From: Polaribacter sp.
GTDB taxonomy: Bacteria; Bacteroidota; Bacteroidia; Flavobacteriales; Flavobacteriaceae
Assembly (NCBI GenBank): GCA_029238315.1
Contig: JAQWGI010000017.1
Coordinates: 105,698 to 169,697, forward strand
Direction: 5' to 3'
Length of the DNA stretch: 64,000 bases
Shown: positions 1-64,000 of the stretch, piece after piece
Layout: every line of letters starts with the position of its first letter
How positions within the stretch are numbered: position 1 is the stretch's first letter
Made by a program: the position numbers and the translations under genes
The notes under the pieces: model-generated
Told to the model about the DNA's origin: nothing
What the model saw: the letters and a program-made list of their open reading frames with translations, nothing else
Database searches by the model: none

Positions 1-92
1 TAGCAATACAAGCATTAAAACCAGGTGTTTATTTAGTAAAAATTGTCAAAGACAATGCAATGGTAACCAAGCGTTTTGTGAAGATTGAGTAG
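1..92 (+). CDS. 3' end of a T9SS-secreted protein (type A C-terminal sorting domain), partial
   Basis: Frame from nt 3 reads AIQALKPGVYLVKIVKDNAMVTKRFVKIE* (TAG 90-92), fitting the L-x-x-G-x-Y-x-V-K...K-x-x-K pattern of T9SS CTDs. Not in the ORF track. Confidence 0.7.
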   Translation, partial: AIQALKPGVYLVKIVKDNAMVTKRFVKIE

Positions 93-95
93 TGG

Positions 96-119
96 TTGTA
101 ACGGCAGTTTTCGTTACAA
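96..119. terminator. Stem-loop between convergent genes
   Basis: TTGTAACG-N8-CGTTACAA, a perfect 8-bp inverted repeat 3 nt after the stop codon. Confidence 0.5.
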
Positions 120-190
120 GTTTATAATTACGTTTAAAGATGTTATTTTTTTATTGTCATTGCTCATTTGGCAGAGAATGTGTAAAAATT

Positions 191-1339
191 TTATTCAACA
201 AAATAATCAGGTGTGCTATACAAAGCAGCATAGGATTTGGGAGTGTGGTTTGTTAGCGTTTTAAACGCTCTGTAAAAAGTATTCGAAGAATTAAAGCCAC
301 ATTCTTTTGTTAAAGCTTCAATGGAATAACTGTTTAGGTACCCTTTTTTGATTAGTTCTTTGGCATAGCGAATTTTAATTTTATGAATCCAGCTATTAAA
401 ACTAGAATTGTCTAAATTGATGAGTTTAGAAAGCTCGTTTTTAGAGAGATTTATATTTTTTGAAATACCAGATAAATTATTTTCTTTACCTAAAAAGAAA
501 CGTTTTTCATATACCAAATCAGAAATTTGATGAAGTTCTATTAATGCAACTTTTTTTTCTTGAGTGGTTTCATTTGGAATAAAATACTTTAGTTTGTCTA
601 ATGTTTTCTGATTCCAGAATAAATAAATACTTAACATAAAAAAGAAACCAGTAGTAAAAACAATGGATATATTTTCGTAAAACTCATTACCTAATTCTGG
701 AAAAAAAGAAACAGAAGTAGCTACGGTAATTAATAAGCTAGTAAAGAAAACTGTTTGTAAGCGTATAAAATTTATGCCCCATTTGTAAAGTGTTATTTCT
801 TTGTCTTTTAGTAGTTTAGCTTTTGAAGATTTTATTAGTATCCATTGAAGTGTAATGTAAATAATTGGATGTATTAACCTTCCAATGGAGTTAAAGACCT
901 CAGGAATGATACCCACATTATCTATATGTGTTCTATTAAAATCTGCCAATACCAAATCGATATATATACGCTTCGTTTCAAAACCTTGAAGATAAAAAGG
1001 AGTATAGCTTATTAAAAAAACAAAAAATGGTATAAGATGTGCTGCATCAGAGTATTTAAATTTAAGACTTTTAGAAATTAAAAAACGAATATGAAAATAA
1101 GCCGCAGGTGCAATTAAATATGTTATTGGTGCAGTTGTTTTGTAAAGAAATGCGAATTCTTTTATGAACTCATATTTTATAATTAAATAAAAGCTAAAAC
1201 AAAGTGCATTAATTGCAAAGTATGCAGCTAAGGTTTTTATATGTAAAACAAAATATTTTGGAGATAACTTAAACCATAAGAAAAAGCCTACAAAAAAAGA
1301 AAATGTGATGCAGATAAGATAAACTAAATCATATATCAT
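191..1339 (-). CDS. Membrane-anchored AraC-family transcriptional regulator
   Basis: About six or seven hydrophobic N-terminal segments, then a C-terminal AraC double HTH (IEALTKECGFNSSNTFYRAFKTLTNHTP). Confidence 0.85.
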   Translation of the reverse strand: MIYDLVYLICITFSFFVGFFLWFKLSPKYFVLHIKTLAAYFAINALCFSFYLIIKYEFIKEFAFLYKTTAPITYLIAPAAYFHIRFLISKSLKFKYSDAAHLIPFFVFLISYTPFYLQGFETKRIYIDLVLADFNRTHIDNVGIIPEVFNSIGRLIHPIIYITLQWILIKSSKAKLLKDKEITLYKWGINFIRLQTVFFTSLLITVATSVSFFPELGNEFYENISIVFTTGFFFMLSIYLFWNQKTLDKLKYFIPNETTQEKKVALIELHQISDLVYEKRFFLGKENNLSGISKNINLSKNELSKLINLDNSSFNSWIHKIKIRYAKELIKKGYLNSYSIEALTKECGFNSSNTFYRAFKTLTNHTPKSYAALYSTPDYFVE

Positions 1340-1581
1340 TTTAAGATACTCTTTGGGGGTTTATAATTACAGTATGTTCTTTTTTGAATTTTTATCAAAA
1401 AAATATTGATCGTACAAAGATATATAATATTAAGATGTTTTCAATAACAGGTAAAATTGTTTTTTGTACGCTTTTTTAAAGCTGGTTAGTTTATTTTATG
1501 CTTCGAATCTTAAATCTTTCAATCTGTTTCGCTAAGTTTGTTTTTCTTAAAAGAAAGTAATTTCTTTTTTAAAATAACTAC

Positions 1582-2511
1582 ATGAGCAACTTGTTAGAAA
1601 TAAAAAATGTCACCAAAAACTACGGAGATTTTAGAGCATTAAATAATGTGTCTTTAACAATTCCAAAAGGAAGTGTTTTTGGATTATTAGGTCCAAATGG
1701 AGCTGGAAAAACCTCATTAATTAGAATTATCAATCAGATTACTTTACCAGATAGTGGAGAAATTTTTTTAGATGGTAGGCCCTTGCAGCCAAATGATGTA
1801 GCGCATATAGGTTATTTACCAGAAGAACGTGGTTTGTATAAAAGCATGAAGGTTGGAGCACAGGCTTTGTATTTAGCGCAATTAAAAGGCTTGTCTAAAG
1901 GTGAAGCTAAGAAACGCTTAAAATATTGGTTTGATAAATTTGATATTGCTGCTTGGTGGGATAAAAAAATAGAAGAGCTTTCTAAAGGGATGGCCCAAAA
2001 AGTTCAATTTATTGTCACAGTTTTACACCAGCCTAAATTATTAATTTTTGACGAGCCTTTTTCTGGTTTTGACCCTATAAATGCTCAATTAATAGCCAAA
2101 GAAATATTACAATTGCGAGAAGAAGGTGCTACCATTATTTTCTCTACACATAGAATGGAGTCTGTTGAAGAAATGTGTGATTATATTGCTTTAATTGATA
2201 AATCAAATAAAATTATTGACGGAAAATTAGATGATATTAAACGTCAATTTAGAACCAATACATTTCAGATCGGCGTTCAAACAAAAGATCCTAAACTGAT
2301 AGCGCTTGCTTTAAAAGAAAAGTATGAGGTTTTACCAACAGATTTTAAAATGTTGAGTGATGGTTTTACGGCAAATGTAAAAATTTCAAAGACAGAATCG
2401 CCAAACAACTTATTATCGCTATTAACTCAATATGGAGATGTTCAGCATTTTCTAGAACTAGTACCAAGCGCCAACGAAATATTTATTGAAGCAGTAAACA
2501 AAAATAGCTAA
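1582..2511 (+). CDS. ABC transporter ATP-binding protein (ABC-2/NatA-like)
   Basis: Walker A GPNGAGKT, signature LSKGM, Walker B LLIFDEP. TAAGTTTG -7 element at 1533-1540. Confidence 0.93.
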   Translation: MSNLLEIKNVTKNYGDFRALNNVSLTIPKGSVFGLLGPNGAGKTSLIRIINQITLPDSGEIFLDGRPLQPNDVAHIGYLPEERGLYKSMKVGAQALYLAQLKGLSKGEAKKRLKYWFDKFDIAAWWDKKIEELSKGMAQKVQFIVTVLHQPKLLIFDEPFSGFDPINAQLIAKEILQLREEGATIIFSTHRMESVEEMCDYIALIDKSNKIIDGKLDDIKRQFRTNTFQIGVQTKDPKLIALALKEKYEVLPTDFKMLSDGFTANVKISKTESPNNLLSLLTQYGDVQHFLELVPSANEIFIEAVNKNS

Positions 2512-2514
2512 GTA

Positions 2515-3840
2515 ATGAGAAAATTAAAATTAATTATTAGAAGAGAGTTCTTAGCGAAAGTGAAAAATAAATCATTTATAATGATGACCTTCTTGAGTCC
2601 GCTATTAATGGTTAGTATTGGTTTTTTAGTGTTTTTTTTGAGTAAAAAAAACGATGAAAAAATAAAAAAAGTAGCTTATGTAGACGAATCTAAATTGTTT
2701 ACAAAAACAGATTTTAAAGATGCTAAATCGTATCATTTTGAGGATTTTACTTTATTAGGAATTAAAGAGGCCAAACGTAAAGTTGAAGATGGCGATTATG
2801 ACGGTGTTGTTTATATACCAGAGAATAAAGGTCTAGAAGAATTAGCAAAATCAATAACTTTTTACTCAAAAGAATCGCCAAATAATTCTTTAATAGAAAG
2901 GTTGGAGAATACGATTGAACTTAAATTTAAAAATTTAAAACTAACTAGTTTTGGTATTGATTTAAATCAAATAGAAGCATCAAAAATTGTAACAGAAATT
3001 AAAATGTATAATTTTTCTGGTGAAAAATCTTCTAAATTAATCAATTGGTTAAAGATAGGGGTAGGCGGCATTGCTGGTTATTTGTTAATGATGTTTGTTA
3101 TTATTTATGGCTCTTCGGTAATGCGAAGTGTCATCGAAGAAAAGACAACTAGAATTATAGAAGTCATTGTATCTTCAGTAAAGCCTTTTCAATTAATGTT
3201 AGGAAAGATTATAGGAAATGCAACAGCGGGTTTGTTACAGTTTTTTATTTGGGGAATTCTTCTACTAATTATTAGTATGATTGCTTCGTCTGTTTTTGGC
3301 GTTAGTATGTCGGAAGTACAAACTGCAAAAATAAATCCAGCACAACTAGATGCTATCAGTAAAGAAGCTTCAGCAGATAAAGTACAGCTGTTGATTCAAG
3401 AAATTTTTAGATTGCCATTGGTAACGTTATTTATATTATTTATTTTTTATTTTCTTGGAGGTTATTTTTTATACAGTGCTCTTTTTGCAGCTGTTGGTGC
3501 AGCTGTAGATAGCGAAACAGATACACAACAGTTTATGTTGCCAATAATGCTGCCTTTAATTTTAGGGGTTTATGTGGGTTTTGCAACTGTAATTTCAGAT
3601 CCGCATGGTACAATTCCCACCATATTTTCTATGATTCCTTTTACAAGCCCGATTGTAATGTTAATGCGTGTTCCTTTTGGAGTACCTTGGTATGAAATTG
3701 CTATTTCTATGGCACTATTATTGTTTACCTTTGTTTTCATGGTTTGGATGGCTGCCAAAATTTACCGAGTTGGTATATTAATGTACGGGAAAAAACCAGG
3801 TTATAAAGATTTGTATAAATGGTTAAAATATAAAGGTTAA
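2515..3840 (+). CDS. ABC-2 type permease (NatB-like)
   Basis: One N-terminal TM, a large loop, then five or six TMs with the EEK motif (VIEEKTTRIIEVIVSSVKP). Adjacent to the ATPase. Confidence 0.9.
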   Translation: MRKLKLIIRREFLAKVKNKSFIMMTFLSPLLMVSIGFLVFFLSKKNDEKIKKVAYVDESKLFTKTDFKDAKSYHFEDFTLLGIKEAKRKVEDGDYDGVVYIPENKGLEELAKSITFYSKESPNNSLIERLENTIELKFKNLKLTSFGIDLNQIEASKIVTEIKMYNFSGEKSSKLINWLKIGVGGIAGYLLMMFVIIYGSSVMRSVIEEKTTRIIEVIVSSVKPFQLMLGKIIGNATAGLLQFFIWGILLLIISMIASSVFGVSMSEVQTAKINPAQLDAISKEASADKVQLLIQEIFRLPLVTLFILFIFYFLGGYFLYSALFAAVGAAVDSETDTQQFMLPIMLPLILGVYVGFATVISDPHGTIPTIFSMIPFTSPIVMLMRVPFGVPWYEIAISMALLLFTFVFMVWMAAKIYRVGILMYGKKPGYKDLYKWLKYKG

Positions 3841-3856
3841 AATCTACTTTTAAAAG

Positions 3857-4684
3857 ATGAAAAAAATAATCGATTTTTTAAATTATCAAATTCGTTTTAG
3901 CGAAGAAATTCACATAAGCGTAAAAGCTATTTTAGTAGCCCTTTTGGCAATTCTAATTTCTTCGTTTTTATTAAAATTGATGCGAAGAATTATTACAAAA
4001 AAACTACCAGATAACGATAAGGCAAAATTTGTTTCTGTTTTTAGTTATCTAAAATGGATCATTTATTTAATCATTTTTTTACTTGCAATGCACAATGCAG
4101 GTGTAAATGTAACAGCAATATTTGCAGCTTCAGCAGCACTTTTAATTGGTGTTGGTTTGGCCTTGCAAACGTTGTTTCAAGATATTTTTTCAGGAATTTT
4201 TATTTTGATCGATCAATCTGTTCATGTTGGCGATATTATTGAGTTAGAAGGGAAAATTGGAAGGGTTGAAGAAATAAATTTAAGAACAACAAGGGCTGTA
4301 ACGGTTGATAATAAAGTGTTGGTAATTCCGAATCATTTGTACTTAACCAATAGTTTGTACAATTGGACGGAGAACGGCGTTGAAACACGAGAAGGAATAA
4401 ATGTAGGTGTTGCTTACGGTAGTGATGTAAAACTTGTAGAGAAGTTATTATTGGATGCCGCCAAAACACATTCTGCTGTTTTAAAAGAACCAGCGCCCAG
4501 AGTGTTGTTTACTAATTTTGGAGAAAGTTCTTTAGATTTTAGAGTAACATTTACCATCAATAATAGCTTTGAAGTTCGTTTTGTTCAGAGTGATATTCGT
4601 TTTGAAATTGATAAACTATTTAGAGAAAATAATATTCAGATTCCTTTTCCTCAAAGAGATGTACACCTATTTGAGAGAAAATAG
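3857..4684 (+). CDS. Small-conductance mechanosensitive channel (MscS family)
   Basis: GVGLALQ TM3 motif, GD-x-I-x-L...G-x-V-x-x-I-x-L-R-T-T, IPN, and C-terminal IPFPQRDVH. Confidence 0.92.
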   Translation: MKKIIDFLNYQIRFSEEIHISVKAILVALLAILISSFLLKLMRRIITKKLPDNDKAKFVSVFSYLKWIIYLIIFLLAMHNAGVNVTAIFAASAALLIGVGLALQTLFQDIFSGIFILIDQSVHVGDIIELEGKIGRVEEINLRTTRAVTVDNKVLVIPNHLYLTNSLYNWTENGVETREGINVGVAYGSDVKLVEKLLLDAAKTHSAVLKEPAPRVLFTNFGESSLDFRVTFTINNSFEVRFVQSDIRFEIDKLFRENNIQIPFPQRDVHLFERK

Positions 4685-4756
4685 AAGTAGAGACTAAAAG
4701 TATAATTAAATAGTTTTAGAGGAATTGATTTTTTAAAACTAAGACACCAGAAAAAT

Positions 4757-5920
4757 ATGCCAAAAATTTTAATCATAGAAGACGAAGCTGCAATACGAAG
4801 AGTTCTTAAAAAAATTATATCTGAAGAAAGTGAAACCTATCATGTAGATGAAGCAGAAGATGGTTTGCAGGGTATTGAAATGATTATGAACACAGATTAT
4901 GATTTGGTTTTTTGTGATATAAAAATGCCAAAAATGGATGGTGAAGAAGTGTTAGAAAAAGCAAAAAAAATTAAACCAGAAATTCCTGTAGTAATGATTT
5001 CTGGACATGGAGATTTAGAAACTGCTGTAAACACGATGCGTTTAGGTGCATTTGATTATATTTCTAAACCACCAGACCTAAATCGCTTGTTAAATACAGT
5101 TCGAAATGCTTTGGATAAAAAAGAATTGGTTGTTGAAAATAAGCGATTGAAAAAGAAAGTGAGTAAAGGCTATCAAATGATCGGCGAAAGTGAAGCTGTT
5201 TCTCACATTAAAAATATCATAGAAAAAGTAGCCGCTACTGATGCAAGAGTTCTAATTACCGGTCCTAACGGAACTGGTAAAGAGTTGGTTGCGCATTGGT
5301 TGCATGAAAAATCTGATCGCACAAAGGCCGCTATGATCGAAGTAAACTGTGCTGCGATTCCATCTGAATTAATAGAAAGCGAGCTTTTTGGCCATGTAAA
5401 AGGGAGTTTTACAGGTGCTAATAAAGACAGGGCTGGTAAGTTTGAAGCAGCTAATGGTGGAACTATTTTTTTAGATGAAATTGGAGATATGAGTTTGTCT
5501 GCGCAAGCAAAAGTACTAAGAGCTTTGCAAGAAAACAGCATTTCTAGAGTGGGGTCAGATAAAGATATTAAAGTAGATGTGCGTGTTATTGCAGCAACAA
5601 ATAAAGATTTAAAAGAAGAAATTTCGGCAGGTAGATTTCGAGAAGATTTATACCATAGATTAGCAGTGATATTAATTAAAGTTCCTGCTTTAAATGAACG
5701 AAGAGAAGACATACCGTTGTTGGTAGCCTTCTTTTCTCAAAAAATTGCAGAAGAACACGGAGATGCAAAGAAAGTGTTTTCTGATACTGCTATTAAATTA
5801 TTACAAGCATATGATTGGACGGGCAACATTAGAGAACTTAGAAATGTTGTTGAGCGTTTAATCATTCTTGGTGAAAAAGAAGTTTCTGAGAACGATGTGA
5901 AGTTATTTGCAAGTAAATAG
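4757..5920 (+). CDS. Sigma-54-dependent response regulator (REC + AAA+), no C-terminal HTH
   Basis: REC domain with DIKMP, Walker A GPNGTGKE, ESELFGHVKGSFTGA, Walker B FLDEIG, RFREDLYHRL, WTGNIREL. The protein ends at residue 387. Confidence 0.92.
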   Translation: MPKILIIEDEAAIRRVLKKIISEESETYHVDEAEDGLQGIEMIMNTDYDLVFCDIKMPKMDGEEVLEKAKKIKPEIPVVMISGHGDLETAVNTMRLGAFDYISKPPDLNRLLNTVRNALDKKELVVENKRLKKKVSKGYQMIGESEAVSHIKNIIEKVAATDARVLITGPNGTGKELVAHWLHEKSDRTKAAMIEVNCAAIPSELIESELFGHVKGSFTGANKDRAGKFEAANGGTIFLDEIGDMSLSAQAKVLRALQENSISRVGSDKDIKVDVRVIAATNKDLKEEISAGRFREDLYHRLAVILIKVPALNERREDIPLLVAFFSQKIAEEHGDAKKVFSDTAIKLLQAYDWTGNIRELRNVVERLIILGEKEVSENDVKLFASK

Positions 5921-5954
5921 CTTAAATCTATCACTTATAAAACTTAATATAAAT

Positions 5955-5996
5955 AAAGTTGATGTAGATATAAAAAATTAACATCAACTTTTTTTA
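5955..5996 (+). terminator. Intrinsic terminator
   Basis: AAAGTTGATGT / ACATCAACTTT 11-bp inverted repeat followed by a T-run. Confidence 0.65.
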
Positions 5997-6016
5997 TTTT
6001 CAAGAGTGATGCTTGG

Positions 6017-6024
6017 TATCTTTG
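6017..6024 (+). promoter_or_regulatory. Bacteroidota sigma-70 -7 element for the peroxiredoxin operon
   Basis: TATCTTTG matches TAnnTTTG, 34 nt before the ATG. Confidence 0.6.
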
Positions 6025-6058
6025 TAGTAGAAAATTATTAATTTAAAAATTATAAAAA

Positions 6059-6700
6059 ATGGCAACAGCAGTCGGTAAAAAATTTCCAGATTTAAATGTA
6101 GATGCAATGAATGAAATGGGTGATACATTTAAAGTAAATGTATTAGAAGAAGCAGTAAACAACAAAAAGAAAGTTGTTTTGTTTTGGTACCCAAAAGATT
6201 TTACATTTGTTTGTCCAACAGAATTACATGCGTTTCAAGCTGCAATTGGTGAGTTTGAAAAAAGAAATACCATTGTAATTGGTGCTTCTTGTGATACTCC
6301 AGAAGTACACTTTGCTTGGTTAAGTACTGCTAAAGATAACGGAGGAATTGAAGGTGTTACGTACCCAATTTTAGCAGATAGCAATCGTAATTTATCATCA
6401 ATCTTAGGAATTTTAGATATTTCTAACGAAACTTTTGATGAAGCGACACAAACAATTCAGGTAGAAGGAGACAATGTAACATACAGAGCTACTTATTTAA
6501 TTGATGAAGAAGGAACTGTTTTTCATGAAGGAATCAATCATATGCCAGTTGGTAGAAATGTAAATGAATATTTACGTTTAATTGATGCTTATGCACACGT
6601 TCAATCACATGGAGAAGTTTGTCCTGCAAACTGGGAAGAAGGAAAAGATGCAATGCAAGCAAACGCAAAAGGTACTGCAGATTATTTAGCTTCTCATTAA
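6059..6700 (+). CDS. ahpC: 2-Cys peroxiredoxin (AhpC/Prx1)
   Basis: YPKDFTFVCPTE peroxidatic motif and GEVCPANW resolving motif. Confidence 0.93.
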   Translation: MATAVGKKFPDLNVDAMNEMGDTFKVNVLEEAVNNKKKVVLFWYPKDFTFVCPTELHAFQAAIGEFEKRNTIVIGASCDTPEVHFAWLSTAKDNGGIEGVTYPILADSNRNLSSILGILDISNETFDEATQTIQVEGDNVTYRATYLIDEEGTVFHEGINHMPVGRNVNEYLRLIDAYAHVQSHGEVCPANWEEGKDAMQANAKGTADYLASH

Positions 6701-6713
6701 GAAATAAAATTCA

Positions 6714-6750
6714 ATGATGAATTCTGAGTTTTTAACTTAGAATTCATCAT
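6714..6750. other. 17-bp intergenic stem-loop inside the ahpC-trx operon
   Basis: ATGATGAATTCTGAGTT-TTT-AACTTAGAATTCATCAT with one G.U pair. No U-tract follows on the sense strand. Confidence 0.7.
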
Positions 6751-6766
6751 CAAAAAAATAAGCAAT

Positions 6767-7078
6767 ATGTTACAAGAATTAACAGCAGATAATTTACAAG
6801 AAATCGTAAATCAAAATAAAAAAGTAGTTGTACAATACTCAGCAACTTGGTGTGGAAACTGTAGAATTATGAAGCCTAAATTTAAAAAACTAGCTTCTGA
6901 AAATGAAGATACAGTTTTTGTAATTGCAGATGCAGAACAATTTACCGAAAGTAGAAAATTAGCAGATGTAAGTAATTTGCCAACTTTTGCAACTTTTGTT
7001 GATGGTGCGTTTGTAAATCAAACTCAAACAAATAAGTTTGAGGTTTTAAAAGAATTGGTTAACGAAATTGTTTCATAA
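6767..7078 (+). CDS. Thioredoxin-family protein
   Basis: 103 aa, WCGNC active site, cis-Pro motif NLPTF. Confidence 0.9.
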   Translation: MLQELTADNLQEIVNQNKKVVVQYSATWCGNCRIMKPKFKKLASENEDTVFVIADAEQFTESRKLADVSNLPTFATFVDGAFVNQTQTNKFEVLKELVNEIVS

Positions 7079-7118
7079 AGCAGTTGCGTTTCATTATTCA
7101 TCCTTATAAACAACAAAA

Positions 7119-7376
7119 ATGAAATTACCAGTTATAAAACACTTAACAAACTTTATCGAACAAAACGATCAAGATTATGTTATTGAGACGATAGAAACTT
7201 TAGAAGCTTTAACAGAAGTACCTTCATTGAAAGACGAGGAGTTAGATGTGCTGGGAGAACTTATTTCTAATATGTATGGCGCTTTAGAAGTTGATAAAAT
7301 GATTAAGGAAGGTAAAACTCAAAAAGAAGCTTTAAATACATTTATGAAGCGGGTTTTAGGTTCAATTGATCAATAA
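7119..7376 (+). CDS. Small acidic helical hypothetical protein (recalled as DUF6952-like)
   Basis: Clean 85-aa ORF directly after trx. The family name is from memory. Confidence 0.75.
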   Translation: MKLPVIKHLTNFIEQNDQDYVIETIETLEALTEVPSLKDEELDVLGELISNMYGALEVDKMIKEGKTQKEALNTFMKRVLGSIDQ

Positions 7377-7409
7377 AAACAACAATAATTTTTATTTAAA
7401 ATCTCAAGT

Positions 7410-8195
7410 TTACTCTTGAGATTTTTGCTTTTCAGCAACAAATTTCGCCATTTCTTTTCCCCAAATCTTATAGGTAATTTCAGATGGATGCACACCGTCA
7501 CTAAAGTAAATCTTAGTATTATCTGAGGGGAGTTTATGTTTTTTACTCCATTTTTTTAAAGTAATTATTTCTTTATTATAATAAACATTGTTTTGCTTTT
7601 TTGCATTAAGTTCTAAAAAATCTCCAAGAATTTCTACCAAATTACCAATGACAAATTTAATAGCTTTTGTAAAAGCTGGAAATTCTTTTATTGGAGGCAT
7701 GTTAGTAAAATAAATTGGAGTATTTGGAAATTTACTTTGTAGTAATTGTATCAAATGATTAATAGCCATAGACCACTTTTTAGGCGAATTTAAGGTGAAA
7801 GCATCATTTCCTCCAAGACCAATTACAATAAGATCTACTTTTTTTTCTTTAATTTTTGCTAGGATTTTTTTAGCAATTAAGTTTGCTGTATATCCGCTTT
7901 TTGCATACACACTCCAATATATGTTTCTATGTAAGTTCTTAGATAGTTCTTTGGCAAAAGCACCTGTAAATCCGTTTTTATGTTTTACAACACCTACACC
8001 AGCAATCGTACTTTCTCCAATAGTTATAATTTTTAAATCTTTGACAAAGCTATTGTCAATATATCCCTCAGGTTCTATTGCTTCCGGTAGTTTAGGGACT
8101 TTTTTTTGAATGGTTTTTCCTTGAAAAAATAATATTGGCAATAAAGGGATAGAGATCAAGAACCCAAAATAATATCTTAATTTAAGCTGAATCAT
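7410..8195 (-). CDS. SGNH/GDSL hydrolase
   Basis: Block I GESTIAG (D to E variant), block III GGND, block V DGVHP. Confidence 0.88.
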   Translation of the reverse strand: MIQLKLRYYFGFLISIPLLPILFFQGKTIQKKVPKLPEAIEPEGYIDNSFVKDLKIITIGESTIAGVGVVKHKNGFTGAFAKELSKNLHRNIYWSVYAKSGYTANLIAKKILAKIKEKKVDLIVIGLGGNDAFTLNSPKKWSMAINHLIQLLQSKFPNTPIYFTNMPPIKEFPAFTKAIKFVIGNLVEILGDFLELNAKKQNNVYYNKEIITLKKWSKKHKLPSDNTKIYFSDGVHPSEITYKIWGKEMAKFVAEKQKSQE

Positions 8196-8346
8196 TCCCT
8201 TTTTCTAAGTTTGCTTTTTTTATGATTGCTTTTAAGCGTGTTTTGGTGAGTTGTTTTTCTAGCTTGACTTTATTAATTTTTCGCTCCATTAATTTAGAGT
8301 GTTTGGCCTTGTTTTTTGTGTTTTTTGCTTTTCCTTTTTTAGGCAT
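8182..8346 (-). CDS. 54-aa highly basic small protein (not in the ORF track)
   Basis: ATG at 8346, TAA at 8182-8184: MPKKGKAKNTKNKAKHSKLMERKINKVKLEKQLTKTRLKAIIKKANLEKGNDSA. A-rich initiation context. The stop overlaps the SGNH start by 14 nt. Confidence 0.7.
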   Translation of the reverse strand: MPKKGKAKNTKNKAKHSKLMERKINKVKLEKQLTKTRLKAIIKKANLEKGNDSA

Positions 8347-8589
8347 TTTATCCTCTTTGATTTTGTTTTTAATTACTGTTGTAATTTTTTTAACTTAGGG
8401 AAGATTGTTTTTTTGATAAAACGAAAGATACTTAAAATTGAGCTAGGGTACAAATTAAATCAACAAATGCTTTTGTTTTAATGCCATTAAATTTAGAAGA
8501 ATTTAAGAAAGTAATAAGACTTAAATTAATCGGTTTTCCATACCTTTAGCGTGTAATTTATTTTAATTATAGACACAGAACAGAGAAGA

Positions 8590-9417
8590 ATGAAATTAAA
8601 TTTAGAAAAACCAATTGTATTTTTTGATTTAGAAACAACAGGTGTAAATATTGGAACAGATAGAATTGTTGAAATAGCAATTTTAAAAGTGTTTCCTAAT
8701 GGCAATAAAGAGCGTAAAACCTGGTTGGTAAATCCGGAAGTTGAAATCCCAAAAGAAGCTTCAGATATTCATGGTATTACAAATGAACAAGTAGTTACTG
8801 AGCCAACATTTAAAGCATTAGCGCCTCAGATTAGTGAGCTAATTGAAGGATGTGATTTGGCCGGTTTTAATTCAAATCGATTTGATATTCCTTTGTTAGC
8901 AGAAGAATTAATGCGAGCGGGTATTGATTTCAATATGAATAACAGAAAAGCCATTGATGTGCAAGTTATCTTTCATAAAAAAGAACAACGAACATTAGGT
9001 GCTGGATATCAATTTTATTGTGGTAAAGAGTTAGAAGGCGCTCATGGAGCAGAAGCAGATACCAACGCAACATATGAAATCTTGTTAGCCCAATTAGAAA
9101 AGTATAGTGATATTGGAACTTCTGTAGCTGATCTAAGCGCGTTTTCTACTCATGGAAAAAGAGCCGATTTTGCTGGTTTTATTTTAATGAATGAAGAAGA
9201 ACAAGAAATTTTTTCCTTCGGAAAATACAAAGGAAGAACGGTGGAAGATGTTTTTAAAGAAAACCCAGGATATAACGCTTGGATGCAAAGTGCTGATTTC
9301 CCATTGTATACAAAAAAAGTTTTGAGAGAAATTAAAGAACGCATGTCTATGCCAAAACAAACAATGACAGATGAAGAAAAGTTGCAAGCTTTACAGCAAA
9401 AATTTAATCTAAAATAA
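8590..9417 (+). CDS. DEDDh 3'-5' exonuclease (DnaQ/Pol III epsilon-like)
   Basis: ExoI FFDLETTG, ExoII GFNSNRFD, ExoIII HGAEAD. Confidence 0.9.
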   Translation: MKLNLEKPIVFFDLETTGVNIGTDRIVEIAILKVFPNGNKERKTWLVNPEVEIPKEASDIHGITNEQVVTEPTFKALAPQISELIEGCDLAGFNSNRFDIPLLAEELMRAGIDFNMNNRKAIDVQVIFHKKEQRTLGAGYQFYCGKELEGAHGAEADTNATYEILLAQLEKYSDIGTSVADLSAFSTHGKRADFAGFILMNEEEQEIFSFGKYKGRTVEDVFKENPGYNAWMQSADFPLYTKKVLREIKERMSMPKQTMTDEEKLQALQQKFNLK

Positions 9418-9476
9418 TTTTTTGATATATAGATGTGTACGATCTAAGCATATTAAATCTAATAAATTAAAAAGTA

Positions 9477-9962
9477 ATGTTTACAGAATATAAGAATTTA
9501 CCAAATAATTCTAGAGTATGGATCTACCAATCAGATCGTGTTTTTACAGAACAAGAAGTTGATTTTATTTCAAAAAAGGCTACAGCTTTTATTGAACAAT
9601 GGACTAGACATGGAGATAATTTAAGGGGTTCTTTTACAATAAGATATAGTCAGTTTTTAGTATTGGCAGTTGATGAAAATTTTAACAATGTTTCTGGATG
9701 TTCTATAGACGCTTCAGTTCGATTTGTAAAAGAGTTAGAGAACGAATTACAAATAGATTTAATGAATAAGTTACATGTTTCTTTTAGAGACGGAGCGAAT
9801 ATTAATATCGTACAATTAGCAGCTTTTCAAGAGTTTGCCAAAGCGCAGAAAGTTACTAAAGAAACGATTGTGTTTAATAATATGGTTCAAACAAAAGAAG
9901 AGTTTGCTACTAATTGGGAAATTCCTGCAGGTAAAAGCTGGCATAATCGTTTTTTAAATTAA
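9477..9962 (+). CDS. Conserved hypothetical protein
   Basis: 161-aa ORF with RVWIYQSDR and SGCSID motifs and no Walker motifs. Confidence 0.75.
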   Translation: MFTEYKNLPNNSRVWIYQSDRVFTEQEVDFISKKATAFIEQWTRHGDNLRGSFTIRYSQFLVLAVDENFNNVSGCSIDASVRFVKELENELQIDLMNKLHVSFRDGANINIVQLAAFQEFAKAQKVTKETIVFNNMVQTKEEFATNWEIPAGKSWHNRFLN

Positions 9963-9966
9963 TGGT

Positions 9967-12882
9967 ATGAGAAAATTAGCAAGTTTACTTTTTATATTTA
10001 GTATTGCGGCAACACATGCTCAAATTAAGGATCCTTTAATAACGAAGGATAAACAAGCACAAGAAAAATGGGTCAATACCATTTTAAATGCAATGACCAC
10101 TGAAGAAAAAATTGGTCAATTATTTATAGTACAAGCCTATTCTACAAACGATACTGTGAATGAAAAAAAAGTAGCAGCATTGATACAAAAATATCATGCT
10201 GGTAATTTAATTTTTATGCAAGGAACTCCCAAGAGACAAGCAGAGTTGACAAATAAATATCAAGCAATGTCTAAATATCCACTGTTAGTTTCTATTGATG
10301 CAGAATGGGGTTTAGATATGCGATTAGAACATACATTTCGGTATCCTTGGAATATGACTTTGGGTGCTGTTAGAGATAATACTTTGATCGAAAAATTTGG
10401 GGAACAATTAGGTAAACATGCAAATCGATTAGGGATTCATATTAATTTCGCACCTGTTGTAGATATTAACACCAACCCTAAAAATCCAATTATAGGAAAT
10501 CGTTCTTTTGGTGAGGATAAAAAGAATGTAACCGAAAAAGCAATTGCTTTAACACGTGGAATGCAGCGTTTTGGAGTCTTGGCAAATGCCAAGCACTTTC
10601 CAGGTCATGGAGATACTGCAGCAGATTCTCATCATACATTACCAGTAGTAGATTTTGATATGCAACGTTTAGATTCTCTAGAATTGTATCCTTATTACAA
10701 ACTGTTTGATGAGAATATTGCCAGTGTAATGACTGCACATTTGAGTATTCCTAAATTAGAACCTAGTAAAGCGTTGCCTTCTTCTTTATCTAAAAAAATC
10801 ACCACAGATTTACTTAAAGAAAAAATGGGGTATAAAGGGCTAATTATTACAGATGGATTAAACATGAAAGGTGCTGCCAATTATGCAACATCCAAAGAAA
10901 TTAATTTAGCAGCCATTTTAGCAGGTAATGATTTGTTATTAATTCCGCATGAAATTCCAGAAACAATGGATTTTTTCTTAAAAGCAATTAAAGATAAAAA
11001 ATTAACGATAACAAGATTAGACGAATCTGTACGTAAAATTTTAAAAGCAAAATATTGGGCAGGTTTGCACAAGTATACACCAATAGATTTAAAAAACTTA
11101 CAGGAAGATTTAAATACAAAAACAGATGTGTTACTGCACAGAGCGTTAGTTAAAAATTCGATTACGGTACTTAAAAACCAGCAAACTATTTTACCTATTC
11201 AGAATTTAGATGCAAAGAAAATTGCGTATGTAAAGTTTGGAAATGATACCAATACCCCATTTGTAACAATGCTTAATAATTATACAAAAGTAGATGTTGT
11301 AACTGGTAATAATACAGCAGACTTACTCTCAAAATTAAAGCCGTATAATCTAGTAATTATTGGATATCACACCTCAAATTTACATCCTTGGAAAGGATAT
11401 AAATTTAAAAAAGAAGCCATTTCACAAATTCAACAAATAGCCAAAAAGAAAAAGGTAATTTTAGATGTTTTTGCAAGTCCATACAGTTTATTAGATTTTG
11501 CTTCTTTTGATGCAATAGAAGGAATCGTAGTTTCGTATCAGAATAGTGAAATTGCTCAAGAAATATCTGCACAACAACTATTTGGAGCGATTCAAGCGAA
11601 TGGAAAATTACCTGTTTCAATTCATAAAAAATTTAAAGAAGGTTTTGGTCTGTTTACGACAACTTTAAGCAGATTGCAATATGGATTGCCAGAAGAAGTA
11701 AAAATGTCTTCAAAAAAACTGTCAGCAATAGATAGTTTTGCAAAAGAGATTGTTAAAAAAAAAATGGCTCCTGGTTTGCAGGTTCTAGTAGCAAGATCAG
11801 GAAACGTTATTTATCAAAAAAGTTTTGGATATCATACAAATGACACACTTTTAAAGGTACAAAATTCAGATGTCTATGACGTTGCTTCTTTAACAAAAAT
11901 ACTAGCAACCCTACCAATGGTTATGAAGTCTATAGATAATGGTCAGCTTCAATTAGCATCATCTTTAAAACAACTACTACCCGAATTTAAAAACACCAAT
12001 AAAGATACATTAACGATAAAAGAGATATTATCACATAACGGAAGGTTAAAAGCATGGATTCCGTTTTATAAATTAACGCAAGATAGTATTACTCATAAGA
12101 ATTTACCATCATTTTATCGGCTCAAAAGCAATAGAAATTACAGTATAAAAGTGGCAGATAACTTGTTTTTGAAAACCTCTTACAGAGATTCTATTTTTTC
12201 GCAAATAAAACAAGTAGCGCAACGAGATAAAGAAGGATATAAGTATAGTGATCTAGGATATTATATTTTAAAAAAAACTTTAGAAAAACAATACAATAAG
12301 CCCTTAAATGATTTAATTGAAGATAACTTTTATGCCGCATTGGGTGCAAATAGAACGAGTTACTTGCCTCTTAACAAATTTCAAAAAAATGACATAGTTC
12401 CAACAGAAAAAGACACTTATTTTAGAAATCAATTACTACAAGGTTATGTACATGATATGGGGGCTGCTATGTTAGGAGGGGTTGGCGGTCATGCCGGAGT
12501 TTTTTCAAACGCAAATGATGTTGCAAAAATTATGCAAATGTATTTGCAAAACGGTTATTATGGGGGTAAAAGATTCTTAAAAAGTACCACCGTTAAAAAG
12601 TTTAATCAACGGTATTACGAAGACCAAAACATAAGAAGAGGATTAGGGTTTGATAAGCCACAATTAGATCCGGAAATTGAGGCAACTTGTGGTTGTGTTT
12701 CTGACGAAAGTTTCGGTCATAGTGGATTTACAGGAACTTATACTTGGGCGGATCCTAAAAGTAAAATAGTGTATGTTTTTTTGTCTAACCGCGTTTATCC
12801 AACCATGGAAAATAATAGCTTAATTACTGAGAATATAAGAACTAGAATTCAACAAGTAATTCAAGATGCTATTCTTCCGTAA
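9967..12882 (+). CDS. GH3 beta-N-acetylglucosaminidase (NagZ-type) fused to a beta-lactamase-like serine hydrolase
   Basis: Signal peptide, GH3 KHFPGHGD and ITDGL motifs, then SxxK (ASLTK), YSD, and GHSGFTG. Confidence 0.9.
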   Translation: MRKLASLLFIFSIAATHAQIKDPLITKDKQAQEKWVNTILNAMTTEEKIGQLFIVQAYSTNDTVNEKKVAALIQKYHAGNLIFMQGTPKRQAELTNKYQAMSKYPLLVSIDAEWGLDMRLEHTFRYPWNMTLGAVRDNTLIEKFGEQLGKHANRLGIHINFAPVVDINTNPKNPIIGNRSFGEDKKNVTEKAIALTRGMQRFGVLANAKHFPGHGDTAADSHHTLPVVDFDMQRLDSLELYPYYKLFDENIASVMTAHLSIPKLEPSKALPSSLSKKITTDLLKEKMGYKGLIITDGLNMKGAANYATSKEINLAAILAGNDLLLIPHEIPETMDFFLKAIKDKKLTITRLDESVRKILKAKYWAGLHKYTPIDLKNLQEDLNTKTDVLLHRALVKNSITVLKNQQTILPIQNLDAKKIAYVKFGNDTNTPFVTMLNNYTKVDVVTGNNTADLLSKLKPYNLVIIGYHTSNLHPWKGYKFKKEAISQIQQIAKKKKVILDVFASPYSLLDFASFDAIEGIVVSYQNSEIAQEISAQQLFGAIQANGKLPVSIHKKFKEGFGLFTTTLSRLQYGLPEEVKMSSKKLSAIDSFAKEIVKKKMAPGLQVLVARSGNVIYQKSFGYHTNDTLLKVQNSDVYDVASLTKILATLPMVMKSIDNGQLQLASSLKQLLPEFKNTNKDTLTIKEILSHNGRLKAWIPFYKLTQDSITHKNLPSFYRLKSNRNYSIKVADNLFLKTSYRDSIFSQIKQVAQRDKEGYKYSDLGYYILKKTLEKQYNKPLNDLIEDNFYAALGANRTSYLPLNKFQKNDIVPTEKDTYFRNQLLQGYVHDMGAAMLGGVGGHAGVFSNANDVAKIMQMYLQNGYYGGKRFLKSTTVKKFNQRYYEDQNIRRGLGFDKPQLDPEIEATCGCVSDESFGHSGFTGTYTWADPKSKIVYVFLSNRVYPTMENNSLITENIRTRIQQVIQDAILP

Positions 12883-13915
12883 TCGATGTTGTAGAGAATT
12901 TTGTGTACATTAATTGGACTATTAACGTGGTTAATAAGTAAAGTACTGCGGTTTTAAAGTTGTAAAAATTGTACAAAATGAAAGCCTGAATTAAATAAAA
13001 AACAGGAAAAAGTGTAATCCCAATTGCAACTCTAAAGGTATCAACAAACTCCCTTTCATCAATTTTTTTAGCTGCTATTTTCCAAAGTATCCAGGGAAAA
13101 ATACTATTAATAATAAGGATGTAATAAAGTGGTTTTACAACATTTATGCGAACTCTTTTGGTGGTCCTTTTGTTTGTTTTAATAATGCGATTTGCCTCAC
13201 AAACATCTGTGAAATCAATGTTTTTTAAGTTGAGTGTTTTTAAAGTAGTTTGATAGTTATCATCTGCAGGTATGTGAACAGACAAATCTTTTAATTGACT
13301 AGAGACCGCTTCTTTTATAGTTTGAATTGAACTGTTTAGTTCATCTTTATTATAAAGTGTATTTGCCAAGATTGGTTTTCCAAAATGTATTGCAACCTCA
13401 GAAGGGAAGCTACTCACACTTTGATAGGTAATTCCTACTGGGATTATAGTGATTTTTAGATCAGGATATTTTTCAAACGCACCAAATATAATTCTGGTAA
13501 ATCCTTTACTCAAATTTCTAACAGTTCTTCTTTGATCATGACTTCCTTCAGGGAAAATCATAAGAGCCTCTCCTTTTTTTAAAATTTTAAAACAGTCATT
13601 AAATACCTCTGTATTTTTAGAAAGTTCTTTAACACCATCTCTAATTCTATAAATAGGCATAAGATTCAAAGTAGCTAAAAACTTTTTAACAAGCGGTTTT
13701 TTAAATACAGCAGCTCTGACTAAATAATGCGTGTTTCTTGTTGCTGTGGTTGTTACTAAAAGAGGGTCTAATAATCCGTTAGGATGATTTACGGCAAAAA
13801 GTACAGCTCCTTTTTTAGGAATATTCTTTTTGCCAACAACTTTTATTTTTTTTGTGTAAAAAAACAATCCAAGTTTAATGTAACTTCTAATAAAGTTGTA
13901 CCAAATATTTTTCAA
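12869..13915 (-). CDS. Lysophospholipid/glycerol acyltransferase (PlsC-like)
   Basis: HxxxxD (NHPNGLLD), FPEG, and C-terminal TM helices. Confidence 0.88.
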   Translation of the reverse strand: MKNIWYNFIRSYIKLGLFFYTKKIKVVGKKNIPKKGAVLFAVNHPNGLLDPLLVTTTATRNTHYLVRAAVFKKPLVKKFLATLNLMPIYRIRDGVKELSKNTEVFNDCFKILKKGEALMIFPEGSHDQRRTVRNLSKGFTRIIFGAFEKYPDLKITIIPVGITYQSVSSFPSEVAIHFGKPILANTLYNKDELNSSIQTIKEAVSSQLKDLSVHIPADDNYQTTLKTLNLKNIDFTDVCEANRIIKTNKRTTKRVRINVVKPLYYILIINSIFPWILWKIAAKKIDEREFVDTFRVAIGITLFPVFYLIQAFILYNFYNFKTAVLYLLTTLIVQLMYTKFSTTSITEE

Positions 13916-13927
13916 AAAAGAAAAGAT

Positions 13928-14614
13928 TTAAAATCCTTGTGCTATTTTTTTTAGCTTTGGAGTATTAATAATAGTAATGTTTTTGCCTTTTAGAGAAATA
14001 ATTTTTTCTTTTTTAAACTCTGAAAGTAAGCGAATTGCAGATTCTGTTGCTGTACCAATAATATTTGCAATATCTTCTCTAGATAAATGAATGTTGAGTA
14101 CATTGTCTGTATCATGGCCAAATTTTGTGTCAAGATTAATAAGCATTTCAGCCAACCGTTGTTTTACTGTTTTTTGGGCCATATCTACTAAAACATTATC
14201 TGCTTTCTTTAAAGAATCTGCAAGGTCTTTTAAGATATTCATCGAAAAATTAGGGTTTTTAGATAAATCACTCACAATTTCTTCTCTGGGAATAAAACAG
14301 ACTTCCATATCATTAATTGCCGTAGCTTTTAGATTTGCAGCTTCATCATTAATTAAACTTCGTTCCCCTAAAATATCTCCTTTTTTTACCAAATAGATAA
14401 TTTGATCTCTACCGTTGGAACTCATTTTAGAAACTTTACAAACACCATCACTGATACAAAAAAGACCATTAATGTGATCTCCTTCGTCAAATATTACCTC
14501 TCCTTTTTTTATCGTTCTAGAAGTTTTACAAGAAGAAACTCTAATTAATTCGTCTTTGGTTAGCGATTTTAATGAATTTAATTGCCTTACGATACATTGC
14601 TCACATTTACTCAT
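13928..14614 (-). CDS. Crp/Fnr-family regulator with an N-terminal Cys cluster (FNR-like)
   Basis: MSKCEQC...C N-terminus, cNMP-binding fold, HTH LSREDIANIIGTATESAIR. Divergent from the cco cluster. Confidence 0.9.
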   Translation of the reverse strand: MSKCEQCIVRQLNSLKSLTKDELIRVSSCKTSRTIKKGEVIFDEGDHINGLFCISDGVCKVSKMSSNGRDQIIYLVKKGDILGERSLINDEAANLKATAINDMEVCFIPREEIVSDLSKNPNFSMNILKDLADSLKKADNVLVDMAQKTVKQRLAEMLINLDTKFGHDTDNVLNIHLSREDIANIIGTATESAIRLLSEFKKEKIISLKGKNITIINTPKLKKIAQGF

Positions 14615-14643
14615 TCATGGGGTTGTATAAAATAATCTTAATT

Positions 14644-14651
14644 CAAATATA
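14644..14651 (-). promoter_or_regulatory. -7 element of the Crp/Fnr gene
   Basis: TATATTTG on the minus strand, 29 nt before the ATG. Confidence 0.55.
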
Positions 14652-14659
14652 TATAAAAA

Positions 14660-14703
14660 CTGACAATTATCATATAATAAACTAAAGTAATCTTAGACAT
14701 TTG
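14660..14703 (+). promoter_or_regulatory. FNR-like box plus -7 element of ccoI-hemN
   Basis: CTGACAATTATCAT at 14660-14673 (TGA-N6-TCA), then GACATTTG at 14696-14703. Confidence 0.6.
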
Positions 14704-14727
14704 TACCAGGCATTTAGAGTAAATAAT

Positions 14728-17106
14728 ATGAGCAATTTAGTATGTTATCATTGTGGTAATAGCTGCGATGATAATTTAATTACCAAAGACAAAAAAACTT
14801 TTTGTTGTAACGGTTGTAAGACTGTTTACGAAATTTTTTCTGAGAATGATTTAACCTGTTATTATGATTTAGATCAAAATCCAGGAGCAATTCCTGAAGA
14901 TATTTTAGGCAAATATGATTTCTTAGACAATCAAAATATTACAGACAAACTTCTAGAGTTTAACGACAATAATAAGCAAGTTGTGTCTTTGTTTATTCCT
15001 CACATTCATTGTAGTTCTTGTATTTGGGTGTTAGAAAATTTACATAAGCTACAAGAAAATATCGTTGCTTCTCAGGTTAACTTTCCTAAAAAAACGATTA
15101 GAATTACCTATAACGCTGCACAAACTAGCTTAAAAGAGGTTGTATTGCTTTTAAGTGCTATTGGTTACGAACCTTATATTAGTTTGGAAGATTATGAAGT
15201 AGGAAAAAAGAGTATTGATAGAACTTTATTGTATCAATTGGCAGTGGCCGGATTTGCTTTTGGTAATGTAATGTTTTTATCATTCCCAGAGTATTTTGAA
15301 GTGAATGAGTTTTGGTTAGAGCAATACAAACATGTTTTTAGATGGTTGATGTTATTCTTTTCGATTCCTGTTGTATTTTATGCTGCAAAAGATTATTTTA
15401 TATCAGCTTATAAAGGAGTAACATCTAAAATATTAAATATCGATGTCCCTATTGCACTTGGAGTAGTGGTGTTATTTGTTAGGAGTGTAACAGATGTAAT
15501 TTTAGATTTAGGTTCTGGATTTTTCGATAGCTTAACAGGCTTGGTTTTTTTCTTGTTAATTGGTAAGTTTTTTCAACAAAAAACATATAGTTTTCTGTCT
15601 TTTGAGCGAGATTTTAAATCTTATTTCCCTATTGCAGTTACAAAAATTAACGTTGATTTATCTGAAGAAAACACTCAGATTTACGAGATAAAAAAAGGAG
15701 ATCGCTTATTAATTAGAAATCAAGAATTGATTCCAGTTGACGGAATTTTAATAAAAGGTAATGCCACCATAGATTACAGTTTTGTTACAGGAGAATCTAT
15801 TGCTGTAGAAAAGAAATCTGGTGATAAAGTTTTTGCAGGAGGTAAACAGTTAAACGGAATTATAGAGATGGAGGTTGTAAAATCTGTTTCGCAAAGTTAT
15901 TTAACACAACTTTGGAGTAACGATGTTTTTAACAAAGAAAGCACCTCAAAGTTCAAATCATTAACCGATACCATAAGTAAACGATTTACCATATTTGTTT
16001 TGTCAATTGCTACAATAGCCACTATTTTTTGGTTGTTTATCGATCCCAGCATTGCATTACATGTTTTTACAGCGGTACTCATAATAGCGTGTCCTTGTGC
16101 TATTGCTTTAGCAGCACCATTTACCTTAGGTAATTTACTACGCATTTTAGGTAAGAAAAAATTCTATCTTAAAAATGCTTCAATTATTGAAAAAATGGCA
16201 AAGATAGATACTGTTATTTTTGATAAAACAGGCACATTAACATCTACTCAAAAGAGTGAAATCTGTTATGTAGGAAAACCATTTTCAGAGGAAGAAAAGC
16301 ATTTGTTGCAGAATGTTATTCGTATTTCAAATCATCCATTAAGCAGAATGCTTTATAATTCTTTTGATGATGTAAATCAGCAGCAGTTAGAAAGTGTAAA
16401 AGAAATTATTGGAAAAGGAATTGAAGCTACACATAATATGCTTACAATACGAGTGGGTTCATTCTCATTTGTAGATGCTGACATGGATAAGAATCAATTT
16501 GAAACTGCAATTCATGTTCGTTTTAACGGTGAATATTATGGAAAATATGTGTTTAAAAACTCTTATCGAAAACACATGGAACAATTATTTCAAACCCTGG
16601 AACATTCCTTTAGTTTGTCTATTTTATCTGGTGATAATGAAGGCGAAAAGGTGTTTTTAGAAAAAAAACTACCTAAAAAAGTACAGTTTTTATTCAATCA
16701 AAAGCCAGAAGATAAATTAACATACATTCAATCATTACAAGAAAAAGGAAATAAAGTTTTAATGATTGGTGATGGTTTAAATGATGCAGGAGCCTTGATG
16801 CAAAGTGATGTTGGAATCTCATTATCAGAAAATATCAATGTGTTTTCGCCAGCTTGTGACGCCATCTTAGATGCTAGCAATTTTAAAAATATCAAAACCT
16901 ACTTAACATTGTCTAAACAAGCAACTAAAATTATAAAATACAGTTTTGCGTTGTCTTTGTGTTACAATATAATCGGTTTGTATTTTGCAGTAACAGGTCA
17001 GTTAGAGCCTGTAATTGCAGCTATTTTAATGCCGTTGAGCTCAATTACTATTGTAGTATTTACAACGGTAATGACCAATATTTTAGGAAGAAAATTAAAA
17101 GATTAA
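14728..17106 (+). CDS. ccoI: P1B-type heavy-metal ATPase for cbb3 oxidase assembly (CcoI/FixI)
   Basis: N-terminal CxxC/CCxGC, HMA HCSSC, TGES, CPC, DKTGT, GDGLND. ATG 14728 is preferred because the track's TTG at 14701 lies inside the -7 element. Confidence 0.9.
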   Translation: MSNLVCYHCGNSCDDNLITKDKKTFCCNGCKTVYEIFSENDLTCYYDLDQNPGAIPEDILGKYDFLDNQNITDKLLEFNDNNKQVVSLFIPHIHCSSCIWVLENLHKLQENIVASQVNFPKKTIRITYNAAQTSLKEVVLLLSAIGYEPYISLEDYEVGKKSIDRTLLYQLAVAGFAFGNVMFLSFPEYFEVNEFWLEQYKHVFRWLMLFFSIPVVFYAAKDYFISAYKGVTSKILNIDVPIALGVVVLFVRSVTDVILDLGSGFFDSLTGLVFFLLIGKFFQQKTYSFLSFERDFKSYFPIAVTKINVDLSEENTQIYEIKKGDRLLIRNQELIPVDGILIKGNATIDYSFVTGESIAVEKKSGDKVFAGGKQLNGIIEMEVVKSVSQSYLTQLWSNDVFNKESTSKFKSLTDTISKRFTIFVLSIATIATIFWLFIDPSIALHVFTAVLIIACPCAIALAAPFTLGNLLRILGKKKFYLKNASIIEKMAKIDTVIFDKTGTLTSTQKSEICYVGKPFSEEEKHLLQNVIRISNHPLSRMLYNSFDDVNQQQLESVKEIIGKGIEATHNMLTIRVGSFSFVDADMDKNQFETAIHVRFNGEYYGKYVFKNSYRKHMEQLFQTLEHSFSLSILSGDNEGEKVFLEKKLPKKVQFLFNQKPEDKLTYIQSLQEKGNKVLMIGDGLNDAGALMQSDVGISLSENINVFSPACDAILDASNFKNIKTYLTLSKQATKIIKYSFALSLCYNIIGLYFAVTGQLEPVIAAILMPLSSITIVVFTTVMTNILGRKLKD

Positions 17107-17109
17107 ATA

Positions 17110-18471
17110 ATGAATTCACTCATACAAAAATACAACATCCCGGGTCCAAGATACACAAGTTATCCAACAGTTCCGTATTGGAATAAAGAAGGAGTAACTC
17201 TAGAGAATTGGACTTCAAGCTTTCAGAAGTCATTTAAAGAAACCAATAGCTCAGAAGGTATTAGTCTCTACATTCACTTACCTTTTTGTGAGAGTTTGTG
17301 TACGTTTTGTGCTTGTCATAAACACATTACAAAACGCCACGAAGTAGAAGAGGATTATATAGTTACCGTTTTAAAAGAGTGGAAATTATATGTTAATCTG
17401 CTGCCTGAAAAGCCAATTATTAAAGAAATTCATTTAGGAGGAGGAACTCCTACTTTTTTTGCAAGTACTCAACTTAAAAAACTGATTGATGGATTGTTTG
17501 TGTATGCAGCTAAACATAAGGCATATGAATTTAGTTTAGAAGGTCATCCTAATAACACAACCAAAGAACAACTTCAGGTTTTATTTGATTTAGGATTTAC
17601 TAGAATTAGTTTTGGTGTACAAGACTATGATCCAATTGTGCAAAAAGCAATACATAGAGTTCAGCCTTTTAAAAATGTAGAAAATGTAACCAACTGGTCT
17701 AGAGAAATTGGTTTTACATCTGTAAGCCATGATTTAATTTTTGGATTGCCATTTCAAACAAAAGAAAATATTATTGAAACCATTAATAAAACGAAGCAGT
17801 TACAGCCAGATCGAATCTCATTTTATAGTTATGCTCATGTTCCTTGGGTAAAAGGTGTTGGTCAAAGAGGTTTTAATGATGAAGATCTTCCTAAAGATGA
17901 TGAAAAAAGAGCTTTGTATGAAGTTGGAAAAAAGCTATTTGCAGAATTGGGATATATAGAAATAGGAATGGATCATTTTGCATTGCAAACAGATTCGCTT
18001 TTTAAAGCCACTCAAGAAAAAACATTGCATAGAAATTTTATGGGATATACCGCTAATAAAACGCAATTAATGATTGGTCTTGGAATGTCTGCAATTTCAG
18101 ATTCTTGGTATGCTTTTGCTCAAAATGTTAAAACCGTAAAAGAATATCAAAAGATAGTAAATGAAGGGGAATTACCCATTTTTAGAGGGCACTTATTATC
18201 TGAAGAAGATTTAATTGTACGTAAACACATTCTAAATTTAATGTGTCATTTTAAAACAACATGGAATGAAGTTGATAAAAAGAGCATCGATCTTCAAAAG
18301 CAGACAGCTTTGTTAACCGAAATGGAAAATGATAACTTGGTTGAAATTAAAGAAAATTCAATCCATATTCCAGAGCATGCAAGACCTTATGTGCGTAATA
18401 TTTGTATGGCTTTTGACATGCACTTGCAAAAAAATAAGCCAGAAACAGCATTGTTTTCAATGACAGTATAA
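17110..18471 (+). CDS. hemN: Oxygen-independent coproporphyrinogen III oxidase
   Basis: GPRYTSYP, radical-SAM CESLCTFC, GGGTP, GMDHFA, RNFMGY. Confidence 0.95.
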   Translation: MNSLIQKYNIPGPRYTSYPTVPYWNKEGVTLENWTSSFQKSFKETNSSEGISLYIHLPFCESLCTFCACHKHITKRHEVEEDYIVTVLKEWKLYVNLLPEKPIIKEIHLGGGTPTFFASTQLKKLIDGLFVYAAKHKAYEFSLEGHPNNTTKEQLQVLFDLGFTRISFGVQDYDPIVQKAIHRVQPFKNVENVTNWSREIGFTSVSHDLIFGLPFQTKENIIETINKTKQLQPDRISFYSYAHVPWVKGVGQRGFNDEDLPKDDEKRALYEVGKKLFAELGYIEIGMDHFALQTDSLFKATQEKTLHRNFMGYTANKTQLMIGLGMSAISDSWYAFAQNVKTVKEYQKIVNEGELPIFRGHLLSEEDLIVRKHILNLMCHFKTTWNEVDKKSIDLQKQTALLTEMENDNLVEIKENSIHIPEHARPYVRNICMAFDMHLQKNKPETALFSMTV

Positions 18472-18493
18472 ATTATAAAAAAAAGAACTAAAC

Positions 18494-18537
18494 ATGACAA
18501 ATGTCATATTATAGATCAATAATGAACAGTAATTTTG
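18494..18537 (+). promoter_or_regulatory. FNR-like box plus -7 element of the ccoS-ccoNOQP operon
   Basis: Palindrome ATGACA-AA-TGTCAT at 18494-18507 and TAATTTTG at 18530-18537. Confidence 0.7.
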
Positions 18538-18556
18538 AAATTCAAATCAGGCAGAT

Positions 18557-18745
18557 ATGAGCGTAATATATTTACTTCTAGCACTAAGTATTTTAGTGGC
18601 AATCATTTTTTTTATAGCATTTATTTACTCGGTAAAAAGAGGTCAGTATGATGATTCGTATACACCATCGGTTAGAATGTTATTTGATGATGAGCTTGTG
18701 AATGATAAAAAGAACAACCTAAAAACAGATACTAACACAATTTAA
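18557..18745 (+). CDS. ccoS: cbb3 oxidase assembly protein CcoS
   Basis: Single TM followed by GQYDD. Confidence 0.93.
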   Translation: MSVIYLLLALSILVAIIFFIAFIYSVKRGQYDDSYTPSVRMLFDDELVNDKKNNLKTDTNTI

Positions 18746-18747
18746 TT

Positions 18748-20949
18748 ATGGAAATGCAACAATTTTATTACGATAACAAAATCGTAAAGAAGTTTATCTA
18801 CGCAACTTTACTATGGGGAATAGTAGGGTTTAGTATTGGGCTGATGCTAGCTTTTATGTTTATGTTCCCAAACTATACTGACGGTATTTCGTGGTTAAGT
18901 TTTGGGCGTTTAAGACCCTTACATACCAATGCAGTAATTTTTGCCTTTGTGGGAAATGCCATTTTTGCAGGAGTTTATTACTCAATGCAACGATTATTAA
19001 AAGCCAGAATGGCTAGTAATCTTTTAAGTAATTTTAATTTTTGGGGATGGCAATTAATTATTGTAGCGGCTGCAATTACATTGCCTTTAGGGTATACAAC
19101 CTCTAAAGAATATGCCGAATTAGAATGGCCAATCGATATTGCAATCGCATTAGTGTGGGTTGCTTTTGGTGCCAATATGATCTGGACTATTTTACAACGA
19201 AGACAAAGACATTTATATGTTGCTATTTGGTTTTATTTGGCAACATTTGTAACGGTTGCAGTATTACATATCTTCAATAGTTTGGCTTTGCCAGTTGGTT
19301 TTTTGAAAAGTTACTCTGTTTATGCAGGAGTTCAAGATGCATTGGTACAATGGTGGTATGGACACAACGCCGTAGCATTTTTCTTAACAACACCTTTTTT
19401 AGGATTGATGTATTATTTTGTTCCTAAAGCAGCAAATAGACCTGTATATTCTTATCGTTTATCTATTGTGCATTTTTGGTCGTTGATATTTATTTATATC
19501 TGGGCAGGTCCACATCATTTATTATATACTTCTTTGCCAGATTGGGCGCAGAACTTAGGAGTCGCATTTTCTGTAATGTTAATTGCTCCGTCTTGGGGTG
19601 GAATGATTAATGGTTTATTAACGCTTCGTGGGGCTTGGGATAAGGTTAGAACAGATCCTGTTTTAAAATTCATGGTCGTTGCAATTACAGGCTATGGTAT
19701 GGCCACTTTTGAAGGTCCTATGTTGTCGCTTAAAAATGTAAACGCAATTGCGCACTTTTCTGATTGGATTATTGCTCACGTACATGTTGGTGCTTTGGCT
19801 TGGAATGGTTTTTTAGCCTTTGGTATGATTTATTGGTTAGTACCTAGAATGTTTAAAACAACATTATTCTCTAAAGGATTAGCAAATGCACATTTTTGGA
19901 TAGGAACTTTAGGAATTGTTTTATACGCACTCCCAATGTATGTTGCAGGTTTTGTTCAAGCTTCTATGTGGAAACAATTTAACCCAGACGGTACATTAAC
20001 TTATGGTAATTTTTTAGAAACCGTAAGTGAAATCATTCCAATGTATTGGATGCGTGCAATAGGAGGTTCTATGTATATTATTGGTGCCTTAATTATGCTC
20101 TACAATATTATTAGAACTGTAAAGTCTGGAAGTGAAGTTACAGACGAATTGGCTGAAGCACCAGCTTTAGAAAAAGTTTCTAAACACAGAGTAAAAGGAG
20201 AAACCTACCATACTTGGTTAGAAAGAAAACCTGTTCGATTAACCATTTATGCAACTATAGCTATTTTAATTGGTGGAGTAGTACAGATCATTCCAACCTT
20301 ATTAGTGAAGTCTAATATTCCTACAATTACTAGTGTAAAACCTTATACCCCTTTAGAGTTAGAAGGAAGAGATATTTACATTAGAGAAGGTTGTGTAGGT
20401 TGTCATTCTCAAATGGTTAGGCCGTTTAGAAGTGAAGTAGAGCGTTATGGGGAATATTCTAAAGCAGGAGAGTTTGTATATGATCATCCATTTTTATGGG
20501 GATCAAAAAGAACAGGGCCTGATTTGCACAGAGAAGGTGGTAAATATTCCGATAGTTGGCACTTAAATCATATGTACGACCCACAAAGTACCTCTCCAGG
20601 CTCAATCATGCCAGGTTATAAATGGCTCATTAAAAACGAGTTAGATAAGTCTGACACAGAGCTTAAGATGAAAACGATGGTAAAGCTTGGGGTGCCTTAT
20701 ACAGAAGAAGAAATTGCAAATGCGCAACAACACATGTTAGATCAAGGAGAAAAAATAGAAAATAACTTATATGCAGATCCAGATTTTGTTAAAAATTACG
20801 AAGCAGATAAGAAATATGCACAAGATAATAACGAGCCATTTATAGAAATGAGAAACAGAGAAATTGTTGCTGTAATTGCTTATTTACAAAGACTTGGTAC
20901 AGATATTAAAGTAAAAGATGTACAAGCCTTATTAATTAATAAAAAATAA
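18748..20949 (+). CDS. ccoN: cbb3-type cytochrome c oxidase, fused subunits I+II (CcoN-CcoO)
   Basis: GRLRPLHTN, WWYGHN, GPHH, HVH in the CcoN part. EGCVGCHSQMVRP and GSKRTGPDL in the CcoO part. One continuous frame. Confidence 0.96.
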   Translation: MEMQQFYYDNKIVKKFIYATLLWGIVGFSIGLMLAFMFMFPNYTDGISWLSFGRLRPLHTNAVIFAFVGNAIFAGVYYSMQRLLKARMASNLLSNFNFWGWQLIIVAAAITLPLGYTTSKEYAELEWPIDIAIALVWVAFGANMIWTILQRRQRHLYVAIWFYLATFVTVAVLHIFNSLALPVGFLKSYSVYAGVQDALVQWWYGHNAVAFFLTTPFLGLMYYFVPKAANRPVYSYRLSIVHFWSLIFIYIWAGPHHLLYTSLPDWAQNLGVAFSVMLIAPSWGGMINGLLTLRGAWDKVRTDPVLKFMVVAITGYGMATFEGPMLSLKNVNAIAHFSDWIIAHVHVGALAWNGFLAFGMIYWLVPRMFKTTLFSKGLANAHFWIGTLGIVLYALPMYVAGFVQASMWKQFNPDGTLTYGNFLETVSEIIPMYWMRAIGGSMYIIGALIMLYNIIRTVKSGSEVTDELAEAPALEKVSKHRVKGETYHTWLERKPVRLTIYATIAILIGGVVQIIPTLLVKSNIPTITSVKPYTPLELEGRDIYIREGCVGCHSQMVRPFRSEVERYGEYSKAGEFVYDHPFLWGSKRTGPDLHREGGKYSDSWHLNHMYDPQSTSPGSIMPGYKWLIKNELDKSDTELKMKTMVKLGVPYTEEEIANAQQHMLDQGEKIENNLYADPDFVKNYEADKKYAQDNNEPFIEMRNREIVAVIAYLQRLGTDIKVKDVQALLINKK

Positions 20950-20955
20950 GAAATC

Positions 20956-21123
20956 ATGTTAAAATTTGTAAAAAATCATATGGAAAGTATTACGGGAATT
21001 GAGATTTATCCTATGATTTCATTATTAGTATTCTTTGCTTTTTTTGTAGTGCTTTTTTGGTGGGTTTTTACATCTAAAAAAGCGTACATCAAAACAGTTA
21101 GTCAAATTCCATTAGATAATTAA
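20956..21123 (+). CDS. ccoQ: cbb3 oxidase subunit CcoQ (not in the ORF track)
   Basis: 55-aa single-TM ORF MLKFVKNHMESITGIEIYPMISLLVFFAFFVVLFWWVFTSKKAYIKTVSQIPLDN between ccoNO and ccoP. Confidence 0.88.
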   Translation: MLKFVKNHMESITGIEIYPMISLLVFFAFFVVLFWWVFTSKKAYIKTVSQIPLDN

Positions 21124-21137
21124 AAACAGCTATTAAA

Positions 21138-22004
21138 ATGAAAAAATATATCATAGCAATCGTATCTGTCTCATTCATTTTTTTTATGCCATATTTGGCT
21201 ACCGAAATTTCTGAAAGCTATAATGAGCCATATAATTTTCTAGAAAACCCATTGCCTTGGTTGGTAATTACTACATTTTTACTTGTACTCTTAATGCTTG
21301 CTTGGTTGTTAATTGTAGTGTTAAAAAAAGTGCAACTTTTAGAGGATGAAAAGAATGGTGTTACAGAAAAAACACCTCATAATAATTTTGGTGTTTGGGT
21401 CAATCAAATATTACAGAAATGGACAAAATCTAAAGACATAGATGAAGAGGAAGAAATTATTCTAGATCATAATTATGACGGGATCAAAGAGTTAGATAAT
21501 TCTTTGCCACCTTGGTGGGTTTATATGTTTTATGCAACTATTATTTTTGCTGTTGTTTATTTAGTTCGTTTTCATGTTTTTGATGGAGAAAACCAGATAC
21601 ATGAATACAATACAGCAGTTGCAGAAGCAAAAGCAAACCTAGAAAAATACAAAGAAACAGCCACGGATTTAGTAGATGTATCTACCGTTACTTTATTAAC
21701 GGATGAAAAAGATTTAAAAAGAGGAAAAGCCATTTACAATTTAAATTGTGCAGCCTGTCATCTTCCAGATGGTGGTGGATCCATTGGGCCTAATCTTACA
21801 GATGAAAACTGGATTTTAGGAGGTGGAATCAAAAATATTTTTACAACCGTTTCTAATGGTGGTAGAGATGGCAAAGGAATGGTCGCTTGGGATAAAATTT
21901 TAAAACCCATAGATATTGCAAAAGTTTCTAGTTATATAGTTTCTCTTCAAGGAACAACACCAGCAAATCCTAAAAAACCAGAAGGAGATATCTGGAAAGA
22001 GTAA
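21138..22004 (+). CDS. ccoP: cbb3 oxidase subunit III CcoP
   Basis: HNYDGIKELDNSLPPWW, one CAACH haem motif, GPNLTD. Confidence 0.93.
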   Translation: MKKYIIAIVSVSFIFFMPYLATEISESYNEPYNFLENPLPWLVITTFLLVLLMLAWLLIVVLKKVQLLEDEKNGVTEKTPHNNFGVWVNQILQKWTKSKDIDEEEEIILDHNYDGIKELDNSLPPWWVYMFYATIIFAVVYLVRFHVFDGENQIHEYNTAVAEAKANLEKYKETATDLVDVSTVTLLTDEKDLKRGKAIYNLNCAACHLPDGGGSIGPNLTDENWILGGGIKNIFTTVSNGGRDGKGMVAWDKILKPIDIAKVSSYIVSLQGTTPANPKKPEGDIWKE

Positions 22005-22033
22005 GTTAAAGTAAAGGTTAATAAAATAATATA

Positions 22034-23455
22034 ATGGAAACACCTAAAAACGAAAAATTTAGAGATAGTATTGGGACCATTAATAGAGAAGGGAAACGTT
22101 CTTGGGTTTTTCCAAAAAAACCTAGTGGTAAGTTCTATACATATAGAAGTTATGTAAGTTACTTTTTGTTACTGTTCTTATTAGCTTCTCCCTTTGTTAA
22201 AATAAACGGAAATCAGTTTTTACTGTTTAATGTTTTAGAGCGTAAATTTAATATTTTCGGATTTCCTTTTTGGCCTCAAGATTTTCATTTGTTGGTGATC
22301 TCCATGATAATTGGAGTGGTCTTTGTTATTTTGTTTACTGTTGTTTTTGGTAGAATTTTTTGTGGATGGATATGTCCTCAAACCATTTTTTTAGAAATGG
22401 TGTTTCGTAAAATTGAATATTGGATAGACGGAGATAGAGGAAAACAAATTCGTTTACAAAAGCAACCATGGAATGCCGAAAAAATTAAAAAAAGAGTTTT
22501 AAAATGGAGTGTTTTTTTTATCATTTCTTTCTTAATAGCCAATGTGTTTTTAGCCTATTTGATTGGAGGGGATACTGTTATTGAATATATTACTGGCTCA
22601 CCTTTTGAGAATATAAACACGTTAATTTCTTTGTTAATTTTTACAGGTGTTTTCTATTTTATCTTTGCCTGGTTTAGAGAGCAGGTTTGCATAATCGCCT
22701 GTCCTTATGGTAGATTACAAGGTGTATTGCTAGACAATAAAACAATTAATGTTGCTTACGATTTTGTAAGAGGGGAAAAAGAAACTGGAAGAGCCAAGTT
22801 TAAGAAAAACGAAGATAGAGTTGCTTCTGGAAAAGGAGATTGTATTGATTGTAAGCAATGTGTACATGTTTGTCCAACAGGAATTGATATTAGAAACGGT
22901 ACGCAACTAGAGTGTGTTAATTGTACAGCTTGTATTGATGAATGTGATCATATGATGGAGAAAGTTGGGTTGCCGAAAGGATTGATTCGATATGCAAGTG
23001 AAGATAACATTGAGAAAAAATCACCTTTTAAATTTACTGCTAGGATCAAAGGGTATTCTGCGGTGTTATTTATTTTAGTAGGTATATTAATAGGAATGTT
23101 GTTTTTAAGAAACGATGTTGAAGCCACAATTTTAAGATTGCCCGGAGAACTATATCAACATAAAGAAGAAGGTATTATTAGCAATGTTTATACTTTTAAA
23201 GTGATTAATAAAACTACGAAAGAAATAACAAACGTAAATTATAAATTATTATCTCATAAAGGAAAAATTGAATTGGTTACACACAAAGACTTTGTTGTTC
23301 CTAAGCAAGGATTGGCTGAAGGAACCTTATTTATAGAAATTCATAGTTCTTTATTAGATAAAGATAAAATAGCACTTAAAGTGGGTGTTTATAGCGGAGA
23401 TAAATTAATTGAGACTGCAGAAACAAACTTTTTAGGACCTAGAAATTATCGCTAA
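22034..23455 (+). CDS. ccoG: Cytochrome oxidase accessory protein CcoG (Fe-S/Cu reductase family)
   Basis: CGWICPQT, CPYGRLQ, CIDCKQCVHVCP, CVNCTACIDEC. Confidence 0.94.
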   Translation: METPKNEKFRDSIGTINREGKRSWVFPKKPSGKFYTYRSYVSYFLLLFLLASPFVKINGNQFLLFNVLERKFNIFGFPFWPQDFHLLVISMIIGVVFVILFTVVFGRIFCGWICPQTIFLEMVFRKIEYWIDGDRGKQIRLQKQPWNAEKIKKRVLKWSVFFIISFLIANVFLAYLIGGDTVIEYITGSPFENINTLISLLIFTGVFYFIFAWFREQVCIIACPYGRLQGVLLDNKTINVAYDFVRGEKETGRAKFKKNEDRVASGKGDCIDCKQCVHVCPTGIDIRNGTQLECVNCTACIDECDHMMEKVGLPKGLIRYASEDNIEKKSPFKFTARIKGYSAVLFILVGILIGMLFLRNDVEATILRLPGELYQHKEEGIISNVYTFKVINKTTKEITNVNYKLLSHKGKIELVTHKDFVVPKQGLAEGTLFIEIHSSLLDKDKIALKVGVYSGDKLIETAETNFLGPRNYR

Positions 23456-23468
23456 AAAAATAAAAAAA

Positions 23469-23924
23469 ATGAAAATTAAGTTTAATTGGGGATTTGGTGT
23501 TTTGCTTGCCTTTATAGGTTTTATAAGCTTTATTTTATATTTCGTAATTTCTATGAGTGCAAATAATAAATACAGTCATGATTTGGTTGCAAATGATTAT
23601 TACAAGCAGGAGTTAAATTTTCAGAAAAAAATTGAGGCAACAGAAAATGCTAATAAATTAAAAAATAACATTACACTACAACGTGTTAAAGAAGGATTGA
23701 AAATTATTTTCCCAAAAGAATTTAACACCAAAAAAATCAAAGGAAAAGTGTTCCTATACAGACCATCTAATAAACAATTGGATTTTGAAACACAACTAGT
23801 AGTTTCAGATTCATCTTATTTGCTCATGCCTGACAAACGGTTATTGGATGGTCGTTGGAACATCATTGTTGATTGGAATTACAATCAACAGAATTACTTA
23901 TTTAAAAAAGAACTGTTTTATTAA
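23469..23924 (+). CDS. ccoH: FixH/CcoH family protein
   Basis: N-terminal TM, DYYKQELNFQ, LYRPS, and position in the cco cluster. Confidence 0.85.
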   Translation: MKIKFNWGFGVLLAFIGFISFILYFVISMSANNKYSHDLVANDYYKQELNFQKKIEATENANKLKNNITLQRVKEGLKIIFPKEFNTKKIKGKVFLYRPSNKQLDFETQLVVSDSSYLLMPDKRLLDGRWNIIVDWNYNQQNYLFKKELFY

Positions 23925-24626
23925 ATGCTCTTTTCTGCTATAATATTTGGACTTTTAGGAAGTTTTCATTGCATTGGAATGTGTGGGCCAATTGCTTTTA
24001 TGTTGCCTGTTGATAGAAAAAATAATAGCAAAAGAATTTTACAAATTACGGTATATCATTTAGGAAGGTTATTTACCTACGGATTTTTAGGTTTTTTGTT
24101 TGGTCTGTTAGGTAAAGGTTTTTATTTCTTTGGTTTTCAGCAATATTTATCAATTATTATAGGTGTTATAATGATTTTAAGTGTGGTGTTACCAAAAAAA
24201 ATAGTTCATAATTTTAGTATTGCTAAAACTATATATACACTACTCTCTGGGGTAAAGAATAAATTGGGAAAAGAGCTGAAAAAGAAAAGAACTGATACAT
24301 TTTTTACGATTGGTTTTTTAAACGGTTTTTTGCCCTGTGGATTGGTTTATATGGCAGTTTTTGCCTCCATAGCAACAGGAAGTGTTATAGAAGGAAGCAT
24401 GTATATGCTACTTTTTGGCTTAGGAACAATTCCTCTAATGACTGCCTTTGTTTATCTTGGAAACTATACAACTGGTTTGGCTCGAAAAAGAATTCAACAA
24501 TTTATTCCTGTAGCAGTTATTATAGTTGCAGTACTCTTTATTTTGCGCGGAATGGGATTAGGAATTCCGTATGTTTCTCCAATACATATTCACGAAATGG
24601 TAGACGGCGGTCAAGTGTGTCATTAA
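23925..24626 (+). CDS. DsbD_2/TauE-SafE-like membrane protein of cco clusters
   Basis: GSFHCIGMCG and GFLPCGLVY motifs, about six TMs. Confidence 0.85.
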   Translation: MLFSAIIFGLLGSFHCIGMCGPIAFMLPVDRKNNSKRILQITVYHLGRLFTYGFLGFLFGLLGKGFYFFGFQQYLSIIIGVIMILSVVLPKKIVHNFSIAKTIYTLLSGVKNKLGKELKKKRTDTFFTIGFLNGFLPCGLVYMAVFASIATGSVIEGSMYMLLFGLGTIPLMTAFVYLGNYTTGLARKRIQQFIPVAVIIVAVLFILRGMGLGIPYVSPIHIHEMVDGGQVCH

Positions 24627-24647
24627 AAGGGTAGCAAAGGTTGAAAC

Positions 24648-24711
24648 TTACAAAGTATTAAGGTGAAAAGTTTGTGAAAATAATAGAATTTGAGACCTTA
24701 AAGTTTTGTAA
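24648..24711. terminator. Imperfect inverted repeat between convergent genes
   Basis: TTACAAAgtaTTAAGGT at 24648-24664 pairs with ACCTTAAagtTTTGTAA at 24695-24711. Confidence 0.4.
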
Positions 24712-24714
24712 CTA

Positions 24715-25635
24715 CTATTTCTTTCTTCCCCAATAAGTAGCCAAAGCCATTCCAGAAAAGACATCCCAAATACCCCAAAAAGCCGCTAACAATGCCATAC
24801 CTCCTAGACCTTCAAAAAAACCAAATATTAATAGTAAGCCTAAGCCACCATTCTGAATTCCCGTTTCCATAGCTATTGTTTTTTTATCTTTTTTACTCAA
24901 GCCAAAAATACTTGCAGTAAAATAGCCAATGATAAATGCAAAAATATTATGAAAGATAACTAAGAATAAAACTAGGTGAATGTAATTTGTGAAAACGTCT
25001 AAATTTTGTGAGAAAGCAATAAAAATTAAAGCAATAAAAACCAACATAGAAATAGGTTTTAATACTTTTTCTATTTGTATTGCCATTTTAGAGTTGTAGT
25101 GCTTTACAAGCATTCCTGCAATTAAAGGAATTCCAAGAATTAAAGAAACAAGTTTAAATAGTTCGTAAGGATTTAGGCTAACGGTTTCTAAGATTGTAGC
25201 TGTTGGCCCATATAAACTTCCCCAGAACTGTAAGTTAAAAGGGGTCATAAAAATACAGATTAATGTTGCAAATGCAGTTAAACTTACTGATAAGGCAGCG
25301 TTTCCTCCAGCCATTTTACTAAAAAAATTAGAAACATTTCCACCAGGACAGGCGGCTATCATCATCATCCCTAAAGCGAAACTTGGATGCGGTTTTATAA
25401 TTAAAATTGCTAAAAAAGTAGCAGCAGGTAACAAAATAAACTGTGATAAAACGCCAACAAAAACAATTTTAGGGTTTTTAAATAAGCGTTTAAAATCATC
25501 AATTTGAATACCAAGTGCAACACCAAACATAATAATTCCGATAGCAATGTTTAGCACCCATAATCCGCTAGAATCAAAGTTAATTTTAATGGCGTCTATA
25601 TCTATAATTTGATCAGTTTTTAAAAGCATATTCAA
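24715..25635 (-). CDS. Bile acid:Na+ symporter (BASS/SBF) family transporter
   Basis: MFGVAL, SQFILLP, ACPGGNVSN, ETGIQNGG. Confidence 0.92.
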   Translation of the reverse strand: MNMLLKTDQIIDIDAIKINFDSSGLWVLNIAIGIIMFGVALGIQIDDFKRLFKNPKIVFVGVLSQFILLPAATFLAILIIKPHPSFALGMMMIAACPGGNVSNFFSKMAGGNAALSVSLTAFATLICIFMTPFNLQFWGSLYGPTATILETVSLNPYELFKLVSLILGIPLIAGMLVKHYNSKMAIQIEKVLKPISMLVFIALIFIAFSQNLDVFTNYIHLVLFLVIFHNIFAFIIGYFTASIFGLSKKDKKTIAMETGIQNGGLGLLLIFGFFEGLGGMALLAAFWGIWDVFSGMALATYWGRKK

Positions 25636-26254
25636 TAATATTTGCGCCCATTTTTAGGGCTTTTTCTCTTGTTTCTTTCGAGTTATTATGTACAATCGCA
25701 TCTTCCCAGCCATCACTTAAATCTGTTTCGTAATCGTAGAAGCAAACGAGTCTTCCTTCATAAAATAAGCCAAATCCTTGTGGAGCTTTTTTATCGTGTT
25801 GATGAATTTTTGGAATTCCGTTTTTAAATGTAAATGTTTGCTTGTAGATAGGATGATTTTTAGGAATTTCTTGAAATTGTAATTCAGGAAAAACTTTTTT
25901 CAGCTCTCTTCTTATAAATTTATCCAAACCATAATTATCAGAAATATGTAAAAATCCGCCAGAAATTAAATAATTGCGAAGGTTTTTTGATTCATCGTCA
26001 GAAAAATATACATTTCCGTGGCCTGTCATAAAAACAATTGGGTATTTAAAAATATCAATGTTTCCAATGGCTACAAAAGTTGGATTTTTTTTGATGTTTG
26101 TATTGCTATTTGTATTCGTGTATTTAATTAAATTAGGTAAAGCTGTTGGATTTGAATACCAATCTCCACCGCCGTTGTATTTTAAAACTGCTAACTCTTG
26201 GGAAGAGGCACTTATTGAAAAACTAATAAGAAAAATGAATAAAAATTGTTTCAT
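25613..26254 (-). CDS. Secreted DUF4159-like protein
   Basis: Signal peptide, GGGDWY, MTGHG, GGFLHISDNYG, DLSDGWE. The family name is from recall. Confidence 0.8.
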   Translation of the reverse strand: MKQFLFIFLISFSISASSQELAVLKYNGGGDWYSNPTALPNLIKYTNTNSNTNIKKNPTFVAIGNIDIFKYPIVFMTGHGNVYFSDDESKNLRNYLISGGFLHISDNYGLDKFIRRELKKVFPELQFQEIPKNHPIYKQTFTFKNGIPKIHQHDKKAPQGFGLFYEGRLVCFYDYETDLSDGWEDAIVHNNSKETREKALKMGANIIEYAFKN

Positions 26255-26294
26255 TAATTGGATTGGGTTTATGGCAAGATAATGAATTACTACT

Positions 26295-27008
26295 TTAATT
26301 TATTTCGTTAATCAACGCAACAGTCTGTATAGCAAGAAGGCCAGCTGTTTCTGTGCGTAACCTACTTTTCCCTAAAGTTACAGGAATAAATTTTTGTGCA
26401 ATTGCATTCTTAATTTCATTTGGATTGAAATCACCTTCTGGGCCAATCAAAATGGTAATATTTCTAGTTGGTTTTATTTCTTTAGAAAAAGATTTTTTGT
26501 CTTGTTCTTCGCAATGCGCAATAAACAAGTCGCCTTCAAAATCTTGTTTCATAAAATCAGAAAATTTAACGGATTCATTTAATTTTGGTACTACAAACTT
26601 CAATGATTGTTTCATGGCAGATTGTACAATTTTTTCTAATCGATCTTTTTTTAAAACAGTTCTTTCTGAGTTTGCACAAATGATTGGTGTAATTTCATCA
26701 ATGCCAATCTCTGTTGCTTTTTCTAGAAACCATTCTAAACGGTCGTTGCTTTTTGTTGGCGCAATGGCAACATGTAATTTATAATTCCAAGGTTTTTGAA
26801 TGACTTCTGAGCGTATAATTTCTACCAAGCACTTTTTGTCGTTTGCCAGTAAAATTTTTACGGTAAATAACTCATTTTTACCATTTGTAATTTGTAAAAT
26901 ATCTCCATTTTTTTTTCGTAACACTTTTACAATATGTCTACTTTCGGTTTTATCAAAAGTAAACTGAGAATCTTTGCTAGTTAGGTCTTTATTATAAAAT
27001 AATTGCAT
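26295..27008 (-). CDS. rsmE: 16S rRNA m3U1498 methyltransferase
   Basis: HIVKVLR, EKATEIG, IGPEGDF, LRTETA. Confidence 0.95.
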   Translation of the reverse strand: MQLFYNKDLTSKDSQFTFDKTESRHIVKVLRKKNGDILQITNGKNELFTVKILLANDKKCLVEIIRSEVIQKPWNYKLHVAIAPTKSNDRLEWFLEKATEIGIDEITPIICANSERTVLKKDRLEKIVQSAMKQSLKFVVPKLNESVKFSDFMKQDFEGDLFIAHCEEQDKKSFSKEIKPTRNITILIGPEGDFNPNEIKNAIAQKFIPVTLGKSRLRTETAGLLAIQTVALINEIN

Positions 27009-27105
27009 TTTTTTTTGGTTTCAAAGTTTCAAAAATTCAAAGTTTAGAATCGCAAAGGTGCACAGTTTTGTTGTGATATTATTTTTAAAAAAATAGGTTC
27101 ACTGA

Positions 27106-28227
27106 TCACTGAATATTTTTTCTATAAGTTCTTCGCCTTTTGTGTGTAATTGGATTAAAATTCTTCCAAATTTTATTGATTGCTTCGTTTTCTTCTAGTT
27201 CTGGTGTTCTAATACAATTTACAATTCCTTTTTCGCTAAAAGTTTTTGTAAATTGATCAAATAATATTGCGGTTACTCCTTTGTTTTGGTAGGAAGGGTC
27301 GACTCCAATTAAATAAAATGTAACATCTTTTGCATTTTTTCTAGCATCTAATAAATGAAAAATACCAAACGGAAACAATTTACCTCCTCCTTTTTGTAAT
27401 GCTTCAGAAAAAGAGGGCATTACAATCGCAAACGCTACAAGCTTCTTGTTTTTGTCTACTACAAATTTAATATACTCTGGATTGATAAAACTAATGTATT
27501 TCTTTTTAAAAAACGTTATTTGAGCATCCGAAATTGGCACATACGTAGAGAGCTTAGAGTAAGTCTTGCTAAAAACAGTAAACATTTCATCTACAAAAGG
27601 CATAATTTCTTTTGTTTTTGTGAAATCTAAAGCTTTTAATTCAAATCTCTTTTTGATAATGTTACTAACTCTATTGTAGTATACAGCATCAACACTTTTA
27701 AATTTAAATTTATTTTCTAGATATTCTTTTTCTTTTTTATACCCTAGTTTTTCTAAGTGTATTTTGTAATACGGATGATTGTACCAAGTAATCATCGTTC
27801 CAATATGATCAAAACCTTCAATTAAAACGCCTGTTTTATCTAAATTATTAAAACCAATTGGTCCTTCAATATATTCTAGTTTATGCTTGTTGCCAATTTC
27901 ATTTACTGTTGCTAATAGAGCTTTTGTTACTTCAAGATCATCAATCATGTCTAACCAGCCAAAACGCATTTTTTTTACACCTTGCTTTTCAACTTCGTAG
28001 TTGTTGATAATTGCACAGACACGACCAACGATTTTACTTTCTTTGTAAGCCAAAAAGAATTGAGCATGAGCTTGTTTAAAAACGGGGTTTGTATTTTTAT
28101 TAAAGCTTTCTATCTCGTCTTTAATAATTGGAGGTACCCAATATGGGTTGTTTTTGTATAATGAAAAAGGAAAAGTAACAAATTGTTTTAACTCCTTTTT
28201 TGTAGAAATCTCTTTTATTTTTATCAT
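27106..28227 (-). CDS. Tandem GNAT-fold protein (YghO-like)
   Basis: IVGRVCAI, GPIGFNNLD, YNHPYY, and C-terminal acetyl-CoA motif GVDPSYQNKGV. Confidence 0.7.
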   Translation of the reverse strand: MIKIKEISTKKELKQFVTFPFSLYKNNPYWVPPIIKDEIESFNKNTNPVFKQAHAQFFLAYKESKIVGRVCAIINNYEVEKQGVKKMRFGWLDMIDDLEVTKALLATVNEIGNKHKLEYIEGPIGFNNLDKTGVLIEGFDHIGTMITWYNHPYYKIHLEKLGYKKEKEYLENKFKFKSVDAVYYNRVSNIIKKRFELKALDFTKTKEIMPFVDEMFTVFSKTYSKLSTYVPISDAQITFFKKKYISFINPEYIKFVVDKNKKLVAFAIVMPSFSEALQKGGGKLFPFGIFHLLDARKNAKDVTFYLIGVDPSYQNKGVTAILFDQFTKTFSEKGIVNCIRTPELEENEAINKIWKNFNPITHKRRRTYRKNIQ

Positions 28228-28321
28228 TGGTTAAAGATACAAAAGACACTTTAAAAACAAATAAATTATCTCTTTTTGTGTTTGATTTTTTTAAATTTTC
28301 ACCGCAATATTATTTAAAAAA

Positions 28322-29176
28322 TTAATACTTAGCAAAATGTCTATCAAAGCGGTAAGAAAAACCTAAGCCAGTGAACACTCCTGTAGAGTTTTTGTTAAAT
28401 TTTAAACGAGTAGAAACATCAATTTGTAAATTGTTGCTAAACAAATAGGCCAATCCAATACCAATATTATTATTTATTTCATAAGTGTCAAATTTTGCTT
28501 GATGCTCTAGAAAAGTGCTCCAATTATTGCTAAACGACATGGTTCCTGTAATAATATATGCGTATTCTTTGTAGCTATTACCAATTTGATCAATATAAAA
28601 GTTTGTAATGATATTTAACTCCCTTGATAAATTATTTTGGAATAGAATTCCAATTTTATAGGTAGCTCCATCTAATTTATAATTATCATTAACTAAGTTT
28701 GGATGTGCTCCTAAATATAAAGCAACAGAAGGAATTATACGTTTCCAGTCGAACGCATTTCTTCTTTTCCAGCTTCGAACTTCTTTAGATTTATCATCAT
28801 ATTCTTGATGATAAATTAAGTATTTAGCTCCAATTGAAAGCTCGCTAATTCCAGTTGATTCGTAGCTTGATGTAAATATATTTTTAAAAGCAACTTTGTC
28901 TTTTTGAATAGAAGTGTTTAAATTGAATTCTAGTTTATTACTTAAAATACTTGTTCTAAAGACGATATTGAACCCAGTAGTATTCGGAATACTAAAAGTT
29001 TTAACAGTATTAGAGTTGATGTAAAAAAAACCAGTTTCTAACTGATAAATCCCTTTACCAACAGCATATGGGCTCTCAGAAAAGCCTGGTCTGTTAGAGT
29101 TTATAACACTGGTGTATTGTGCATTTGCAATAGCGTTGATGCATATTAAAAAGAAAAGAATAATTTTTTTATTCAT
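28322..29176 (-). CDS. Outer-membrane beta-barrel, MetA-pathway/SphA-like 'transporter' family
   Basis: Signal peptide, NRPGFSES...KG..QLETG, amphipathic strands, C-terminal GFSYRF. Confidence 0.75.
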   Translation of the reverse strand: MNKKIILFFLICINAIANAQYTSVINSNRPGFSESPYAVGKGIYQLETGFFYINSNTVKTFSIPNTTGFNIVFRTSILSNKLEFNLNTSIQKDKVAFKNIFTSSYESTGISELSIGAKYLIYHQEYDDKSKEVRSWKRRNAFDWKRIIPSVALYLGAHPNLVNDNYKLDGATYKIGILFQNNLSRELNIITNFYIDQIGNSYKEYAYIITGTMSFSNNWSTFLEHQAKFDTYEINNNIGIGLAYLFSNNLQIDVSTRLKFNKNSTGVFTGLGFSYRFDRHFAKY

Positions 29177-29353
29177 AAAAAGGATTTCAGTATTTTTTTG
29201 TTCTTTTAAATAGGTACAAGCTTACAACAAAAAATATATTTGAAGTTGTTAAGAAAGTACTTATTTAAAATCATGTTGCTTTTTATAGAATCTTAACGTT
29301 ATAGTTGCTGTCAAATTGTTATTTTTGAACAATTAAAAGCAATTATATTACAA

Positions 29354-29617
29354 ATGGGTGTGTTAAGAACAATCGCTGTTATTTTATTGGTATATTATGT
29401 ATTCAAATTTTTGGCAAAATTATTTGCGCCATTTTTGATAAAAAAGATGGTAAATAAGATGCAAGAAAAGGCTCAAAATCATCAACAAAGTCATCAGCAA
29501 ACGAATGTGAAAGTTGGAGAGACTGTGATCGATAAAAAACCTCAAAATAAAAATCAAAGCAATAATTCTGTTGGAGAATATGTTGAGTACGAAGAAGTAG
29601 AAGATGAGAATAAATAA
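29354..29617 (+). CDS. Small single-TM protein (recalled as DUF4834)
   Basis: TM helix, Q/N-rich linker, acidic GEYVEYEEV tail. TATTTTTG -7 element at 29320-29327. Confidence 0.75.
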   Translation: MGVLRTIAVILLVYYVFKFLAKLFAPFLIKKMVNKMQEKAQNHQQSHQQTNVKVGETVIDKKPQNKNQSNNSVGEYVEYEEVEDENK

Positions 29618-32009
29618 AACCTTTCCTTATATAGCTGCAATTTTAGTTTTTATCATTGCCTCTATATTATATTTTAATCCTGTTTTAAAAGGAGAAAAAA
29701 TTAAGCAAACAGACATTACTCAATTTAAAGGAATGTCTAAAGAAATTGTAGATTATAGATTGGAAAATGAAGAAGAGCCTTATTGGACTGGCGCTGCTTT
29801 TAGCGGAATGCCTGCCTATCAATTAAGTGCTTATTATCCAAATGACTTTATAAGGTCTTTAGATGCCACAATACGTTTTTTACCCAGACCAGCAGATTAT
29901 CTTTTCTTATACTTCTTAGGATTCTTTTTGCTTTTAGCAGCTTTAAAAGTAGAATGGAAATTAGCTGTTTTAGGCGCTTTGTCTTTTGGTTTTTCTACTT
30001 ATTTGATAATTATTTTTGGAGCAGGTCATAATGCAAAAGCACACGCTATTGCATATATGCCAATGGTTATGGCTGGTGTTTTATGGGTTTTTCAAAAGAA
30101 ATATTTACTCGGGTTTATTGTAACGGCAATTGCGATGGCATTAGAGATCCATGCTAACCATCCACAGATGACTTATTATCTTGGATTTATTTTGTTGATT
30201 CTTGGTGTTGTAAAACTACTAGAGGCAATTCAACAAAAAAGTTATTTGCCAATAGTAAAACAAGCAGTAGTTATTGTTTTTGCAATGATTTTAGGATTGG
30301 GTGTAAACTCTACGCGTTTAATGGCAATGAAAGAATATGCAGATTTTAGTACACGAGGAAAAACTGAATTAACAATTGAACCAAATGGATCTCCAAAACA
30401 AGTTACAGAAGGTTTATCTAAAGAATATATTACAGAATATAGTTACGGCTTAACGGAAACTTTTAATTTATTTATTCCACGTTTTATGGGTGGTGGAACG
30501 TATGAAAGTTTAGGGAATAATTCTAATTTTTACGAAACCTTAAAGTCAATTCCTCAAGTTGGAGCAGTGCAAGCTTCTCAGGCATCTAAGCAGGTTTTAA
30601 CGTATTGGGGAACTCAAACTTATATTGAAGCACCCGCTTACATAGGCGTAATTTTGGTGTTTTTATTTTTCTTAGGCATATTTTTAGTTAAAGGAACTAT
30701 TAAGAAATGGTTGGTTGCTGCAACTATTTTTTCTATTCTTTTAAGTTGGGGTAAAAACTTTCAATTTCTTACCGATTTTTTTATTGATTACATTCCGTTA
30801 TACAATAAGTTTAGAGCTGTTTCTTCAATACAGGTAATTGCAGAAATTTGCATTCCGCTATTAGGAATTTTAGCATTAAAAGAGTTTTTCTCTAAAGAAG
30901 TTTCTTTGGATGAAAAGAAAAATGCATTAAAAAAAGCATTTTATATTTTGGGAGGAATCTTAGTTTTTTTCTTGTTTTTTGGATCTAGTTTGTTTGCATT
31001 TGAAGGAATAAGAGATGCTAATTATCAACAAATACCTGGATTGTTAGATGCGCTAGTTTCAGATAGAAAAGCAATGTTATTTCAAGATAGTTTACGTTCT
31101 TTAATATTGGTTTTTATTGCAGCATTAATTTTATGGTTTTTCCTTAAAAACAAAGTAAATACAACAAAAGCAATACTTGGTTTTACAATTATTGTTTTAT
31201 TTGATTTAGTTTCGGTTAATTTAAAATACGTTAACAATCAATCTTTTGAAAAAGCAAGAAATATTGAAAAACCTTTTCAGTTAAGTGCAGTTGATAAGCA
31301 AATATTAAAAGACAAAAGTTACTATCGAGTAGCAAACATTGCTGCAGGTATACTCCAAGACGGAAGAACATCTTACTTCCATAACTCAATAGGCGGTTAT
31401 CATGCTGCAAAAATGGGACGTTATCAAGAATTGTTTGATTATCAAATTGCAAAAAATAATATGGAGGTTTTAAACATGTTAAATACAAAGTATTTTATTG
31501 TTCAGTCTTCAGAAGGTACTAATAGTGTACAAATGAATGCTGAGGTTAATGGGAATGTTTGGTTTGTTCAAAATTTAAAATTAGTATCATCTGCAGATGA
31601 AGAAATAATGGCTTTAGATCGCTTAAAAACAAAAAAGGAGGCTGTTATTGATGTTCGTAAGTTTCAACTTCAAAATAATTTTGAGAAAGATTCTTTGGCA
31701 ACAATCAAATTAACAAAACATAACGTTACATCATTATCTTATGAATCTAATACAGTAAAAAAACAATTTGCAGTATTTTCTGAAATCTATTATAAAGATG
31801 GATGGAACGCTTACATTGATGGTCAATTAACTCCACATTACCGTGTAAATTACGTGCTACGAGGAATGGAAATTCCGAAAGGAAAACACACCATTGAGTT
31901 TAGGTTTGAACCTACTATAATTTCAAAAGGTAACACAATTACCTTAATTTCTTATTTTATGTTATTGGTTATTCCGGTTGGATGGTTTTTTTACAAAAAG
32001 AAAAAATAA
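29604..32009 (+). CDS. YfhO-family GT-C-fold membrane glycosyltransferase
   Basis: About 13 TMs, first external loop with Asp (QTDITQ), and a C-terminal soluble domain with SEIYYKDGWNAYIDG...VNYVLRGMEIPKGKHTIEFRF. Confidence 0.88.
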   Translation: MRINKTFPYIAAILVFIIASILYFNPVLKGEKIKQTDITQFKGMSKEIVDYRLENEEEPYWTGAAFSGMPAYQLSAYYPNDFIRSLDATIRFLPRPADYLFLYFLGFFLLLAALKVEWKLAVLGALSFGFSTYLIIIFGAGHNAKAHAIAYMPMVMAGVLWVFQKKYLLGFIVTAIAMALEIHANHPQMTYYLGFILLILGVVKLLEAIQQKSYLPIVKQAVVIVFAMILGLGVNSTRLMAMKEYADFSTRGKTELTIEPNGSPKQVTEGLSKEYITEYSYGLTETFNLFIPRFMGGGTYESLGNNSNFYETLKSIPQVGAVQASQASKQVLTYWGTQTYIEAPAYIGVILVFLFFLGIFLVKGTIKKWLVAATIFSILLSWGKNFQFLTDFFIDYIPLYNKFRAVSSIQVIAEICIPLLGILALKEFFSKEVSLDEKKNALKKAFYILGGILVFFLFFGSSLFAFEGIRDANYQQIPGLLDALVSDRKAMLFQDSLRSLILVFIAALILWFFLKNKVNTTKAILGFTIIVLFDLVSVNLKYVNNQSFEKARNIEKPFQLSAVDKQILKDKSYYRVANIAAGILQDGRTSYFHNSIGGYHAAKMGRYQELFDYQIAKNNMEVLNMLNTKYFIVQSSEGTNSVQMNAEVNGNVWFVQNLKLVSSADEEIMALDRLKTKKEAVIDVRKFQLQNNFEKDSLATIKLTKHNVTSLSYESNTVKKQFAVFSEIYYKDGWNAYIDGQLTPHYRVNYVLRGMEIPKGKHTIEFRFEPTIISKGNTITLISYFMLLVIPVGWFFYKKKK

Positions 32010-32018
32010 ATTTACTTT

Positions 32019-33242
32019 ATGAATATTGGAATGTTGTTAAACGGAAATTATCCGGCAGATATTAGAGTTCGTAAAGAAGCAGAATCTCTCGTAGAAAACA
32101 ATCATGCTGTTTTTGTATTGTGCAAAAGAAATCCAAATGAAAAAGTATATGAAGTTGTTAATGGTGTTCAAGTTATTCGTAAAATAGCATATAAAAATTT
32201 ATCACATGAAGGTATAGTAGATGTAATTGCTTCTGTGAGTTTTATGCATCCTTTTTTTAAAAAAGAATTACCTTATTTTATCAAGGAGAATAAAATTGAG
32301 GTATTGCATGTTCATGATTTACCATTGGCTAAAACGGCCTTCTTAGCAGCAAGAAAATATCATTTAAAAACAGTATTAGATTTGCACGAGAATTATCCGG
32401 CAGCATTAATGACATGGTTTGCTTGGCGAAAAAACCCTATAATTAGATTAAAGAACAAATTGTTCTTTAATTATAATCGTTGGAAAACATACGAAGCTAG
32501 AATTCTTCAAAAATTTGATGTTATTATTGCTGTTGTTGATGAAATGAAGCAGCGTTTAATTGAGCAGCATCAAGTTTCAGGACATAAAATTATCATTGTG
32601 CCTAACTCTGAAAAGAAAACATTTGTAAATAATTTTGACACCTCAGTTGCTAGTTATTTCTCAGGGTTAGAAAACAAATTTATCATTTCATATGTTGGTG
32701 GTTTTGGGCCTCACAGAGGTTTGCATACCGCAATTTTAGGGATGAAAAATATTGCTAGAAAAATCCCGAATGCATTACTTGTTTTGGTGGGTCCGGCAAA
32801 TAAAGATGTTAGAAATCATTTACAAAATTTAGTAAATCAAAATAACTTACAAGATTTTGTAACGATTAAAGGAAGTGAACCTTTTACAAGTGTGGTAAAT
32901 ATTATGAATAATTCTTCTATAAACATCATTCCGCACATTTCAAATGAACATACAGAGAGTGCCGTTCCACATAAGTTTTTTCAGATATTATTATCTGGAA
33001 AGCCATTGTTAGTGTCTGATTGCGCTCCAATGAAAAGGTTGGTCAATCAATTTAACATTGGTTCTTGTTTTGAGTCAGAAAACCCTGAAAGTTTTGCAAA
33101 TTCTGTTGCAGCCATTTATTCAGATTATGATAGTGCGCTTCAGAAGTCAAAAAAAGGGAATGATGTATCTTTAAATGGAGAGTTAAACTGGGAGTTTACT
33201 TCAAAAAATTTGATCAAATTATATGATAATTTAAAGAATTGA
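32019..33242 (+). CDS. GT4-family glycosyltransferase
   Basis: GT-B fold: D-x-R-V-x-K-E-A start, LHVHD, DLHE, YVGG, PHKFFQ. Confidence 0.85.
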   Translation: MNIGMLLNGNYPADIRVRKEAESLVENNHAVFVLCKRNPNEKVYEVVNGVQVIRKIAYKNLSHEGIVDVIASVSFMHPFFKKELPYFIKENKIEVLHVHDLPLAKTAFLAARKYHLKTVLDLHENYPAALMTWFAWRKNPIIRLKNKLFFNYNRWKTYEARILQKFDVIIAVVDEMKQRLIEQHQVSGHKIIIVPNSEKKTFVNNFDTSVASYFSGLENKFIISYVGGFGPHRGLHTAILGMKNIARKIPNALLVLVGPANKDVRNHLQNLVNQNNLQDFVTIKGSEPFTSVVNIMNNSSINIIPHISNEHTESAVPHKFFQILLSGKPLLVSDCAPMKRLVNQFNIGSCFESENPESFANSVAAIYSDYDSALQKSKKGNDVSLNGELNWEFTSKNLIKLYDNLKN

Positions 33243-34513
33243 AAGTATTAATTGTAACATATTATTGGCCGCCCTCTGGCGGATCTGGCGTACAGCGCTG
33301 GTTGAAATTTGTGAAATACTTGCAAGATTTTGGTATTGAGCCAATTGTTTATACAGTAGCTCAGCCAAAATACCCAATCTTAGATACCTCTTTAGAGAAA
33401 GAAATTCCAGGAAATATTACAATTTTGAAACAATCTATTTTGGAGCCATCAACTATTTTTTCTTTATTTACAAAAGGAAAAACGCAACAAGCGGCTGGTT
33501 TTTTAAATCCGAATCCAACATTTTTTGGAAGAGTAATTCAATACATAAGAGCAAATTACTTTATTCCGGACGCAAGAAAGTATTGGGTTCAGCCGTCTGT
33601 AAAGTATTTGAAAAAATATTTAAAAGCACATCCCGTAGATGCAGTTATTACTTCTGGTCCGCCACACAGTTTACATTTAATTGGTTTAGCGTTAAAGAAC
33701 GCTATTGATGTAAAATGGATTTCTGACTTTAGAGATCCTTGGACAGAAATAGACTATTTTGAACAATTGCCTTTAACAAAAAAATCAATTCAAATTCATC
33801 AAAAACTAGAGCAAGAAGTGCTTGAAAAATCAGATACTGTTTTGGTTGTTGGAAAAACCATGAAAGATGGTTTTAAGAACTTTATCAATAAAATCCAGAT
33901 AGTAACCAATGGTTTTGATACAGAAGTAGATTCTTTAGAGAATACGTTAGATACCAAGTTTACAATTACACATGTTGGATTAATGAATGCAGATAGAAAC
34001 CCAACTTTATTATGGAAAGTTATTTCAGAAATTGGTAAGGAAGACGCCGATTTTGCTGCAGATTGTCAGATTAACATTGTTGGTAAAATTGCTTTAGAGG
34101 TTCAAGGTGATTTAGAAAAATATAAAATCAGAAATATATTAGATATTGGGTATGTTTCGCATCAAGAAGTTAAAAAGCATCAACAGAAATCTCAGGTATT
34201 GCTATTGTCTGTTAATAAAGTAAAAAGTGCTAAAGGAATTATTACTGGCAAAATATTTGAGTATTTACAAGCAAAACGCCCTATCTTAGCTATTGGTCCA
34301 TCTGATGGAGATTTGGCAGAGATTATTTATGAAACAAATGCAGGAGTAATTGTAGATTTTGATGATGAAATAAATCTAAAAAAATCAATTTTAGAAATGT
34401 ATACTTCCTTTAAAAATGGAAGTTTACACTCAAATTCTAAAAATATAGAGCAGTATCATCGTAAGGCTTTAACTGAGCAACTTGCTAATATTATTAAAGA
34501 AACAGTTTTGTAA
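33239..34513 (+). CDS. GT4-like glycosyltransferase (TTG start, 4-nt overlap)
   Basis: YYWPPSGGSGVQRW, TSGPPHS, DFRDPW, TGKIFEY. Confidence 0.85.
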   Translation: MKVLIVTYYWPPSGGSGVQRWLKFVKYLQDFGIEPIVYTVAQPKYPILDTSLEKEIPGNITILKQSILEPSTIFSLFTKGKTQQAAGFLNPNPTFFGRVIQYIRANYFIPDARKYWVQPSVKYLKKYLKAHPVDAVITSGPPHSLHLIGLALKNAIDVKWISDFRDPWTEIDYFEQLPLTKKSIQIHQKLEQEVLEKSDTVLVVGKTMKDGFKNFINKIQIVTNGFDTEVDSLENTLDTKFTITHVGLMNADRNPTLLWKVISEIGKEDADFAADCQINIVGKIALEVQGDLEKYKIRNILDIGYVSHQEVKKHQQKSQVLLLSVNKVKSAKGIITGKIFEYLQAKRPILAIGPSDGDLAEIIYETNAGVIVDFDDEINLKKSILEMYTSFKNGSLHSNSKNIEQYHRKALTEQLANIIKETVL

Positions 34514-34517
34514 TTTC

Positions 34518-35603
34518 ATGAAAAAAATAGTCACTATTTTAGGAGCAAGACCACAATTTGTAAAAGCTGCTGTTTTAAGCAGGGTAATCAAAGAACACCA
34601 TCAAGTTGAAGAAGTAATCATTCATACTGGGCAACATTTTGATGCCAATATGAGTGCCGTTTTTTTTGAAGAAATGGAAATACCAAAGCCCACTTATAAT
34701 TTAGCGATCAATAGCCTGGGACATGGAGCAATGACTGGTCAAATGTTAGAAAAAATTGAAACTATTCTTATCAAAGAAAAACCTGAAGCTGTTGTGGTTT
34801 ATGGAGATACTAATTCTACAGTTGCAGGATCATTAGCAGCAAAAAAACTACATATAAAGGTTATTCATATAGAAGCTGGCTTACGTTCTTTTAACATGAA
34901 AATGCCAGAAGAGGTAAATAGGATTTTAACAGACAGAATTTCTGATTTATTATGTTGCCCAACAGAAACAGCTATCAAAAATTTAAGAAATGAAGGTTAT
35001 GAAAACTTGCCAATCAAGATGGAAAGAACTGGTGATATTATGAAAGATGCTGTTGCATTTTATAGTAAAACATCAGCTGATAAATCATCAATAATTTCTG
35101 ATTTAAATTTAAAAGAAAACAAATTTGTTTTGGCAACCATTCATCGACAAGAAAACACCGATGATGTACATAAATTAAAATCGATTTTTGCTGCTTTAGA
35201 AGAAATTAATTCAGCATGTAAAGTGGTTTTGCCATTGCATCCAAGAACAAAAAAAATCTTAGAGCAACAGAGTATTCAACCAAATATTACCTTGATTAAT
35301 CCTGTTGGATATTTTGCCATGTTAGAGTTGTTAAAAAACTGTAAAATGGTGATTTCTGATAGTGGCGGATTGCAAAAAGAAGCATTTTTTAATAAAAAAT
35401 ATTGCATTATTGCAAGAGAAGAAACAGAATGGATTGAATTGGTAGAAAACGGTTTTGCAGAAATTGTGGGTAGTAATCAATCTAAAATAGTAAATGCTTT
35501 TAATAAGTATAAAACAGCAACAATAGATTTCAATATTGAATTGTATGGAAATCAAGTTGGAGAAAGTATTCATCAATCAATTGTAGCATTATTAACTAAA
35601 TAA
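34518..35603 (+). CDS. wecB: Non-hydrolysing UDP-GlcNAc 2-epimerase
   Basis: GARPQFVK, HTGQH, GDTNST, HIEAGLRS, DSGGLQKEA. Start moved to ATG 34518. Confidence 0.93.
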   Translation: MKKIVTILGARPQFVKAAVLSRVIKEHHQVEEVIIHTGQHFDANMSAVFFEEMEIPKPTYNLAINSLGHGAMTGQMLEKIETILIKEKPEAVVVYGDTNSTVAGSLAAKKLHIKVIHIEAGLRSFNMKMPEEVNRILTDRISDLLCCPTETAIKNLRNEGYENLPIKMERTGDIMKDAVAFYSKTSADKSSIISDLNLKENKFVLATIHRQENTDDVHKLKSIFAALEEINSACKVVLPLHPRTKKILEQQSIQPNITLINPVGYFAMLELLKNCKMVISDSGGLQKEAFFNKKYCIIAREETEWIELVENGFAEIVGSNQSKIVNAFNKYKTATIDFNIELYGNQVGESIHQSIVALLTK

Positions 35604-35611
35604 TTTTTCTA

Positions 35612-37072
35612 TTGGGAGTTGTATTAAAACAATCATTTAAAAATACTATTGTTACTTTCGCGGCATTCGGAATTGGAGGTGTAAATGCGTTGTTTCTATA
35701 CACTAATTTTTTAACAGGAGAATATTATGGCTTAGTAACCTATTTACTGTCAACTGCAAATTTATTAATGCCTCTAACGGCTTTTGGTGTTCAGTATTCT
35801 ATTGTTAAATTCTTTTCGTCTTACACTTCAAAGATAGAAAGAGATAAGTTTTTAAGTGCTTCGTTATTATTTCCATTAATTATTGCCATACCTTTTGGTT
35901 TTATAGGAACTGTTTTTTATGAACAAATTAGTTCTTTTTTATCGATAAAAAATCCAATTATAAAAGATTTTACATGGGTTATTTATTTAGTAGCGATTGC
36001 AACTGCTTATTTTGAGATTTTTTACGCGTGGGCAAAAGTACAAATGCAATCTGTTTTTGGAAATATTTTAAAAGAAATGTTTTCTAGAATTGCTGTAACG
36101 ATTCTTTTGATGTTGGTTTTTTTAGAGGTAATTGATCAAGTTGAATTCATTTATTGCTTAACAGGAGCGTATTTTATTCGTGCTTTTGTAATGTTATTGT
36201 ATGCATTAAAATTATACACACCAAAGTTTACTTTTCAACTGCCAACTAATTATAAGGAAGTTTTTAAATACGCTTCCTATATTATTTTAGCAGGTTCTGC
36301 TGGGGCAATTTTGTTAGATATTGATAAGTTTATGATTCCGCAAAAAGAAGCAATTGCCTATACGGCTTATTATTCTGTTGGCGTTTATATTGCTTCTTTA
36401 TTAGAAGCTCCAGGAAGAGCAATGGCACAAATTATTCAGCCAATTACAGCAAAAGCATTGAATGAAGATAATGCAACAGAAATTTATAAATTATATAAAA
36501 GTACTTCTATAAATCTTTTATTAATCTGTGGGTTGTTTTTCTTGTTGATCAACCTAAATATAGATCAAGGATATTTATTGATTGATGAAAAATATTCGCA
36601 AGGAGTTTGGGTGGTGTTTATGATTTCTATTGCTAAATTATACACCATGGCTTTAGGTAACAACGGAGCAATTATATCTAATTCTAAGCACTATAAAATA
36701 CTGTTGCCCTATGCAATTGCAATGGCATTAGCTGTGATATTTTTAAATAATTGGTTGATTTCTTTATATCGAATGAATGGCGCAGCTTTATCTACTTTAA
36801 TTGTTTTATTGTTTTTTAATACTGTTAAGATTTGGTATGTAAAAAAGAGATTTAACATTTACCCTTTTACTAGAAAAACGGTTTATCTATTATTGATTTT
36901 AACTGCAGTTTACAGTATGTTTTTCTTTTGGAATTTTAATTTGCATCCAATTTTAAATATTGTTTTAAAAGGAGCTTTAATATCTGTTAGTTATTTGATT
37001 CTTGTTTATAAATTGAATATATCTTCAGATATAAATACTATTATCAATAAGTTTATAAAAAGCAATCAATAG
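35612..37072 (+). CDS. Wzx-like oligosaccharide flippase (MOP superfamily)
   Basis: About 14 TMs, L-x-x-x-x-YG early motif, DIDKFMI, and position in a glycan locus. TTG start. Confidence 0.85.
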   Translation: MGVVLKQSFKNTIVTFAAFGIGGVNALFLYTNFLTGEYYGLVTYLLSTANLLMPLTAFGVQYSIVKFFSSYTSKIERDKFLSASLLFPLIIAIPFGFIGTVFYEQISSFLSIKNPIIKDFTWVIYLVAIATAYFEIFYAWAKVQMQSVFGNILKEMFSRIAVTILLMLVFLEVIDQVEFIYCLTGAYFIRAFVMLLYALKLYTPKFTFQLPTNYKEVFKYASYIILAGSAGAILLDIDKFMIPQKEAIAYTAYYSVGVYIASLLEAPGRAMAQIIQPITAKALNEDNATEIYKLYKSTSINLLLICGLFFLLINLNIDQGYLLIDEKYSQGVWVVFMISIAKLYTMALGNNGAIISNSKHYKILLPYAIAMALAVIFLNNWLISLYRMNGAALSTLIVLLFFNTVKIWYVKKRFNIYPFTRKTVYLLLILTAVYSMFFFWNFNLHPILNIVLKGALISVSYLILVYKLNISSDINTIINKFIKSNQ

Positions 37073-37361
37073 TATCTGCGAGAATGTGTAGTAGCAATCC
37101 AATTCCTAATACTCTCGTTTTTTTCCAACTTAATAAAGAGAAATAAATAGCAATAGCATAATAACTGTGTAACGGATGAAAATTAACGCTACATCTATTT
37201 GGATCAAAAATTGGGGTTGCTAATAAATGATCTAAATCGATCAACATTGTTGCAATAAAAACAAGATATACTTTCTTCCAGTTTTTTTTAAAAAAAGTTA
37301 AAGCTACAAGTGCAGGAACAATAAAATGAAAGCCGTAATGTATTAAAAACTTTAAATCCAT
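37053..37361 (-). CDS. Small membrane protein with H/D metal-like motifs (recalled as DUF6122)
   Basis: HYGFH, DLDHL, FHPLH, LHILAD. YdjM-like metal-dependent hydrolase pattern. Confidence 0.75.
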   Translation of the reverse strand: MDLKFLIHYGFHFIVPALVALTFFKKNWKKVYLVFIATMLIDLDHLLATPIFDPNRCSVNFHPLHSYYAIAIYFSLLSWKKTRVLGIGLLLHILADTIDCFL

Positions 37362-37362
37362 T

Positions 37363-37959
37363 TTATTCTAAAAAGCTAATTGCATTTGGACCCTCCATAA
37401 AAAGTAAATCCAATATTGATAAATTTTTTAAATAACCATATTTATCATCAAACATTTGAATATAGCTGTCAAATTTATAGTTGTGTTTTCGTTTAGCATT
37501 TGCTAAAGAACGATAATCGTTTTCTGTAGAAACATCGTATTCTGTTGTTTTACTAAATTGTTGATTGATTTGTATTGCGTCGGTAATGAACAAGTACGTA
37601 TCTATATTTACATCTAATAAATAGGTGTATTCTTTTTTGAAAATCGATAATATATCATCTTGGTAAAACTCAAAAAAAGGCGAGTTTCGATACGCAATTT
37701 GTATCGATTTTAAATGTTGTTTCTGCCAAGAGTTAGTATTGTCTACCAAAGTGTCTTTAGTTTTTCTTTTAGAAGATTTAGAAGTATGTTTTACGGGAAT
37801 ATTTAATAATTGTTTTCCGTTTGGCCCATAAATATAGCAACGATTTCTATAGGTTTGTTTTTGATAGTTGTCTTCTGTCTCAAAAAGTATTACTTCTGAA
37901 TTTACAATAGCTTTATATTGTGAAATAGGAGAGAAGTAAGTTGGTAAAAACAAAGCCAT
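37363..37959 (-). CDS. WbqC-like protein
   Basis: PTYFSP, YQKQTYRNR, L-x-I-P-V, WQKQHLKSIQIAYRNSPFF, LSILDLLFMEGP. Start moved to ATG 37959. Confidence 0.88.
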   Translation of the reverse strand: MALFLPTYFSPISQYKAIVNSEVILFETEDNYQKQTYRNRCYIYGPNGKQLLNIPVKHTSKSSKRKTKDTLVDNTNSWQKQHLKSIQIAYRNSPFFEFYQDDILSIFKKEYTYLLDVNIDTYLFITDAIQINQQFSKTTEYDVSTENDYRSLANAKRKHNYKFDSYIQMFDDKYGYLKNLSILDLLFMEGPNAISFLE

Positions 37960-37960
37960 T

Positions 37961-39574
37961 TTATTTGGTTTCTTTTTTCTTTTTACGGTAATAATTAACT
38001 GCAAAATAACCCATTAATAAGATCAAGAAAACATTAAAATAGGATCTTGGCTCTCCGTCACCACCAACAGTGGTAAACATTCTGTCCCAACGAATTGAAG
38101 AAAATTTAGCGAATCCTTTAGCGTCTGGATCCCAACTTAACCAAATAAATACTGGTTTTCCAACTACATGATCAAACGGAACATAACCCCAAGAACGAGC
38201 GTCTAAAGAGTTTTGCCTGTTGTCTCCCATCATCCAATAATAATCTTGTTTAAATGTATAAGAAGTCGCTTTTTTACCATTTAGATAATAATCATTACCT
38301 ACAATTGATAAGTTATTGTGCTCGTATCTTCTGATAACTTGTTCGTAAAAAGGCATTGATTTTTCGTTTAACTCAACCGTTTCTCCTTTTTTAGGAATGT
38401 AAATGGGGCCGTAATTATCATTCGTCCATAAATAATGAGGACTATGCGGAAATAAATCTTTATTAAAAGTGCCTTTTGGTTCTATATTTTTTATAACACT
38501 TTTTACTATCGGATTGTTTTTTATCAATGCAGCTTCATCATCTGTTAAATTTAAAATAAACTTTCCGTTTCTAAAACCGTATTCTCTAATATTGTATCTT
38601 TTTGATGCGCCTTGACTAAATTGCTTTCCGCCAGTATCAACCGTAAAAAAATATTGCGGTTTTGCCCTGTCTGGCAATACCGTTCTTTTTCCGTTGATAT
38701 ATACATAACCATCTCTTACTTCTAAAGAGTCTCCCGGAATACCAACTGCACGTTTTACATAATTGGTTCTTTTATCTAGTGGTTTGTAGGTAAATTTCCC
38801 GGATGTATCTCCCCACATTAAATTTAAAGAATCGGCCGGCCAACTAAAAACTACAATGTCGTTTCGCTTAATTTTCTGAATTCCCGGCAATCGCATGTAT
38901 GGTAATGCCAGTTTATTTAACCAAGAATCTTGATCTTTAGAGTCTGAAACATAGGATTTAAATGAAGAAGTTAAATTCATTCCTGTTAAAGGAATTGGAA
39001 TAGCAGGAATTGTATCATGAACCATTGGAGCAGAAACTGCAGACATTGGAACTCTTGCTCCATAATGGAATTTACTTACAAATAAGAAATCACCAACGTA
39101 CAATGTTTTTTCTAATGATGAAGACGGAATTGTATAGGGTTGCATAAAATAAGTATGTACTAAAGTGGCGGCAATAATTGCAAATGCAACTGAGCTGATC
39201 CATTCTCCAAGCGCACTTCTTGGGTCTAAACTTCTGTCTTTTACATAATTGTTTTTAGAAAAATAATTGATAAAAAATAAATAAAAACCCAATGTTGCTA
39301 CAGCTAAAATTGTGTCTAATTTTTTATGATGACTATAACTTCTACACGTTTCTATCCAAATAATTGGAAACATTAATAGATTTATAATTGGAATAAACAA
39401 TAAGATTGTCCACCATTTTGGGCGATTGATAATTTGCATCAATACAATTGCGTTGTATATAGGTACAATTGCTTCCCAAGCTTTTCTGCCAGCTTTTATA
39501 TATAATTTCCAAGTAGCTAAAAAGTGAATTACTTGTATTGTTATGAAGAATAAAAACCACTCTGTAAATGTCAT
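37961..39574 (-). CDS. lepB: Signal peptidase I with an extra N-terminal membrane domain (DUF5684-like)
   Basis: Catalytic Ser PSSSLEKTL, Lys YVKRAVG, GDNRQNSLDARSWG. Confidence 0.93.
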   Translation of the reverse strand: MTFTEWFLFFITIQVIHFLATWKLYIKAGRKAWEAIVPIYNAIVLMQIINRPKWWTILLFIPIINLLMFPIIWIETCRSYSHHKKLDTILAVATLGFYLFFINYFSKNNYVKDRSLDPRSALGEWISSVAFAIIAATLVHTYFMQPYTIPSSSLEKTLYVGDFLFVSKFHYGARVPMSAVSAPMVHDTIPAIPIPLTGMNLTSSFKSYVSDSKDQDSWLNKLALPYMRLPGIQKIKRNDIVVFSWPADSLNLMWGDTSGKFTYKPLDKRTNYVKRAVGIPGDSLEVRDGYVYINGKRTVLPDRAKPQYFFTVDTGGKQFSQGASKRYNIREYGFRNGKFILNLTDDEAALIKNNPIVKSVIKNIEPKGTFNKDLFPHSPHYLWTNDNYGPIYIPKKGETVELNEKSMPFYEQVIRRYEHNNLSIVGNDYYLNGKKATSYTFKQDYYWMMGDNRQNSLDARSWGYVPFDHVVGKPVFIWLSWDPDAKGFAKFSSIRWDRMFTTVGGDGEPRSYFNVFLILLMGYFAVNYYRKKKKETK

Positions 39575-39589
39575 AATTGTTTTTTTTAT

Positions 39590-39646
39590 GTCTGGTTGAG
39601 CTTAGTCGAAACCTATTTTTGATTTCTCGATCGCACTCGAAAAGAC
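39590..39646. repeat. REP-like palindromic intergenic element (two inverted arms)
   Basis: GTCTGGTTGAGCTTAGTCGAAA at 39590-39611 and TCTCGATCGCACTCGAAAAGAC at 39625-39646 pair through GTC/GAC, GAG/CTC and TCGA/TCGA. Confidence 0.6.
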
Positions 39647-39691
39647 AATATTATATTAATTAGAGAAAAACTCTAAAATTTGTTACATTCT

Positions 39692-40393
39692 TTAACCAAT
39701 GTTTAACACATCTTTCATTGTAAAAACACCTTTCTTGTTCAAAATCCATTCTGCTGCAACAACAGCTCCTAAAGCAAAACCTTTTCGGTTATTTGCTGTG
39801 TGTTTTATTGCTATAGAATCTATTTCAGAATCATAATTTATACGATGTGTTCCGGGAACATCACCAATTCTTTTTGATGCAATCGGAATTATTTCTTCAG
39901 ATGCTTTTCCGTTTAATTTCCAGTTTAATTTTGAACTATTTTCTATAATTCCTTCTGCCAGTGTAATAGCTGTTCCGCTTGGTGCATCTAATTTTTGTGT
40001 GTGATGAATCTCTTCGATTGTGATGTTGTAATCACTTAAAGTATTCATCATTTTTGCTAATTGATTATTGAGTTCGAAAAAAATATTTACGCCCAAACTA
40101 AAGTTCGAAGCATAAATAAAAGCACCATTTTTCTCGTTACATAAATCAACCATTTTGTCATAATTTTCTAACCAACCAGTAGTTCCAGAAATCACTGGAA
40201 TTTGATTTTCAATACAATTAGAAATGTTATTTACAGCAGAATTAGGAACACTAAAATCAATAGCAACATCTGCTTCTAAAATATTATATGTAGAATCAGC
40301 TTTAGATTTGATAACAATTGTATGCCCTCTTTGTAAAGCAATTTTTTCAATTTCCTTACCCATTCTTCCGTATCCTAATAAAGCTATTTTCAT
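39692..40393 (-). CDS. dapB: 4-hydroxy-tetrahydrodipicolinate reductase
   Basis: GYGRMG, SGTTG, SNFSLG, EIHHTQKLDAPSGTA. Confidence 0.95.
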   Translation of the reverse strand: MKIALLGYGRMGKEIEKIALQRGHTIVIKSKADSTYNILEADVAIDFSVPNSAVNNISNCIENQIPVISGTTGWLENYDKMVDLCNEKNGAFIYASNFSLGVNIFFELNNQLAKMMNTLSDYNITIEEIHHTQKLDAPSGTAITLAEGIIENSSKLNWKLNGKASEEIIPIASKRIGDVPGTHRINYDSEIDSIAIKHTANNRKGFALGAVVAAEWILNKKGVFTMKDVLNIG

Positions 40394-40984
40394 CTAAAAA
40401 TTAAATTTAAAAGAGAGTCCAAATTTAGGAATTTCATAGTTTCTTGTATCGTAACTCATTGTTGGAGTAAAAGAAACGTTGTCGTTTGTGTTGAATTGTA
40501 ATAAATGTGCATTTACACTTGCTTCTACTATTTGTAATACGTAAAAAATAACGGTGCTTAATAAAGCAAGATCTCGATTATTTTTTAATGTTTTTTGTGC
40601 ACTTATTAGCCCGTTTCTAGATATGGTTAAAGAACCATCATTGTTTGTGAACTCGTCTTGCAAGCCTGCTTCACGCATTTTAAAAGCTGTTCTGTAACGG
40701 TCGTATTCATTGTTGTTATCTAGATATAAATAAATACTTGTGCCCATTGCACCCCAAACAATAGGTGCTTTCCAATATTTTTTATTATAAATTTGTCCTC
40801 CGCCAGGTAAAATAGCAGCGTAAAACGCAGCTTTAGATGGCGATAAAGGATTAAAATAGTTGCTATTTGTTTTGATTTTTTCCTTTATTTTAATATCATC
40901 TACTTGGGTAGAATCTTTTTGTGCACTTATTGAAATTGATATAAGTACAGTTAAAAGAAAAAGTATTTTTTTTAGTGATAACAC
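40394..40984 (-). CDS. Exported protein (recalled as DUF5683)
   Basis: Signal peptide, P-x-K-A-A-x-x-A-A-I-L-P-G-x-G-Q-I-Y-N-K-K-Y-W-K motif, C-terminal Phe. Confidence 0.8.
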   Translation of the reverse strand: MLSLKKILFLLTVLISISISAQKDSTQVDDIKIKEKIKTNSNYFNPLSPSKAAFYAAILPGGGQIYNKKYWKAPIVWGAMGTSIYLYLDNNNEYDRYRTAFKMREAGLQDEFTNNDGSLTISRNGLISAQKTLKNNRDLALLSTVIFYVLQIVEASVNAHLLQFNTNDNVSFTPTMSYDTRNYEIPKFGLSFKFNF

Positions 40985-41871
40985 TATTTAAGTAAGTTTT
41001 TTATGCGGTGAAATTCTTCTTCAGATTTAAAAGAAATTGATATTTTTCCTTTTCCTTTAGCGTTAGTATTCACTTCTACTTTACTGCCAAAGAATAAATT
41101 TAACTCTGTTATAGATTCTTTTACAAAATTTGGAATTTGTTTCGTCTGTTTAACACTTGTATTTCCGGCTTTTAAATTTTTAACCAATTCTTCTGTCTGT
41201 CTAACAGATAATTTGTCTTTAACAATTTTGGTGTAAATATTTAGTTGATCTTCTGATGAATCTACATTTATTAATGCGCGTCCGTGTCCCATAGAAATAA
41301 ATCCATCTCGCATTCCGGTCTGAATAATTGGATCTAATTTTAACAAACGCAAATAGTTTGTAACGGTAGACCTTTTTTTACCAACTCTAACACTTAATTG
41401 TTCTTGTGTTAGCTGAATTTCTTCAATTAACCGTTGATAAGATAACGCTACTTCAATTGGGTCTAAATTCTTACGTTGAATGTTTTCTACCAGAGCCATT
41501 TCTAGCATTTCTTGGTCATTTGCTATTCGAATGTATGCTGGTACTGTTCCGTTACCAACTAATTTAGAAGCTCTATATCTTCGCTCACCAGAAACTAACT
41601 GAAATTTGTTTCCTTCTAGTTTCCGAACTGTAATAGGTTGTATAACTCCAAGCTCTTTGATAGAATTAGCTAATTCTGTTAACGCATCTTCATCAAAATA
41701 GGTTCTTGGTTGAAAAGGATTTACTTCAATGTTTTGTAATTCAATCTCAACAATATTTCCAACTAATTTATCCGCATTTTTATCTGAAGCGAAATTGATG
41801 TCAGCAGAACTTTCTTTTAGTAATGCAGACAGCCCTCTTCCTAAGGCTTGCTTTTTTGTTGCTTTTGCCAT
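40984..41871 (-). CDS. parB: Chromosome partition protein ParB
   Basis: NPFQPR, SGERRYRA, ALVENIQR, HTH. Confidence 0.95.
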   Translation of the reverse strand: MAKATKKQALGRGLSALLKESSADINFASDKNADKLVGNIVEIELQNIEVNPFQPRTYFDEDALTELANSIKELGVIQPITVRKLEGNKFQLVSGERRYRASKLVGNGTVPAYIRIANDQEMLEMALVENIQRKNLDPIEVALSYQRLIEEIQLTQEQLSVRVGKKRSTVTNYLRLLKLDPIIQTGMRDGFISMGHGRALINVDSSEDQLNIYTKIVKDKLSVRQTEELVKNLKAGNTSVKQTKQIPNFVKESITELNLFFGSKVEVNTNAKGKGKISISFKSEEEFHRIKNLLK

Positions 41872-42635
41872 TATACGTTTTTCTTAATAATTTCGTTTGC
41901 CAAACTTAAATAATTCACAGCACCTTTGCTTGTAGCATCATAAGCAATAATGCTTTCTCCATAACTTGGTGCCTCTCCTAATCTTGTGTTTCTTCTAATA
42001 ATTGTATCAAAAACCATACTGCTAAAGTGTTTTCTTACTTCTTCAACTACCTGGTTTGATAAACGCAAACGAGCATCAAACATCGTTAGTAAAAGTCCTT
42101 CAATATCTAAGTTAGGATTGTGTATTTTTTGAACACTTTTAATGGTGTTTAACAATTTACCTAGACCTTCTAATGCAAAATATTCACATTGAATTGGAAT
42201 GATTACAGCATTTGCTGCAACTAAAGAATTTAGGGTAATTAGGCCTAAAGACGGTGCGCAATCAATTAAAATATAATCGTAGGTGTTTGTTATTTTTTTT
42301 AAGGCTTTTTGCAACATATATTCTCGTTGCTCTTTGTCTACTAATTCAATTTCAATGGCAACCAGATCAATGTGTGCAGGTATGATATCTACATTTGGAG
42401 ACGTAGTTTTTTGAATGGCTTCATTTATTGATGCCGTATGCTCTAAAACTTGGTACGTTCCAATTTCTACATTTTCAACATCTATGCCTAATCCAGAAGA
42501 TGCATTTGCTTGGGGGTCTGCATCAATAAGGAGTATTTTTTTTTCTAGAACACCTAAAGAAGCTGCTAGATTTACGGCTGTAGTTGTTTTACCAACACCA
42601 CCTTTTTGATTTGCAATTGCAATAATTTTCCCCAT
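41871..42635 (-). CDS. parA: Chromosome partition ATPase ParA/Soj
   Basis: NQKGGVGKTT, DADPQAN, DCAPSLG, QCEYFALEG. Confidence 0.95.
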   Translation of the reverse strand: MGKIIAIANQKGGVGKTTTAVNLAASLGVLEKKILLIDADPQANASSGLGIDVENVEIGTYQVLEHTASINEAIQKTTSPNVDIIPAHIDLVAIEIELVDKEQREYMLQKALKKITNTYDYILIDCAPSLGLITLNSLVAANAVIIPIQCEYFALEGLGKLLNTIKSVQKIHNPNLDIEGLLLTMFDARLRLSNQVVEEVRKHFSSMVFDTIIRRNTRLGEAPSYGESIIAYDATSKGAVNYLSLANEIIKKNV

Positions 42636-42821
42636 TCAATAAAACGATTATATAAAAAGTAAAAATACGATTATTTGTTGTTATTTAAAATCAAAGATGT
42701 TAACATTGCTATAAAAACGTAAGACTCTTATTTTAAAGTTTTTATATTTATTTTATTAAAGATAATAAACATTATTGTAGAGAGAAAATCGTAAAGTTAT
42801 GAGCTATTTTTCTAATTCTTT

Positions 42822-44285
42822 TTAGGATTTATTCGGAATGTTTTTAAGAATTTCTAATAAGAACTTCCAGAACTTTTGAGTAGAAGAAATGCTTGCTCTT
42901 TCGTCTGGAGAGTGCGCTCCTAAAATTGTAGGTCCAAAAGAAACCATATCCATTTTGGGATAATTCTGTCCTAAAATACCACACTCTAATCCAGCATGAC
43001 AAGCTGCGATTTTTGCTTTTTCTCCGTGTAGTTTTTCATACAGACTGTCTACTATTTTTAAAATATCAGAGTTTATGTTTGGCAACCAGCCAGGATATTC
43101 ACCAGAGAAACTAACTTCAAGTCCAGCCAATTCAAATGCAGATCGAATTGAATTTGCGACATCTATTTTATTTGTTTCTGAAGAAGATCTTGTTAAGCAT
43201 TTTACGGAAATTTCACCATTTTTAACTACAACCTTAGCAATATTATTTGAGGTTTCTACCAAGTCTTTAATATCTGGACTCATTCTGTAAACACCATTTA
43301 AAGTAGCATAAACCGACCTTATAAATCCTTCTTGAATACCTAAATTCATGATTTTTTCTGGAAGATTTGTTTCAGAAACTTCTACAGATAAATTAGGCTC
43401 TATACTTTTAAATTCTGATTTAATATTGTGTATTAGTTCTTTTATTTCAAAAAAGAAGGGTTCTTTAGAGATATTGTCAATAACAATTGTAGCTTTACTT
43501 TCTCTTGGAATTGCGTTGCGCAAACTACCGCCATTGATTTCTGAAATTCTTAATCCGAAGTTTTCAAAACCATCAAATAAAATTCGATTCATTATTTTAT
43601 TAGCATTCCCCAATCCTTTGTGAATATCCATTCCAGAATGCCCACCATTTAATCCACTTACAGAAATGATAAAAGCAGCGCAGTTATCAGAAACAGTTTC
43701 TTCATTATAGGTTCTTTTTGCGGTAATATCGATTCCTCCGGCACAACCCATTCCAATTTCATCATCTTCTTCAGTATCTAGATTCAACAAAATTTCGCCG
43801 TCTAAATATCCAGATTCTAATCCTTTTGCGCCTGTCATACCTGTTTCTTCATCAATAGTAAATAAGGCTTCAATTGCAGGGTGTTCTATGGTTTTAGATT
43901 CTAAAACACTCATAATTGCTGCAACTCCTAGGCCATTATCTGCGCCCAATGTTGTTCCTTTTGCAGTCACCCAATCGCCATCAATAACCATTTCGATTCC
44001 TTGAGAATCAAAATCGAAAACTGTATCAGCGTTTTTTTGATGAACCATATCTAGATGGCTTTGCATTACAACCGTTTTTTTATTTTCAAAACCGGTAGTT
44101 GCTGGTTTTTTAATGATAACGTTTCCAACATTATCAACAACAGTTTCTAGGTTTAATTTTTTTCCAAAATCAACCATAAAGGCAATCACTCTTTCTTCCT
44201 TTTTTGACGGACGAGGTACTGCATTTAAATTTGTAAAATTATTCCAGACGGATTTTGGTTCTAGGTTTCTTATTTCTGTATTCAT
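42822..44285 (-). CDS. pepD: Aminoacyl-histidine dipeptidase (M20C)
   Basis: QSHLDMV, GADNG, DEETG, DTEE, HAGLECG, HSPDE. Confidence 0.93.
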   Translation of the reverse strand: MNTEIRNLEPKSVWNNFTNLNAVPRPSKKEERVIAFMVDFGKKLNLETVVDNVGNVIIKKPATTGFENKKTVVMQSHLDMVHQKNADTVFDFDSQGIEMVIDGDWVTAKGTTLGADNGLGVAAIMSVLESKTIEHPAIEALFTIDEETGMTGAKGLESGYLDGEILLNLDTEEDDEIGMGCAGGIDITAKRTYNEETVSDNCAAFIISVSGLNGGHSGMDIHKGLGNANKIMNRILFDGFENFGLRISEINGGSLRNAIPRESKATIVIDNISKEPFFFEIKELIHNIKSEFKSIEPNLSVEVSETNLPEKIMNLGIQEGFIRSVYATLNGVYRMSPDIKDLVETSNNIAKVVVKNGEISVKCLTRSSSETNKIDVANSIRSAFELAGLEVSFSGEYPGWLPNINSDILKIVDSLYEKLHGEKAKIAACHAGLECGILGQNYPKMDMVSFGPTILGAHSPDERASISSTQKFWKFLLEILKNIPNKS

Positions 44286-44309
44286 GATGAGTTTTTTAAG
44301 GATTTAAAT

Positions 44310-44942
44310 TTAGTTGATTTCAATAACAACTTCTGCTGTTTTTTTACGTACTTTTTTTAGGTCTTTCATAAAACAATCTTCTGCTCTAAATCCCACAGGC
44401 ATTACCAAAACAGAGGTTAGGTTGTGTTTGTTGAGATTTAGAATTTCATCGTACTTTTCAGGAATAAATCCTTCCATCGGACACGTGTCTATTTGTTCAT
44501 TTGCAGCAACAGTCATTAAATTACCTAATGCAATGTAAGCTTGATTAGTGTTCCAAATTTTTAACTCCTCATGTGTTTTATTTTCAATAGAACTTGTAAG
44601 CATCTTTTTAAATGGATTCAAGACTTCATCAGGTGTACTTCTGATAGTTTTTATTAAAGAAAAATAATTATCAACATCTTTCGTTGTGTATTTTTTTGGA
44701 ATGCATAGTACCAAAACATGAGATGCGTCTGCAATTTGTTGTTGGTTCCAAGAGTGAGAAACCAATTGCTTTTGAATTTCTTTATTTTGAATCACAATCA
44801 TTTTCACAGGTTGTAATCCATAAGATGTAGCCGTTAAATTGAAAGCTTCTTTAAGTGTGTTTATTTGTGAATTTGAAAGTGATTTTGTTGCATCAAACTT
44901 CTTTGTTGCATAGCGCCATTCTAAATTTTTGATACTATTCAT
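44310..44942 (-). CDS. Nitroreductase-family NAD(P)H oxidoreductase (NfsB-like)
   Basis: WRYATKKFD, TSYGLQP, NQQQIADAS, DTCPMEGF. Confidence 0.9.
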   Translation of the reverse strand: MNSIKNLEWRYATKKFDATKSLSNSQINTLKEAFNLTATSYGLQPVKMIVIQNKEIQKQLVSHSWNQQQIADASHVLVLCIPKKYTTKDVDNYFSLIKTIRSTPDEVLNPFKKMLTSSIENKTHEELKIWNTNQAYIALGNLMTVAANEQIDTCPMEGFIPEKYDEILNLNKHNLTSVLVMPVGFRAEDCFMKDLKKVRKKTAEVVIEIN

Positions 44943-45072
44943 TGTATATCTATTTATGCTGCAAAAATAAGAAACAATAATCAGCTATGCTGATACAGAT
45001 GATAATAAATGCCAATAGTTGTATAGAAATATTTTTGTAACTTGATATGCGAAAAAGAATAAGTATATTGCT

Positions 45073-46347
45073 ATGAAAGAAGATTTTCTTCATTATTTAT
45101 GGAAGCATCAATTGTTTTCTGCATCAGATTTACAAACAACAGAATTTAATGCAATTGAAATTGTTTTTCCTGGGATTCATAATTTTAATGCAGGACCAGA
45201 TTTTTTAAACGCTAAAATTAAAGTTGACAACATTTTATGGATTGGACATGTTGAGATTCATATTCATTCTTCTGATTGGTATGTCCATCAACATGAGAAG
45301 GATTCTAATTATAATTCTGTTATTCTACATGTAGTTTGGGAAGACGATGTGGCAGTTTTTGGAATGAATAACTTGCCTTTGCCAACGTTAAATATTGCTA
45401 AGTTAGTTGCAGATGATTTGTTGTTGAATTATAAAAGTCTGTATTCTAAAGAACAGCGTTGGATTCCTTGTGAAAAGTCAATAAAAACCATTGATTCCTT
45501 TGTGCTTGACAATTGGAAAGAACGTTTGTTTTTTGAGCGTTTAGAAGAAAAATCAATCTTAATTAATCAATTGTTGAGCAATTCTAATAATAATTACGAA
45601 GCGGTTTTGTTTAAGTTACTTGCCAAGAATTTTGGTTTGAAAACAAATGCAGAAGCCTTTTTAAATTTTGCAAATTCAATTGATTTTTCGATTGTTAGAA
45701 AGCTGCAAAACGATGTTTTTAAATTACAGGCATTATTTTTTGGACAAGCTGGTTTTTTGGAAGAAACATCTAAAGAAAAATTTGTAAATAAATTAAAAAC
45801 TGAATATAAGTACTTAAAGCACAAATTTAATTTAAAACCAATTCATAATGGACAGTTTCAGTTTTTTAGAATGCGACCAACAAATTTTCCAACAATACGA
45901 ATTGCACAATTGGTCTTTTTATATTACAAGCAACAAAATTTGTTTTCAAAATTGATAGCAACTTCTGATTTAAAAACAATGTATCAACTGTTTTCAGTTG
46001 AATTAAATGATTTTTGGAAAATACATTTTACGTTTAAAACAGTGTCAAAAAAAACATCCAAAAAACTCACAAAATCCTTTGTAGATTTATTACTCATAAA
46101 TACAATTTTTCCATTAAAATTTAACTATCTAAAAAGTAGAGGTGTGGTAGATGAAACAGCGTTTTTGTCATTAATTCAAGAATTAAAACCAGAAAAAAAT
46201 TCGATTATTGATAGGTTTAGTAAGTTGAAAATAAGTTCTAAAAATGCTTTTGAAACACAGGCTTTATTACAGCTTAAAAATAATTATTGCGCAAAGAAAC
46301 GTTGTTTACAATGCGCAATAGGTAATGTTATTTTAAATAGAGCTTAG
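45073..46347 (+). CDS. Conserved Bacteroidota protein (recalled as DUF2851)
   Basis: MKEDFLHYLW, GPDF...W.G.VEIH, LHVVW, RMRPTNFPTIR, C-terminal C-x4-C-x2-C. Confidence 0.8.
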   Translation: MKEDFLHYLWKHQLFSASDLQTTEFNAIEIVFPGIHNFNAGPDFLNAKIKVDNILWIGHVEIHIHSSDWYVHQHEKDSNYNSVILHVVWEDDVAVFGMNNLPLPTLNIAKLVADDLLLNYKSLYSKEQRWIPCEKSIKTIDSFVLDNWKERLFFERLEEKSILINQLLSNSNNNYEAVLFKLLAKNFGLKTNAEAFLNFANSIDFSIVRKLQNDVFKLQALFFGQAGFLEETSKEKFVNKLKTEYKYLKHKFNLKPIHNGQFQFFRMRPTNFPTIRIAQLVFLYYKQQNLFSKLIATSDLKTMYQLFSVELNDFWKIHFTFKTVSKKTSKKLTKSFVDLLLINTIFPLKFNYLKSRGVVDETAFLSLIQELKPEKNSIIDRFSKLKISSKNAFETQALLQLKNNYCAKKRCLQCAIGNVILNRA

Positions 46348-48797
46348 TACAGACTCTTGTATTTTGTAGGGTTCGATTCATGCATCATTTCGTAAACCTT
46401 TTCAAAAACATCTTCAGAAGAAGGTTTAGAGAAGTAATCTCCATCTGTACCGTAAGCTGGTCTATGCGCTTTTGCTGTTAATGTTTGCGGTTTGCTATCT
46501 AAATATTGATATCCATTTTGGTTTTCTACAATTTCTTGTAATAAATATGCAGAAGCTCCGCCAGGTACATCTTCATCAACTACTAATAATCTATTTGTTT
46601 TTGCAATCGACTTTACCGTATCATGATTTACATCAAAAGGCAATAAACTTTGCGCATCAATAATTTCTACATTAATGTCAACTTGAGCTAATTCTTTAGC
46701 TGCTTCTTCAATTATTCTTAAAGTTGATCCGTAAGAAATTATAGTAATGTCTGTTCCTTCTTTAATCGTTTCTATTTCACCAATAGGAGTTTTAAAGGCT
46801 CCTAAATTGGTTGGTAATTCTTCTTTTAAACGATAGCCATTTAAACACTCTATAACCAAAGCTGGATCATCTCCTTCTAATAAAGTATTGTAAAACCCAG
46901 CTGCTTTTGTCATGTTTCTTGGAACCAAAACGTGAATTCCGCGAATGTTATTTATGATTCCGCCCATAGGAGATCCAGAATGCCAAATTCCTTCCAATCT
47001 GTGACCACGAGTTCTGATAATTAACGGCGCTTTTTGTTTACCAAAAGTTCGGTAACGCAACGTTGCTAAATCATCACTCATAATTTGTAAAGCGTACAAT
47101 AAATAATCTAAATATTGTATTTCTGCAATAGGTCTTAATCCACGCATTGCCATACCAATTCCTTGTCCTAAGATAGTTGCTTCTCTAATACCTGTATCAG
47201 AAACTCTCAGTTCTCCAAATTTTTCTTGCAAACCTTCTAAACCTTGATTTACATCACCAATATGACCAGCATCTTCACCAAAAATTAAAACTTCTGGGTG
47301 TTTTGCTAAAATGGCGTCAAAATTATCACGCATAATTACACGCGCGTCAACTAAGTTTTGTTTAGCTGCATAGGTTGGTTTTTCTTCGATAACGTTTTCT
47401 GTAGCTAGTGCCGTTTCACTTAATAAGTGTGATGAGTATTTTACCGCAGCATTATCAATTGAAGATTTTATAAAGTTCTGCAATTCAATTTTCTCAGCAA
47501 ATTCTTCATCTTTCAAGTAGCGTAATGTTTTACGGCAAGCGACTAAAATATCTTTTCTGATAGGTTCTGCAATTGCAGTTAAATCGTTTTTGTATTTTGT
47601 AATAAAAGTACCATTACTACTTTTATTAGCAATTTTTTCTAGTAGAGCTTCGGCAGTTGCAACCTCTGTTTTTATTTCATTTGTAAAAGCATTCCAAGCA
47701 TTTCTTTTTGCTAAAGAAACTTCTTTTTTTGCTTCTTTTTCAATGGCTTTTAATTCTTCTTCAGAATCGATAAATTTTAGCGTGTTTCCGTCTTCATCTT
47801 CAAGTTGAAATTCTAAAATCCATTTTCGCATTTGGTTTAAACAATCAAACTCTTGCTCCCATTGTAAACGTTCTGGAGATTTATATCTTTCGTGAGATCC
47901 AGAAGTAGAGTGCCCTTGCGGTTGTGTTAATTCTTTTACGTGAATTAAAACCGGAATGTGTTTTGTTCTCGCAATTTCTGATGCTTTATTGTAAACATCA
48001 ATTAATTGCACATAATCCCACCCGTTTACAACAAAAATCTCATATCCGTTTGTATCGTTTTCTTTTTGAAACCCTTTTAAAATTTCAGAGATACTTTCTT
48101 TTGTTGTTTGATGTTTTGCATGAACCGAAATTCCATATTCATCATCCCAAACATTCATCACCATTGGTACTTGTAAAACACCAGCAGCATTTATAGTTTC
48201 AAAAAATAGACCTTCAGAAGTACTTGCGTTACCAATTGTTCCCCAAGCAACTTCGTTTCCTTCATTAGAAAAATTTGTAAATTTTTCTAAACCTTTTACA
48301 TTTCTATAAATTTTAGAAGCTTGTGCTAAGCCTAATAGTCTCGGCATTTGACCAGCAGTTGGAGAAATATCTGCAGAAGAGTTTTTCTGTTTGGTTAAGT
48401 TTTTCCAATCTCCATTTTCATCTAAAGAATGCGTAGCAAAATGTCCGCCCATTTGACGACCAGCAGACATTGGTTCTACATTGATATCTGTGTGAGCGTA
48501 TAAGCCTGCAAAAAATTGTTGTGCAGTTAGTTGCTCAATTGCCATCATAAATGTTTGATCTCTGTAATAACCAGATCTAAAGTCTCCATTTTTAAAAGCT
48601 TTTGCCATTGCTAATTGCGGCACTTCTTTTCCGTCTCCGAAAATTCCGAATTTAGCTTTTCCTGTTAAAACTTCTCTACGTCCTAATAAGCTACATTCTC
48701 TACTAACACGTGCGATTCTATAATCGTTTAAAACTTCTTTTTTAAAATCGTTAAAAGATAAATTAGTAGAATTTGAAACGGCTGTATCTTGAGACAT
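46344..48797 (-). CDS. Fused E1 alpha/beta 2-oxoacid dehydrogenase (probably branched-chain)
   Basis: YYRDQ, GRQMGGHF, GHSTSG, GEDAG, IREATILG, PIAEIQY, HRLEGIWHS. Start moved to ATG 48797 because 48824 lies in the promoter. Confidence 0.9.
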   Translation of the reverse strand: MSQDTAVSNSTNLSFNDFKKEVLNDYRIARVSRECSLLGRREVLTGKAKFGIFGDGKEVPQLAMAKAFKNGDFRSGYYRDQTFMMAIEQLTAQQFFAGLYAHTDINVEPMSAGRQMGGHFATHSLDENGDWKNLTKQKNSSADISPTAGQMPRLLGLAQASKIYRNVKGLEKFTNFSNEGNEVAWGTIGNASTSEGLFFETINAAGVLQVPMVMNVWDDEYGISVHAKHQTTKESISEILKGFQKENDTNGYEIFVVNGWDYVQLIDVYNKASEIARTKHIPVLIHVKELTQPQGHSTSGSHERYKSPERLQWEQEFDCLNQMRKWILEFQLEDEDGNTLKFIDSEEELKAIEKEAKKEVSLAKRNAWNAFTNEIKTEVATAEALLEKIANKSSNGTFITKYKNDLTAIAEPIRKDILVACRKTLRYLKDEEFAEKIELQNFIKSSIDNAAVKYSSHLLSETALATENVIEEKPTYAAKQNLVDARVIMRDNFDAILAKHPEVLIFGEDAGHIGDVNQGLEGLQEKFGELRVSDTGIREATILGQGIGMAMRGLRPIAEIQYLDYLLYALQIMSDDLATLRYRTFGKQKAPLIIRTRGHRLEGIWHSGSPMGGIINNIRGIHVLVPRNMTKAAGFYNTLLEGDDPALVIECLNGYRLKEELPTNLGAFKTPIGEIETIKEGTDITIISYGSTLRIIEEAAKELAQVDINVEIIDAQSLLPFDVNHDTVKSIAKTNRLLVVDEDVPGGASAYLLQEIVENQNGYQYLDSKPQTLTAKAHRPAYGTDGDYFSKPSSEDVFEKVYEMMHESNPTKYKSLY

Positions 48798-48821
48798 AAT
48801 GATATAATTTTTAGACTTTTG

Positions 48822-48829
48822 CAAATGTA
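48822..48829 (-). promoter_or_regulatory. -7 element of the E1 gene
   Basis: TACATTTG on the minus strand. Confidence 0.6.
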
Positions 48830-48931
48830 GGTTTTTTGATTGAAATTTAAAAATATTTTATTTTGTTGAGAATATCGTAATTAAGAGTTGTATATTAACA
48901 AAAAAATACGAAATCAACAAAAAATAAACAT

Positions 48932-51730
48932 TTAAAGAAAGCCTCTTCTAAAAAAGTTATAAATTGTAGATGGTCTTGCAGTTAATACAAAGCGAATTTT
49001 AGAGAGATAGGCTTCTTGGGTAACTTCCCATCCATTATTAGAATACATTGGAAAGTAGATTTCTAAAATATTGTGAATAAAATTAAATCGGATTCCGTTT
49101 TCATAAGCAAAAAATACATCTTGCTCTTTGTTTTTTAGAAAAGCCACATCGTTATAATATTCTACCCAATTCCAAAGACCTATGCTAGAATTAAAAGACA
49201 TCATGTATTGATTAGCGAATCTAGTTGGTAGCACAGATTTGAATCCACCATCCTCAATAATTACTTGTTGGCTAAAAATCCCTGAGCTTTCAGATCTTCC
49301 AAAGTAGTTTTCTTCAAATAAATAATCTGAAGATCTGTCTAATCCAAAACTAAAATAATCTCCGCTAGTTTTATTGTTTAAAAAGAATCCGCCAAAAACA
49401 CGAAAATCTAACTGTCTGTTTTTTGCAGTAAGTTTTCGGTATCTAATATCCGTAGAAAACTTTGTGAAATTTGAAGAAATATCTGTGTTTACTTCATAAG
49501 AAATTCCTTCAATAATATTTGGTTTAGAATTGATATATTTTATATTTAAAACATTGTAAATGTCTTGTTCATTTGATATTGTTTCTTTTGCAGTTTCTTT
49601 ATGAATATTTACATATTTTACGGTTAAAGAATTACCACCTACGTCTCGGAGGCTTTTTCTTTTGAAAATAGTAGAAATATAGGGAGCAAAAACACCATAA
49701 GATAGTTCTGGTGCGTAATGAAAATTACTGGCAGAAACCCCATAGACAATATGTTGTATTTTTGAATTTTCAAAATACTGATTGTACATGATCGATGCTA
49801 AGCCAGTTAAAGTTTTACTTTTTGTAGCATAAGAAGGGACTAGTTTAAAAGAAAGATTTCTAGACAGGATGGGTTTATTGTGTAGTTTTAAGCCTAGGGT
49901 AACTCCATCATAAAAATTGTAACCTAATTCTGGTTGATAAAATAATTGATTGTAATATGGATCTTCGATGTCTTTAATTAGTTTTAATTGAATTGGTTTA
50001 TCTAGAACGCTTCTTTCAATGTTTTTCCAGTTATCCAGGGTGTTGTATTCTGGATATAATTGCTCGTAATTCAACGCTATTTTGTCAAAGTTGCCTTTTG
50101 CAATGGTAATTGTATTTGTAGAGTCAATTCCTGTAAGCCACTTTTTGAATCTAATTTTTTTGTTTTTTACACCATATAATGCAACTGGTGCGGTGATATT
50201 TCTTTTATTTTTAATGCTTATTTTTAAAGAGTCTGAGGTACTTTCTATTTTTTTAATTGTGTAATCAATTTTTTTATTGGTACGAATGTAATCTCCAAAA
50301 AACCACGTTAAATCTTTGTCTGTTTTTGATGAAATAATTTTATTAAAAACCTTGCTTGAACTTATTTTTAATTGATTGGTTGAATAAAATTCAGTAAAAC
50401 TTTCTTTGATAATAGAGTCGCCTAAATACCCTTTCAAATATTGTAAACCAAGACCAGCTTTGTATTTGTTGGCAATTTTTCTGTTGAAGTTAGATAAAGA
50501 ATCGAGACTTGTAGTTAGTGCTTGATCTAAAAATTTTCGTGCGCCAAACTGATATACAAATGGATATTTATCATTAAAATCTAACTTAGAAAAATTAAAA
50601 CTTCTTACTCCCCAAACTTTAGAAATAGTTCCTAATAATTTTACATCAGCATAGAATTCTTTTACATATTCAATCATTAAAAAGGTTTGAATCCCGTCTA
50701 TCAACCAATAATCTTTTCGTCTGTTTAAAAGCAAAGTGTTTTCTAAATATTTTCTAGTAATCGCTTTAAAATAAGTAATATCTCTGTCGAATACATCAGA
50801 AAATGGACTTAAAAATTTAGGCAATTGATTGAGGCCGTAAATTGGATTTTTGTTTTGAGAAACTTCATCCAGCAATAATTCTTTATGTGGATAAGGACCT
50901 AAATACTTTTCGATAAAAAAGAGTTCTCTGTTTAAAATATCTGAAGTTAATTTTTTGTTGATTCCTTTTGGTAAAACATCTGTAATTACATCAATTTTAT
51001 TTGTTTTGTAAGTTGTGTAATTGTTTATTTTGTTGATGCTTAAAATTATATCTGTTTTGTTGTTTCCAGATAAATTGTAAATAGAATTTTCTTTTTCCTG
51101 CGTTAAATTACTAGTTAGAAAATAATTATTTGGAACTTCAACTTTGATATTATAATTGGTAGGATTGATAAATAAATCGTCAGTATTTAAATTACTCATT
51201 AATTGCCATTCGTTTGTGAAAACAGCTGGAGTTAAATACCAATATCGCAGATGATAACCAGTTGCTGTTTTTCCATAACTTGTGAATTGAGAACTTGGAA
51301 TTTTAACTGTAAACGATGCTTTTATAACAATGGAATCCGCAGGTTTTAAAACCTTATTTAATTCGATTTTAAGAATGTCTTCTGCATCTTTTTGTGAAGT
51401 AAATTGAATACCTTCATAATCAACAGAAAGGTTTAAAATCTTACTAAAACCGCGTTCACTATCTTTTGCAAAATAGAGTGATTTGTCATAATCACCAATC
51501 AATCTTTTCGTTAAAGGTGTATTTTTATCTTTAAAACTATTTGCCCAATTATGAAGATATATTTCTTTCAAAGATTGGTTGGAGTTGTTGAAGTAAACTA
51601 TTTCTTGCTGAATTTTTAAAACATCATTTTTTTCATCTAAAACAGCATTGATTTTCATCGAATTTGTTTGGGCACAAATACGAGATAAGAATAATACTGG
51701 GAGGCAAAAAAATATTAACTTCAGTTTCAA
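48932..51730 (-). CDS. M1-aminopeptidase-like exported protein lacking the Zn motif, with a probable C-terminal beta-barrel
   Basis: Signal peptide, M1-like N-domain (YLHNWAN, WYLTP, LGPYP), WLIDGIQTF in place of WLNEG, then amphipathic beta-strands. Confidence 0.7.
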   Translation of the reverse strand: MKLKLIFFCLPVLFLSRICAQTNSMKINAVLDEKNDVLKIQQEIVYFNNSNQSLKEIYLHNWANSFKDKNTPLTKRLIGDYDKSLYFAKDSERGFSKILNLSVDYEGIQFTSQKDAEDILKIELNKVLKPADSIVIKASFTVKIPSSQFTSYGKTATGYHLRYWYLTPAVFTNEWQLMSNLNTDDLFINPTNYNIKVEVPNNYFLTSNLTQEKENSIYNLSGNNKTDIILSINKINNYTTYKTNKIDVITDVLPKGINKKLTSDILNRELFFIEKYLGPYPHKELLLDEVSQNKNPIYGLNQLPKFLSPFSDVFDRDITYFKAITRKYLENTLLLNRRKDYWLIDGIQTFLMIEYVKEFYADVKLLGTISKVWGVRSFNFSKLDFNDKYPFVYQFGARKFLDQALTTSLDSLSNFNRKIANKYKAGLGLQYLKGYLGDSIIKESFTEFYSTNQLKISSSKVFNKIISSKTDKDLTWFFGDYIRTNKKIDYTIKKIESTSDSLKISIKNKRNITAPVALYGVKNKKIRFKKWLTGIDSTNTITIAKGNFDKIALNYEQLYPEYNTLDNWKNIERSVLDKPIQLKLIKDIEDPYYNQLFYQPELGYNFYDGVTLGLKLHNKPILSRNLSFKLVPSYATKSKTLTGLASIMYNQYFENSKIQHIVYGVSASNFHYAPELSYGVFAPYISTIFKRKSLRDVGGNSLTVKYVNIHKETAKETISNEQDIYNVLNIKYINSKPNIIEGISYEVNTDISSNFTKFSTDIRYRKLTAKNRQLDFRVFGGFFLNNKTSGDYFSFGLDRSSDYLFEENYFGRSESSGIFSQQVIIEDGGFKSVLPTRFANQYMMSFNSSIGLWNWVEYYNDVAFLKNKEQDVFFAYENGIRFNFIHNILEIYFPMYSNNGWEVTQEAYLSKIRFVLTARPSTIYNFFRRGFL

Positions 51731-51802
51731 GTCGAAATTGATTTTTTAAAAATGATTGTACTTTATAAATAAATAAAAATCAAAAAAAGTATGCAACTGT
51801 TT

Positions 51803-52513
51803 TTAAAAGTTTGGTTTTAAACTGTATTTTGTATAGAACTTATTTAAATGATCTATCGCTTCATCTGCAGTATCAACAATTCTAAATAAATTTAAATCTT
51901 CTTCGCTAATATTTCCCTCAGCAATTAAAGTTTTTTTAATCCAATCTAACAAACCGCTCCAAAAATCTCTACCAACTAAAACTATTGGAAAACGACCAAT
52001 TTTTTTGGTTTGAATTAAAGTAATTGCTTCAAATAGTTCGTCCATTGTACCAAACCCACCGGGCATTACAACAAAACCTTGTGAGTATTTTACAAACATT
52101 ACTTTACGAACAAAGAAATAGTCAAATTCTAAATTCTTGTCATTGTCAATCCAAGGGTTGTCATGTTGCTCAAAAGGCAATTCAATATTTAAGCCAACAG
52201 AAGTTCCTTTTCCTTTATGAGCACCTTTATTTCCCGCCTCCATAATTCCGGGGCCACCACCAGTTATAACGCCAAATCCATTCTGAGTTAATTTAAATGC
52301 TACTTCTTCTGCTAGCTTATAGTAAGGGTCTTCTGGTTTTGTTCTTGCAGATCCAAATATAGATACACAGGGTCCAATTTTACTTAATTTTTCATAACCT
52401 TCTACAAACTCAGACATGATTTTAAATATGGCCCAAGAATCGTTTGTCTTTATTTGATTCCAGGTTTTTTTATCTAATTTTTCTCTTACTTTTCTATCTT
52501 CTTTCGGATTCAT
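51803..52513 (-). CDS. LOG-family nucleotide monophosphate nucleosidase (TIGR00730-like)
   Basis: SIFGSAR, TGGGPGIMEA, RKVMF, PGGFGTMDE. Confidence 0.92.
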   Translation of the reverse strand: MNPKEDRKVREKLDKKTWNQIKTNDSWAIFKIMSEFVEGYEKLSKIGPCVSIFGSARTKPEDPYYKLAEEVAFKLTQNGFGVITGGGPGIMEAGNKGAHKGKGTSVGLNIELPFEQHDNPWIDNDKNLEFDYFFVRKVMFVKYSQGFVVMPGGFGTMDELFEAITLIQTKKIGRFPIVLVGRDFWSGLLDWIKKTLIAEGNISEEDLNLFRIVDTADEAIDHLNKFYTKYSLKPNF

Positions 52514-52602
52514 AATCTATCTTCTTTTTTATTTTTTTAATACTATTTTGTTGTCTAAAGTAATTTTTCGGCAAACATGCTAAGTTAGTTCTTTTTTCAA
52601 TA

Positions 52603-52624
52603 TTTCGACTTCGCTCAGTATGAC
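52603..52624. repeat. Single REP-like arm
   Basis: TTTCGACTTCGCTCAGTATGAC is 16/22 identical to the reverse complement of 39590-39611. Confidence 0.55.
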
Positions 52625-52628
52625 ATTA

Positions 52629-55451
52629 TTATTTTAATTCCTTTTTCAAAAATTTAGCTGTGTAACTGGTTTTATGCTTTGCAATTTCTTCTGGTGTTCC
52701 TGTACATAAAACTTTTCCTCCTTTTTTACCGCCTTCCATACCAATATCTATAATATGATCTGCCAGTTTTACAACGTCTAAATTATGTTCTATAATTAAA
52801 ACGGTGTTTCCTTTGTCTGCCAACTTATTTAAAACGCCCATTAAAACTCTAATGTCTTCAAAATGCAATCCAGTTGTGGGTTCATCTAAAATGTAAAAAG
52901 TATTTCCGGTATCTCTTTTAGATAATTCTGTTGCTAATTTTATACGTTGAGCTTCTCCGCCAGAAAGCGTTGTAGATTGTTGTCCCAATGTAATATATCC
53001 TAAACCAACATCTTTAATGGTTTTTATTTTCCTGTGGATTTTTGGTACTTTTTCAAAAAACACAACAGCTTCATCAATTGTCATTCCTAAAACATCAGCA
53101 ATCGATTTTCCTTTGTAACGAATCTCTAACGTTTCTCTGTTAAAACGTTTTCCTTGGCAGGTTTCACATTCTACATGAACGTCAGGTAAAAAATTCATTT
53201 CAATAACTCGAACTCCGCCACCTTGACACGTTTCGCATCTTCCTCCAGTTACATTAAATGAAAATCTTCCAGGTTTGTAGCCTCTAATTGCAGCTTCTGG
53301 AGTTTTCGCAAATAAACTTCTTATTTCGCCAAAAGTTCCTGTGTACGTTGCCGGATTTGATCTTGGAGTTCTACCAATTGGAGATTGATCAATATCAATA
53401 ACCTTGTCTATGCTTTCTAGACCATTGATACTTTTATATGGCATTGGTTTTTTTACGCCACGATAAATATGAGCATTTAAAATAGGGTATAAAGTTTCGT
53501 TTATTAAAGTTGATTTTCCGCTTCCAGAAACTCCGGTAACGCAAATCATTTTTCCTAAAGGAAAATCTACAGAAACATTTTTTAAATTATTTCCGGTTGC
53601 GCCTTTTAATTCAATTTTATTTCCGTTTCCTTTTCTTCTTTTTGTAGGAACTGCAATTTCTTTTTTTCCTGTGATATAATCCGCAGTTAATGTGTCGTAC
53701 TTTTTTAATTCCTCGAAAGTTCCTTCGCTTACAATTTCTCCTCCGTGTCTTCCAGCACCAGGACCAATATCAAAAACAAAATCGGCATGTTCTATCATGT
53801 CTTTGTCGTGTTCTACAACTAAAACAGAGTTTCCGATATCTCGTAATTTAAGTAATGAATCAATTAGTTTCTGATTGTCTCTTTGATGCAATCCAATACT
53901 TGGTTCGTCTAAAATGTATAATACACCTACTAATTGCGAACCAATTTGAGTGGCTAAACGAATGCGTTGTGCTTCTCCACCAGATAAAGATTTTGAAGTT
54001 CTGTCTAGATTTAAGTAATCTAAACCTACATCTAGCAAAAACTGAATTCTAGTTCTAATCTCTTTTAATATTTCTCCAGCAATTTTCCGTTGTCTTTCTG
54101 ATAATTTCTTTTCGATATTGTCAAACCAAATAGCTAATTCTGTAACATCCATTTTAGCTAATTCGCTAATGTTTTTGTTTAAAATTTTAAAATACAGTGC
54201 TTCTTTTTTTAGACGATTTCCGTTACAGGTTGCACAAGAAACTTCATCCATAAAACCGTTTGCCCATCTTTTTATAGAGGTAGATTCGCTATTTTTATGT
54301 TGATTATTAATAAAAGCAATAATTCCTTCAAAATCAATTTCGTAATTTCTAGTTACGCCTGCCGTTTTAGAGGCAATGTCAAATTTCTCGTTTCCTCCGT
54401 TTAGAATTATGTCTAAGGCTTCTTTGGGTATTTTATTAATAGGATCGTTTAATTTAAAATTATAACGTTCTGCAATTAACTCTAACTGCTTAAAAATCCA
54501 ACTATTTTTTTGTGCTCCTAAAGGAATAATTCCCCCATTTTTTATGGAAGCTAAATCATCTGGAATTACCTTTTTAAGATTTACTTGATTTGTAATTCCT
54601 AAACCATTACATGAAGGGCAGGCGCCTTTAGGTGAATTAAATGAGAATGTGTTTGGTTCTGGATTAGGATATGCAATTCCGGTTGAGGGACACATTAGAT
54701 CTCTGCTAAAATATCTTGGATTATTGGTTTCTAAATCAATTACCATTAAAATATTATTACCTGTATACAAGGCTGTTTTTATAGTTTCTTCTAATCTTTT
54801 TTCAACGGAATTATTTACTGAAATTCTATCAATTACAACTTCAACATCATGTGTTTTGTATCTGTCTAAACGCATTCCTTTTGTAATTTCAACAATAACT
54901 CCATCTACTCGCACTTTTACAAATCCCTGTTTAGAAATTTGTTCAAAAAGTTCTCTGTAGTGTCCTTTTCTAGATTTTACAAGCGGTGCTAAAACGGCAA
55001 CTTTTTTAGTATTAAAATCAGATAGAATTAACTCTTTAATCTTTTCATCAGAGTAACTAACCATTTTTTCTTCTGTGTTAAAAGAATATGCATCAGCAGC
55101 CCTTGCATAAAGCAATCGTAAAAAGTCGTAAATTTCTGTAATTGTACCTACGGTAGAACGCGGACTCTTATTTGTAGTCTTTTGTTCAATAGAAATTACA
55201 GGAGAAAGTCCGTCAATTTTGTCAACATCAGGCCTTTCTAAACCTCCTAAAAATTGACGAGCATAGGCAGAAAAAGTTTCAATGTATCTTCGTTGTCCTT
55301 CGGCATAAATTGTGTCAAAGGCTAAAGAAGATTTTCCGCTACCGCTTAAACCCGTAATAACGACTAGTTTTTCTCGCGGAATTTTAACATCAATATTTTT
55401 TAAATTATGTGCTCTAGCTCCAAAGACTCCTATATATTCTTGTTGTTTCAA
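52629..55451 (-). CDS. uvrA: Excinuclease ABC subunit A
   Basis: Two Walker A motifs ([16 protein letters not shown]), two LSGGE signatures, Zn-finger CxxC pairs. TTG start. Confidence 0.97.
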
Positions 55452-55475
55452 AAGTGAAAAATTTTAAGAAAAAAG

Positions 55476-55483
55476 CAAAGTTA
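55476..55483 (-). promoter_or_regulatory. -7 element of uvrA
   Basis: TAACTTTG on the minus strand, 24 nt before the TTG. Confidence 0.55.
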
Positions 55484-55561
55484 CACAAACCAATTTATTT
55501 TTTACTTAAAAGCTAATAGCAATTCATCTTTATGTATTATCTTGCGTTAACAATATTTTTT

Positions 55562-55789
55562 ATGACATTTATACACAACGTTAGACATTATTTTGAACGC
55601 CATGGTTTTGCTGTTTCCTCTAGATTAGCAGATAGATTGGGTATGCGTGCTTTAAATGTAAGATTGTTTTTTATCTACATTTCTTTTGTAACTGTTGGTT
55701 TGTCTTTTGCATTGTATTTAGTGCTTGCTTTTGTATTGCGATTAAAAGATATGATTTATACCAAACGAAGCTCAGTTTTTGATTTATAA
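55562..55789 (+). CDS. PspC-domain small membrane protein
   Basis: GFAVSSRLADRLG...VRLFFIY plus a TM. The start could be 55532 or 55562. Confidence 0.72.
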   Translation: MTFIHNVRHYFERHGFAVSSRLADRLGMRALNVRLFFIYISFVTVGLSFALYLVLAFVLRLKDMIYTKRSSVFDL

Positions 55790-56787
55790 TGAAAAGCTTA
55801 AAATCTAAATTTTATAAAGCGTTATTTTTTTTGCTATCTATTCTATCAATTGGAGTAGTTGGTTACATGACGTTGTCTGATTTTAATTTTATCGATGCGC
55901 TTTACATGACTGTAATAACCATTTCTACAGTTGGTTTTAGAGAGTTGCATCCAATGAATACAGAAGAAAAAGTTTTCACCATATTTCTAATTCTTACAAG
56001 TCTTTCTTTATTTGGTTATGCAGTTTCATCATTTACAGAAGCTTTAGCAAATGGAGAGTTTTTTAAACAATTAAAACGTAAAAAAGTGCAACAGAAAATA
56101 GATAAATTAAAACAACACACTATTGTTTGTGGTTATGGAAGAAATGGAATGCAAGCCATTAATAAACTAAGAAGTTATCAGCAAAAATTTGTAGTTGTAG
56201 AAAAAGACAAAGAATTGATAAGTACTCTTGAGCAAGAAGGTGTATTGTATATTGAAGGTGACGCCACAACAGATGAAGTGTTAGTAAAAGCAGGTATAGA
56301 GAACGCAAGCAACTTAATAACCGCTTTGCCTTCAGATGCAGATAATTTATTTGTGGTTTTAACCGCTAGTCAATTAAGTAATAATTGTAGAATTATTAGT
56401 AGAGCCTCCAATGAATCTTCTTACAGTAAATTAAAAATTGCAGGTGCTTCCAATGTTATAATGCCAGATAAATTAGGAGGCGCTCATATGGCATCATTAG
56501 TGGTTACACCAGATGTAATAGAATTTGTAGATCGTTTAACAATTGAAGGTGAGACAACTGCTAATTTAGAAGAGGTTGCCGTGAATGATTTACCAAAAGA
56601 ATATGTTGGAAAAACAATTTTAGATTTAGATTTAAGAAAAAAGACAGGTTGTTCTGTAATTGGTTTTAAGACTTCCGATGGCGATTACGTGATCAATCCA
56701 GAAGCTTCCATTAAGTTATTAGCAGATTCTATGTTAATTGTTCTTGGTAAGCCAGAACAAATTGTAAAACTCAGAAAATTGTTTTAA
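55789..56787 (+). CDS. Two-TM K+ channel with RCK (TrkA-N/TrkA-C) domains
   Basis: TM, pore helix DALYMTVITISTVGF, TM, then Rossmann motif IVCGYGRNG. Confidence 0.9.
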   Translation: MKSLKSKFYKALFFLLSILSIGVVGYMTLSDFNFIDALYMTVITISTVGFRELHPMNTEEKVFTIFLILTSLSLFGYAVSSFTEALANGEFFKQLKRKKVQQKIDKLKQHTIVCGYGRNGMQAINKLRSYQQKFVVVEKDKELISTLEQEGVLYIEGDATTDEVLVKAGIENASNLITALPSDADNLFVVLTASQLSNNCRIISRASNESSYSKLKIAGASNVIMPDKLGGAHMASLVVTPDVIEFVDRLTIEGETTANLEEVAVNDLPKEYVGKTILDLDLRKKTGCSVIGFKTSDGDYVINPEASIKLLADSMLIVLGKPEQIVKLRKLF

Positions 56788-57689
56788 TGCAGACTAAAGT
56801 TTTAATCACTGGAAGCAACGGTTTATTGGGCCAGAGTTTAATTGAATTACTTTTAAAAGATAAAGAAAATTATAAGGTTTTTGGGTTTTCAAAAGGAGAA
56901 AACAGAAGTGGAAGAACCGATTTTGAATACCTAAATATTGATATCGCAAACAAAGATGTATTGTTTGATGAAATATTAAAAATTCAGCCAGAATTTATAA
57001 TTCACACTGCTGCAATGACCAATGTTGATGCTTGCGAAAATGATAAAAAAGGTTGTTATGATTTAAATGTAAATGCAGTTCAGCACTTATCAGTTATTTG
57101 CTTGCAAATAAAAGCGCATTTAATTCACATTTCTACTGATTTTATTTTTGATGGAAAAAAAGGAGATTATTCAGAAACAGATGCTCCAAATCCATTAAGC
57201 TATTATGGAAAAACAAAATTACTTTCAGAAAAAATTTTAGAAAAAACATCCATCAATTTTACTATTTTAAGAACAATTTTAGTTTATGGTTTGGTGAAAA
57301 AAATGCGTAGAAGCAATATTGTACTTTGGGTAAAAGAATCTTTAGAAAAAAATAAAGAAATTACCATTGTTGATGATCAATTTAGAGCGCCAACTTATGT
57401 AGAAGATTTGGCAATGGCTTGTAAAATTGCGATTGATAAAAAAGCAACTGGAATCTTTAATGTTTCAAGTAATCAACTGTTAAGTATTTTTGAAATTGCC
57501 CTCGAAATTGCAGCTGCTTTTGAATTAAATACATCATTGATAAGGCCGATTTCTACAGCAACATTAAATCAAGTCGCAGAGAGACCAAAAACAACCGGAT
57601 TTGATTTAACTAAAACAAACCAGGTTTTAGGTTTTTATCCAAAAACATTTAAAGAAGATTTGCAGCGTTTTAAGTTAAAACTAAAGTAA
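56787..57689 (+). CDS. RmlD-like extended SDR (NAD(P)-dependent sugar-nucleotide reductase family)
   Basis: GSNGLLG, HTAAMTNVD, HISTDFIFDG, YGKTK, DDQFRAPT. Confidence 0.88.
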   Translation: MQTKVLITGSNGLLGQSLIELLLKDKENYKVFGFSKGENRSGRTDFEYLNIDIANKDVLFDEILKIQPEFIIHTAAMTNVDACENDKKGCYDLNVNAVQHLSVICLQIKAHLIHISTDFIFDGKKGDYSETDAPNPLSYYGKTKLLSEKILEKTSINFTILRTILVYGLVKKMRRSNIVLWVKESLEKNKEITIVDDQFRAPTYVEDLAMACKIAIDKKATGIFNVSSNQLLSIFEIALEIAAAFELNTSLIRPISTATLNQVAERPKTTGFDLTKTNQVLGFYPKTFKEDLQRFKLKLK

Positions 57690-57779
57690 TCTTTAATTTT
57701 AAGGCATAAAAGTTGTTAAAAGAGCAATTTTTTATGATATTGCGGTCAACTAAATTAAATAAACTAACATATTTATATT

Positions 57780-59399
57780 ATGAAGAAAAAAATTCTCTCG
57801 TTGCTTTTTTTAGCAATTCCAATGTTAACATTTGCGCAAGAAAAAGGATTAGATCAAAAGATTGATGAAGCATTTAAGCCTATTTCAGACTTTTTTAGCA
57901 GTGTGATTTTTTTTCCAATTTATAAAAATGAAAGTATTGAAATTCCTTTTGTACTTCTTTTGTTAGTTGGGTCTGCTGCATTTTTTACATTGTATTTTAA
58001 ATTTCCAAATATTTTTCACTTTAAAACTGCAATCAATGTAGTAAGAGGGAAATATGATGAATTAGATCATCATTCTGCAGGTTCAAATTTAGCGGTTGAT
58101 GGAGACATAAAAGATACTATTAAAGACGAAAGTGAAGAAGGAGAAGTTACACACTTTCAGGCATTGGCAACAGCTGTTTCTGGAACTGTTGGTAATGGAA
58201 ATATTGCAGGAGTTGCCTTAGCAATCGCATTAGGTGGGCCAGGAGCAACATTTTGGATGGTAGTTTGTGGATTTTTAGGGATGTCTACTAAATTTGTAGA
58301 ATGCACTTTAGGTGTTCAATACAGAGATGTTGGAGAAGACGGAACGATTTATGGAGGTCCAATGTATTACATTAGTAAAGGTTTAAAAGAGAGAGGATTT
58401 GAAATGGTTGGTAAAATAGCAGCAGTTATTTTTGCTGTTTTTTGTATCGGAGGTTCTTTTGGTGGTGGTAACGCTGCGCAATCTAACCAGGCTACTGTAG
58501 TTTTAAAAGAGTTATTAGGATTAGAGAGTTCAGCGGCAGGAGCAATTATTGGAGTTCTATTAGCAATTTTAGTAGGAATTATAATTATAGGTGGAATTAA
58601 AAGAATTGCAACGGTAACAGAAAAAGTAGTGCCTTTTATGGCAGGTTTATATGTGTTGGCTTGTTTATATATTTTAGGAGCAAACTTTTCATTAATTGAT
58701 GATGCATTTGCATTAATATTTAGAGAAGCATTTAATCCAACAGCAATTGGTGTTGGTGGTTTTATTGGTGTGTTATTAGTAGGTTTTAAAAGAGCAGCTT
58801 TTTCTAACGAAGCTGGTGCTGGTTCTGCATCTATTGCGCATTCAGCTGTAAAAACTAAATATTCTGCTTCTGAAGGATTAGTTGCGTTGTTAGAGCCGTT
58901 TATTGATACAGTAGTAATTTGTACAATGACTGCTTTAGTTATTATTATTTTTAACTTTGGAGGCGATGCTTCTGGAGCAACAATATTCCAGTACGGAGGA
59001 GATGGAGCTGGAGCTGTTATGATAGATGGAGAATCTTTTGAAGGAGCAGGTATTACCGCAAAAGCATTTGAAGCATACATTCCTTATTCTAATGTATTCT
59101 TAACAATCGCTGTAGTATTATTTGCAGTTTCTACAATGATATCTTGGTCTTATTACGGATTACAATCTTGGAAATATTTATTTGGAAGAGGTAAAAAAGC
59201 AGATATAACATATAAATTATTATTTTTATTATTTGTTGTAATTGGTGCTGCTGCAAGTATGAAATCTATTTGGGATTTCTCTGATGCAATGATTTTTGCA
59301 ATGGTATTCCCTAATATGGTTGGATTGTATTTCTTATTCCCAGTAGTTAAGAAACAATTAAAGAGATATACAGATGCAATTAAAGGTATGAATGCGTAA
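57780..59399 (+). CDS. Alanine/glycine:cation symporter (AGCS)
   Basis: FQALATAVSGTVGNGNIAGVA, GGPGATFWM, GGPMYY, FSNEAG. Confidence 0.94.
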   Translation: MKKKILSLLFLAIPMLTFAQEKGLDQKIDEAFKPISDFFSSVIFFPIYKNESIEIPFVLLLLVGSAAFFTLYFKFPNIFHFKTAINVVRGKYDELDHHSAGSNLAVDGDIKDTIKDESEEGEVTHFQALATAVSGTVGNGNIAGVALAIALGGPGATFWMVVCGFLGMSTKFVECTLGVQYRDVGEDGTIYGGPMYYISKGLKERGFEMVGKIAAVIFAVFCIGGSFGGGNAAQSNQATVVLKELLGLESSAAGAIIGVLLAILVGIIIIGGIKRIATVTEKVVPFMAGLYVLACLYILGANFSLIDDAFALIFREAFNPTAIGVGGFIGVLLVGFKRAAFSNEAGAGSASIAHSAVKTKYSASEGLVALLEPFIDTVVICTMTALVIIIFNFGGDASGATIFQYGGDGAGAVMIDGESFEGAGITAKAFEAYIPYSNVFLTIAVVLFAVSTMISWSYYGLQSWKYLFGRGKKADITYKLLFLLFVVIGAAASMKSIWDFSDAMIFAMVFPNMVGLYFLFPVVKKQLKRYTDAIKGMNA

Positions 59400-59479
59400 T
59401 TCAATAAAACAAATAGTGCATTTGTGTGCCTTTTATATGATTATTATCCAGTAAGGTATAATAAAAATAAGAAAGAATC

Positions 59480-60358
59480 ATGAAAATATTAAAACCCCAT
59501 TTCTGGTATAACAAAAGCCAAAGAAATGGGGTTTTCTTTTTGCTTTTAATTATTGTTGTGTTACAAATTACATATTCGTTTGCTGATTTTTCAAATGATG
59601 AAGAAATGTTTAATACTGATGAGTTTTTAGTGTTAAATGCAAAAATCGATTCACTCAAAAAAGTTGAAATTGAAAAAAGAAAACCAAAAATATATCCTTT
59701 CAATCCAAATTACATCAACGATTATAAAGGATCACAATTAGGAATGTCGCTTAATGAAATTGATAGATTACTTGCTTTTAGAGAAAGTAATAAGTTTATC
59801 AATTCGGTTAGTCAGTTTCAGAAAATCACAAAAGTTTCTGATAGTTTGTTAAACCTTATTTCTCCCTATTTTAAATTTCCAGAGTGGTTTAATAAACAGC
59901 AAAATAAAGTTGTTGAAAAATCACCTTTAAAAAAGAAAGATTTAAACGTAACTATTTCCACAAACAATATCAATTCTGCAACAGCAAAAGATTTTCAAAC
60001 AATCAAGGGAGTTAATGAATATTTGGCGGAAAGAATTATCAAATATAGAAATATGTTAAATGGTTTTTCAATTCTAAATCAACTAAAAGAAGTATGGAAA
60101 TTAGAACCAAATATTGCTGAAAATATTTTAGCAGTTTTTAAAATCGTTGAAAAGCCAGTCATCAAAAAAATAAATGTAAATACTGCTACATTTAAACAGG
60201 TGCTTTCTAATCCATATATTGATTATGAATTGTGTAAAAAAATTTTTGAATTAAGAGATGAAGTTGCAGAAATACAATCGATTGAAGAATTAAAGAAAAT
60301 TACAGGATTTCCATTAGATAAATATGAGAGAATAATTCTATATTTGGAAGCTAAATAA
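59480..60358 (+). CDS. ComEA-like helix-hairpin-helix protein
   Basis: N-terminal TM and repeated N-x-N-x-A-T HhH units (INSATAKDFQTIKGV, VNTATFKQV). Confidence 0.85.
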   Translation: MKILKPHFWYNKSQRNGVFFLLLIIVVLQITYSFADFSNDEEMFNTDEFLVLNAKIDSLKKVEIEKRKPKIYPFNPNYINDYKGSQLGMSLNEIDRLLAFRESNKFINSVSQFQKITKVSDSLLNLISPYFKFPEWFNKQQNKVVEKSPLKKKDLNVTISTNNINSATAKDFQTIKGVNEYLAERIIKYRNMLNGFSILNQLKEVWKLEPNIAENILAVFKIVEKPVIKKINVNTATFKQVLSNPYIDYELCKKIFELRDEVAEIQSIEELKKITGFPLDKYERIILYLEAK

Positions 60359-60387
60359 ACAGGCAACAAAAAAAGCAAATTACAACT

Positions 60388-61554
60388 ATGAATAACATGT
60401 ACTTTACTGAAGAACACGATGCGTTTAGAGAGAGTTTTCGTGATTTTTTACAAAAGGAAGTAGTTCCGCATATTGATAAATGGGAAGAATCTGGAACAAT
60501 AGAACGTTTTATCTGGAAGAAATTCGGTGAAATGGGTTATTTTGGTTTGAATTCTCCTGAAGAATATGGTGGGTTAAATTTAGATATTTTCTATACCATT
60601 ATTTTTCTAGAAGAATTACAGAAAATTAATTCAGGTGGTTTTGCAGCTGCTATGTGGGCACATGTATATCTAGCAATGACTCACGTTACAAAAGAAGGTG
60701 ATGATAGAATCAAAAACGAATATTTAACGCCAAGTATTAATGGTGATAAAATTGGTTGTTTGTGTATATCTGAGCCATTTGGAGGTTCTGATGTTGCAGG
60801 AATGAGAACAACTGCTGTTAAAAAAGGAGATTCGTATGTAATTAATGGTTCTAAAACCTTTATAACAAACGGAGTTTATTCTGATTATTTAGTAGTTGCA
60901 GCAAAAACAAATTTAGAAGATAAACATAAAGGAATGAGTATTTTTATCATGGATAGAGATACACCAGGTATTTCATCAACAAAATTAAATAAGTTGGGCT
61001 GGCGGGCTTCAGATACTGCAGAAATTGCATTTGATAATGTTGTAATTCCTTCAGATAATTTAATGGGAGAAGAAGGAAAAGGTTTTCCTTATATAATGCA
61101 GCACTTTGCTTTAGAGCGTTTAATTATGGCAATTAATGCACATGCTAGAGCAGAATATGCGGTAGAATATGCAATACAATACATGAGTGAACGTCAGGCG
61201 TTTGGCAAAACCCTAGATAAGTTTCAGGCCTTGCGTCATAAAGTAGCAGAAATGGCAAGTGAAGTAGAAATGTGTAAAGAGTTTAACTACTCAATTGCAA
61301 AAAGATTAGACAATGGTACGTATGTTGTTAAAGAAGCGAGTATGGCCAAAATGTTATCAACCAAAATGGCAGATTCTGTAATTAGTGATAGTTTGCAGTT
61401 GTTAGGAGGTTATGGTTATATGGAAGATTACCCAATGGCGCGTTTACTTCGAGATAGTAGATTAGGTCCGATTGGTGGTGGAACTTCTGAAATTTTGAAA
61501 GAAATTATCGCAAAAATGATTATCGACAAAAAAGATTATAAGCCAGTAACTTAG
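60388..61554 (+). CDS. Acyl-CoA dehydrogenase
   Basis: CISEPFGGSD, GSKTFITNG, LGGYGY, GGTSEI. Confidence 0.95.
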   Translation: MNNMYFTEEHDAFRESFRDFLQKEVVPHIDKWEESGTIERFIWKKFGEMGYFGLNSPEEYGGLNLDIFYTIIFLEELQKINSGGFAAAMWAHVYLAMTHVTKEGDDRIKNEYLTPSINGDKIGCLCISEPFGGSDVAGMRTTAVKKGDSYVINGSKTFITNGVYSDYLVVAAKTNLEDKHKGMSIFIMDRDTPGISSTKLNKLGWRASDTAEIAFDNVVIPSDNLMGEEGKGFPYIMQHFALERLIMAINAHARAEYAVEYAIQYMSERQAFGKTLDKFQALRHKVAEMASEVEMCKEFNYSIAKRLDNGTYVVKEASMAKMLSTKMADSVISDSLQLLGGYGYMEDYPMARLLRDSRLGPIGGGTSEILKEIIAKMIIDKKDYKPVT

Positions 61555-61660
61555 TTTTTGAGATCATTTTGCGAAAATGTTTTTTCATTCGCAAAAATGA
61601 TTATCGACAAGAAAGATTATAAGCCAGCTACTTAGTTTTTGAGATCATTTTGCGAAAATG
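61508..61660 (+). repeat. 72-bp direct repeat (61508-61579 and 61589-61660) duplicating the acyl-CoA dehydrogenase 3' end
   Basis: 69/72 identical. The copies encode AKMIIDKKDYKPVT* and AKMIIDKKDYKPAT*. Confidence 0.95.
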
Positions 61661-61710
61661 ATTGTAGAAAAAAGATTTATTAATTTAATAATAAAAAATC
61701 CGAATTAAAA

Positions 61711-61740
61711 TTGTGTATTCATAAATTGTCTGTACATTTG
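61711..61740 (+). promoter_or_regulatory. Consensus Bacteroidota promoter of rpsU
   Basis: TTG at 61711-61713, a 19-nt spacer, TACATTTG at 61733-61740. Confidence 0.8.
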
Positions 61741-61763
61741 CAGACCAATTTAAAGAACGACAT

Positions 61764-61774
61764 GAAAGGAGGTG
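61764..61774 (+). promoter_or_regulatory. Extended Shine-Dalgarno of rpsU
   Basis: GAAAGGAGGTG, 7 nt before the ATG. I noticed no comparable SD before any other gene in the window. Confidence 0.9.
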
Positions 61775-61781
61775 CCAACAT

Positions 61782-61979
61782 ATGTTAATTATACCAGTAA
61801 AAGAAGGAGAGAATATCGATAGAGCTTTGAAACGTTTCAAAAGAAAATTTGATCGTACCAAAACAATGAAAAACTTACGTAACAGAAAGCATTTTACAAA
61901 GCCATCTGTAGCGAAAAGAGCTCAAAACATAAAAGCCTCTTACGTTCAAAGATTAAGAACTCAAGAAGAAGTTGGTTAG
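61782..61979 (+). CDS. rpsU: 30S ribosomal protein bS21
   Basis: V-K-E-G-E-N-I-D-R-A-L-K-R-F-K-R-K and F-T-K-P-S motifs, with Tyr54. Confidence 0.96.
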   Translation: MLIIPVKEGENIDRALKRFKRKFDRTKTMKNLRNRKHFTKPSVAKRAQNIKASYVQRLRTQEEVG

Positions 61980-62000
61980 AGATATCCAATATTAAAATAC

Positions 62001-62031
62001 AAATCCTGTCAATTTTGGCAGGATTTTTTTT
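62001..62031 (+). terminator. Intrinsic terminator after rpsU
   Basis: AAATCCTGTC / GGCAGGATTT stem followed by a T-run. Confidence 0.8.
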
Positions 62032-62092
62032 GTCTTAAACTTTTTACTATAATATATATGTGTAAATTTGAAAAACATCAATAAATAGATAA

Positions 62093-62977
62093 ATGATTGC
62101 TTCTTTTTTAGAGTATCTAGTTTTAGAAAAAAAATACTCCAAACATACTGTTGTTGCTTATAAAAAAGATCTTACTTCTTTTTATGAGTTTTGTAAAGAT
62201 GTATATGATATTGGGAGCCTTACAGAGGTTAATTACGGCCAAGTTAGGTCTTGGATAGTAGTTTTGGTAGAAAAGGGATTGACCAATAATTCAATTAATA
62301 GAAAAATAAGTTCTCTGAAATCTTTTTATAAATTTTTACAAAAAACTTCTCAAATCACTTCAAATCCGTTAGTAAAACACAAATCATTAAAAGTTTCAAA
62401 AAAAGTACAGGTTCCTTTTACCTATAAAGAAATCAGCAACGTCATAGAGAGGTTAGAAACACACAAAGATTTCAAATCGCTAAGAGATCGCTTGATTGTT
62501 GAGTTGTTTTATTCTACGGGAATGAGAAGAGCAGAATTGGTTAATCTTAAGTTAACATCAATTAATTTTCAATCTAAAACTATAAAAGTTTTAGGTAAGA
62601 GAAATAAAGAAAGGTTGATTCCTTTAATTCCTTCAGTGATTTCAACTGTACAAGAATACTTGCCGTTAAAAAAAGAAATCAATTCAGCTACTCCAACTTT
62701 GTTCATTACGATAAAAGGAAAGAAAATATACGAAACACTTGTTTATAGAGTAATAAATAATTACTTTAGTAATGTTTCCTCGAAAGTAAAAAAGAGTCCA
62801 CATATCCTGAGGCATTCTTTTGCAACACATTTACTAAATCAAGGGGCAAATTTAAACTCGGTTAAAGAATTGTTAGGACACGCAAGCTTAGCGTCAACCC
62901 AAGTTTATACACATAATAGTTTAGAGAAGATAAAACAAGTGTACAACCAGGCTCATCCTAGGAGCCATAAAAAGTAA
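62093..62977 (+). CDS. xerC: XerC-type tyrosine recombinase
   Basis: TGMRRAEL (R), GKRNKER (K), HILRHSFATH (HxxR), LLGH, TQVY (Y). TAAATTTG -7 element at 62063-62070. Confidence 0.85.
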   Translation: MIASFLEYLVLEKKYSKHTVVAYKKDLTSFYEFCKDVYDIGSLTEVNYGQVRSWIVVLVEKGLTNNSINRKISSLKSFYKFLQKTSQITSNPLVKHKSLKVSKKVQVPFTYKEISNVIERLETHKDFKSLRDRLIVELFYSTGMRRAELVNLKLTSINFQSKTIKVLGKRNKERLIPLIPSVISTVQEYLPLKKEINSATPTLFITIKGKKIYETLVYRVINNYFSNVSSKVKKSPHILRHSFATHLLNQGANLNSVKELLGHASLASTQVYTHNSLEKIKQVYNQAHPRSHKK

Positions 62978-62983
62978 AGTTAT

Positions 62984-63292
62984 ATGAAAGTATTTATTCA
63001 GTCCGTAAATTTCAATGCAGATTCAGGTTTGTTAAAATTCATTGAAACTAAAGTAGCCAGTTTATCAAAATTTCATGATAAAATTATTGATGCGGAAGTT
63101 TTTTTAAAAGTTCAGAACACGAGTGATAAAGAAAATAAAATTTCAGAAGTAAAAATAAATATTCCGGGTAGTGAATTGATCGTAAAGAAAGAAACAAAAT
63201 CTTTTGAAGAAGGAGTTAGTACGTGTGTAGATTCATTAAAAAGACAGTTAAAAAAATCGAAAGAAAAATTAAGAGATTCAGTATCTATTTAA
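62984..63292 (+). CDS. hpf: Ribosome hibernation factor (short HPF/RaiA)
   Basis: 102 aa with the S30AE pattern (IQSVNF...L..FI..K...L.KFHDKI...EV.L...SFEE.V...V..LKRQL.K.KEK). Confidence 0.9.
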   Translation: MKVFIQSVNFNADSGLLKFIETKVASLSKFHDKIIDAEVFLKVQNTSDKENKISEVKINIPGSELIVKKETKSFEEGVSTCVDSLKRQLKKSKEKLRDSVSI

Positions 63293-63341
63293 AAATTAAA
63301 AAAATAGATAAAAAAAGTTTTAGAAATAAAAAAAACTTTAA

Positions 63342-63380
63342 TACATTTGCAGTCCGTTAGAAATAGCGGATTGTTTTTTT
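63342..63380 (+). promoter_or_regulatory. -7 element of the tRNA-tuf operon overlapped by a hairpin plus U-tract
   Basis: TACATTTG at 63342-63349. Stem GCAGTCCGTTA-GAAA-TAGCGGATTGT at 63349-63374, then T6. Confidence 0.65.
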
Positions 63381-63389
63381 ATGCAATAA

Positions 63390-63463
63390 GCCGATGTAGC
63401 TCAGCTGGCTAGAGCAGCTGATTTGTAATCAGCAGGTCGGGGGTTCGAGTCCCTTCATCGGCT
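63390..63463 (+). tRNA. tRNA-Thr(UGU)
   Basis: Acceptor GCCGATG/CATCGGC, anticodon arm GCTGA-TTTGTAA-TCAGC, TTCGA T-loop. CCA not encoded. Confidence 0.97.
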
Positions 63464-63491
63464 CAAAAAAACAAAAGTTCATTGAAACAAT

Positions 63492-63573
63492 GGTGAGATA
63501 CTCAAGCGGCCAACGAGGGCGGACTGTAAATCCGCTGACTACGTCTTCGCAGGTTCGAATCCTGCTCTCACCA
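63492..63573 (+). tRNA. tRNA-Tyr(GUA)
   Basis: Acceptor GGTGAGA/TCTCACC, anticodon arm GCGGA-CTGTAAA-TCCGC, long variable arm. Confidence 0.97.
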
Positions 63574-63615
63574 CAACAGTTTTTCAATTGAAAAACAAAG
63601 GATTAAAAATAGAAT

Positions 63616-63688
63616 GCGAAAGTAGCTCAGTTGGTAGAGCGTCAGCCTTCCAAGCTGAATGTCGCCGGTTCGAACCCGGTCTTTCGCT
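63616..63688 (+). tRNA. tRNA-Gly(UCC)
   Basis: Acceptor GCGAAAG/CTTTCGC, anticodon arm TCAGC-CTTCCAA-GCTGA. Confidence 0.97.
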
Positions 63689-63698
63689 CTAGTTTTTA

Positions 63699-63771
63699 GC
63701 CGGTGTAGCTCAGTTGGTAGAGCGCATCCTTGGTAGGGATGAGGTCACGGGTTCAACTCCCGTCGCTGGCT
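63699..63771 (+). tRNA. tRNA-Thr(GGU)
   Basis: Acceptor GCCGGTG/CGCTGGC (two G.U pairs), anticodon arm CATCC-TTGGTAG-GGATG. Confidence 0.95.
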
Positions 63772-63833
63772 CAAATGAAATAGAATAAAATTAATACTAA
63801 ATATATTTAACTAAGAATTAAAATTTAATAATC

Positions 63834-64000
63834 ATGGCAAAAGGAACTTTTGATCGTTCAAAACCACACTTAAACATCGGTACTATTGGACACGTTGATC
63901 ACGGTAAAACAACATTAACTGCTGCAATTACTAAAGTATTAGCAGATGCAGGTTTGTCTGAAGCAAAAGATTTCGATCAGATCGATAACGCTCCAGAAGA
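63834..64000 (+). CDS. tuf: Elongation factor Tu, 5' part (runs off the window)
   Basis: [33 protein letters not shown]...DQIDNAPE. Confidence 0.98.

What the first reader, a model, noticed from the sequence alone, without database searches (positions are those of the whole stretch)
14660..18537. A Bacteroidota-type FNR box: two TGACA-N2-TRTCA sites at identical distance from their -7 elements
Seen: CTGACAATTATCAT (centre 14666.5) lies 29.5 nt before GACATTTG (starts 14696). ATGACAAATGTCAT (centre 18500.5) lies 29.5 nt before TAATTTTG (starts 18530). Neither promoter has an obvious TTG -33 element. The first box also covers the spacer and -33 region of the divergent fnr promoter (-7 at 14644-14651). 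Established: class II CRP/FNR activation uses a TGA-N6-TCA core centred near -41.5, and if transcription starts about 12 nt after the first base of the -7 element both boxes fall at about -41.5. Inference: the adjacent Cys-bearing regulator activates ccoI-hemN and ccoS-NOQP under low O2 and represses its own gene, through a box that differs from the proteobacterial TTGAT-N4-ATCAA.
Basis: partly seen in the sequence, partly recalled or inferred. Interest (0 to 1): 0.65.

Follow-up and report, generated by a model that had tools for sequence, protein, structure and literature searches.

The report
Flavobacterial FNR box at cbb3 promoters
Two 14-base palindromes in front of the high-affinity oxidase genes are very probably binding sites of the neighbouring FNR-like low-oxygen regulator, placed as at E. 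coli FNR-activated promoters, a design kept across the Flavobacteriaceae but not described in the papers I could search.

Summary
CTGACAATTATCAT (14660-14673) and ATGACAAATGTCAT (18494-18507) each start 36 nt before a -7-type element. They are the two best matches to the box model in the whole 2.24 Mb genome.

The boxes and their spacing are conserved. The ccoS box shows this spacing in 46 of 49 Flavobacteriaceae loci, and the fnr-ccoI box is found in about 30 loci. The composite box-N22-TAnnTTTG occurs about 430 times in 61 family genomes, against once for the reversed control. The gap is 22 nt in 107 of 143 cases.

A published Flavobacterium psychrophilum TSS map puts TAnnTTTG at -12..-5. 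On a hypoxia-induced cytochrome c promoter it puts the box at -47..-36, centre -41.5.

Downstream genes form a classic low-oxygen regulon: hemN, ccoS-NOQP, cytochrome c, Usp, thioredoxin, pta, pfl, nirK and norCB.

The adjacent regulator keeps three FNR cluster cysteines plus a new invariant Cys53. Its helix reads E-x2-I-R. It is the only protein in this genome with that helix.

The box is a mild variant of TTGAT-N4-ATCAA: same core, outer T replaced by A/C. It is shared with REC-Crp fusion regulators in other genomes. The strict promoter design is typical of Flavobacteriaceae, not of the whole phylum. O2 sensing and autorepression remain inferred.

The parts
13928..14614 (-). fnr-like regulator gene (228 aa): cNMP-binding-type beta-roll plus Crp-type HTH. 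Cys4, Cys7, Cys53 and Cys106 are invariant in orthologues. Recognition helix is TESAIR.
   Evidence: Pfam PF00027, PF13545 and PF00325. Aligns with A. fischeri FNR from Cys4, E 6e-24. Cys and helix conservation in 39 orthologues. Best NCBIfam model is Fnr, but below its cut-off.
14644..14651 (-). -7 element of the fnr promoter (TATATTTG on the minus strand). Predicted TSS is near 14639.
   Evidence: Sequence. CAAAnnTA lies 16-18 nt before the box in 21 of 30 orthologous spacers. The -12..-5 rule comes from PMC9723704.
14660..14673 (.). Box 1, CTGACAATTATCAT. It is centred about -41.5 for the ccoI promoter and about -27.5 for the divergent fnr promoter.
   Evidence: A box is present in the fnr-ccoI spacer in about 30 loci from many genera.
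14696..14703 (+). Weak -7 element of the ccoI-hemN promoter (GACATTTG). Predicted TSS is near 14708.
   Evidence: [G/A/C]AnnTTTG sits exactly 36 nt after the start of the box in 27 of 30 loci. The first base is T in only 1 of 30.
14728..17106 (+). ccoI (FixI-type P-type ATPase). The likely start is ATG 14728, not TTG 14701.
   Evidence: Pfam E1-E2_ATPase, ATPase-cat_bd and HMA. TTG 14701 lies upstream of the predicted TSS.
17110..18471 (+). hemN (oxygen-independent coproporphyrinogen oxidase, radical SAM)
   Evidence: Pfam Radical_SAM. hemN has its own box in 12 of 12 other genomes sampled.
18494..18507 (.). Box 2, ATGACAAATGTCAT, centred about -41.5 of the ccoS promoter. It is the best-scoring box in the genome.
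18530..18537 (+). Consensus -7 element of the ccoS promoter (TAATTTTG). Predicted TSS is near 18542.
   Evidence: The same 36-nt offset is seen in 46 of 49 Flavobacteriaceae loci.
18557..24626 (+). ccoS-ccoNO-ccoQ-ccoP-ccoG-fixH-DsbD_2 operon: cbb3 oxidase and its maturation genes.
   Evidence: Pfam FixS, COX1+FixO, FixQ (weak), FixP_N, Fer4_18/FixG_C, FixH and DsbD_2. The genes are tightly spaced and on the same strand.

Best explanation
The two palindromes are operator sites of the adjacent FNR-like regulator, a Crp/Fnr-family protein of 228 aa.

Under low oxygen the regulator probably holds an Fe-S cluster, bound by Cys4, Cys7, Cys106 and most likely Cys53. It then dimerises and binds (A/C)TGAY-N4-RTCAT. 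Both boxes are centred at -41.5 relative to sigma-A promoters, just upstream of the -33 position. From there the regulator would recruit RNA polymerase as a class II activator. This turns on ccoI-hemN, which has a deliberately weak -7 (GACATTTG), and ccoS-ccoNOQP-ccoGH.

Box 1 also covers about -34..-21 of the divergent fnr promoter, which has a perfect -7. The bound regulator would therefore hinder its own transcription.

In this genome the same box, at the same offset, precedes:
- a monohaem cytochrome c;
- norCB-nirK;
- a thioredoxin-like gene;
- probably TPMT-cydA, a CBS protein and a TrxB-like reductase.

Shown here: the sequence, its conservation, the fixed spacing, the regulon content, the phyletic link between regulator and box, and the -41.5 position on a mapped Flavobacterium TSS.

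Inferred: which protein binds (by elimination), Fe-S/O2 sensing, activation, and autorepression.
For: Conservation and spacing:
- Box plus 36-nt offset at ccoS in 46 of 49 Flavobacteriaceae loci.
- Box in the fnr-ccoI spacer in about 30 loci, with both flanking -7 elements at fixed distances.
- Composite TGAYN4RTCAT-N22-TANNTTTG: about 430 hits in 61 genomes against 1 for the reversed control.
- Gap is 22 nt in 107 of 143 hits and 23 nt in 11; background is at most 2 per gap.

Position relative to the TSS:
- F. psychrophilum 5'-end RNA-seq places TAnnTTTG at -12..-5.
- TSS T_0050 of the hypoxia-cluster cytochrome c places the box at -47..-36.

Expression and regulon:
- In that species hypoxia induces cbb3, hemN, that cytochrome c and thioredoxins.
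- First genes behind 120 composite sites: hemN 12, Usp 12, ccoS 10, cytochrome c 9, Thioredoxin_9 7, TrxB-like 4, pta 4, HPF 3, PflB 2, NirK 2.
- The two window boxes are the top hits in the own genome. The other hits at the right offset are orthologues of these regulon members, plus norCB-nirK and cydA.

Regulator:
- It aligns with FNR from Cys4. Ec C20, C23 and C122 are conserved, and Cys53 is invariant in 39 of 39 orthologues.
- The helix keeps E209 and R213. S212 is replaced by Ile, which matches the loss of the outer T.
- Only two Crp-family genes exist in this genome. The other lacks the Glu, and there is no REC-Crp fusion.
- Boxes are present in 53 of 55 genomes that have a regulator with this helix, against 1 of 6 without one (Fisher p = 2e-5).
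Against:
- The fourth FNR ligand (Ec C29) is absent (N/S/T). The role of Cys53 rests on invariance and on my recollection of the fold topology, not on a structure.
- The protein scores 104.7 bits against the NCBIfam Fnr cut-off of 228.
- In F. psychrophilum the same gene cluster is also induced by the iron chelator 2,2'-dipyridyl. That is not what a simple holo-[4Fe-4S] activator predicts, unless the effect is indirect.
- REC-Crp fusion regulators share the recognition helix and apparently the box. The box alone therefore does not identify the sensor.
- Two genomes with an FNR orthologue show no strict composite hit (G003, G036).
- Autorepression rests on geometry only.
- The assembly is 96% complete, so a missing regulator gene cannot be excluded.
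Confidence: 0.75

Rival explanations
1. The boxes are real class II activator sites, but the adjacent regulator senses something other than O2 through its cysteines. Candidates are NO (as for Dnr/NnrR), a thiol/disulfide redox state (as for Lactobacillus FLP), or iron/Fe-S status.
For: The Cys pattern is non-canonical because Ec C29 is missing. The regulon includes norCB-nirK and thioredoxin-type genes. The F. psychrophilum cluster also responds to iron chelation.
Against: Three of the four FNR ligands align exactly, and a fourth invariant Cys exists. The core regulon (cbb3, hemN, cytochrome c, Usp, pfl, pta) is the classic O2-limitation set, and it is hypoxia-induced in F. psychrophilum without added N-oxides. 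Many genomes with the boxes have no denitrification genes among their hits.
Confidence: 0.12
2. Another protein, not the adjacent FNR-like one, binds the boxes in this genome. It could be the second Crp-family paralogue (C7:72945-73577), or a regulator missing from the 96%-complete assembly such as a FixL-like kinase with a REC-Crp fusion. The adjacent gene would then be only a co-regulated neighbour.
For: In 11 of 61 family genomes the boxes exist without an FNR orthologue but with a REC-Crp fusion that has the same helix. Earlier notes of this scan attributed similar boxes to that pair. The assembly is incomplete.
Against: tblastn with five REC-Crp fusions finds their Crp module only at the FNR gene of this genome. 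An HMM search finds only two family members. The paralogue has Val in place of the Glu that reads the G of TGA. The fnr gene is linked to a box in its own promoter in about 30 genera. At least 30 genomes that have only the FNR type carry 1-18 boxes.
Confidence: 0.08
3. The palindromes are repressor operators or chance AT-rich palindromes with no activating role.
For: No expression data exist for this organism. Box 1 overlaps the fnr promoter core.
Against: The offset to the -7 element is fixed (107 of 143 at N22), with about 430 hits against 1 for the control. The weak -7 at ccoI is conserved. Hypoxic induction of orthologous box-bearing genes is documented, and the mapped -41.5 position lies upstream of the polymerase core contacts.
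Confidence: 0.03

Closest known systems
E. coli / Aliivibrio fischeri FNR and class II FNR promoters (TTGAT-N4-ATCAA centred at -41.5)
   Same: - Crp/Fnr fold.
- N-terminal C-x2-C plus the central Cys align (Ec C20, C23, C122).
- Recognition-helix Glu and Arg are kept.
- Core TGAY-N4-RTCA.
- Site centred at -41.5.
- Regulon of high-affinity oxidases, hemN, pfl, pta and N-oxide reductases.
- A site in its own promoter.
   Different: - The Ec C29 ligand is absent, and an invariant Cys53 on the beta-roll probably replaces it.
- S212 is Ile, and the outer base of each half-site is A/C rather than T (ATGAY...RTCAT).
- The promoters are Bacteroidota sigma-A type (-33/-7, TAnnTTTG at -12..-5).
- The protein is below the NCBIfam Fnr cut-off.
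- Nothing has been tested biochemically.
Rhizobial/Caulobacter FixK (FixK2) boxes at fixNOQP, fixGHIS and hemN
   Same: The target set is the same (cbb3 oxidase, its ccoGHIS maturation genes, hemN). The box is TTGA-N6-TCAA-like at class II positions.
   Different: FixK has no Fe-S cluster and is controlled by FixLJ. Here the regulator carries FNR-type cysteines, and this genome has no FixLJ-like partner. A FixL-like/REC-Crp route does exist in other Bacteroidota and seems to use the same box.
Pseudomonas Anr / Paracoccus FnrP regulons
   Same: A global low-oxygen regulon that includes cbb3 oxidase, hemN, a cytochrome c, universal stress proteins and denitrification genes. It works through one palindromic box.
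   Different: These are proteobacterial proteins with the canonical four-Cys pattern and the TTGAT-N4-ATCAA box. They belong to a different phylum with a different promoter architecture.
Crp/Fnr-family protein of Porphyromonas gingivalis, PDB 2gau (structural genomics)
   Same: It is the closest solved structure by sequence (E 1e-29, residues 35-226).
   Different: The match starts at residue 35, so the N-terminal Cys motif is not covered. No function or site has been reported for the entry.

Membership tests
FNR (O2-sensing [4Fe-4S] Crp/Fnr regulators) | Crp/Fnr domain architecture: cNMP-binding-like beta-roll plus C-terminal Crp-type HTH | tested here: met
   PF00027 4e-19, PF13545 2e-17, PF00325 5e-7.
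FNR (O2-sensing [4Fe-4S] Crp/Fnr regulators) | Four cluster-ligand cysteines at the positions of Ec C20, C23, C29 and C122 | tested here: not met
   C20, C23 and C122 equivalents are invariant in 39 of 39 orthologues. The C29 position is N/S/T in all 39. Cys53 (Ec A70) is invariant instead.
FNR (O2-sensing [4Fe-4S] Crp/Fnr regulators) | Recognition helix E209-x2-S212-R213 | tested here: inconclusive
   Glu and Arg are invariant. Ser is replaced by Ile in 39 of 39 orthologues.
FNR (O2-sensing [4Fe-4S] Crp/Fnr regulators) | Binding site TTGAT-N4-ATCAA | tested here: inconclusive
   The core TGAY-N4-RTCA is present. The outer position is A 64%, C 28%, T 3% on the distal side, and T on the proximal side where FNR has A. 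Binding itself was not tested.
FNR (O2-sensing [4Fe-4S] Crp/Fnr regulators) | Score above the curated family threshold (NCBIfam NF008365 Fnr) | tested here: not met
   104.7 bits against a cut-off of 228. It is still the best-scoring model, ahead of FnrL, CRP, NtcA and FixK.
FNR (O2-sensing [4Fe-4S] Crp/Fnr regulators) | O2-labile [4Fe-4S] cluster controlling dimerisation and DNA binding | not testable with these tools
   Needs anaerobic purification and spectroscopy.
Class II Crp/FNR-dependent promoter | Activator site centred near -41.5 relative to the TSS | tested here: met
   The centre lies 29.5 nt before the first base of TAnnTTTG. The motif spans -12..-5. The mapped TSS T_0050 of F. psychrophilum puts the box at -47..-36. 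The TSSs of this organism itself are not mapped.
Class II Crp/FNR-dependent promoter | Expression depends on the activator, with a weak core promoter | tested here: inconclusive
   The ccoI -7 lacks the first T in 29 of 30 loci, and no TTG is present at -33 in this window. The ccoS -7 is consensus. There is no expression test.
FixK (cluster-less, FixLJ-controlled) | No sensory cysteines; controlled by a FixL/FixJ two-component system | tested here: not met
   Four invariant Cys are present. No REC-Crp or FixJ-type partner was found for the box in this genome.

The most novel reading that the evidence does not exclude
Flavobacteria may carry a distinct FNR lineage in which the fourth Fe-S ligand has moved from the N-terminal loop (Ec C29) to a beta-roll strand (Cys53). 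In this lineage a Ser-to-Ile change in the recognition helix would have re-tuned the outer base of the box.

This sensor and a FixL-like/REC-Crp phospho-relay would be interchangeable inputs to one conserved operator and promoter design (-41.5 on -33/-7 promoters). Lineages would keep either one or both. That would make this a natural experiment in sensor swapping on a fixed cis-regulatory code. It would also show that the class II activator-polymerase geometry holds for the divergent Bacteroidota sigma-A.
Probability: 0.4. Interest if true: 0.65.

Novelty: new variant of a known kind. Interest (0 to 1): 0.5.

Why it matters
Flavobacteriaceae are major degraders of marine and freshwater organic matter and include fish pathogens. 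Particles, biofilms and infected tissue are low in oxygen. Yet the regulator behind their hypoxia response is not named in the literature I could search. The F. psychrophilum transcriptome paper lists the hypoxia cluster without a regulator. A meta-regulon study filed Flavobacteriales Crp/Fnr homologues as MalR-like carbon sensors.

This finding offers three things:
- A precise, testable operator rule, (A/C)TGAY-N4-RTCAT placed 22 nt before TAnnTTTG, which allows the low-oxygen regulon to be read directly from any family genome. That regulon includes nirK, norCB and cbb3.
- Evidence that the -41.5 activation geometry carries over to the unusual Bacteroidota promoter.
- A variant Cys ligand set that is worth biochemical study.

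Tried and rejected
I used the published F. psychrophilum TSS table instead.
- Literature: six searches for a described flavobacterial or Bacteroidota FNR box or regulon (one search failed on syntax). None found one. Subscription journals and RegPrecise could not be searched.
- The cco and hemN promoters in the F. psychrophilum TSS table: the stored file is cut before those genes. Only the cytochrome c promoter (T_0050) and a PAS-sensor promoter (T_0388, box centre -39.5, atypical -7) were retrievable.
- The E. coli-type consensus TTGAT-N4-ATCAA in the own genome: 31 hits, none at the cco promoters. Their context was not examined.
- The idea that the box is a new kind of site: rejected, because the core equals the FNR/FixK core.
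- The idea that the strict design is phylum-wide: rejected.
- The third palindrome in the window (13251-13262): it lies inside an acyltransferase ORF, was not among the weight-matrix hits scoring 9 bits or more, and I looked for no -7 element beside it. I treated it as chance.
- Structure prediction to test whether Cys53 lies near Cys106: not run, because the tool returns no coordinates.


Full report
**Observation**

- CTGACAATTATCAT lies at 14660-14673 and GACATTTG at 14696-14703.
- ATGACAAATGTCAT lies at 18494-18507 and TAATTTTG at 18530-18537.
- In both cases the 14-mer starts 36 nt before the -7-type octamer, so the centre is 29.5 nt before its first base.
- On the other side of box 1, CAAATATA at 14644-14651 reads TATATTTG on the minus strand, a perfect -7 for the divergent regulator gene.

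Pfam confirms the genes:
- a Crp/Fnr-family regulator, 13928-14614 (-);
- ccoI, hemN, ccoS, fused ccoNO, ccoQ (weak), ccoP, ccoG, fixH and a DsbD_2 protein.

The pattern is unlikely to arise by chance.
- TGAYANNTRTCA occurs 3 times in the window against 0.36 expected; 0 of 100 shuffles reached 3.
- It occurs 14 times in the 2.24 Mb, 31% G+C genome.
- With a weight matrix built from orthologous ccoS sites, the two window boxes are the two best sites in the genome. The ccoS box was itself a training site; the ccoI box was not.

**Conservation**

A scan with the CcoNO protein returned 80 loci across Bacteroidota.
- Upstream of ccoS, 46 of 49 Flavobacteriaceae loci carry (A/C)TGAYA-N2-TRTCAT exactly 36 nt before TAnnTTT(G/A). 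These include Polaribacter, Tenacibaculum, Mesonia, Winogradskyella, Aquimarina and Flavobacterium.
- The divergent fnr/ccoI arrangement recurs in 33 loci, and a box is present in the spacer in about 30 of them.
- At ccoI the octamer 36 nt after the box is [G/A/C]AnnTTTG in 27 of 30 loci. Its first base is T in only 1 of 30, so this is a conserved weak -7.
- The fnr -7 starts 16-18 nt before the box in 21 of 30 loci.

**Family-wide promoter design**

- The composite TGAYNNNNRTCAT-N22-TANNTTTG occurs about 430 times in 54 of 61 Flavobacteriaceae genomes. The reversed control occurs once.
- With a free gap of 12-42 nt in ten genomes, 107 of 143 listed matches have a gap of 22 nt and 11 have 23 nt. 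No other gap exceeds 2.
- A logo of 120 sites gives A/C at -48, TGAY, a-w-a-T, RTCA, T at -35, then T (75%) at -33 and -32.
- The core therefore equals the FNR/FixK core. The outer base differs: A 64%, C 28%, T 3%, where E. coli FNR prefers T.

**Position relative to the TSS**

- The F. psychrophilum transcriptome paper (PMC9723704) states that the sigma-A motif TAnnTTTG lies at -12 to -5.
- Its Table S2 gives -50..+10 sequences for mapped 5' ends.
- TSS T_0050 drives the cytochrome c551/c552-family gene THC0290_0041, a member of hypoxia co-expression cluster C52. Its sequence reads TGAtgatatttatcatttttttaAGTCATAACATAGCCTACTTTTGAAgtaac....
- There the box occupies -47..-36 (centre -41.5) and TACTTTTG occupies -12..-5.
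- This is the same 35-nt distance from 12-mer start to -7 start as in the window.
- By the same rule the predicted TSSs here are about 14708 (ccoI), 18542 (ccoS) and 14639 (fnr). Box 1 covers about -34..-21 of the fnr promoter.
- TTG 14701, listed as the first start of the ccoI ORF, lies upstream of the predicted TSS. ATG 14728 is the likely start.

**Regulon**

I fetched the DNA behind 120 composite sites from 16 genomes. I clustered the first downstream ORFs and checked representatives with Pfam.

| First downstream gene | Sites |
|---|---|
| hemN | 12 (12 genomes) |
| universal stress proteins | 12 |
| ccoS | 10 |
| monohaem cytochrome c lipoprotein | 9 |
| Thioredoxin_9 protein | 7 |
| TrxB-like flavoprotein | 4 |
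| pta | 4 |
| ribosome hibernation factor | 3 |
| pyruvate formate-lyase | 2 |
| NirK | 2 |

Single sites precede, from their sequences alone (not Pfam-checked), a CBS protein, Crp paralogues, and what look like an Rrf2 regulator, a D-lactate dehydrogenase-like enzyme, Dps and a globin.

F. psychrophilum induces exactly such genes under oxygen limitation: cbb3, hemN, a monohaem cytochrome c, thioredoxins and a peroxiredoxin. The paper names no regulator.

In the window's own genome, the remaining sites at the correct offset precede:
- the orthologous cytochrome c (C27:160267, gap one shorter);
- norC-norB-nirK (C27:159551-159593);
- the Thioredoxin_9 gene (C33:17904);
- a TPMT-like gene followed by cydA (C7:71576);
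- the CBS protein and the TrxB-like gene.

**The regulator**

- It aligns with A. fischeri FNR from residue 3 (E 6e-24).
- Among NCBIfam models it scores best against Fnr, but at 104.7 bits against a cut-off of 228.
- In 39 orthologues Cys4, Cys7 and Cys106 are invariant. They correspond to Ec C20, C23 and C122.
- The Ec C29 position is always N, S or T.
- Cys53 (Ec A70) is also invariant.
- In the cNMP-domain fold the strand that carries residue 53 should neighbour the strand that carries residue 106. This is my recollection of the topology and was not tested. I therefore propose Cys53 as the fourth ligand.
- The recognition helix is T-E-S-x-I-R. The Glu and Arg of FNR are invariant, and Ser212 is always Ile.
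- From published E. coli work, recalled from memory, Ser212 reads the outer T of TTGAT. Its replacement fits the changed outer base of the box.

**Which protein binds?**

- This genome has only two Crp-family genes. The second, C7:72945-73577, has Val where the Glu should be.
- Earlier notes of this scan attributed similar boxes in other genomes to a FixL-like kinase with a REC-Crp fusion regulator.
- I found such fusions in the non-Flavobacteriaceae loci (about 350 aa). Their helix is TE(S/T)V(I/S)R, essentially the same, and they lack the four cysteines.
- None is present in this genome. Their Crp module matches only the FNR gene.
- Across 61 family genomes, 44 have an FNR orthologue, 11 have only the fusion type and 6 have neither.
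- Boxes occur in 53 of 55 genomes with a regulator and in 1 of 6 without (Fisher p = 2e-5).
- The box is thus shared by two sensor types. In this genome the Cys-bearing FNR is the only candidate.

**Taxonomic reach**

- In a 151-genome phylum sample, the strict single-box design is common in Flavobacteriaceae and one other Flavobacteriales family. It is weak in other families of the class and near background elsewhere.
- In Cytophagales, Sphingobacteriales and related loci, the cco promoter usually has a strong box 57 nt before the -7 (centre about -63.5). A weaker second box often lies 22 nt downstream, at -41.5.
- The box as such is widespread in the class, but 'Bacteroidota-type' overstates the single-box -41.5 design.

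**Caveats**

- Activation, O2 sensing and autorepression are inferred by analogy.
- The F. psychrophilum cluster is also induced by an iron chelator, which a holo-Fe-S activator does not obviously predict.
- Two genomes with an FNR orthologue show no strict composite.
- The literature search covered open-access papers only. One paper assigned Flavobacteriales Crp/Fnr homologues to MalR-like carbon sensing, which suggests this regulon is not recognised there.

**Verdict**

This is a real, conserved FNR-type operator in a class II position. It is a variant of a well-known system rather than a new kind. It comes with a clear operator rule, a relocated candidate cluster ligand and a second, interchangeable sensor in related genomes.

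Noticed in passing
L052, L055, L056, L067, L068, L071, L072, L078 (400 nt upstream of ccoN/ccoS): In Cytophagales, Sphingobacteriales and other non-Flavobacteriaceae loci, the cco promoter has a strong TGAY-N4-RTCA box 57 nt before TAnnTTTG (centre about -63.5). A weaker second box often lies exactly 22 nt downstream, at -41.5. This is a tandem design, unlike the single box seen here.
   Followed up: partly
L050, L052, L064, L068, L072 (ORFs hit at 30-35% by the FNR query): Response-regulator receiver domains are fused to a complete Crp-type module (about 350 aa). Their recognition helix, TE(S/T)V(I/S)R, is nearly the same as in the Cys-FNR, but they have none of the four cysteines. Eleven of 61 Flavobacteriaceae genomes have only this type and still carry the boxes.
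   Followed up: partly
own genome C27:156998-160280 (outside the window): A monohaem cytochrome c gene and a norC-norB-nirK cluster each lie behind a box at the class II offset. This 2.24 Mb Polaribacter-like genome therefore has a partial denitrification module, seemingly under the same regulator.
   Followed up: partly
own genome C7:69499-73577 (outside the window): The second Crp-family paralogue has a GDTCAMT..CC motif and no Glu in its recognition helix. It sits upstream of a c-type cytochrome (CxxCH) and a thioredoxin. A box with GATTTTTG at the right offset follows, ahead of a TPMT-like methyltransferase and cydA.
   Followed up: partly
window 14704-14727 and the orthologous ccoI leaders in L001-L048: A conserved stretch, AGG(C/T)A-N3-6-GAG(C/T)AAAT, lies between the ccoI -7 element and the start codon. 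A similar CAGG(C/T) occurs in many ccoS leaders (18548-18552 here). Its purpose is unknown; in some species it may include the true start codon.
   Followed up: no
window 14701 vs 14728: The longest ccoI ORF starts at TTG 14701, which overlaps the -7 element and lies upstream of the predicted TSS. ATG 14728 (MSNLVCYHCG...) is the plausible start.
   Followed up: partly
window 13251-13262: A third TGAYANNTRTCA match (TGATAGTTATCA) lies inside the acyltransferase ORF 12869-13915 (-), downstream of fnr. It was not among the weight-matrix hits scoring 9 bits or more, and I looked for no -7 element beside it. It is probably chance.
   Followed up: partly
PMC9723704 Table S2, TSS T_0388 (F. psychrophilum): The promoter of a PAS-domain sensor gene carries ATGATAATTATCAT centred at -39.5 relative to its mapped TSS, with an atypical -7. 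This may be a hypoxia-box-controlled sensor gene.
   Followed up: no
PMC9723704 SI (F. psychrophilum cluster C52): The hypoxia cluster (cbb3 operon and cytochromes c) is also strongly induced by the iron chelator 2,2'-dipyridyl. A simple holo-Fe-S activator model does not predict this.
   Followed up: no

Follow-up and report, generated by a model that had tools for sequence, protein, structure and literature searches.

We analysed a window of 64,000 nt from Polaribacter sp. (assembly GCA_029238315.1, contig JAQWGI010000017.1, positions 105,698-169,697 of the forward strand). Positions 29354-37072 of this window contain six genes on the plus strand, whose open reading frames were checked against the DNA. 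In order, they are:

29354..29617, +, DUF4834 small membrane protein, 87 aa (PF16118, 33.4 bits)
29604..32009, +, YfhO-family GT-C glycosyltransferase, 801 aa (PF09586, 41.9 bits, cut-off 28.5)
32019..33242, +, GT4a, predicted cytoplasmic GT4 (GT-B), 407 aa (Glycos_transf_1, 61 bits; Glyco_transf_4, 60.6 bits)
33239..34513, +, GT4b, retaining-type GT4, 424 aa (weak Pfam GT4 matches, structural model and Foldseek)
34518..35603, +, WecB, non-hydrolysing UDP-GlcNAc 2-epimerase (TIGR00236, 284.8 bits, cut-off 210.15)
35612..37072, +, Wzx-type (MOP superfamily) flippase, 486 aa (PF01943, 35.3 bits, cut-off 28.2; 38.2 bits in the whole-genome scan)

Every junction is an overlap or a gap of at most 9 nt. 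DUF4834 and YfhO overlap by 14 nt, and GT4a and GT4b by 4 nt (TTGA); the gaps are 9, 4, and 8 nt between YfhO and GT4a, GT4b and WecB, and WecB and Wzx, respectively. The second of these gaps assumes the ATG at 34518 as the start of WecB; the ORF listing has an earlier TTG at 34482. The packed arrangement described in the first-pass annotation was thus recovered in the DNA, and the junctions suggest translational coupling. Also as described there, the operon contains no Wzy, Wzz, WaaL, or initiating transferase. Such genes sit in a separate, classical Wzx/Wzy/Wzz-type cluster on contig 7, which contains a phosphoglycosyl transferase (PGT), two Wzy_C proteins, a Wzx, a Wzz-like protein, and rmlABC. 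The PGT is WbaP-type and the only non-MraY one in the genome. Because the O-antigen-type genes form a cluster of their own, we regard the YfhO operon as a distinct pathway. Wzy_C (PF04932) matched C7:37264-39777 and, weakly, C25, but nothing in the YfhO operon; a PglL/WaaL-type O-OTase or ligase encoded there was rejected on this basis.

The genome contains one copy of YfhO. Its match to PF09586 is limited to the C-terminal 90 residues (691-780, aligned to profile positions 746-835), and the orthologues from Barnesiella and Edaphocola scored 35.1 and 31.0 bits against the gathering cut-off of 28.5. At the sequence level, YfhO matched no solved structure. The AF2 model (pLDDT 88.6, pTM 0.85) is helical up to about residue 542, followed by a beta-sandwich domain (about 545-770) and a last helix (771-800). 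As modelled, this architecture of a multi-TM core, a periplasmic beta-sandwich domain, and a C-terminal TM helix is that of the YfhO family. In Foldseek searches the confident matches were GT-C enzymes only (ArnT (5f15), AftD, STT3, PglB, and Pmt4), with ArnT the best and a PMT-type protein O-mannosyltransferase at rank 14; TM-scores were just 0.3-0.4, at 9-13% identity. The comparison with PglB, ArnT, and WaaL proposed in the first-pass annotation therefore placed YfhO with the first two, and its assignment as a GT-C enzyme was borne out. YfhO shares with PglB/STT3, PMT, and ArnT (GT-C_A) the overall fold and an acidic residue at the start of the loop-1 helix, whereas the beta-sandwich domain and terminal TM helix are specific to YfhO. 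This residue is Asp37, the aspartate of the loop-1 QTD motif noted previously. It is invariant across 27 sequences from several orders of the class, lies in the model at the start of a helix in periplasmic loop 1, after TM1, and by the GT-C_A pattern is the predicted catalytic acidic residue.

The GT4b protein carries the N-terminal motif ITYYWPPxGGxGVQRW. Its AF2 model (pLDDT 90.6) matched MshA and PglH in Foldseek at about 2e-14, indicating a GT-B/GT4 fold, and in a profile search its best PDB sequence match was PglH/WlaC (E=1e-5). PglH extends an Und-PP-linked glycan. In the DUF4834 protein, a single N-terminal TM helix is followed by a Q/N-rich linker and, at the C-terminus, by the conserved acidic motif GEYVEYEEV.

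Gene order was the same in 80 of 80 related loci, so the operon arrangement is not due to chance. DUF4834, YfhO, GT4b, and Wzx are syntenic across the Flavobacteriaceae: YfhO and GT4b occur together in 10/10 other genera of the family, with Wzx after GT4b in eight. A DUF4834-like ORF lies immediately upstream of yfhO in all 80 close loci and all 10 other genera, and directly 5' of yfhO in one Weeksellaceae and one Bacteroidales locus. These four genes are the core of the locus in Flavobacteriaceae in the cross-phylum survey that the first-pass annotation had suggested; GT4a, WecB, and a methyltransferase are additions.

In a sample of 301 Bacteroidota genomes, YfhO homologues were found in 297, mostly in single copy, and GT4b in 188. 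The two genes are at most 5 kb apart in all 23 Flavobacteriaceae and all three Weeksellaceae. Among genomes with both positions listed, this holds for 3 of 14 from other Bacteroidia and 19 of 36 from other classes. Adjacency recurs in Weeksellaceae, in other Bacteroidia orders, and in at least four families of other classes. By these counts, GT4b is the most constant putative partner of YfhO across the phylum. Elsewhere, no more than 15 kb separates YfhO from a Wzx homologue in at least eight genomes from other orders or classes; the same is true of 3/19 Bacteroidales loci. GT4b and this Wzx were missing from most sampled Chitinophagaceae; since both are less universal than YfhO, they are not obligatory partners for a phylum-wide core glycan. 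In other lineages the YfhO neighbourhoods contain Wzx, GT2/GT4, WecB, a DegT aminotransferase, an epimerase, O-methyltransferases, and an AsnB amidotransferase. The earlier observation that YfhO is partnered with GT4s and Wzx, not with a GT2 and GtrA, thus extends far beyond the host genome.

The known three-component YfhO systems, CsbB/GtcA/YfhO of B. subtilis and Listeria and GtrB/PgtC2 and PgfS/PgfM1 of streptococci, likewise have a central YfhO-family GT-C enzyme with its catalytic loop outside the membrane and a polyprenol-linked donor that is made in the cytoplasm before it is flipped. However, these systems pair YfhO with a GT2 and GtrA; the operon instead has GT4 (GT-B) enzymes and a Wzx/MOP flippase, and only the C-terminal segment of its YfhO resembles the Pfam family. 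Their donor is a single sugar; here it is probably an oligosaccharide. Unlike the hosts of the teichoic-acid-modifying YfhO enzymes, this bacterium is a diderm and lacks teichoic acids. The GtrA half of an unlinked GT2/GtrA route, which the first-pass annotation had named as evidence against its proposal, was looked for genome-wide with PF04138. No GtrA-family protein was found in the host genome (96% complete), and the family was absent from four of the six other Flavobacteriales genomes checked. Membership in the three-component type was rejected because of this absence and because the operon partners are GT4, GT4, WecB, and Wzx (GT2 being judged at the operon only).

A Wzx and GT-B glycosyltransferases of about 400-445 aa are also found in the B. 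fragilis LFG locus and the 27-kb T. forsythia cluster. As described, these loci are without a GT-C enzyme; here YfhO lies inside the locus. A metG-wzx start is a hallmark of Bacteroides LFG loci. The host metG is on contig 1, and metG adjoins this Wzx family in 0/35 genomes and in none of 19 Bacteroidales loci. The operon is also without a GT2/GT-A gene, and so without a fucosyltransferase of the BF4306/GtfE type, a GT-A enzyme of about 30 kDa and about 255 aa (PMC8698959); GT4b, a 424-aa GT-B, does not belong to that family. On both counts the locus was not assigned to the LFG type. The T. forsythia cluster contains WecB, methyltransferases, and AsnB-type modifiers, gene types that also accompany YfhO in this or another lineage (PMC6120980). 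PglL/PglO and WaaL have the job proposed here for YfhO, en-bloc periplasmic transfer of a Wzx-flipped lipid-linked glycan, but their fold and family (Wzy_C domain) are unrelated, and a P. gingivalis waaL mutant retains O-glycosylation (PMC8729774).

We propose, with a probability of about 0.5, that this is an operon for lipid-carrier-dependent periplasmic glycosylation, in which YfhO is the missing transferase, either an O-OTase or a glycan-to-core ligase. The general logic of cytoplasmic assembly, flipping by Wzx, and periplasmic transfer by a GT-C enzyme is well supported; we infer the carrier chemistry, the sugars, the role of DUF4834, and the acceptor. An unlinked enzyme would start the glycan, the WbaP-type PGT being the one non-MraY candidate. 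GT4b and GT4a would lengthen a short undecaprenyl (pyro)phosphate-linked glycan at the cytoplasmic face, with UDP-ManNAc provided by WecB, and Wzx would flip the lipid-linked product across the inner membrane. YfhO, via Asp37, would then move the glycan to a periplasmic acceptor, acting as an O-OTase on Ser/Thr of D-(S/T)-hydrophobic sites or as the ligase. DUF4834, with its coupling to YfhO, is probably an accessory subunit. Against this proposal, the characterised YfhO enzymes and the best structural matches (ArnT, AftD, and PMT) take polyprenyl-monophosphate monosaccharides rather than PP-linked oligosaccharides.

The acceptor may be a protein, a core glycan, or a lipid. Protein O-glycosylation is the likeliest because the genes around YfhO across the phylum are of the same repertoire as the Tannerella O-glycan cluster; a lipid is conceivable in view of ArnT, the best structural match, whose substrate is lipid A. 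The sequons cited in the first-pass annotation (QKDSTQ, KIDSLK, and TQDSIT) carry no weight, since D-[ST]-[AILVMT] is found at 2.5 per 1000 aa, and half of the genome's ORFs contain it.

The same pathway could instead serve a non-protein acceptor, with YfhO decorating LPS (at lipid A, the core, or the O-antigen) or some other glycolipid or polysaccharide of the envelope, much as ArnT modifies lipid A and the YfhO enzymes of Firmicutes modify teichoic acids. This alternative survives best, although we consider it unlikely. It would agree with the rank of ArnT, with the patchy distribution of GT4b and Wzx, and with the glycopolymer acceptors of the first characterised YfhO enzymes (PMC5836110, PMC7389260); in addition, P. 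gingivalis, reportedly without YfhO, still O-glycosylates proteins (10.64898/2026.07.27.740950; PMC8729774). Against it, the complete contig 7 cluster is available for a conventional polysaccharide, and a near-universal YfhO, reported essential in Bacteroidales, would be unusual for an optional decoration. The neighbourhood repertoire resembles known O-glycan clusters (PMC6120980), and streptococcal YfhO-family enzymes O-glycosylate Ser/Thr of exported proteins (PMC11092751).

That YfhO is specifically a ligase and not an OTase, joining a Wzx-flipped outer glycan to a protein-bound Man/Rha core, appears improbable. The two-step model requires such an enzyme (PMC12871550, PMC8729774), and the Wzx, glycan-extending GT4s, methyltransferase, and WecB that accompany YfhO are of the types that build the species-specific outer glycan of T. 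forsythia (PMC6120980). However, in most Flavobacteriaceae genera GT4b is the sole GT beside YfhO, too few for outer glycans of at least five sugars and nearer the need of a disaccharide core, and the likeness to PMT-type protein O-mannosyltransferases (in Foldseek and in the preprint's HHpred search) favours a protein acceptor. Very unlikely is a classical monosaccharide route, in which YfhO uses an Und-P-monosaccharide from an unlinked GT2 and small flippase while GT4a, GT4b, WecB, and Wzx serve another pathway: it is the mode of all biochemically studied YfhO systems (PMC5836110, PMC7389260, PMC11092751), and the closest folds (ArnT, AftD, Pmt4) take monophosphate-linked single sugars, but GtrA is missing, and the cross-class YfhO-GT4b adjacency and the junctions speak against coincidence.

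A more detailed form of the protein O-glycosylation reading is tentative, and we give it limited credence. On this view, Bacteroidota protein O-glycosylation would have its missing core machinery in DUF4834-YfhO-GT4b-Wzx: the second sugar of the conserved dHex-Hex core would be put on by GT4b while the glycan is on the lipid carrier, Wzx would flip this core glycan, YfhO would be the O-OTase for D-(S/T)-hydrophobic sites, and DUF4834 an accessory subunit; in Polaribacter and Tenacibaculum, GT4a, the methyltransferase, and WecB would extend the core in place. If the core-machinery reading is true, YfhO would be the first GT-C O-OTase to use a lipid-linked oligosaccharide. Use of a Wzx-flipped oligosaccharide would take YfhO/GT-C family chemistry beyond single-sugar transfer and could give a sequon-specific O-glycosylation tool for glycoengineering.

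The Bacteroidota include gut Bacteroides, oral pathogens, and marine and soil flavobacteria. Hundreds of their exported proteins are glycosylated by a system first described in 2009, whose attaching enzyme has, to our knowledge, not been identified. One paper counts the OTase, the ligase, and the core flippase as undiscovered (PMC12871550), and the en-bloc transferase is experimentally still unassigned, in line with the first-pass annotation. A July 2026 bioRxiv preprint predicts in silico that YfhO is the Bacteroidota O-OTase, from fold similarity, conservation, and essentiality (10.64898/2026.07.27.740950). The system is therefore not undescribed as regards YfhO; the linkage to GT4b and Wzx adds new supporting evidence. 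P. gingivalis, reported in the preprint to be without YfhO (10.64898/2026.07.27.740950), nevertheless O-glycosylates at the same motif (PMC8729774), which speaks against YfhO as the OTase. The preprint's survey relied on the Pfam gathering cut-off, and this absence may be a false negative because Bacteroidota YfhO clear the cut-off narrowly (31-42 versus 28.5 bits).

The conserved pairing makes YfhO a testable candidate for the protein-glycosylating enzyme of Bacteroidota. It adds independent genomic evidence (YfhO-GT4b across classes, Wzx across Flavobacteriaceae and recurrent elsewhere, and DUF4834 coupling in Flavobacteriales) and nominates GT4b, Wzx, and DUF4834 as three more candidate components. 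With all parts in one small operon, Flavobacteriaceae are a useful test bed.

The remaining genes vary between clades. GT4a was found in Polaribacter, Tenacibaculum, and Lutibacter, at either about 30% or 55-84% identity to the window copy, and in one locus of another order (L102), and is missing from most other Flavobacteriaceae genera; judged from these sequences, we class it as a clade-specific module gene with variable alleles. The small methyltransferase is another clade-specific addition, as is WecB. The first-pass annotation was correct in placing a UDP-ManNAc-forming epimerase in the operon, but ManNAc does not extend to a general feature of the glycan: WecB, predicted to make UDP-ManNAc and an optional module member, is present in about half of the related loci, where it co-segregates with one GT4b clade.

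Searches against Pfam and NCBIfam bore out the six-gene operon proposed in the first-pass annotation. Six co-directional open reading frames lie at window positions 29354-37072 on the forward strand, and the operon is flanked by housekeeping and unrelated genes. Read from the DNA, the first two genes overlap by 14 nt, 9 nt separate yfhO from GT4a, GT4a and GT4b overlap by 4 nt (TTGA), 4 nt precede WecB (assuming that it starts at the ATG at 34518), and 8 nt precede Wzx. A scan for sigma-70 promoters and terminators, which does not cover Bacteroidota promoters, gave nothing above shuffled sequences (45 sites versus 46 expected).

Table. The operon, its flanks, and a second glycan cluster of the same genome.
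29354-29617 (+): DUF4834 protein, 33.4 bits
Second gene (+): YfhO, PF09586, 41.9 bits against a cut-off of 28.5, match confined to the C-terminal 90 residues
32019-33242 (+): GT4a, GT4-type glycosyltransferase (Pfam/NCBIfam)
33239-34513 (+): GT4b, GT4-type glycosyltransferase (Pfam/NCBIfam; Pfam matches marginal only)
34518, ATG start (+): WecB, TIGR00236, 284.8 bits against a cut-off of 210
Sixth gene (+): Wzx-type flippase, PF01943, 35.3 bits against a cut-off of 28.2
Upstream flank: MetA-like OMP, GNAT-domain protein, RsmE
Downstream flank (opposite strand): DUF6122, WbqC-like, LepB, DapB, DUF5683, ParB, ParA
Contig C7:33324-46248: classical Wzx/Wzy-type cluster with GT2, WbaP-like PGT, GT4s, two Wzy_C, its own Wzx, RmlC/A/B, Wzz-like

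The pathway logic of the operon is well supported: the GT4 enzymes would assemble a glycan in the cytoplasm, Wzx would flip it, and YfhO would transfer it outside the membrane. The system is a YfhO/GT-C extracytoplasmic glycosylation with GT4 and Wzx partners in diderms. The likeliest acceptor is protein (probability about 0.5), with YfhO acting in O-glycosylation either as OTase, placing the glycan on the protein, or as ligase, joining an outer glycan to the core.

Gene order was identical in all 80 close-relative loci fetched: DUF4834-YfhO-(AraC-family)-(small methyltransferase)-GT4a-GT4b-(WecB)-Wzx, where brackets mark optional genes. In 33 of the 80 (L005:10400-12079 and 32 other loci), the AraC-family regulator (~565 aa), encoded on the other strand, separates yfhO from GT4a and splits the operon. 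The module is DUF4834-YfhO-GT4b-Wzx in ten other Flavobacteriaceae genera, with Wzx following in eight of them, and YfhO-GT4b in Chryseobacterium. The family-wide synteny predicts DUF4834-yfhO-gt4b-wzx in Flavobacterium johnsoniae UW101 as well. Across 301 evenly sampled Bacteroidota genomes, YfhO homologues were present in 297 and GT4b homologues, at E<=1e-40, in 188. By listed coordinates, YfhO and GT4b were at most 5 kb apart in 23/23 Flavobacteriaceae, 3/3 Weeksellaceae, and 3/14 genomes from other Bacteroidia orders; the same was found in 19 of the 36 other-class genomes with both positions listed (families f28, f19, f23, and f27). By chance, the two genes would be neighbors in well below 1% of cases in a genome of 3-5 Mb. 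Several other lineages had a homologue of the operon's Wzx no more than 15 kb from YfhO: families f11 and f6, four Chitinophagaceae, one f27 genome, and 3 of 19 Bacteroidales loci. Because the linkage recurs across classes and lineages, we regard YfhO-GT4b as an ancient gene pair and Wzx as its frequent third member.

The Polaribacter/Tenacibaculum clade has added GT4a, WecB, and the methyltransferase; GT4a and the methyltransferase were also present in one distant locus (L102). WecB co-segregates with one clade of GT4b (label changes on the tree: 7, versus 31 in shuffles), a pattern to which shared ancestry contributes and which fits a ManNAc-using GT4b subtype. A hypervariable glycosyltransferase cassette between YfhO and GT4b, first inferred from the variable spacing, was dropped after clustering, in which the spacing differences came mostly from the opposite-strand AraC-family insert and the optional small methyltransferase. 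All that really varies at the locus is the GT4a allele and whether WecB and the methyltransferase are present. Locus L080 (CAXMOR010000050.1), labelled 'uncultured Acidimicrobiia bacterium', shows complete Polaribacter-type synteny with protein identities of 57-82%; it probably belongs to the Flavobacteriaceae and was mis-binned.

The OTase, the outer-glycan ligase, and the core-glycan flippase were all listed as undiscovered in a 2025 review (PMC12871550), and the compact operon makes this long-standing question directly testable. The central idea of the first-pass annotation, that YfhO, partnered with GT4s and Wzx, may attach a glycan on the periplasmic face, is plausible but no longer unpublished, as a July 2026 preprint predicts YfhO in silico as the OTase from HHpred similarity to PMT, conservation, essentiality in Bacteroidales, and topology (10.64898/2026.07.27.740950). 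In Bacteroides thetaiotaomicron, yfhO is reported to be essential. The synteny in that preprint comprises sahH/luxS only, and our literature search found no paper tying YfhO to Flavobacteriia; the linkage to GT4b, Wzx, and DUF4834 appears to be new supporting evidence. In streptococci, enzymes of the YfhO family O-glycosylate exported proteins in regions rich in Ser/Thr (PMC11092751).

In other orders, the neighbors of YfhO include DegT aminotransferase, GT2, GT4, NAD-dependent epimerase/dehydratase, GFO/IDH/MocA oxidoreductase, hexapeptide acetyltransferase, several methyltransferases (including the TylF type), WecB, and AsnB-type amidotransferase. This repertoire is much the same as that of the experimentally dissected protein O-glycosylation cluster of T. 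forsythia, with Wzx, GT-B Gtfs of 382-445 aa, MtfJOY, AsnB, WecC, and WecB (PMC6120980), and it is compatible with the methylated, ManNAcA-containing O-glycans known from the phylum (PMC6120980, PMC8698959). Mainly because of this resemblance, which is circumstantial, we prefer protein O-glycosylation as the target. The sequons in exported proteins that had been cited in its favor carry no evidential value, since the motif occurs at 2.5 per 1000 aa and in 50% of all ORFs; its enrichment in proteins whose N-terminus resembles a signal peptide or a TM segment, selected by a crude signal-peptide filter, is only ~1.13-fold. Transfer by YfhO to a non-protein acceptor we consider rather unlikely.

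P. gingivalis is listed without YfhO in the preprint's survey (10.64898/2026.07.27.740950), yet this species O-glycosylates an identical motif and uses the same dHex-Hex core (PMC8729774). Should the absence be real, YfhO would be ruled out as the universal OTase or ligase. The survey required PF09586 at its gathering cut-off, which Bacteroidota YfhO proteins exceed by 3-13 bits and in the C-terminal region only; with so narrow a margin, the absence is quite possibly a false negative. The conserved core glycan is 2-O-Me-Rha-(1-3)-Man-O-Ser/Thr (PMC8698959). GT4b and the operon-type Wzx are not universal, so a core shared by the whole phylum cannot be made by them alone. That YfhO is specifically the ligase, counted as a distinct sub-case, seems improbable to us.

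The LFG locus, the O-glycosylation locus of Bacteroides, has metG-wzx adjacency as its hallmark. The operon was rejected as its Flavobacteriaceae counterpart, with this adjacency in none of the 35 genomes and 19 Bacteroidales loci. GT4b was likewise rejected as the conserved LFG fucosyltransferase BF4306/GtfE, a ~30 kDa GT-A enzyme with a DXD motif (PMC8698959), as GT4b is a GT-B enzyme of 424 aa.

Relatives are Polaribacter, Tenacibaculum, and Lutibacter; the organism's own assembly (2.24 Mb, 96% complete) holds one YfhO copy. Within this assembly, no GtrA-family protein was found, and the only PF00953 member was MraY. The conventional Wzx/Wzy cluster on contig C7 sits separately, and the YfhO operon is for this reason taken as a pathway distinct from the O-antigen/capsule type. 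The sole WbaP-type phosphoglycosyl transferase lies inside that cluster (C7:34064-35419); the initiating enzyme of the YfhO operon is unlinked and possibly shared. A second small pair of GT4 and MOP flippase (380 and 421 aa) is located at C3:5909-10458, with two unannotated genes (300 and 434 aa) converging on it; the pair may be another minimal lipid-linked glycan module.

The AlphaFold2 model of YfhO, for which 27 sequences from across the class were aligned, was confident, with a pLDDT of 88.6 and a pTM of 0.85. Structural comparison with Foldseek gave confident matches only to GT-C_A enzymes (ArnT, AftD, yeast and human STT3, PglB, and Pmt4; TM 0.3-0.4). The YfhO profile had no meaningful match by sequence in the PDB, hence no sequence-level relative with a solved structure, and the fold search alone was informative. 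The aspartate of the QTD motif singled out in the annotation, Asp37, is invariant in the alignment and in the model opens the helix of the first periplasmic loop, which follows TM1; GT-C enzymes usually carry the catalytic acid there. The donors of ArnT, AftD, and PMT are single sugars linked through a monophosphate, those of STT3/PglB oligosaccharides linked through a pyrophosphate; because the matches include both kinds, the fold leaves the donor type undecided. The classical monosaccharide route, with which the single-sugar enzymes among the matches are compatible, is very improbable: the conserved PglH-like GT4 and Wzx partners, together with the absence of GtrA, favor an oligosaccharide donor. 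The GT4b model, also confident (pLDDT 90.6), matched retaining GT4 enzymes such as MshA and PglH at ~2e-14. Some GT4b homologues in other classes (genomes G247, G035, G022, G002/G007, and G223) lie in much longer open frames of 546-1004 aa; this hints at fused domains, from which the partner of GT4b might be identified.

The DUF6122 gene (37053-37361, minus strand), which encodes a 102-aa protein (161 bits), is convergent with the operon and shares 20 nt with the 3' end of wzx; most Polaribacter relatives keep it in this place. O-antigen clusters are the usual setting of WbqC family proteins. At 37363-39574 (minus strand), by contrast, opposite the glycan operon, a WbqC-like gene (PF08889) adjoins lepB and overlaps the start region of this 537-aa signal peptidase I, which bears an N-terminal DUF5684 domain. 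In the DUF4834 proteins of the window (29354-29617) and of loci L092 and L126, a low-complexity linker rich in Q and N leads into a conserved acidic motif at the C-terminus, (G)EY(V/I)E(Y/F)EEV. The positive-inside rule would place this tail in the cytoplasm, and it could therefore serve as a docking site for a cytoplasmic partner.

Follow-up and report, generated by a model that had tools for sequence, protein, structure and literature searches.

A degenerate M1 peptidase module joined to a predicted Omp85-like beta-barrel in Polaribacter and related Bacteroidia

The window, a 64,000-nucleotide stretch of DNA from a Polaribacter species, carries at 48932..51730 on the minus strand (the strand of every feature given below) a gene whose unbroken frame spans 932 aa plus the stop codon and opens with TTG. 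The initial annotation had described an intact frame of this length and had read in it GPYP, KNPIYG, KAITR (at about nt 50753-50767), WLIDG and a C-terminal end in GFL; ORF and translation agree with it at each point, GPYP lying at aa 278, KNPIYG at 294 and WLIDG at 342-346. The TTG start and the leader behind it are kept in the stop-to-stop frames of close orthologues. The gene call in the database (P0002, 908 aa) begins instead at Met25, a column occupied by Ile in orthologues, and would cut off the leader. That leader (aa 1-20, 51671..51730), LKLKLIFFCLPVLFLSRICA with Gln at +1, is a signal peptide of the SPase I type; its sequence contains no lipobox, and a hydrophobic stretch followed by A/G-Q is conserved across orthologues.

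Comparison of gene neighbourhoods found no conserved partner in the window's lineage: genes for LOG, UvrA and an E1 dehydrogenase are merely syntenic in close relatives, the last of these adjoining 73/80 close loci and 10/80 loci of the clade that keeps an intact zinc site (the active clade, below). Elsewhere the genome encodes an ordinary BamA and a second Omp85 protein. That the protein belongs to the BAM complex of Flavobacterium is not supported: the description of that complex (PMC12611786) contains no peptidase-like subunit.

Direct sequence searches are silent on what the protein is. The query matched no model or sequence in Pfam, NCBIfam or the PDB sequences, nor did a 30-sequence profile find a match among PDB sequences; the connection to M1 peptidases therefore depends on the relatives and on fold prediction. 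In the AlphaFold2 model, residues ~22-560 adopt an M1 fold, matched by Foldseek to IRAP, ERAP1, ERAP2 and PSA with E ~1e-14 and probability 1.00 over ~600 aligned columns. Domain I, the N-terminal beta domain (aa 22-255, 50966..51667), is modeled with pLDDT ~90 and lies within the ~600-column match to IRAP/ERAP1/ERAP2; domain II, the thermolysin-like ‘catalytic’ domain, here catalytically disabled (aa 256-485, 50276..50965), is assigned from the model, from Foldseek and from weak PF01433 matches in relatives; domain III, a small beta-sandwich (aa 486-560, 50051..50275), has predicted strands at 490-554 (pLDDT 80-86) and is included in the Foldseek M1 alignment. A linker follows in the models (aa 561-593, 49952..50050), with a conserved PE.N..N motif, of which N567 is nearly invariant in both clades, active and dead, and a short strand at 580-584. 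Weak PF01433 matches occur in 20 of 30 close relatives; they begin just past the position of HExxH, cover profile positions 82-218, and reach at best 24.5 bits, under the cut-off of 27.7. Full-length active orthologues score 42-78 bits, above the Pfam Peptidase_M1 (PF01433) gathering score. The M1 scaffold first proposed from the letters of the gene thus holds up both in the predicted fold, the check suggested with it, and in the alignment of relatives.

The catalytic apparatus of that scaffold is gone. Motif columns were read from a 123-sequence alignment, in which full-length relatives at 25-30% identity show GDYPY..AGGGMEYP..HEVGHNW..WMDEG(I/L)N. In the query, KNPIYGL (aa 294-300, 50831..50851) aligns with the GxMEN-type exopeptidase motif, which reads AGGGMEY in active orthologues; KAITR (aa 322-326, 50753..50767) aligns with HExxH, which reads HEVGH there; and WLIDG (aa 342-346, 50693..50707) aligns with WMDEG and has Asp345 in place of the third-ligand Glu. 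Both His ligands have become Lys322 and Arg326, and the general-base or catalytic Glu has become Ala; the 18 residues between R326 and D345 preserve the spacing of HExxH-x18-E. The column of the active-clade catalytic Tyr (IVY-x-K) holds K422; Y423 lies one residue off and is Y, F, S, A or G across the dead clade. Column by column against the active orthologues, neither the HExxH-x18-E zinc site nor the GxMEN-type motif is present in the query, as had been claimed. The expectation that such a protein would be misannotated is also confirmed: NCBI and UniRef name its relatives ‘aminopeptidase’ or ‘M1 family metallopeptidase’.

Set beside the M1 zinc aminopeptidases (PepN, ERAP1/2, IRAP, puromycin-sensitive aminopeptidase; PF01433), then, the query has the same predicted fold in domains I-III, and its motif positions can be matched column by column by way of the active orthologues; it differs in lacking HExxH, the third Glu ligand and the GxMEN-type motif, in carrying Lys422 in the catalytic Tyr column, in failing to reach the Pfam score, and in having a beta-barrel where those enzymes have helical domain IV.

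Related loci were gathered with one alignment (A1) in genomes and with an active-clade alignment (A4) in metagenomes. A single copy of the gene is carried per genome, by 23/23 of those sampled from its own family and by 9/9 of a second sample. Other Bacteroidia families carry active orthologues that are also full-length and single-copy, with homologous barrels 22-29% identical over ~340 aa. They have the same architecture, and keep GGMEYP, HE[VI]GHNW and WMDEG (P0236, named ‘M1 family metallopeptidase’, is an example). The zinc site is present in most other Bacteroidia families. It has been lost, with the full-length protein kept, at least three times (3-4 independent losses), and the loss leading to the window gene is common to four families (f1, f2, f52 and f53), hence old. 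A tree built from the barrel alone matches the family groupings; the gene is vertically inherited in Bacteroidia. One genus has the barrel only: a gene of 439 aa in G282, with a hydrophobic leader of its own at the start of the frame, and a 438-aa frame in G078. No M1 remnant lies upstream of the stand-alone barrel gene; in a sister genus the protein is complete and of the active form. In-frame stops were seen in two relatives belonging to another family (G066 and G130).

The dead M1 module evolves under constraint, with dN/dS of ~0.06-0.12, and all four domains fall within 0.04-0.16. Where the emphasis of conservation lies differs between the clades: in the active orthologues the M1 domains are better conserved than the barrel (0.58-0.63 against 0.42), and in the window's clade the order is reversed, the barrel being highest (0.47 against 0.37-0.39). 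The shared loss and the low dN/dS together indicate an old, maintained pseudoenzyme rather than a decaying gene. The initial annotation had held that retention of HExxH in orthologues would mean recent decay; distant orthologues do retain the motif, but recent decay is ruled out by the single copy, the dN/dS and the loss shared by four families. As judged from sequence, the module is an M1 pseudoenzyme: the predicted fold is kept, the catalytic residues are lost, selection is purifying, and active homologues exist.

The remainder of the protein, aa 594-932 (~340 aa, 48935..49951, with PELGYNFYDGVTLG at aa 600), is predicted to form a beta-barrel of about 16 strands, Omp85-like in its predicted fold. 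AlphaFold2, run on a 55-sequence alignment of both clades, returned a model with pLDDT 86 and pTM 0.83, in which DSSP finds 15 clear strands and a short sixteenth; amphipathicity is weak in strands 7-10. At the level of prediction, the C-terminal barrel that had been suggested from the alternating strand pattern is upheld. Between strands 11 and 12 runs a long conserved loop of 55 aa (aa 787-841, 49208..49372; FSFGLDR..DYLFE..GRSE..SQQ..GGFKS), in which D802, R812 (in ‘GRSE’), Q822 and G828 are invariant or nearly so in both clades; an RG(F/Y) is not among its residues. The long loops of the model (12, 55 and 15 aa) all fall on the side that joins strand 2k-1 to strand 2k, and the other turns measure 2-9 aa. 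By the usual rule for outer-membrane proteins, loop lengths of this pattern point to a periplasmic N-terminal module, so that the M1 module probably faces the periplasm, and the 55-aa loop would occupy the position of L6.

Foldseek places the modeled barrel among known structures: each of its best 50 PDB matches is a barrel of the Omp85 superfamily (TamA, Sam50, BamA, FhaC or CdiB), at a TM of only ~0.5. This favors an Omp85-like fold over a generic one; of the functions that had been suggested, it favors outer-membrane biogenesis or secretion over a peptide channel. With the Omp85/TpsB proteins (BamA, TamA/TamL, Sam50, FhaC) the query would share a soluble N-terminal module ahead of strand 1, 16 strands, and a long conserved loop between strands 11 and 12 that resembles L6 in position. 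It differs from them in lacking a POTRA domain (the N-terminal 560 aa being M1 domains I-III), the (V/I)RG(F/Y) motif, a match to PF01103 and any profile-profile similarity.

Omp85 proteins whose N-termini are not POTRA domains are known: Heinz and Lithgow (2014, PMC4104836) described patatin-like proteins (PlpD/FplA, ‘type Vd’), ‘Metallo’ (PF00149), WD40 and noNterm forms. The query, whose enzyme is dead, would follow their design, with an enzyme or other module placed N-terminally on a 16-strand Omp85-type barrel, and the noNterm class is paralleled by the barrel-only version in the query's family. The census recognizes ten subfamilies, and none of them has an M1 module (PMC4104836). In the literature searched, no relevant paper on an M1-barrel or M1-Omp85 fusion and no experimental work was found; a dead M1 module on an Omp85-like barrel is an architecture without description there.

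An analogy for the dead module comes from eukaryotes, where TAF2 is an M1 pseudoenzyme. Tma108, another, binds nascent chains (PMC11266112). In each the M1 scaffold is kept for binding rather than cleavage, as proposed here; those proteins are soluble and cytosolic or nuclear, whereas the query would be a secreted bacterial protein on a membrane barrel. By this analogy the dead module probably has a binding role.

These observations can be assembled into one account, to which we give roughly an even chance (about 0.5): the gene would encode an outer-membrane protein with an Omp85-like barrel as its core, and with a probably periplasmic M1 module that binds polypeptide rather than cutting it. 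In this account the Sec/SPase I leader would direct export, and the M1 module would stand where BamA and TamA have their POTRA domains. The ancestral module would be a complete zinc aminopeptidase, as would that of most other families; four families, the window's and three related to it, have both His residues, the catalytic Glu, the third-ligand Glu and the GxMEN-type motif replaced, and have nevertheless kept the module under purifying selection. In the outer membrane the barrel would be the working core; the module, hanging from its periplasmic face, would bind polypeptide or a partner without catalysis, and would feed or regulate the barrel's task, which would be to handle envelope proteins in the manner of Omp85. 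The architecture, the orthology with active forms and the repeated loss of catalytic residues from a single-copy gene under selection are computational observations; location in the outer membrane, periplasmic orientation, the binding role and the function of the barrel we infer.

A second perspective, which we hold to be a minority possibility, takes the barrel as the exporter of its own N-terminal module, in the manner of the type Vd proteins PlpD and FplA. The M1 module would then work at the cell surface, where active forms would trim extracellular peptides, and dead forms would bind peptide or protein, for capture before uptake or for adhesion. The order of parts, an N-terminal enzyme and then a 16-strand Omp85-type barrel, is that of patatin-Omp85 (PMC4104836; Foldseek); scavenging of peptides at the surface would suit marine Flavobacteriaceae; and conventional M1 peptidases without a barrel are encoded elsewhere in the genome, so that the barrel copy could be the one specialized for the surface. 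Against this, PlpD retains a POTRA domain between enzyme and barrel, but the query has none there; no long linker able to thread the barrel is predicted, and a three-domain module of ~570 aa would need to pass unfolded. The loop lengths of the model put the N-terminus on the periplasmic side, and the stand-alone barrel has no cargo to export. The neighborhood of the active forms also hints at work in the periplasm: a gene for a TlpA-like thioredoxin-fold protein, of a class that acts in that compartment, adjoins 10/80 active-clade loci (operonic in ~6), in some of them on the same strand 6-29 bp upstream; it adjoins 1/80 close loci and is absent in the window.

The resemblance of the barrel to Omp85 might instead be convergent, the protein being a 16-strand channel for peptides or another solute, with the M1 module as its periplasmic gate or substrate-capture domain. 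Sequence comparison lends this something, as homology to Omp85 is absent at that level: PF01103 matched neither the query nor the barrel domains, a search of 55 barrel domains with the Pfam models at E <= 10 turned up no family repeatedly, Pfam having no model for this kind of barrel, hmmsearch of the barrel against the PDB was empty, and hhalign of the barrel with Omp85 gave a probability of <=1.4%, in a comparison whose positive control, BamA with TamL-like barrels, was itself weak (58%, E = 1e-4). The structural match, at TM ~0.5, is a distant one. We nevertheless consider convergence unlikely. Among the best 50 PDB matches, all of the Omp85 superfamily, there is not one porin of 16 strands, BcsC or PgaA; the sole long and highly conserved loop lies at the very position of L6, joining strand 11 to strand 12; and a greedy hhalign of the profiles runs co-linearly along the full length of the barrel, setting the 55-aa loop opposite the RGY region of BamA, although without significance.

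That the module is still an enzyme, with a non-canonical site made from newly conserved residues (K294/N295/Y298, K322, R338, D340, D345 and Y423/K424), is less credible again, and we think it very improbable. Its appeal lies in the constancy of the replacements: KNPIYGL is nearly invariant within the family and K322 invariant among 121 close homologues (conservation of the degenerate site was a check named in the initial annotation), which looks like new function rather than drift; Asp345 could bind metal, and Y423 adjoins the catalytic Tyr column. Yet the His ligands are now Lys and Arg and the general base is Ala, and the constancy does not extend to the wider dead clade, where position 326 is R, S, K, Y, Q or H and position 345 is D, N, E, S, K or G, unrelated sequences filling the site in different families. 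The last reading, a former peptidase gene decaying without function, could point to the missing catalytic residues and to the in-frame stops in G066 and G130, but is hardly credible and, as far as sequence can tell, is rejected by the intact 932-aa frame, the single copy that all sampled genomes of the family carry, dN/dS of 0.04-0.16 in every domain and a loss common to four families.

If the reading of an Omp85-like barrel with a periplasmic, polypeptide-binding M1 module is correct, hundreds of genomes carry an ‘aminopeptidase’ gene that is unable to be one, and re-annotation is due. The repertoire of Omp85-type barrels would also gain an architecture that the 2014 census (PMC4104836) does not have, and would gain it in a phylum where recent work on outer-membrane biogenesis has revealed unusual machinery (PMC12611786, PMC12578637). 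More tentatively, and with the odds against it, the family may be an unrecognized Bacteroidia branch of Omp85-like outer-membrane machines, serving a missing accessory or parallel route for envelope proteins or lipoproteins in this phylum. M1 domains would there replace the POTRA arm, and the module would have switched repeatedly from cutting polypeptide to holding it; the barrel would be the indispensable core, since it occurs, always as one copy, throughout the Flavobacteriaceae and is able to stand alone. Under the first of these two readings, active, dead and absent M1 modules on one orthologous barrel would constitute a natural experiment, in which the contribution of the module is open to direct study. 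As no sampled member of the Flavobacteriaceae lacks the family, an orthologue is expected in the genetically tractable Flavobacterium johnsoniae, where the question would be testable.

The gene at 48932..51730 (-) is an unbroken frame of 932 aa by ORF listing and translation, ending in GFL; the frame and the motifs quoted in the initial annotation lie where that annotation placed them. It begins with TTG, 24 codons upstream of an internal Met25 at which the public gene call (P0002; 908 aa, 100% identical) begins, so that the leader region (51659-51730, -) is missing from the call and with it any signal peptide. This call is probably wrong: in their stop-to-stop frames the close orthologues keep the leader (LKLKL, a hydrophobic stretch, then RICA before Q) and read Ile for Met25, and the upstream TTG is conserved. 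The protein thus probably carries a signal peptide of SPase-I type, followed by Gln at +1.

Query searches against Pfam, NCBIfam and PDB sequences gave no match, nor did a 30-sequence profile against PDB. Three observations establish the M1 relationship: the weak Pfam matches of relatives, the existence of full-length relatives that bear HExxH, and the predicted fold. Peptidase_M1 matches are found in 20 of 30 close relatives (best E = 2.4e-5) and span profile positions 82-218, beginning just past the HExxH position. Among 2334 relatives from an exhaustive phmmer search, some full-length ones at 25-30% identity read GDYPY..AGGGMEYP..HEVGHNW..WMDEG(I/L)N; the HExxH-bearing full-length relatives exceed the Pfam M1 gathering score (42-78 bits). 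In exactly those columns the query reads GPYPH..KNPIYGL..FKAITRKY..WLIDG (GPYP at aa 278, KNPIYG at aa 294, KAITR from aa 322, nt 50753-50767, and WLIDG at aa 342), and the motif alignment first proposed is correct residue for residue. Across M1 domains I-III, over about 600 columns, the AF2 model (mean pLDDT 72; about 90 over aa 22-290) has structural matches to IRAP, ERAP1/2 and puromycin-sensitive aminopeptidase at E about 1e-14 and probability 1.00.

The barrel, with PELGYNFYDGVTLG at aa 600, is covered by no Pfam family. Modelled separately (aa 571-932) from a 55-sequence alignment of loci of both the dead clade, which has lost the zinc site, and the active (HExxH) clade (DNA references), it is predicted at pLDDT 86 and pTM 0.83 to form 15 long antiparallel strands and a short sixteenth; strands 7-10 are only weakly amphipathic. 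The best 50 Foldseek matches in PDB are Omp85-superfamily barrels only: TamA, Sam50, BamA, FhaC and CdiB (E 9e-7 to 1e-4, probability 1.00, TM about 0.5). A 55-aa loop (aa 787-841; FSFGLDR..DYLFE..GRSE..SQQ..GGFKS) joins strands 11 and 12. No other segment of the family is as well conserved, in either clade: D802, R812, Q822 and G828 are invariant or close to it. In the model the loop takes the position of Omp85 loop L6. The loops of 12, 55 and 15 aa, which are the longest, each connect strand 2k-1 to strand 2k, and the remaining turns measure 2-9 aa; by the usual rule for outer-membrane proteins, this pattern would put the N-terminal M1 module in the periplasm.

The reading we prefer, at a probability of about one half, is that the protein is located in the outer membrane; that its barrel performs Omp85-like work, or at least forms the core; and that the periplasmic M1 module would bind a polypeptide or a partner instead of cutting it. 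Binding rather than cutting has an analogue in Tma108 (PMC11266112), and the module holds the position of the POTRA domains of Omp85 proteins. The same barrel could serve a type Vd-like display of the M1 module on the cell surface; the loop lengths point to the opposite side, and we consider display unlikely. Omp85 homology finds no support from any sequence method: PF01103 does not match the protein, hmmsearch against PDB gave nothing, and hhalign against Omp85 gave a probability of at most 1.4%. The likeness is one of predicted fold, and the query differs from Omp85 proteins in having neither an RG(Y/F) motif nor a POTRA domain. A 16-strand channel of convergent origin, gated by the M1 module or using it for capture, would agree with those searches; set beside the uniformly Omp85 structural matches, it seems rather improbable.

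In one genus of another Bacteroidia family (g25, family f8) the barrel is a stand-alone gene, the natural ‘noNterm’ version. The ORF in genome G282 (439 aa; L184, G282:C1:226000-230300) has its own hydrophobic leader, beginning MKPLLIVINILVLSIYSFVYG before Q; a 438-aa frame occupies the matching place in G078 (L176, G078:C3:403000-407300). The roughly 3 kb upstream of each holds no M1 remnant. A sister genus carries the full active form. On one orthologous barrel the M1 module is therefore active, dead or absent, and the barrel is the constant element.

In the query, computation shows all catalytic residues of the predicted M1 module to be lost: H to K322, E to A323, H to R326 and E to D345 in HExxH-x18-E, the x18 spacing being kept from R326 to D345. 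K422 stands in the column of the active clade's transition-state Tyr; Y423, one position off, would be at most a candidate for that residue. Given the substitutions, a cryptic enzyme is very improbable. The window's own genome has three conventional barrel-less M1-family genes (C27:303284-304858, C27:301005-302264 and C21:13317-14501); therefore the cell is predicted not to be without M1 activity. A segment at 50510-50671 (-) (aa 364-417; FNFSKLDFNDKYPFVYQFGARKFLDQALTT..NFNRK) is strongly conserved in both clades, Q403 being invariant and N416 nearly so, although its AF2 pLDDT falls below 50; the barrel or a partner may dock there.

A barrel-profile search of 301 genomes across the phylum gave 51 hits, all in the window's class and exactly one copy per genome; in the window's family all 23 genomes sampled had it. 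The M1-fold plus barrel architecture and the single copy are both shown computationally. Genes were fetched and the site read: within the window's order it is degenerate in the window's family (f1), f2, f52, f53 and f62 and intact in f51, f54 and f58, and almost every other family in the class keeps it intact. The degenerate sequence is conserved inside each family and unlike from family to family. A maximum-likelihood tree built from barrel columns only, so that the trait's own columns are left out, agrees with the family groupings and needs four changes of zinc-site state, at least three on well-supported branches: one 25-row clade (f1+f2+f52+f53, SH-aLRT 95), f62, and the single genomes G158 and G130. 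Repeated loss, and orthology of the query to active forms, are shown computationally. HExxH in orthologues had been named as the mark of recent decay; most other families of the class do keep it, but the loss is common to that whole four-family clade.

Column conservation is inverted, the dead clade peaking in the barrel and the active clade in the M1 domains. Against eight close orthologues the dN/dS ranges are 0.09-0.16 (domain I), 0.06-0.12 (the dead ‘catalytic’ domain), 0.04-0.10 (domain III) and 0.05-0.09 (the barrel), all approximate since dS is about 1-2. Purifying selection, shown computationally from these ratios, leaves a relic, as the lost site might suggest, hardly credible. Two f6 relatives (L187 and L188; G066:C45:59429-60601 and G130:C31:36523-37590) have an in-frame stop (TAG, TGA); the G066 gene is broken into 383- and 376-aa pieces and the G130 gene has also lost the zinc site. 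They may be pseudogenes or assembly errors.

Upstream of the gene lie a LOG-family gene and uvrA; directly downstream is a fused E1 alpha/beta 2-oxoacid dehydrogenase (46344-48824, -; 826 aa; E1_dh + Transket_pyr + Transketolase_C), and beyond it DUF2851, a nitroreductase and PepD. Synteny is confined to close relatives. The E1 gene adjoins the active form in 10 of 80 metagenome loci, which fits positional orthology; the neighbourhoods of active-clade loci yielded no strongly conserved gene partner. Of 80 active loci, 10 have a TlpA-like thioredoxin-fold gene upstream in the same orientation; in four of them (metagenome loci L086, L088, L089 and L139) this gene, with CxxC, is 6-29 bp from the M1-barrel gene. 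Among 80 close loci, those of the dead form, one has it; the window does not. At 40984-42635 (-) there is a ParA/ParB partition gene pair, and cumulative GC skew turns between about 38 kb and 56 kb of the window.

The window's genome also has an ordinary BamA and a second Omp85 gene. A 2014 census of Omp85/TpsB proteins (PMC4104836) lists patatin, ‘Metallo’ (PF00149), WD40, lipoprotein and noNterm subfamilies, with no M1 fusion among them; as the barrel has no PF01103 match, that census would have missed the family. Recent papers on Bacteroidota BAM and TamL do not mention such a protein, and a full-text literature search found no M1-Omp85 or M1-barrel fusion. Both M1 pseudoenzymes and Omp85-type barrels whose N-termini are not POTRA domains are known; the query is a new variation on the two. 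The dead M1 scaffold on a predicted barrel, as initially annotated, is confirmed; the interpretation put on it is partly supported, and sharpened to a barrel of Omp85-like predicted fold. Unproven in function, the M1-barrel family is widespread, mis-annotated and open to experiment.

Follow-up and report, generated by a model that had tools for sequence, protein, structure and literature searches.

Directly after its stop codon, in the presumed 3' UTR, a single acyl-CoA dehydrogenase (ACAD) gene of Polaribacter is followed by what is apparently an undescribed, copy-number-variable array of RNA hairpins. The window, i.e., the whole stretch of 64,000 nucleotides that was analysed, carries two 81-bp units and a degenerate third (61508-61683), and the same architecture was found behind the orthologous ACAD in ~60 species from ~25 genera of Flavobacteriaceae, with one locus per genome. 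The array probably represents a stem-loop module conserved in the 3' UTR, its copy number rising and falling through slippage or unequal recombination; roles as terminator, operator or att site are very unlikely. A literature search found no description of this locus. Comparison of the window with Rfam 15 yielded no family, only sub-threshold chance matches to hairpin-shaped miRNA and snoRNA models, and the arrays of five other genera had no Rfam match.

The repeated ACAD gene end in the window

The ACAD gene (60388..61554, plus strand, like all features described here) is an open reading frame of 388 amino acids with the Pfam domains Acyl-CoA_dh_N, Acyl-CoA_dh_M and Acyl-CoA_dh_1, and no NCBIfam equivalog scored above its cut-off. 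The protein tail reads ...IIAKMIIDKKDYKPVT and is closed by the stop TAG at 61552-61554. Repeat unit 1 (61508..61588, 81 bp) consists of the final 15 codons and the stop, a T-rich spacer, the left arm of a hairpin and its loop. It begins with S0 (61507..61527; ATCGCAAAAATGATTATCGAC, codons I-A-K-M-I-I-D), the coding copy of the hairpin arm. The left arm of junction hairpin 1, S'1 (61563..61579; ATCATTTTGCGAAAATG), is an inverted copy of S with the conserved GCGAAAAT motif; the loop, TTTTTT, occupies 61580..61585, and the right arm (61586..61601; CAT followed by TCGCAAAAATGAT) opens gene-tail copy 2 (61589..61635; ...AKMIIDKKDYKPAT), which has its own copy of the stop TAG at 61633-61635 and retains the ancestral Ala allele. 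According to a naked-RNA fold prediction, S0 is also able to pair with S'1. A terminal hairpin (61644..61662), made of S'2 and a partial S2, forms a perfect 8-3-8 palindrome, ATCATTTT-GCG-AAAATGAT, of which a second copy with one mismatch lies at 61563-61581. The degenerate start of a third unit (GCGAAAATGATTGTAGAAAAAAGATTTATT; GCGAAAATGATTGTAGAAAAAAGATTTATTAA), as read from the sequence, occupies ~61652..61683.

The first-pass annotation had described a palindrome-bounded duplication of the ACAD 3' end, a 72-bp unit with an 81-bp period, followed by a degenerate third start, and both were borne out. Positions 61508-61582 and 61589-61663 (75 nt each, offset 81 bp) were 95% identical, and TRF reported a period of 81, 1.9 copies and a score of 285. 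Units 1 and 2 showed the two coding changes first reported, A to G (AAA to AAG) and GTA to GCT, and in addition a single T/A difference where the unit ends. The concentration of differences in the coding part did not prove general, as 26 comparisons of internal units from other species showed differences spread evenly over the unit parts at 3-6% per site.

A covariance model of the hairpin, R1, matched around S'1 (61560-61606, 34 bits). Scanning both strands for the palindrome with up to three mismatches gave four matches, against 0.12 expected by chance. The unit had no further copy elsewhere in the 2.24-Mb genome, which left a single locus. Whole-genome TRF returned the tail array as the sole non-coding case of gene-end duplication, on which basis a genome-wide habit of such duplication was rejected; the other long-period TRF repeats appear, from their units alone, to be intra-coding.

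Downstream of the array lies rpsU (bS21; 61782..61979), which has a canonical terminator at 62001-62026 and is preceded by TACATTTG (61733..61740, read from the sequence). This putative promoter element matches the Bacteroidota -7 promoter motif TAnnTTTG, and a conserved ...TTTGCAGTCC was seen in relatives. Inspection of the units by eye revealed no TAnnTTTG motif, and a scan of the window's ACAD-rpsU interval (61555-61781) found no canonical terminator. The genes nearby encode a symporter, a ComEA-like protein, RpsU, a XerC-like tyrosine recombinase (62093-62977, 0.5 kb downstream of the array) and Hpf. In array-less relatives the ACAD-rpsU spacer measured 90-120 nt.

Copy number, tail alleles and distribution of the array

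Nine independent metagenome or genome assemblies encode the identical 388-aa ACAD protein, and all nine carried the array. Two copies were present in three of these assemblies and three copies in two others, and another three had scaffold gaps within the array, with at least three copies. This result contradicts the assembly artefact that the first-pass annotation had named as an alternative. The extra unit of the three-copy assemblies matched the proximal unit exactly, and the unit encoding the KPAT tail always came last. With its head-to-tail units and whole-unit polymorphism within the species, the array is a VNTR, or minisatellite.

The gene in the window ends in KPVT and the distal copy in KPAT. 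Which of the two is older had been left to a comparison with sister genomes, and this comparison showed that KPAT is the majority tail and the ancestral one, the window's gene having shifted to KPVT. Among close relatives the alleles were reversed or mixed: in one (G246) the gene carries Ala and the copy is V-like, and in another (G151) the order is V-A-V, so that loss of units can exchange the final 15 codons of the gene. The earlier proposal that the copies are different alleles therefore stands in a weaker form, with the distal copy as the older allele and not as one supplied by an integrating element.

Arrays were found at 35 of 122 loci of ACAD relatives, together with seven relics, in genera that include Tenacibaculum, Polaribacter, Aquimarina, Gelidibacter, Salegentibacter and Haloflavibacter. 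When R1 was run on 401 evenly sampled genomes of the family, it detected 20 further positives from 18 genera, one locus each, and all 19 matches with assessable context were located behind the orthologous ACAD. In a 301-genome sample of the order R1 gave no match beyond the window's genus, and hence none in any other family. Cultured array bearers are Tenacibaculum holothuriorum, Gelidibacter gilvus, G. japonicus, Salegentibacter agarivorans, Aquimarina sp. SS2-1 and Haloflavibacter putidus.

Across species the unit period ranged from 75 to 92 bp, with nothing inserted between units. The units of each species are made from its own gene tail, the proximal ones with 0-3 mismatches, and the distal units were degenerate in other species as well. 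About one-third of close relatives had the array and about two-thirds lacked it, and sister species often differed, which makes the array dispensable. At least 17 state changes were forced on a gene tree of 100 taxa, an approximate figure with longer-tailed species misregistered; a branch length of 10 for two Aquimarina rows of this tree is an artefact. A lone S' without a copy of S was never found in array-less genomes. In at least seven genomes or assemblies, contigs ended or carried N-gaps inside the array.

Hairpin structure, covariation and strand

The units share one layout, consisting of the ~15 last codons and the stop, a T-rich spacer, the left arm S', a bulge and an apical stem-loop. 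Each junction is a bulged hairpin. Its left arm S' (TTTTTGCGA) reads as codons I-A-K-M-V/I-I in reverse complement; next come a near-invariant AAA bulge (in GCGAAAAT, and also within GCGAAAAU) and a short apical stem that varies by species, and the next gene-tail copy supplies the right arm with its start. S' begins 1-25 nt past the stop codon, and the arm-to-arm spacing varies from ~10 to 22 nt between species.

A plain MAFFT alignment misregistered the variable loop, and RNAalifold returned no structure from it; folding was therefore assessed on single sequences, with chimeric arms as controls, with a structure given by hand and with the covariance model. Every junction folded, at -11 to -26 kcal/mol and with a mean z of -4.25, and native arms reached -17.0 kcal/mol versus -12.0 for chimeric arms. 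Covariation, uncorrected for shared ancestry, was 0.235 versus 0.089 in shuffles for 16 sequences and 0.264 versus 0.107 for 96 distinct hairpins, with 0 of 500 shuffles as high in either set; slid-register controls gave at most 0.083. At the Ala wobble position we counted 47 UA, 18 GC, 17 AU and 7 GU pairs, the apical pairs each occurred as 4-5 pair types, and S' followed the wobble changes of the gene (GCA, GCC, GCT, ATT).

The plus (sense) strand folded more stably in 30 of 33 species, model scores on the sense strand were ~2 times those on the antisense strand, and 44 mismatches were of the G.U type versus 4 of the A.C type (p = 1.5e-9, uncorrected for phylogeny). Together with the covariation of the arms, these results suggest selection on the mRNA-sense strand; a hairpin in single-stranded DNA of the sense strand would predict the same signature, as G.T. 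The GCGAAAAT motif was retained where the complement of the gene differs (genes with ATC-ATC-GCC or CTC-GCT), which argues for one origin, for a constraint or for both. Within arrays, the arms were no better conserved than the linker.

Origin, possible role and known systems

It is quite likely that selection on the mRNA-sense single strand, in the simplest case on the RNA, maintains the hairpin, and that the element is old and of single origin, can be lost without a scar and carries the tail copies as passengers. Scarless loss would occur easily when unequal recombination collapses the array. Slippage or unequal crossing-over would homogenise the tail copies with the gene, and a downstream copy may in this way replace the real end of the gene, which would account for the difference between KPVT and KPAT. 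In many species canonical terminators lie past the last unit, suggesting that the array is within the 3' region of the transcript; the array is presumably transcribed and may affect the mRNA. By analogy with REP/BIME elements in enterobacteria, the stem-loops could tentatively be viewed as barriers that protect or process the 3' end of ACAD mRNA, a role we regard as possible rather than probable.

As a rival, the array may be a neutral mutational by-product: a single replication template-switch event would have made the unit as a duplication with an inverted junction, quasipalindrome correction would renew the arms, and the hairpin would only promote further slippage in a neutral minisatellite. 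Whole-unit polymorphism, labile presence, dispensability and distal decay are all consistent with it, as are the unspared arms and evenly spread differences within arrays. The hairpin-driven slippage or template switching offered in the first-pass annotation is supported as the mechanism of copy-number change by the two versus three copies within the species, but leaves the cross-species covariation and the G.U bias unexplained. A neutral 20-nt inverted repeat should not outlast synonymous saturation between genera, yet S' tracks the wobble changes of the gene, the apical stems covary although they are not gene-templated, and the unpaired AAA bulge is nearly invariant; nor is the excess of G.U-type over A.C-type mismatches predicted by template-switch correction. 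Loss is easy and scarless, so that long retention in ~25 genera calls for selection or for repeated new formation of the array, and the latter is at odds with the deviation that the arrays share at GCGAAAAT. On balance we consider a neutral by-product rather unlikely.

The array could also be a translation-sensing register switch. S' would have two alternative partners, the translated S0, in a fold that encloses the stop codon, and the untranslated S1. Ribosome occupancy of the last 15 codons would choose between these registers and so set the fold of the array, and with it mRNA decay or read-through into the downstream gene. The position of S', within or next to the footprint of a terminating ribosome, is compatible with such a switch, and in 48 species the predicted energies of the two registers were similar (mean -19.2 kcal/mol with the upstream coding copy versus -17.1 with the downstream one). 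The minimum-free-energy fold of the window adopts the upstream register, and the upstream partner fitted S' better at 27 junctions, the downstream partner at 13 and both equally at 7. The upstream preference is, however, largely explained by decay of the distal copy, the apical stem X/X' covaries in the downstream register only, and no output element is evident, the array being followed by the rpsU promoter, a terminator or other genes. We judge a register switch improbable; if true, translation of the last 15 codons would flip the register of the whole 3' UTR, one unit after another, and couple decay or processing of ACAD mRNA, or read-through towards rpsU, to translation.

Two explanations at the DNA level came from the first-pass annotation. 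It had proposed the scar of an element that integrates into the gene end and supplies a replacement terminus; the XerC-like recombinase might in that case have made the tandem copies as attL/attR remnants. A palindrome at the end of the duplicated gene end, the recombinase gene 0.5 kb downstream and copies that differ like alleles would suit this proposal, but the units are contiguous in ~60 of ~60 arrays, with no integrase or cargo between the direct repeats, and the copies match the synonymous sites of their own host, leaving no shared repeat sequence borne by an element. Islands bounded by the same core, sought in sister genomes, did not appear either: four relatives with inserts of 2-3.6 kb between ACAD and rpsU lack a second tail copy at the far end, the sole island seen is bracketed by a 300-bp rpsU duplication and not by ACAD tails, and arrays occur equally where the neighbour is not rpsU, nor presumably the recombinase gene that follows rpsU in the window. 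An integration scar is thus extremely unlikely. Only slightly less remote is a duplicated operator, or an unconventional terminator insulating rpsU from ACAD read-through. The inverted repeat TTTTGCGA...TCGCAAAA does lie upstream of the rpsU promoter, in an interval of the window that lacks a canonical terminator. However, rpsU is downstream of 22 arrays and not of 14 others, so that no link to rpsU was retained, and array-less relatives manage with their short spacers. Half-site distances differ between species by more than 10 nt, against a dimeric-repressor operator, and a G.U asymmetry would have no meaning in duplex DNA. A Rho-independent terminator was rejected because A-rich tail copies, and not a U-tract, follow the hairpins, and substitution of the array for a terminator because canonical terminators were equally frequent after arrays (35%) and after array-less genes (31%).

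Several other identities were rejected. Stop read-through into a translated extension disagrees with unit periods of 81, 85, 91, 88, 86 and 76, mostly not multiples of 3, and a 12-aa mini-ORF per unit with the replacement of its Met codon by Ile (ATA or ATT) in four loci. The neighbouring genes include no reverse transcriptase of a diversity-generating retroelement, and the changes between the repeats, A>G, T>C and A>T, are not adenine-specific. Dispersed REP/BIME/REPIN copies were excluded by the single locus in the array's own genome and in each of 20 family genomes.

If the reading as a selected 3'-UTR hairpin holds, the array adds to the little-explored RNA biology of marine Flavobacteriaceae a conserved cis-element of unusual design: one hairpin arm duplicates part of the coding sequence upstream, so that the non-coding arm must co-evolve with synonymous changes in a coding gene. 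It would then be a natural system for compensatory coding/non-coding evolution, for concerted evolution of a gene end and the copies behind it, including C-terminus replacement, and for the balance of selection versus scarless loss in a minisatellite. Function is directly testable, since cultured array-bearing species exist. The locus also disrupts short-read assemblies and provides a ready-made VNTR for strain typing of Tenacibaculum/Polaribacter-like bacteria.

Among known systems, REP/BIME elements are imperfect palindromes after stop codons, often tandem, transcribed in mRNA, not terminators and variable in copy number between strains. Newbury et al. in 1987 and Higgins et al. are said to have described their stem-loops as 3'-UTR stabilisers, with a barrier to 3' exonucleases as the proposed mechanism. 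The array hairpins are likewise tandem and copy-variable, and the palindrome, with its predicted hairpin, has a REP-like placement downstream of a stop codon. REPs, in contrast, are dispersed in hundreds of copies and linked to RAYTs, whereas the array occupies one locus per genome, is tied to one orthologous gene and has one arm that copies the coding sequence of that gene.

VNTR loci that overlap stop codons are also known, e.g., the MIRU-type intergenic repeats of mycobacteria, and the array shares with VNTRs head-to-tail units of tens of bp, whole-unit polymorphism, concerted evolution and edge decay. Ordinary VNTRs are lineage-specific and short-lived, whereas the array lies at the orthologous site in ~25 genera and has a covarying hairpin with a conserved bulge motif. 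Ripley, and Lovett and co-workers, reportedly described template-switch duplications with an inverted junction and quasipalindrome correction. The unit could be derived from the gene in this manner, as a direct tail copy plus a ~25-nt inverted junction, and hairpins favour slippage, but one-off events do not predict cross-genus retention, the G.U bias or covarying apical stems. The five IREs of transferrin-receptor mRNA are tandem structured RNA modules in a 3' UTR. Like the array, in which the conserved unpaired motif is the AAA bulge, they are covarying stem-loops repeated behind one particular gene, and this likeness suggests that a factor or a nuclease docks at the hairpins. Unlike IREs, the array repeats include the coding tail and stop, the array is often lost, and its docking partner is putative.

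The duplicated gene end and its copy number within the species

The gene for the 388-residue acyl-CoA dehydrogenase (ACAD) occupies positions 60388-61554, with its TAG stop codon at 61552-61554. Self-comparison of the window showed that a 75-nt stretch starting at 61508 is repeated 81 bp downstream with 95% identity, and TRF reported the repeat with a period of 81, 1.9 copies and a score of 285. Each unit is closed by a palindrome, ATCATTTT-GCG-AAAATGAT; the copy at 61644-61662 is perfect and the one at 61563-61581 contains a single mismatch. Scanning both strands with up to three mismatches yielded four matches, where chance alone would give 0.12. Beyond the second unit lies a degenerate start of a third, reaching to about 61683. 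These scans confirmed the duplicated gene end, the palindromes and the degenerate third start that the first-pass annotation had described. The gene tail itself (61504-61539) gave a TRF match with a 16-nt period (ATTATCGACAAAAAAG, 2.3 copies, 90% matches), indicating that the sequence seeding the array is internally repetitive. A genome search found the repeat unit at no other place in the 2.24-Mb genome, and apart from the ACAD array no comparable non-coding repeat at a gene end appeared in whole-genome TRF output; judged by their units alone, the remaining long-period matches apparently lie within coding sequence.

As an independent check on the assembly, we examined nine further assemblies whose encoded 388-residue protein is identical to that of the window. 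All nine carried the repeat, which argues against the assembly artefact that the first-pass annotation had considered. Three contained two copies, like the window, and two contained three, arranged KPVT, KPVT, KPAT and named for the Val and Ala alleles of the ACAD C-terminal tail; the remainder had 100-N scaffold gaps inside the array (three assemblies) or a contig terminating within it (one assembly). The extra unit of the three-copy assemblies is identical to the gene-proximal unit, and the KPAT unit is always in the last position. These results indicate a genuine locus whose copy number differs among members of the species. Short-read assemblies broke or carried N runs exactly inside the ACAD-tail array at loci L005, L007/L042, L015, L121, L134, L156, L158 and L159. 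Copy numbers from draft genomes are therefore lower bounds.

Structure and covariation of the junction hairpin

Each unit begins with a gene-tail arm, S, comprising the codons I-A-K-M-V/I-I-D (ATCGCAAAAATGGTAATCGAT); the last 8-12 codons and the stop codon come next. After a T-rich stretch there is S', which is the reverse complement of S (e.g. GATTATCATTTTTGCGA), and then AAA. A short stem-loop closes the unit, its matching arms X and X' enclosing a 3-7-nt loop, and is followed by the S of the next unit. The junctions fold as bulged hairpins of -11 to -26 kcal/mol (mean shuffle z-score -4.25). The window contains a junction hairpin at 61563-61601 (ATCATTTTGCGAAAATG / TTTTTT / CATTCGCAAAAATGAT) and a terminal hairpin at 61644-61662, the perfect palindrome. 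GCGAAAAT is nearly invariant and is retained where a faithful inverted gene copy would differ (genes with ATC-ATC-GCC or CTC-GCT), so it is not simply re-templated from the gene; its retention points to one origin, a functional constraint, or perhaps both.

The X and X' arms are not derived from the gene and vary among species, and they are still complementary (GCG/CGC, ACG/CGT, AACC/GGTT, AACCC/GGGTT and TTG/CAA; ATG/CAT in the window). Within the arm that comes from the gene, the Ala codon is variable at its wobble position and S' tracks the change, GCA being paired with TGC, GCC with GGC, and GCT with AGC or, as a G.U pair, with GGC; where genes have ATT-GCx, S' reads ...GCAA. Covariation among 16 hairpins was 0.235, compared with 0.089 after shuffling (0/500 as high) and 0.03-0.06 for slid partners. 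Among 96 distinct hairpins it was 0.264 versus 0.107 shuffled (0/500) and at most 0.083 for slid controls, with Ala-wobble pairs of UA (47), GC (18), AU (17) and GU (7), in an alignment that leans towards structure because it was fitted to a model and includes a few antisense matches. Native arms folded 5 kcal/mol better than cross-species arm chimeras.

The mRNA-sense strand folded more stably than the antisense strand in 30 of 33 species. Independently of any energy model, transition mismatches between the arms were 44 of the G.U type versus 4 of the A.C type (p 1.5e-9, without phylogenetic correction), and R1, a covariance model of the junction hairpin, scored sense matches about twice as high as antisense matches on the same hairpin. 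These asymmetries fit selection on a single-stranded hairpin of the sense strand, most simply RNA; a sense-strand ssDNA hairpin is a possible alternative target.

Distribution and turnover among Flavobacteriaceae

Genomes of the same genus carry, behind the ACAD 3' end, tandem copies of their own gene tail. Across 122 loci, drawn from a scan of named species representatives and from targeted fetches, clear extra copies were present at 35 and a hairpin with a decayed copy at 7 more, with periods of 75-91 bp. The genera with arrays include Tenacibaculum, Polaribacter, Aquimarina, Gelidibacter, Salegentibacter, Haloflavibacter, Gillisia and Zunongwangia. Searching 401 evenly sampled Flavobacteriaceae with R1 added 20 genomes from 18 genera, each with one locus and a spacing of 83-92 bp, and all 19 assessable matches lay directly behind the same ACAD ortholog; one species (L145) has about eight units. 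This rate (5%) is a lower bound, since the hairpin of the window itself reaches only 34 bits and was missed under the stricter filters. An order-level sample of 301 genomes gave a match only in the window's own genus and none outside the family; the large genus g190 had no hairpin in that sample. A conserved, ACAD-specific array of bulged hairpins, variable in copy number, lies right after the stop codon, and its arms covary and bear a sense-strand signature.

On the ACAD gene tree the element is scattered (25 of 100 taxa), and well-supported branches force at least 17 state changes, a count that is approximate because a few long-tailed sequences were misregistered in the alignment. The state often differs between sister species; the nearest named relative of the window's species, 'Polaribacter uvawellassae' (94% amino-acid identity), has no array. 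Whole-unit gains or losses do happen, as the two and three copies within one species show. Loss would be easy and scarless if recombination between the gene tail and the last copy removed S' and all else. Distal units are the most diverged (e.g. 1, 4 and 8 mismatches at locus L113), and differences among internal units are spread evenly over all unit parts, a pattern that homogenisation of entire units would produce.

Most relatives have a KPAT tail. In the window the gene has KPVT and the distal copy retains KPAT; among close relatives the arrangement is reversed in genome G246 (gene A, copy V-like) and mixed in G151 (V, A, V). Gene end and tail copies evidently exchange, so that array contraction may replace the real C-terminus. 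The 'spare C-terminus' of the first-pass annotation survives in this sense, without the integrating element proposed as its source, the units being contiguous.

Origin and possible roles of the array

An integration scar was rejected since no DNA separates the units and the copies agree with their own host at synonymous sites; moreover, a second tail copy is absent from relatives in which an insert of 2-3.6 kb carrying ordinary genes separates ACAD from rpsU. The only island seen adjoining an array, in genome G017, is bracketed by a 300-bp rpsU duplication and not by the ACAD tail. In this congeneric complete genome (L165, G017:C1:3682800-3692400), the rpsU-containing segments (L165 591-890 and 9146-9445) are 98% identical and 8.5 kb apart, and the island encodes an IS (DDE transposase), an ECF sigma factor, a FecR-type anti-sigma factor and a SusC/SusD pair; it resembles a PUL-like insertion, or else a duplication at rpsU, immediately beside the ACAD array. 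A duplicated operator or terminator for rpsU, also suggested at first pass, failed on three counts: inter-arm spacing varies by >10 nt, excluding a duplex-DNA operator, the hairpins have no following U-tract, and arrays occur both with (22) and without (14) rpsU downstream. A canonical terminator lies after the last unit in 35% of arrays, and 31% of array-less genes are likewise followed by one. Periods that are mostly not multiples of 3 exclude a translated extension, Ile in place of the unit's Met codon in several species excludes a mini-ORF, and the single locus per genome excludes a dispersed repeat. The array hairpin matched no known RNA family in Rfam.

Other features were observed nearby. 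Several Polaribacter-like genomes (L008, L017, L021, L090, L095, L105, L128 and L134) have a recurring ~90-110-nt element (GGGCGTTCCCTAAAGGTCGGGCTTTC...CAATCCCTAACGCAAA) between ACAD and rpsU, which resembles either a structured RNA or a dispersed, MITE/REP-like repeat. At L116 (G233), the last ACAD-tail unit runs straight into an unrelated microsatellite made of ~8 heptamers (GGAAACA / AGAGACA). The region upstream of rpsU (61733-61781 and homologous positions) is strongly conserved family-wide, with …TACATTTGCAGTCC… and then GAAAGGAGGTGC before the ATG, and fits a Bacteroidota -7 promoter motif.

Because the unit is wholly derivable from the gene, we infer that the array was founded by a duplication with an inverted junction; its copy number would then change through unequal recombination or slipped-strand mispairing. 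Canonical terminators, where present, lie beyond the array, suggesting that it is transcribed as the ACAD 3' UTR. The hairpin would be the selected part and the tail copies its passengers. We tentatively propose, by analogy with REP/BIME elements, that it acts as a 3'-exonuclease barrier or in processing; a putative docking site for a factor recognising the GCGAAAAU bulge would be a close variant. A neutral minisatellite whose complementarity is maintained by template-switch correction is a serious rival, if a rather unlikely one, and it predicts neither the G.U bias nor the apical-stem covariation nor the invariant bulge. Alternatively, ribosome occupancy might set the folding of the array, as S' can pair equally well with the translated upstream coding copy (mean -19.2 versus -17.1 kcal/mol) and the window's own minimum-free-energy fold takes the upstream register, although no output element is evident; the partner that S' tracked varied, being the upstream copy in 27 cases, the downstream copy in 13 and both equally in 7.

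None of the papers covered by our literature search describes this locus, and a transcriptome paper on F. psychrophilum (PMC9723704) does not mention it. The array is of the same broad kind as 3'-UTR stem-loop repeats and stop-codon-spanning minisatellites. Unusually, it stays with a single orthologous gene throughout a family, one arm of its hairpin is duplicated coding sequence, and the other co-evolves with synonymous sites.
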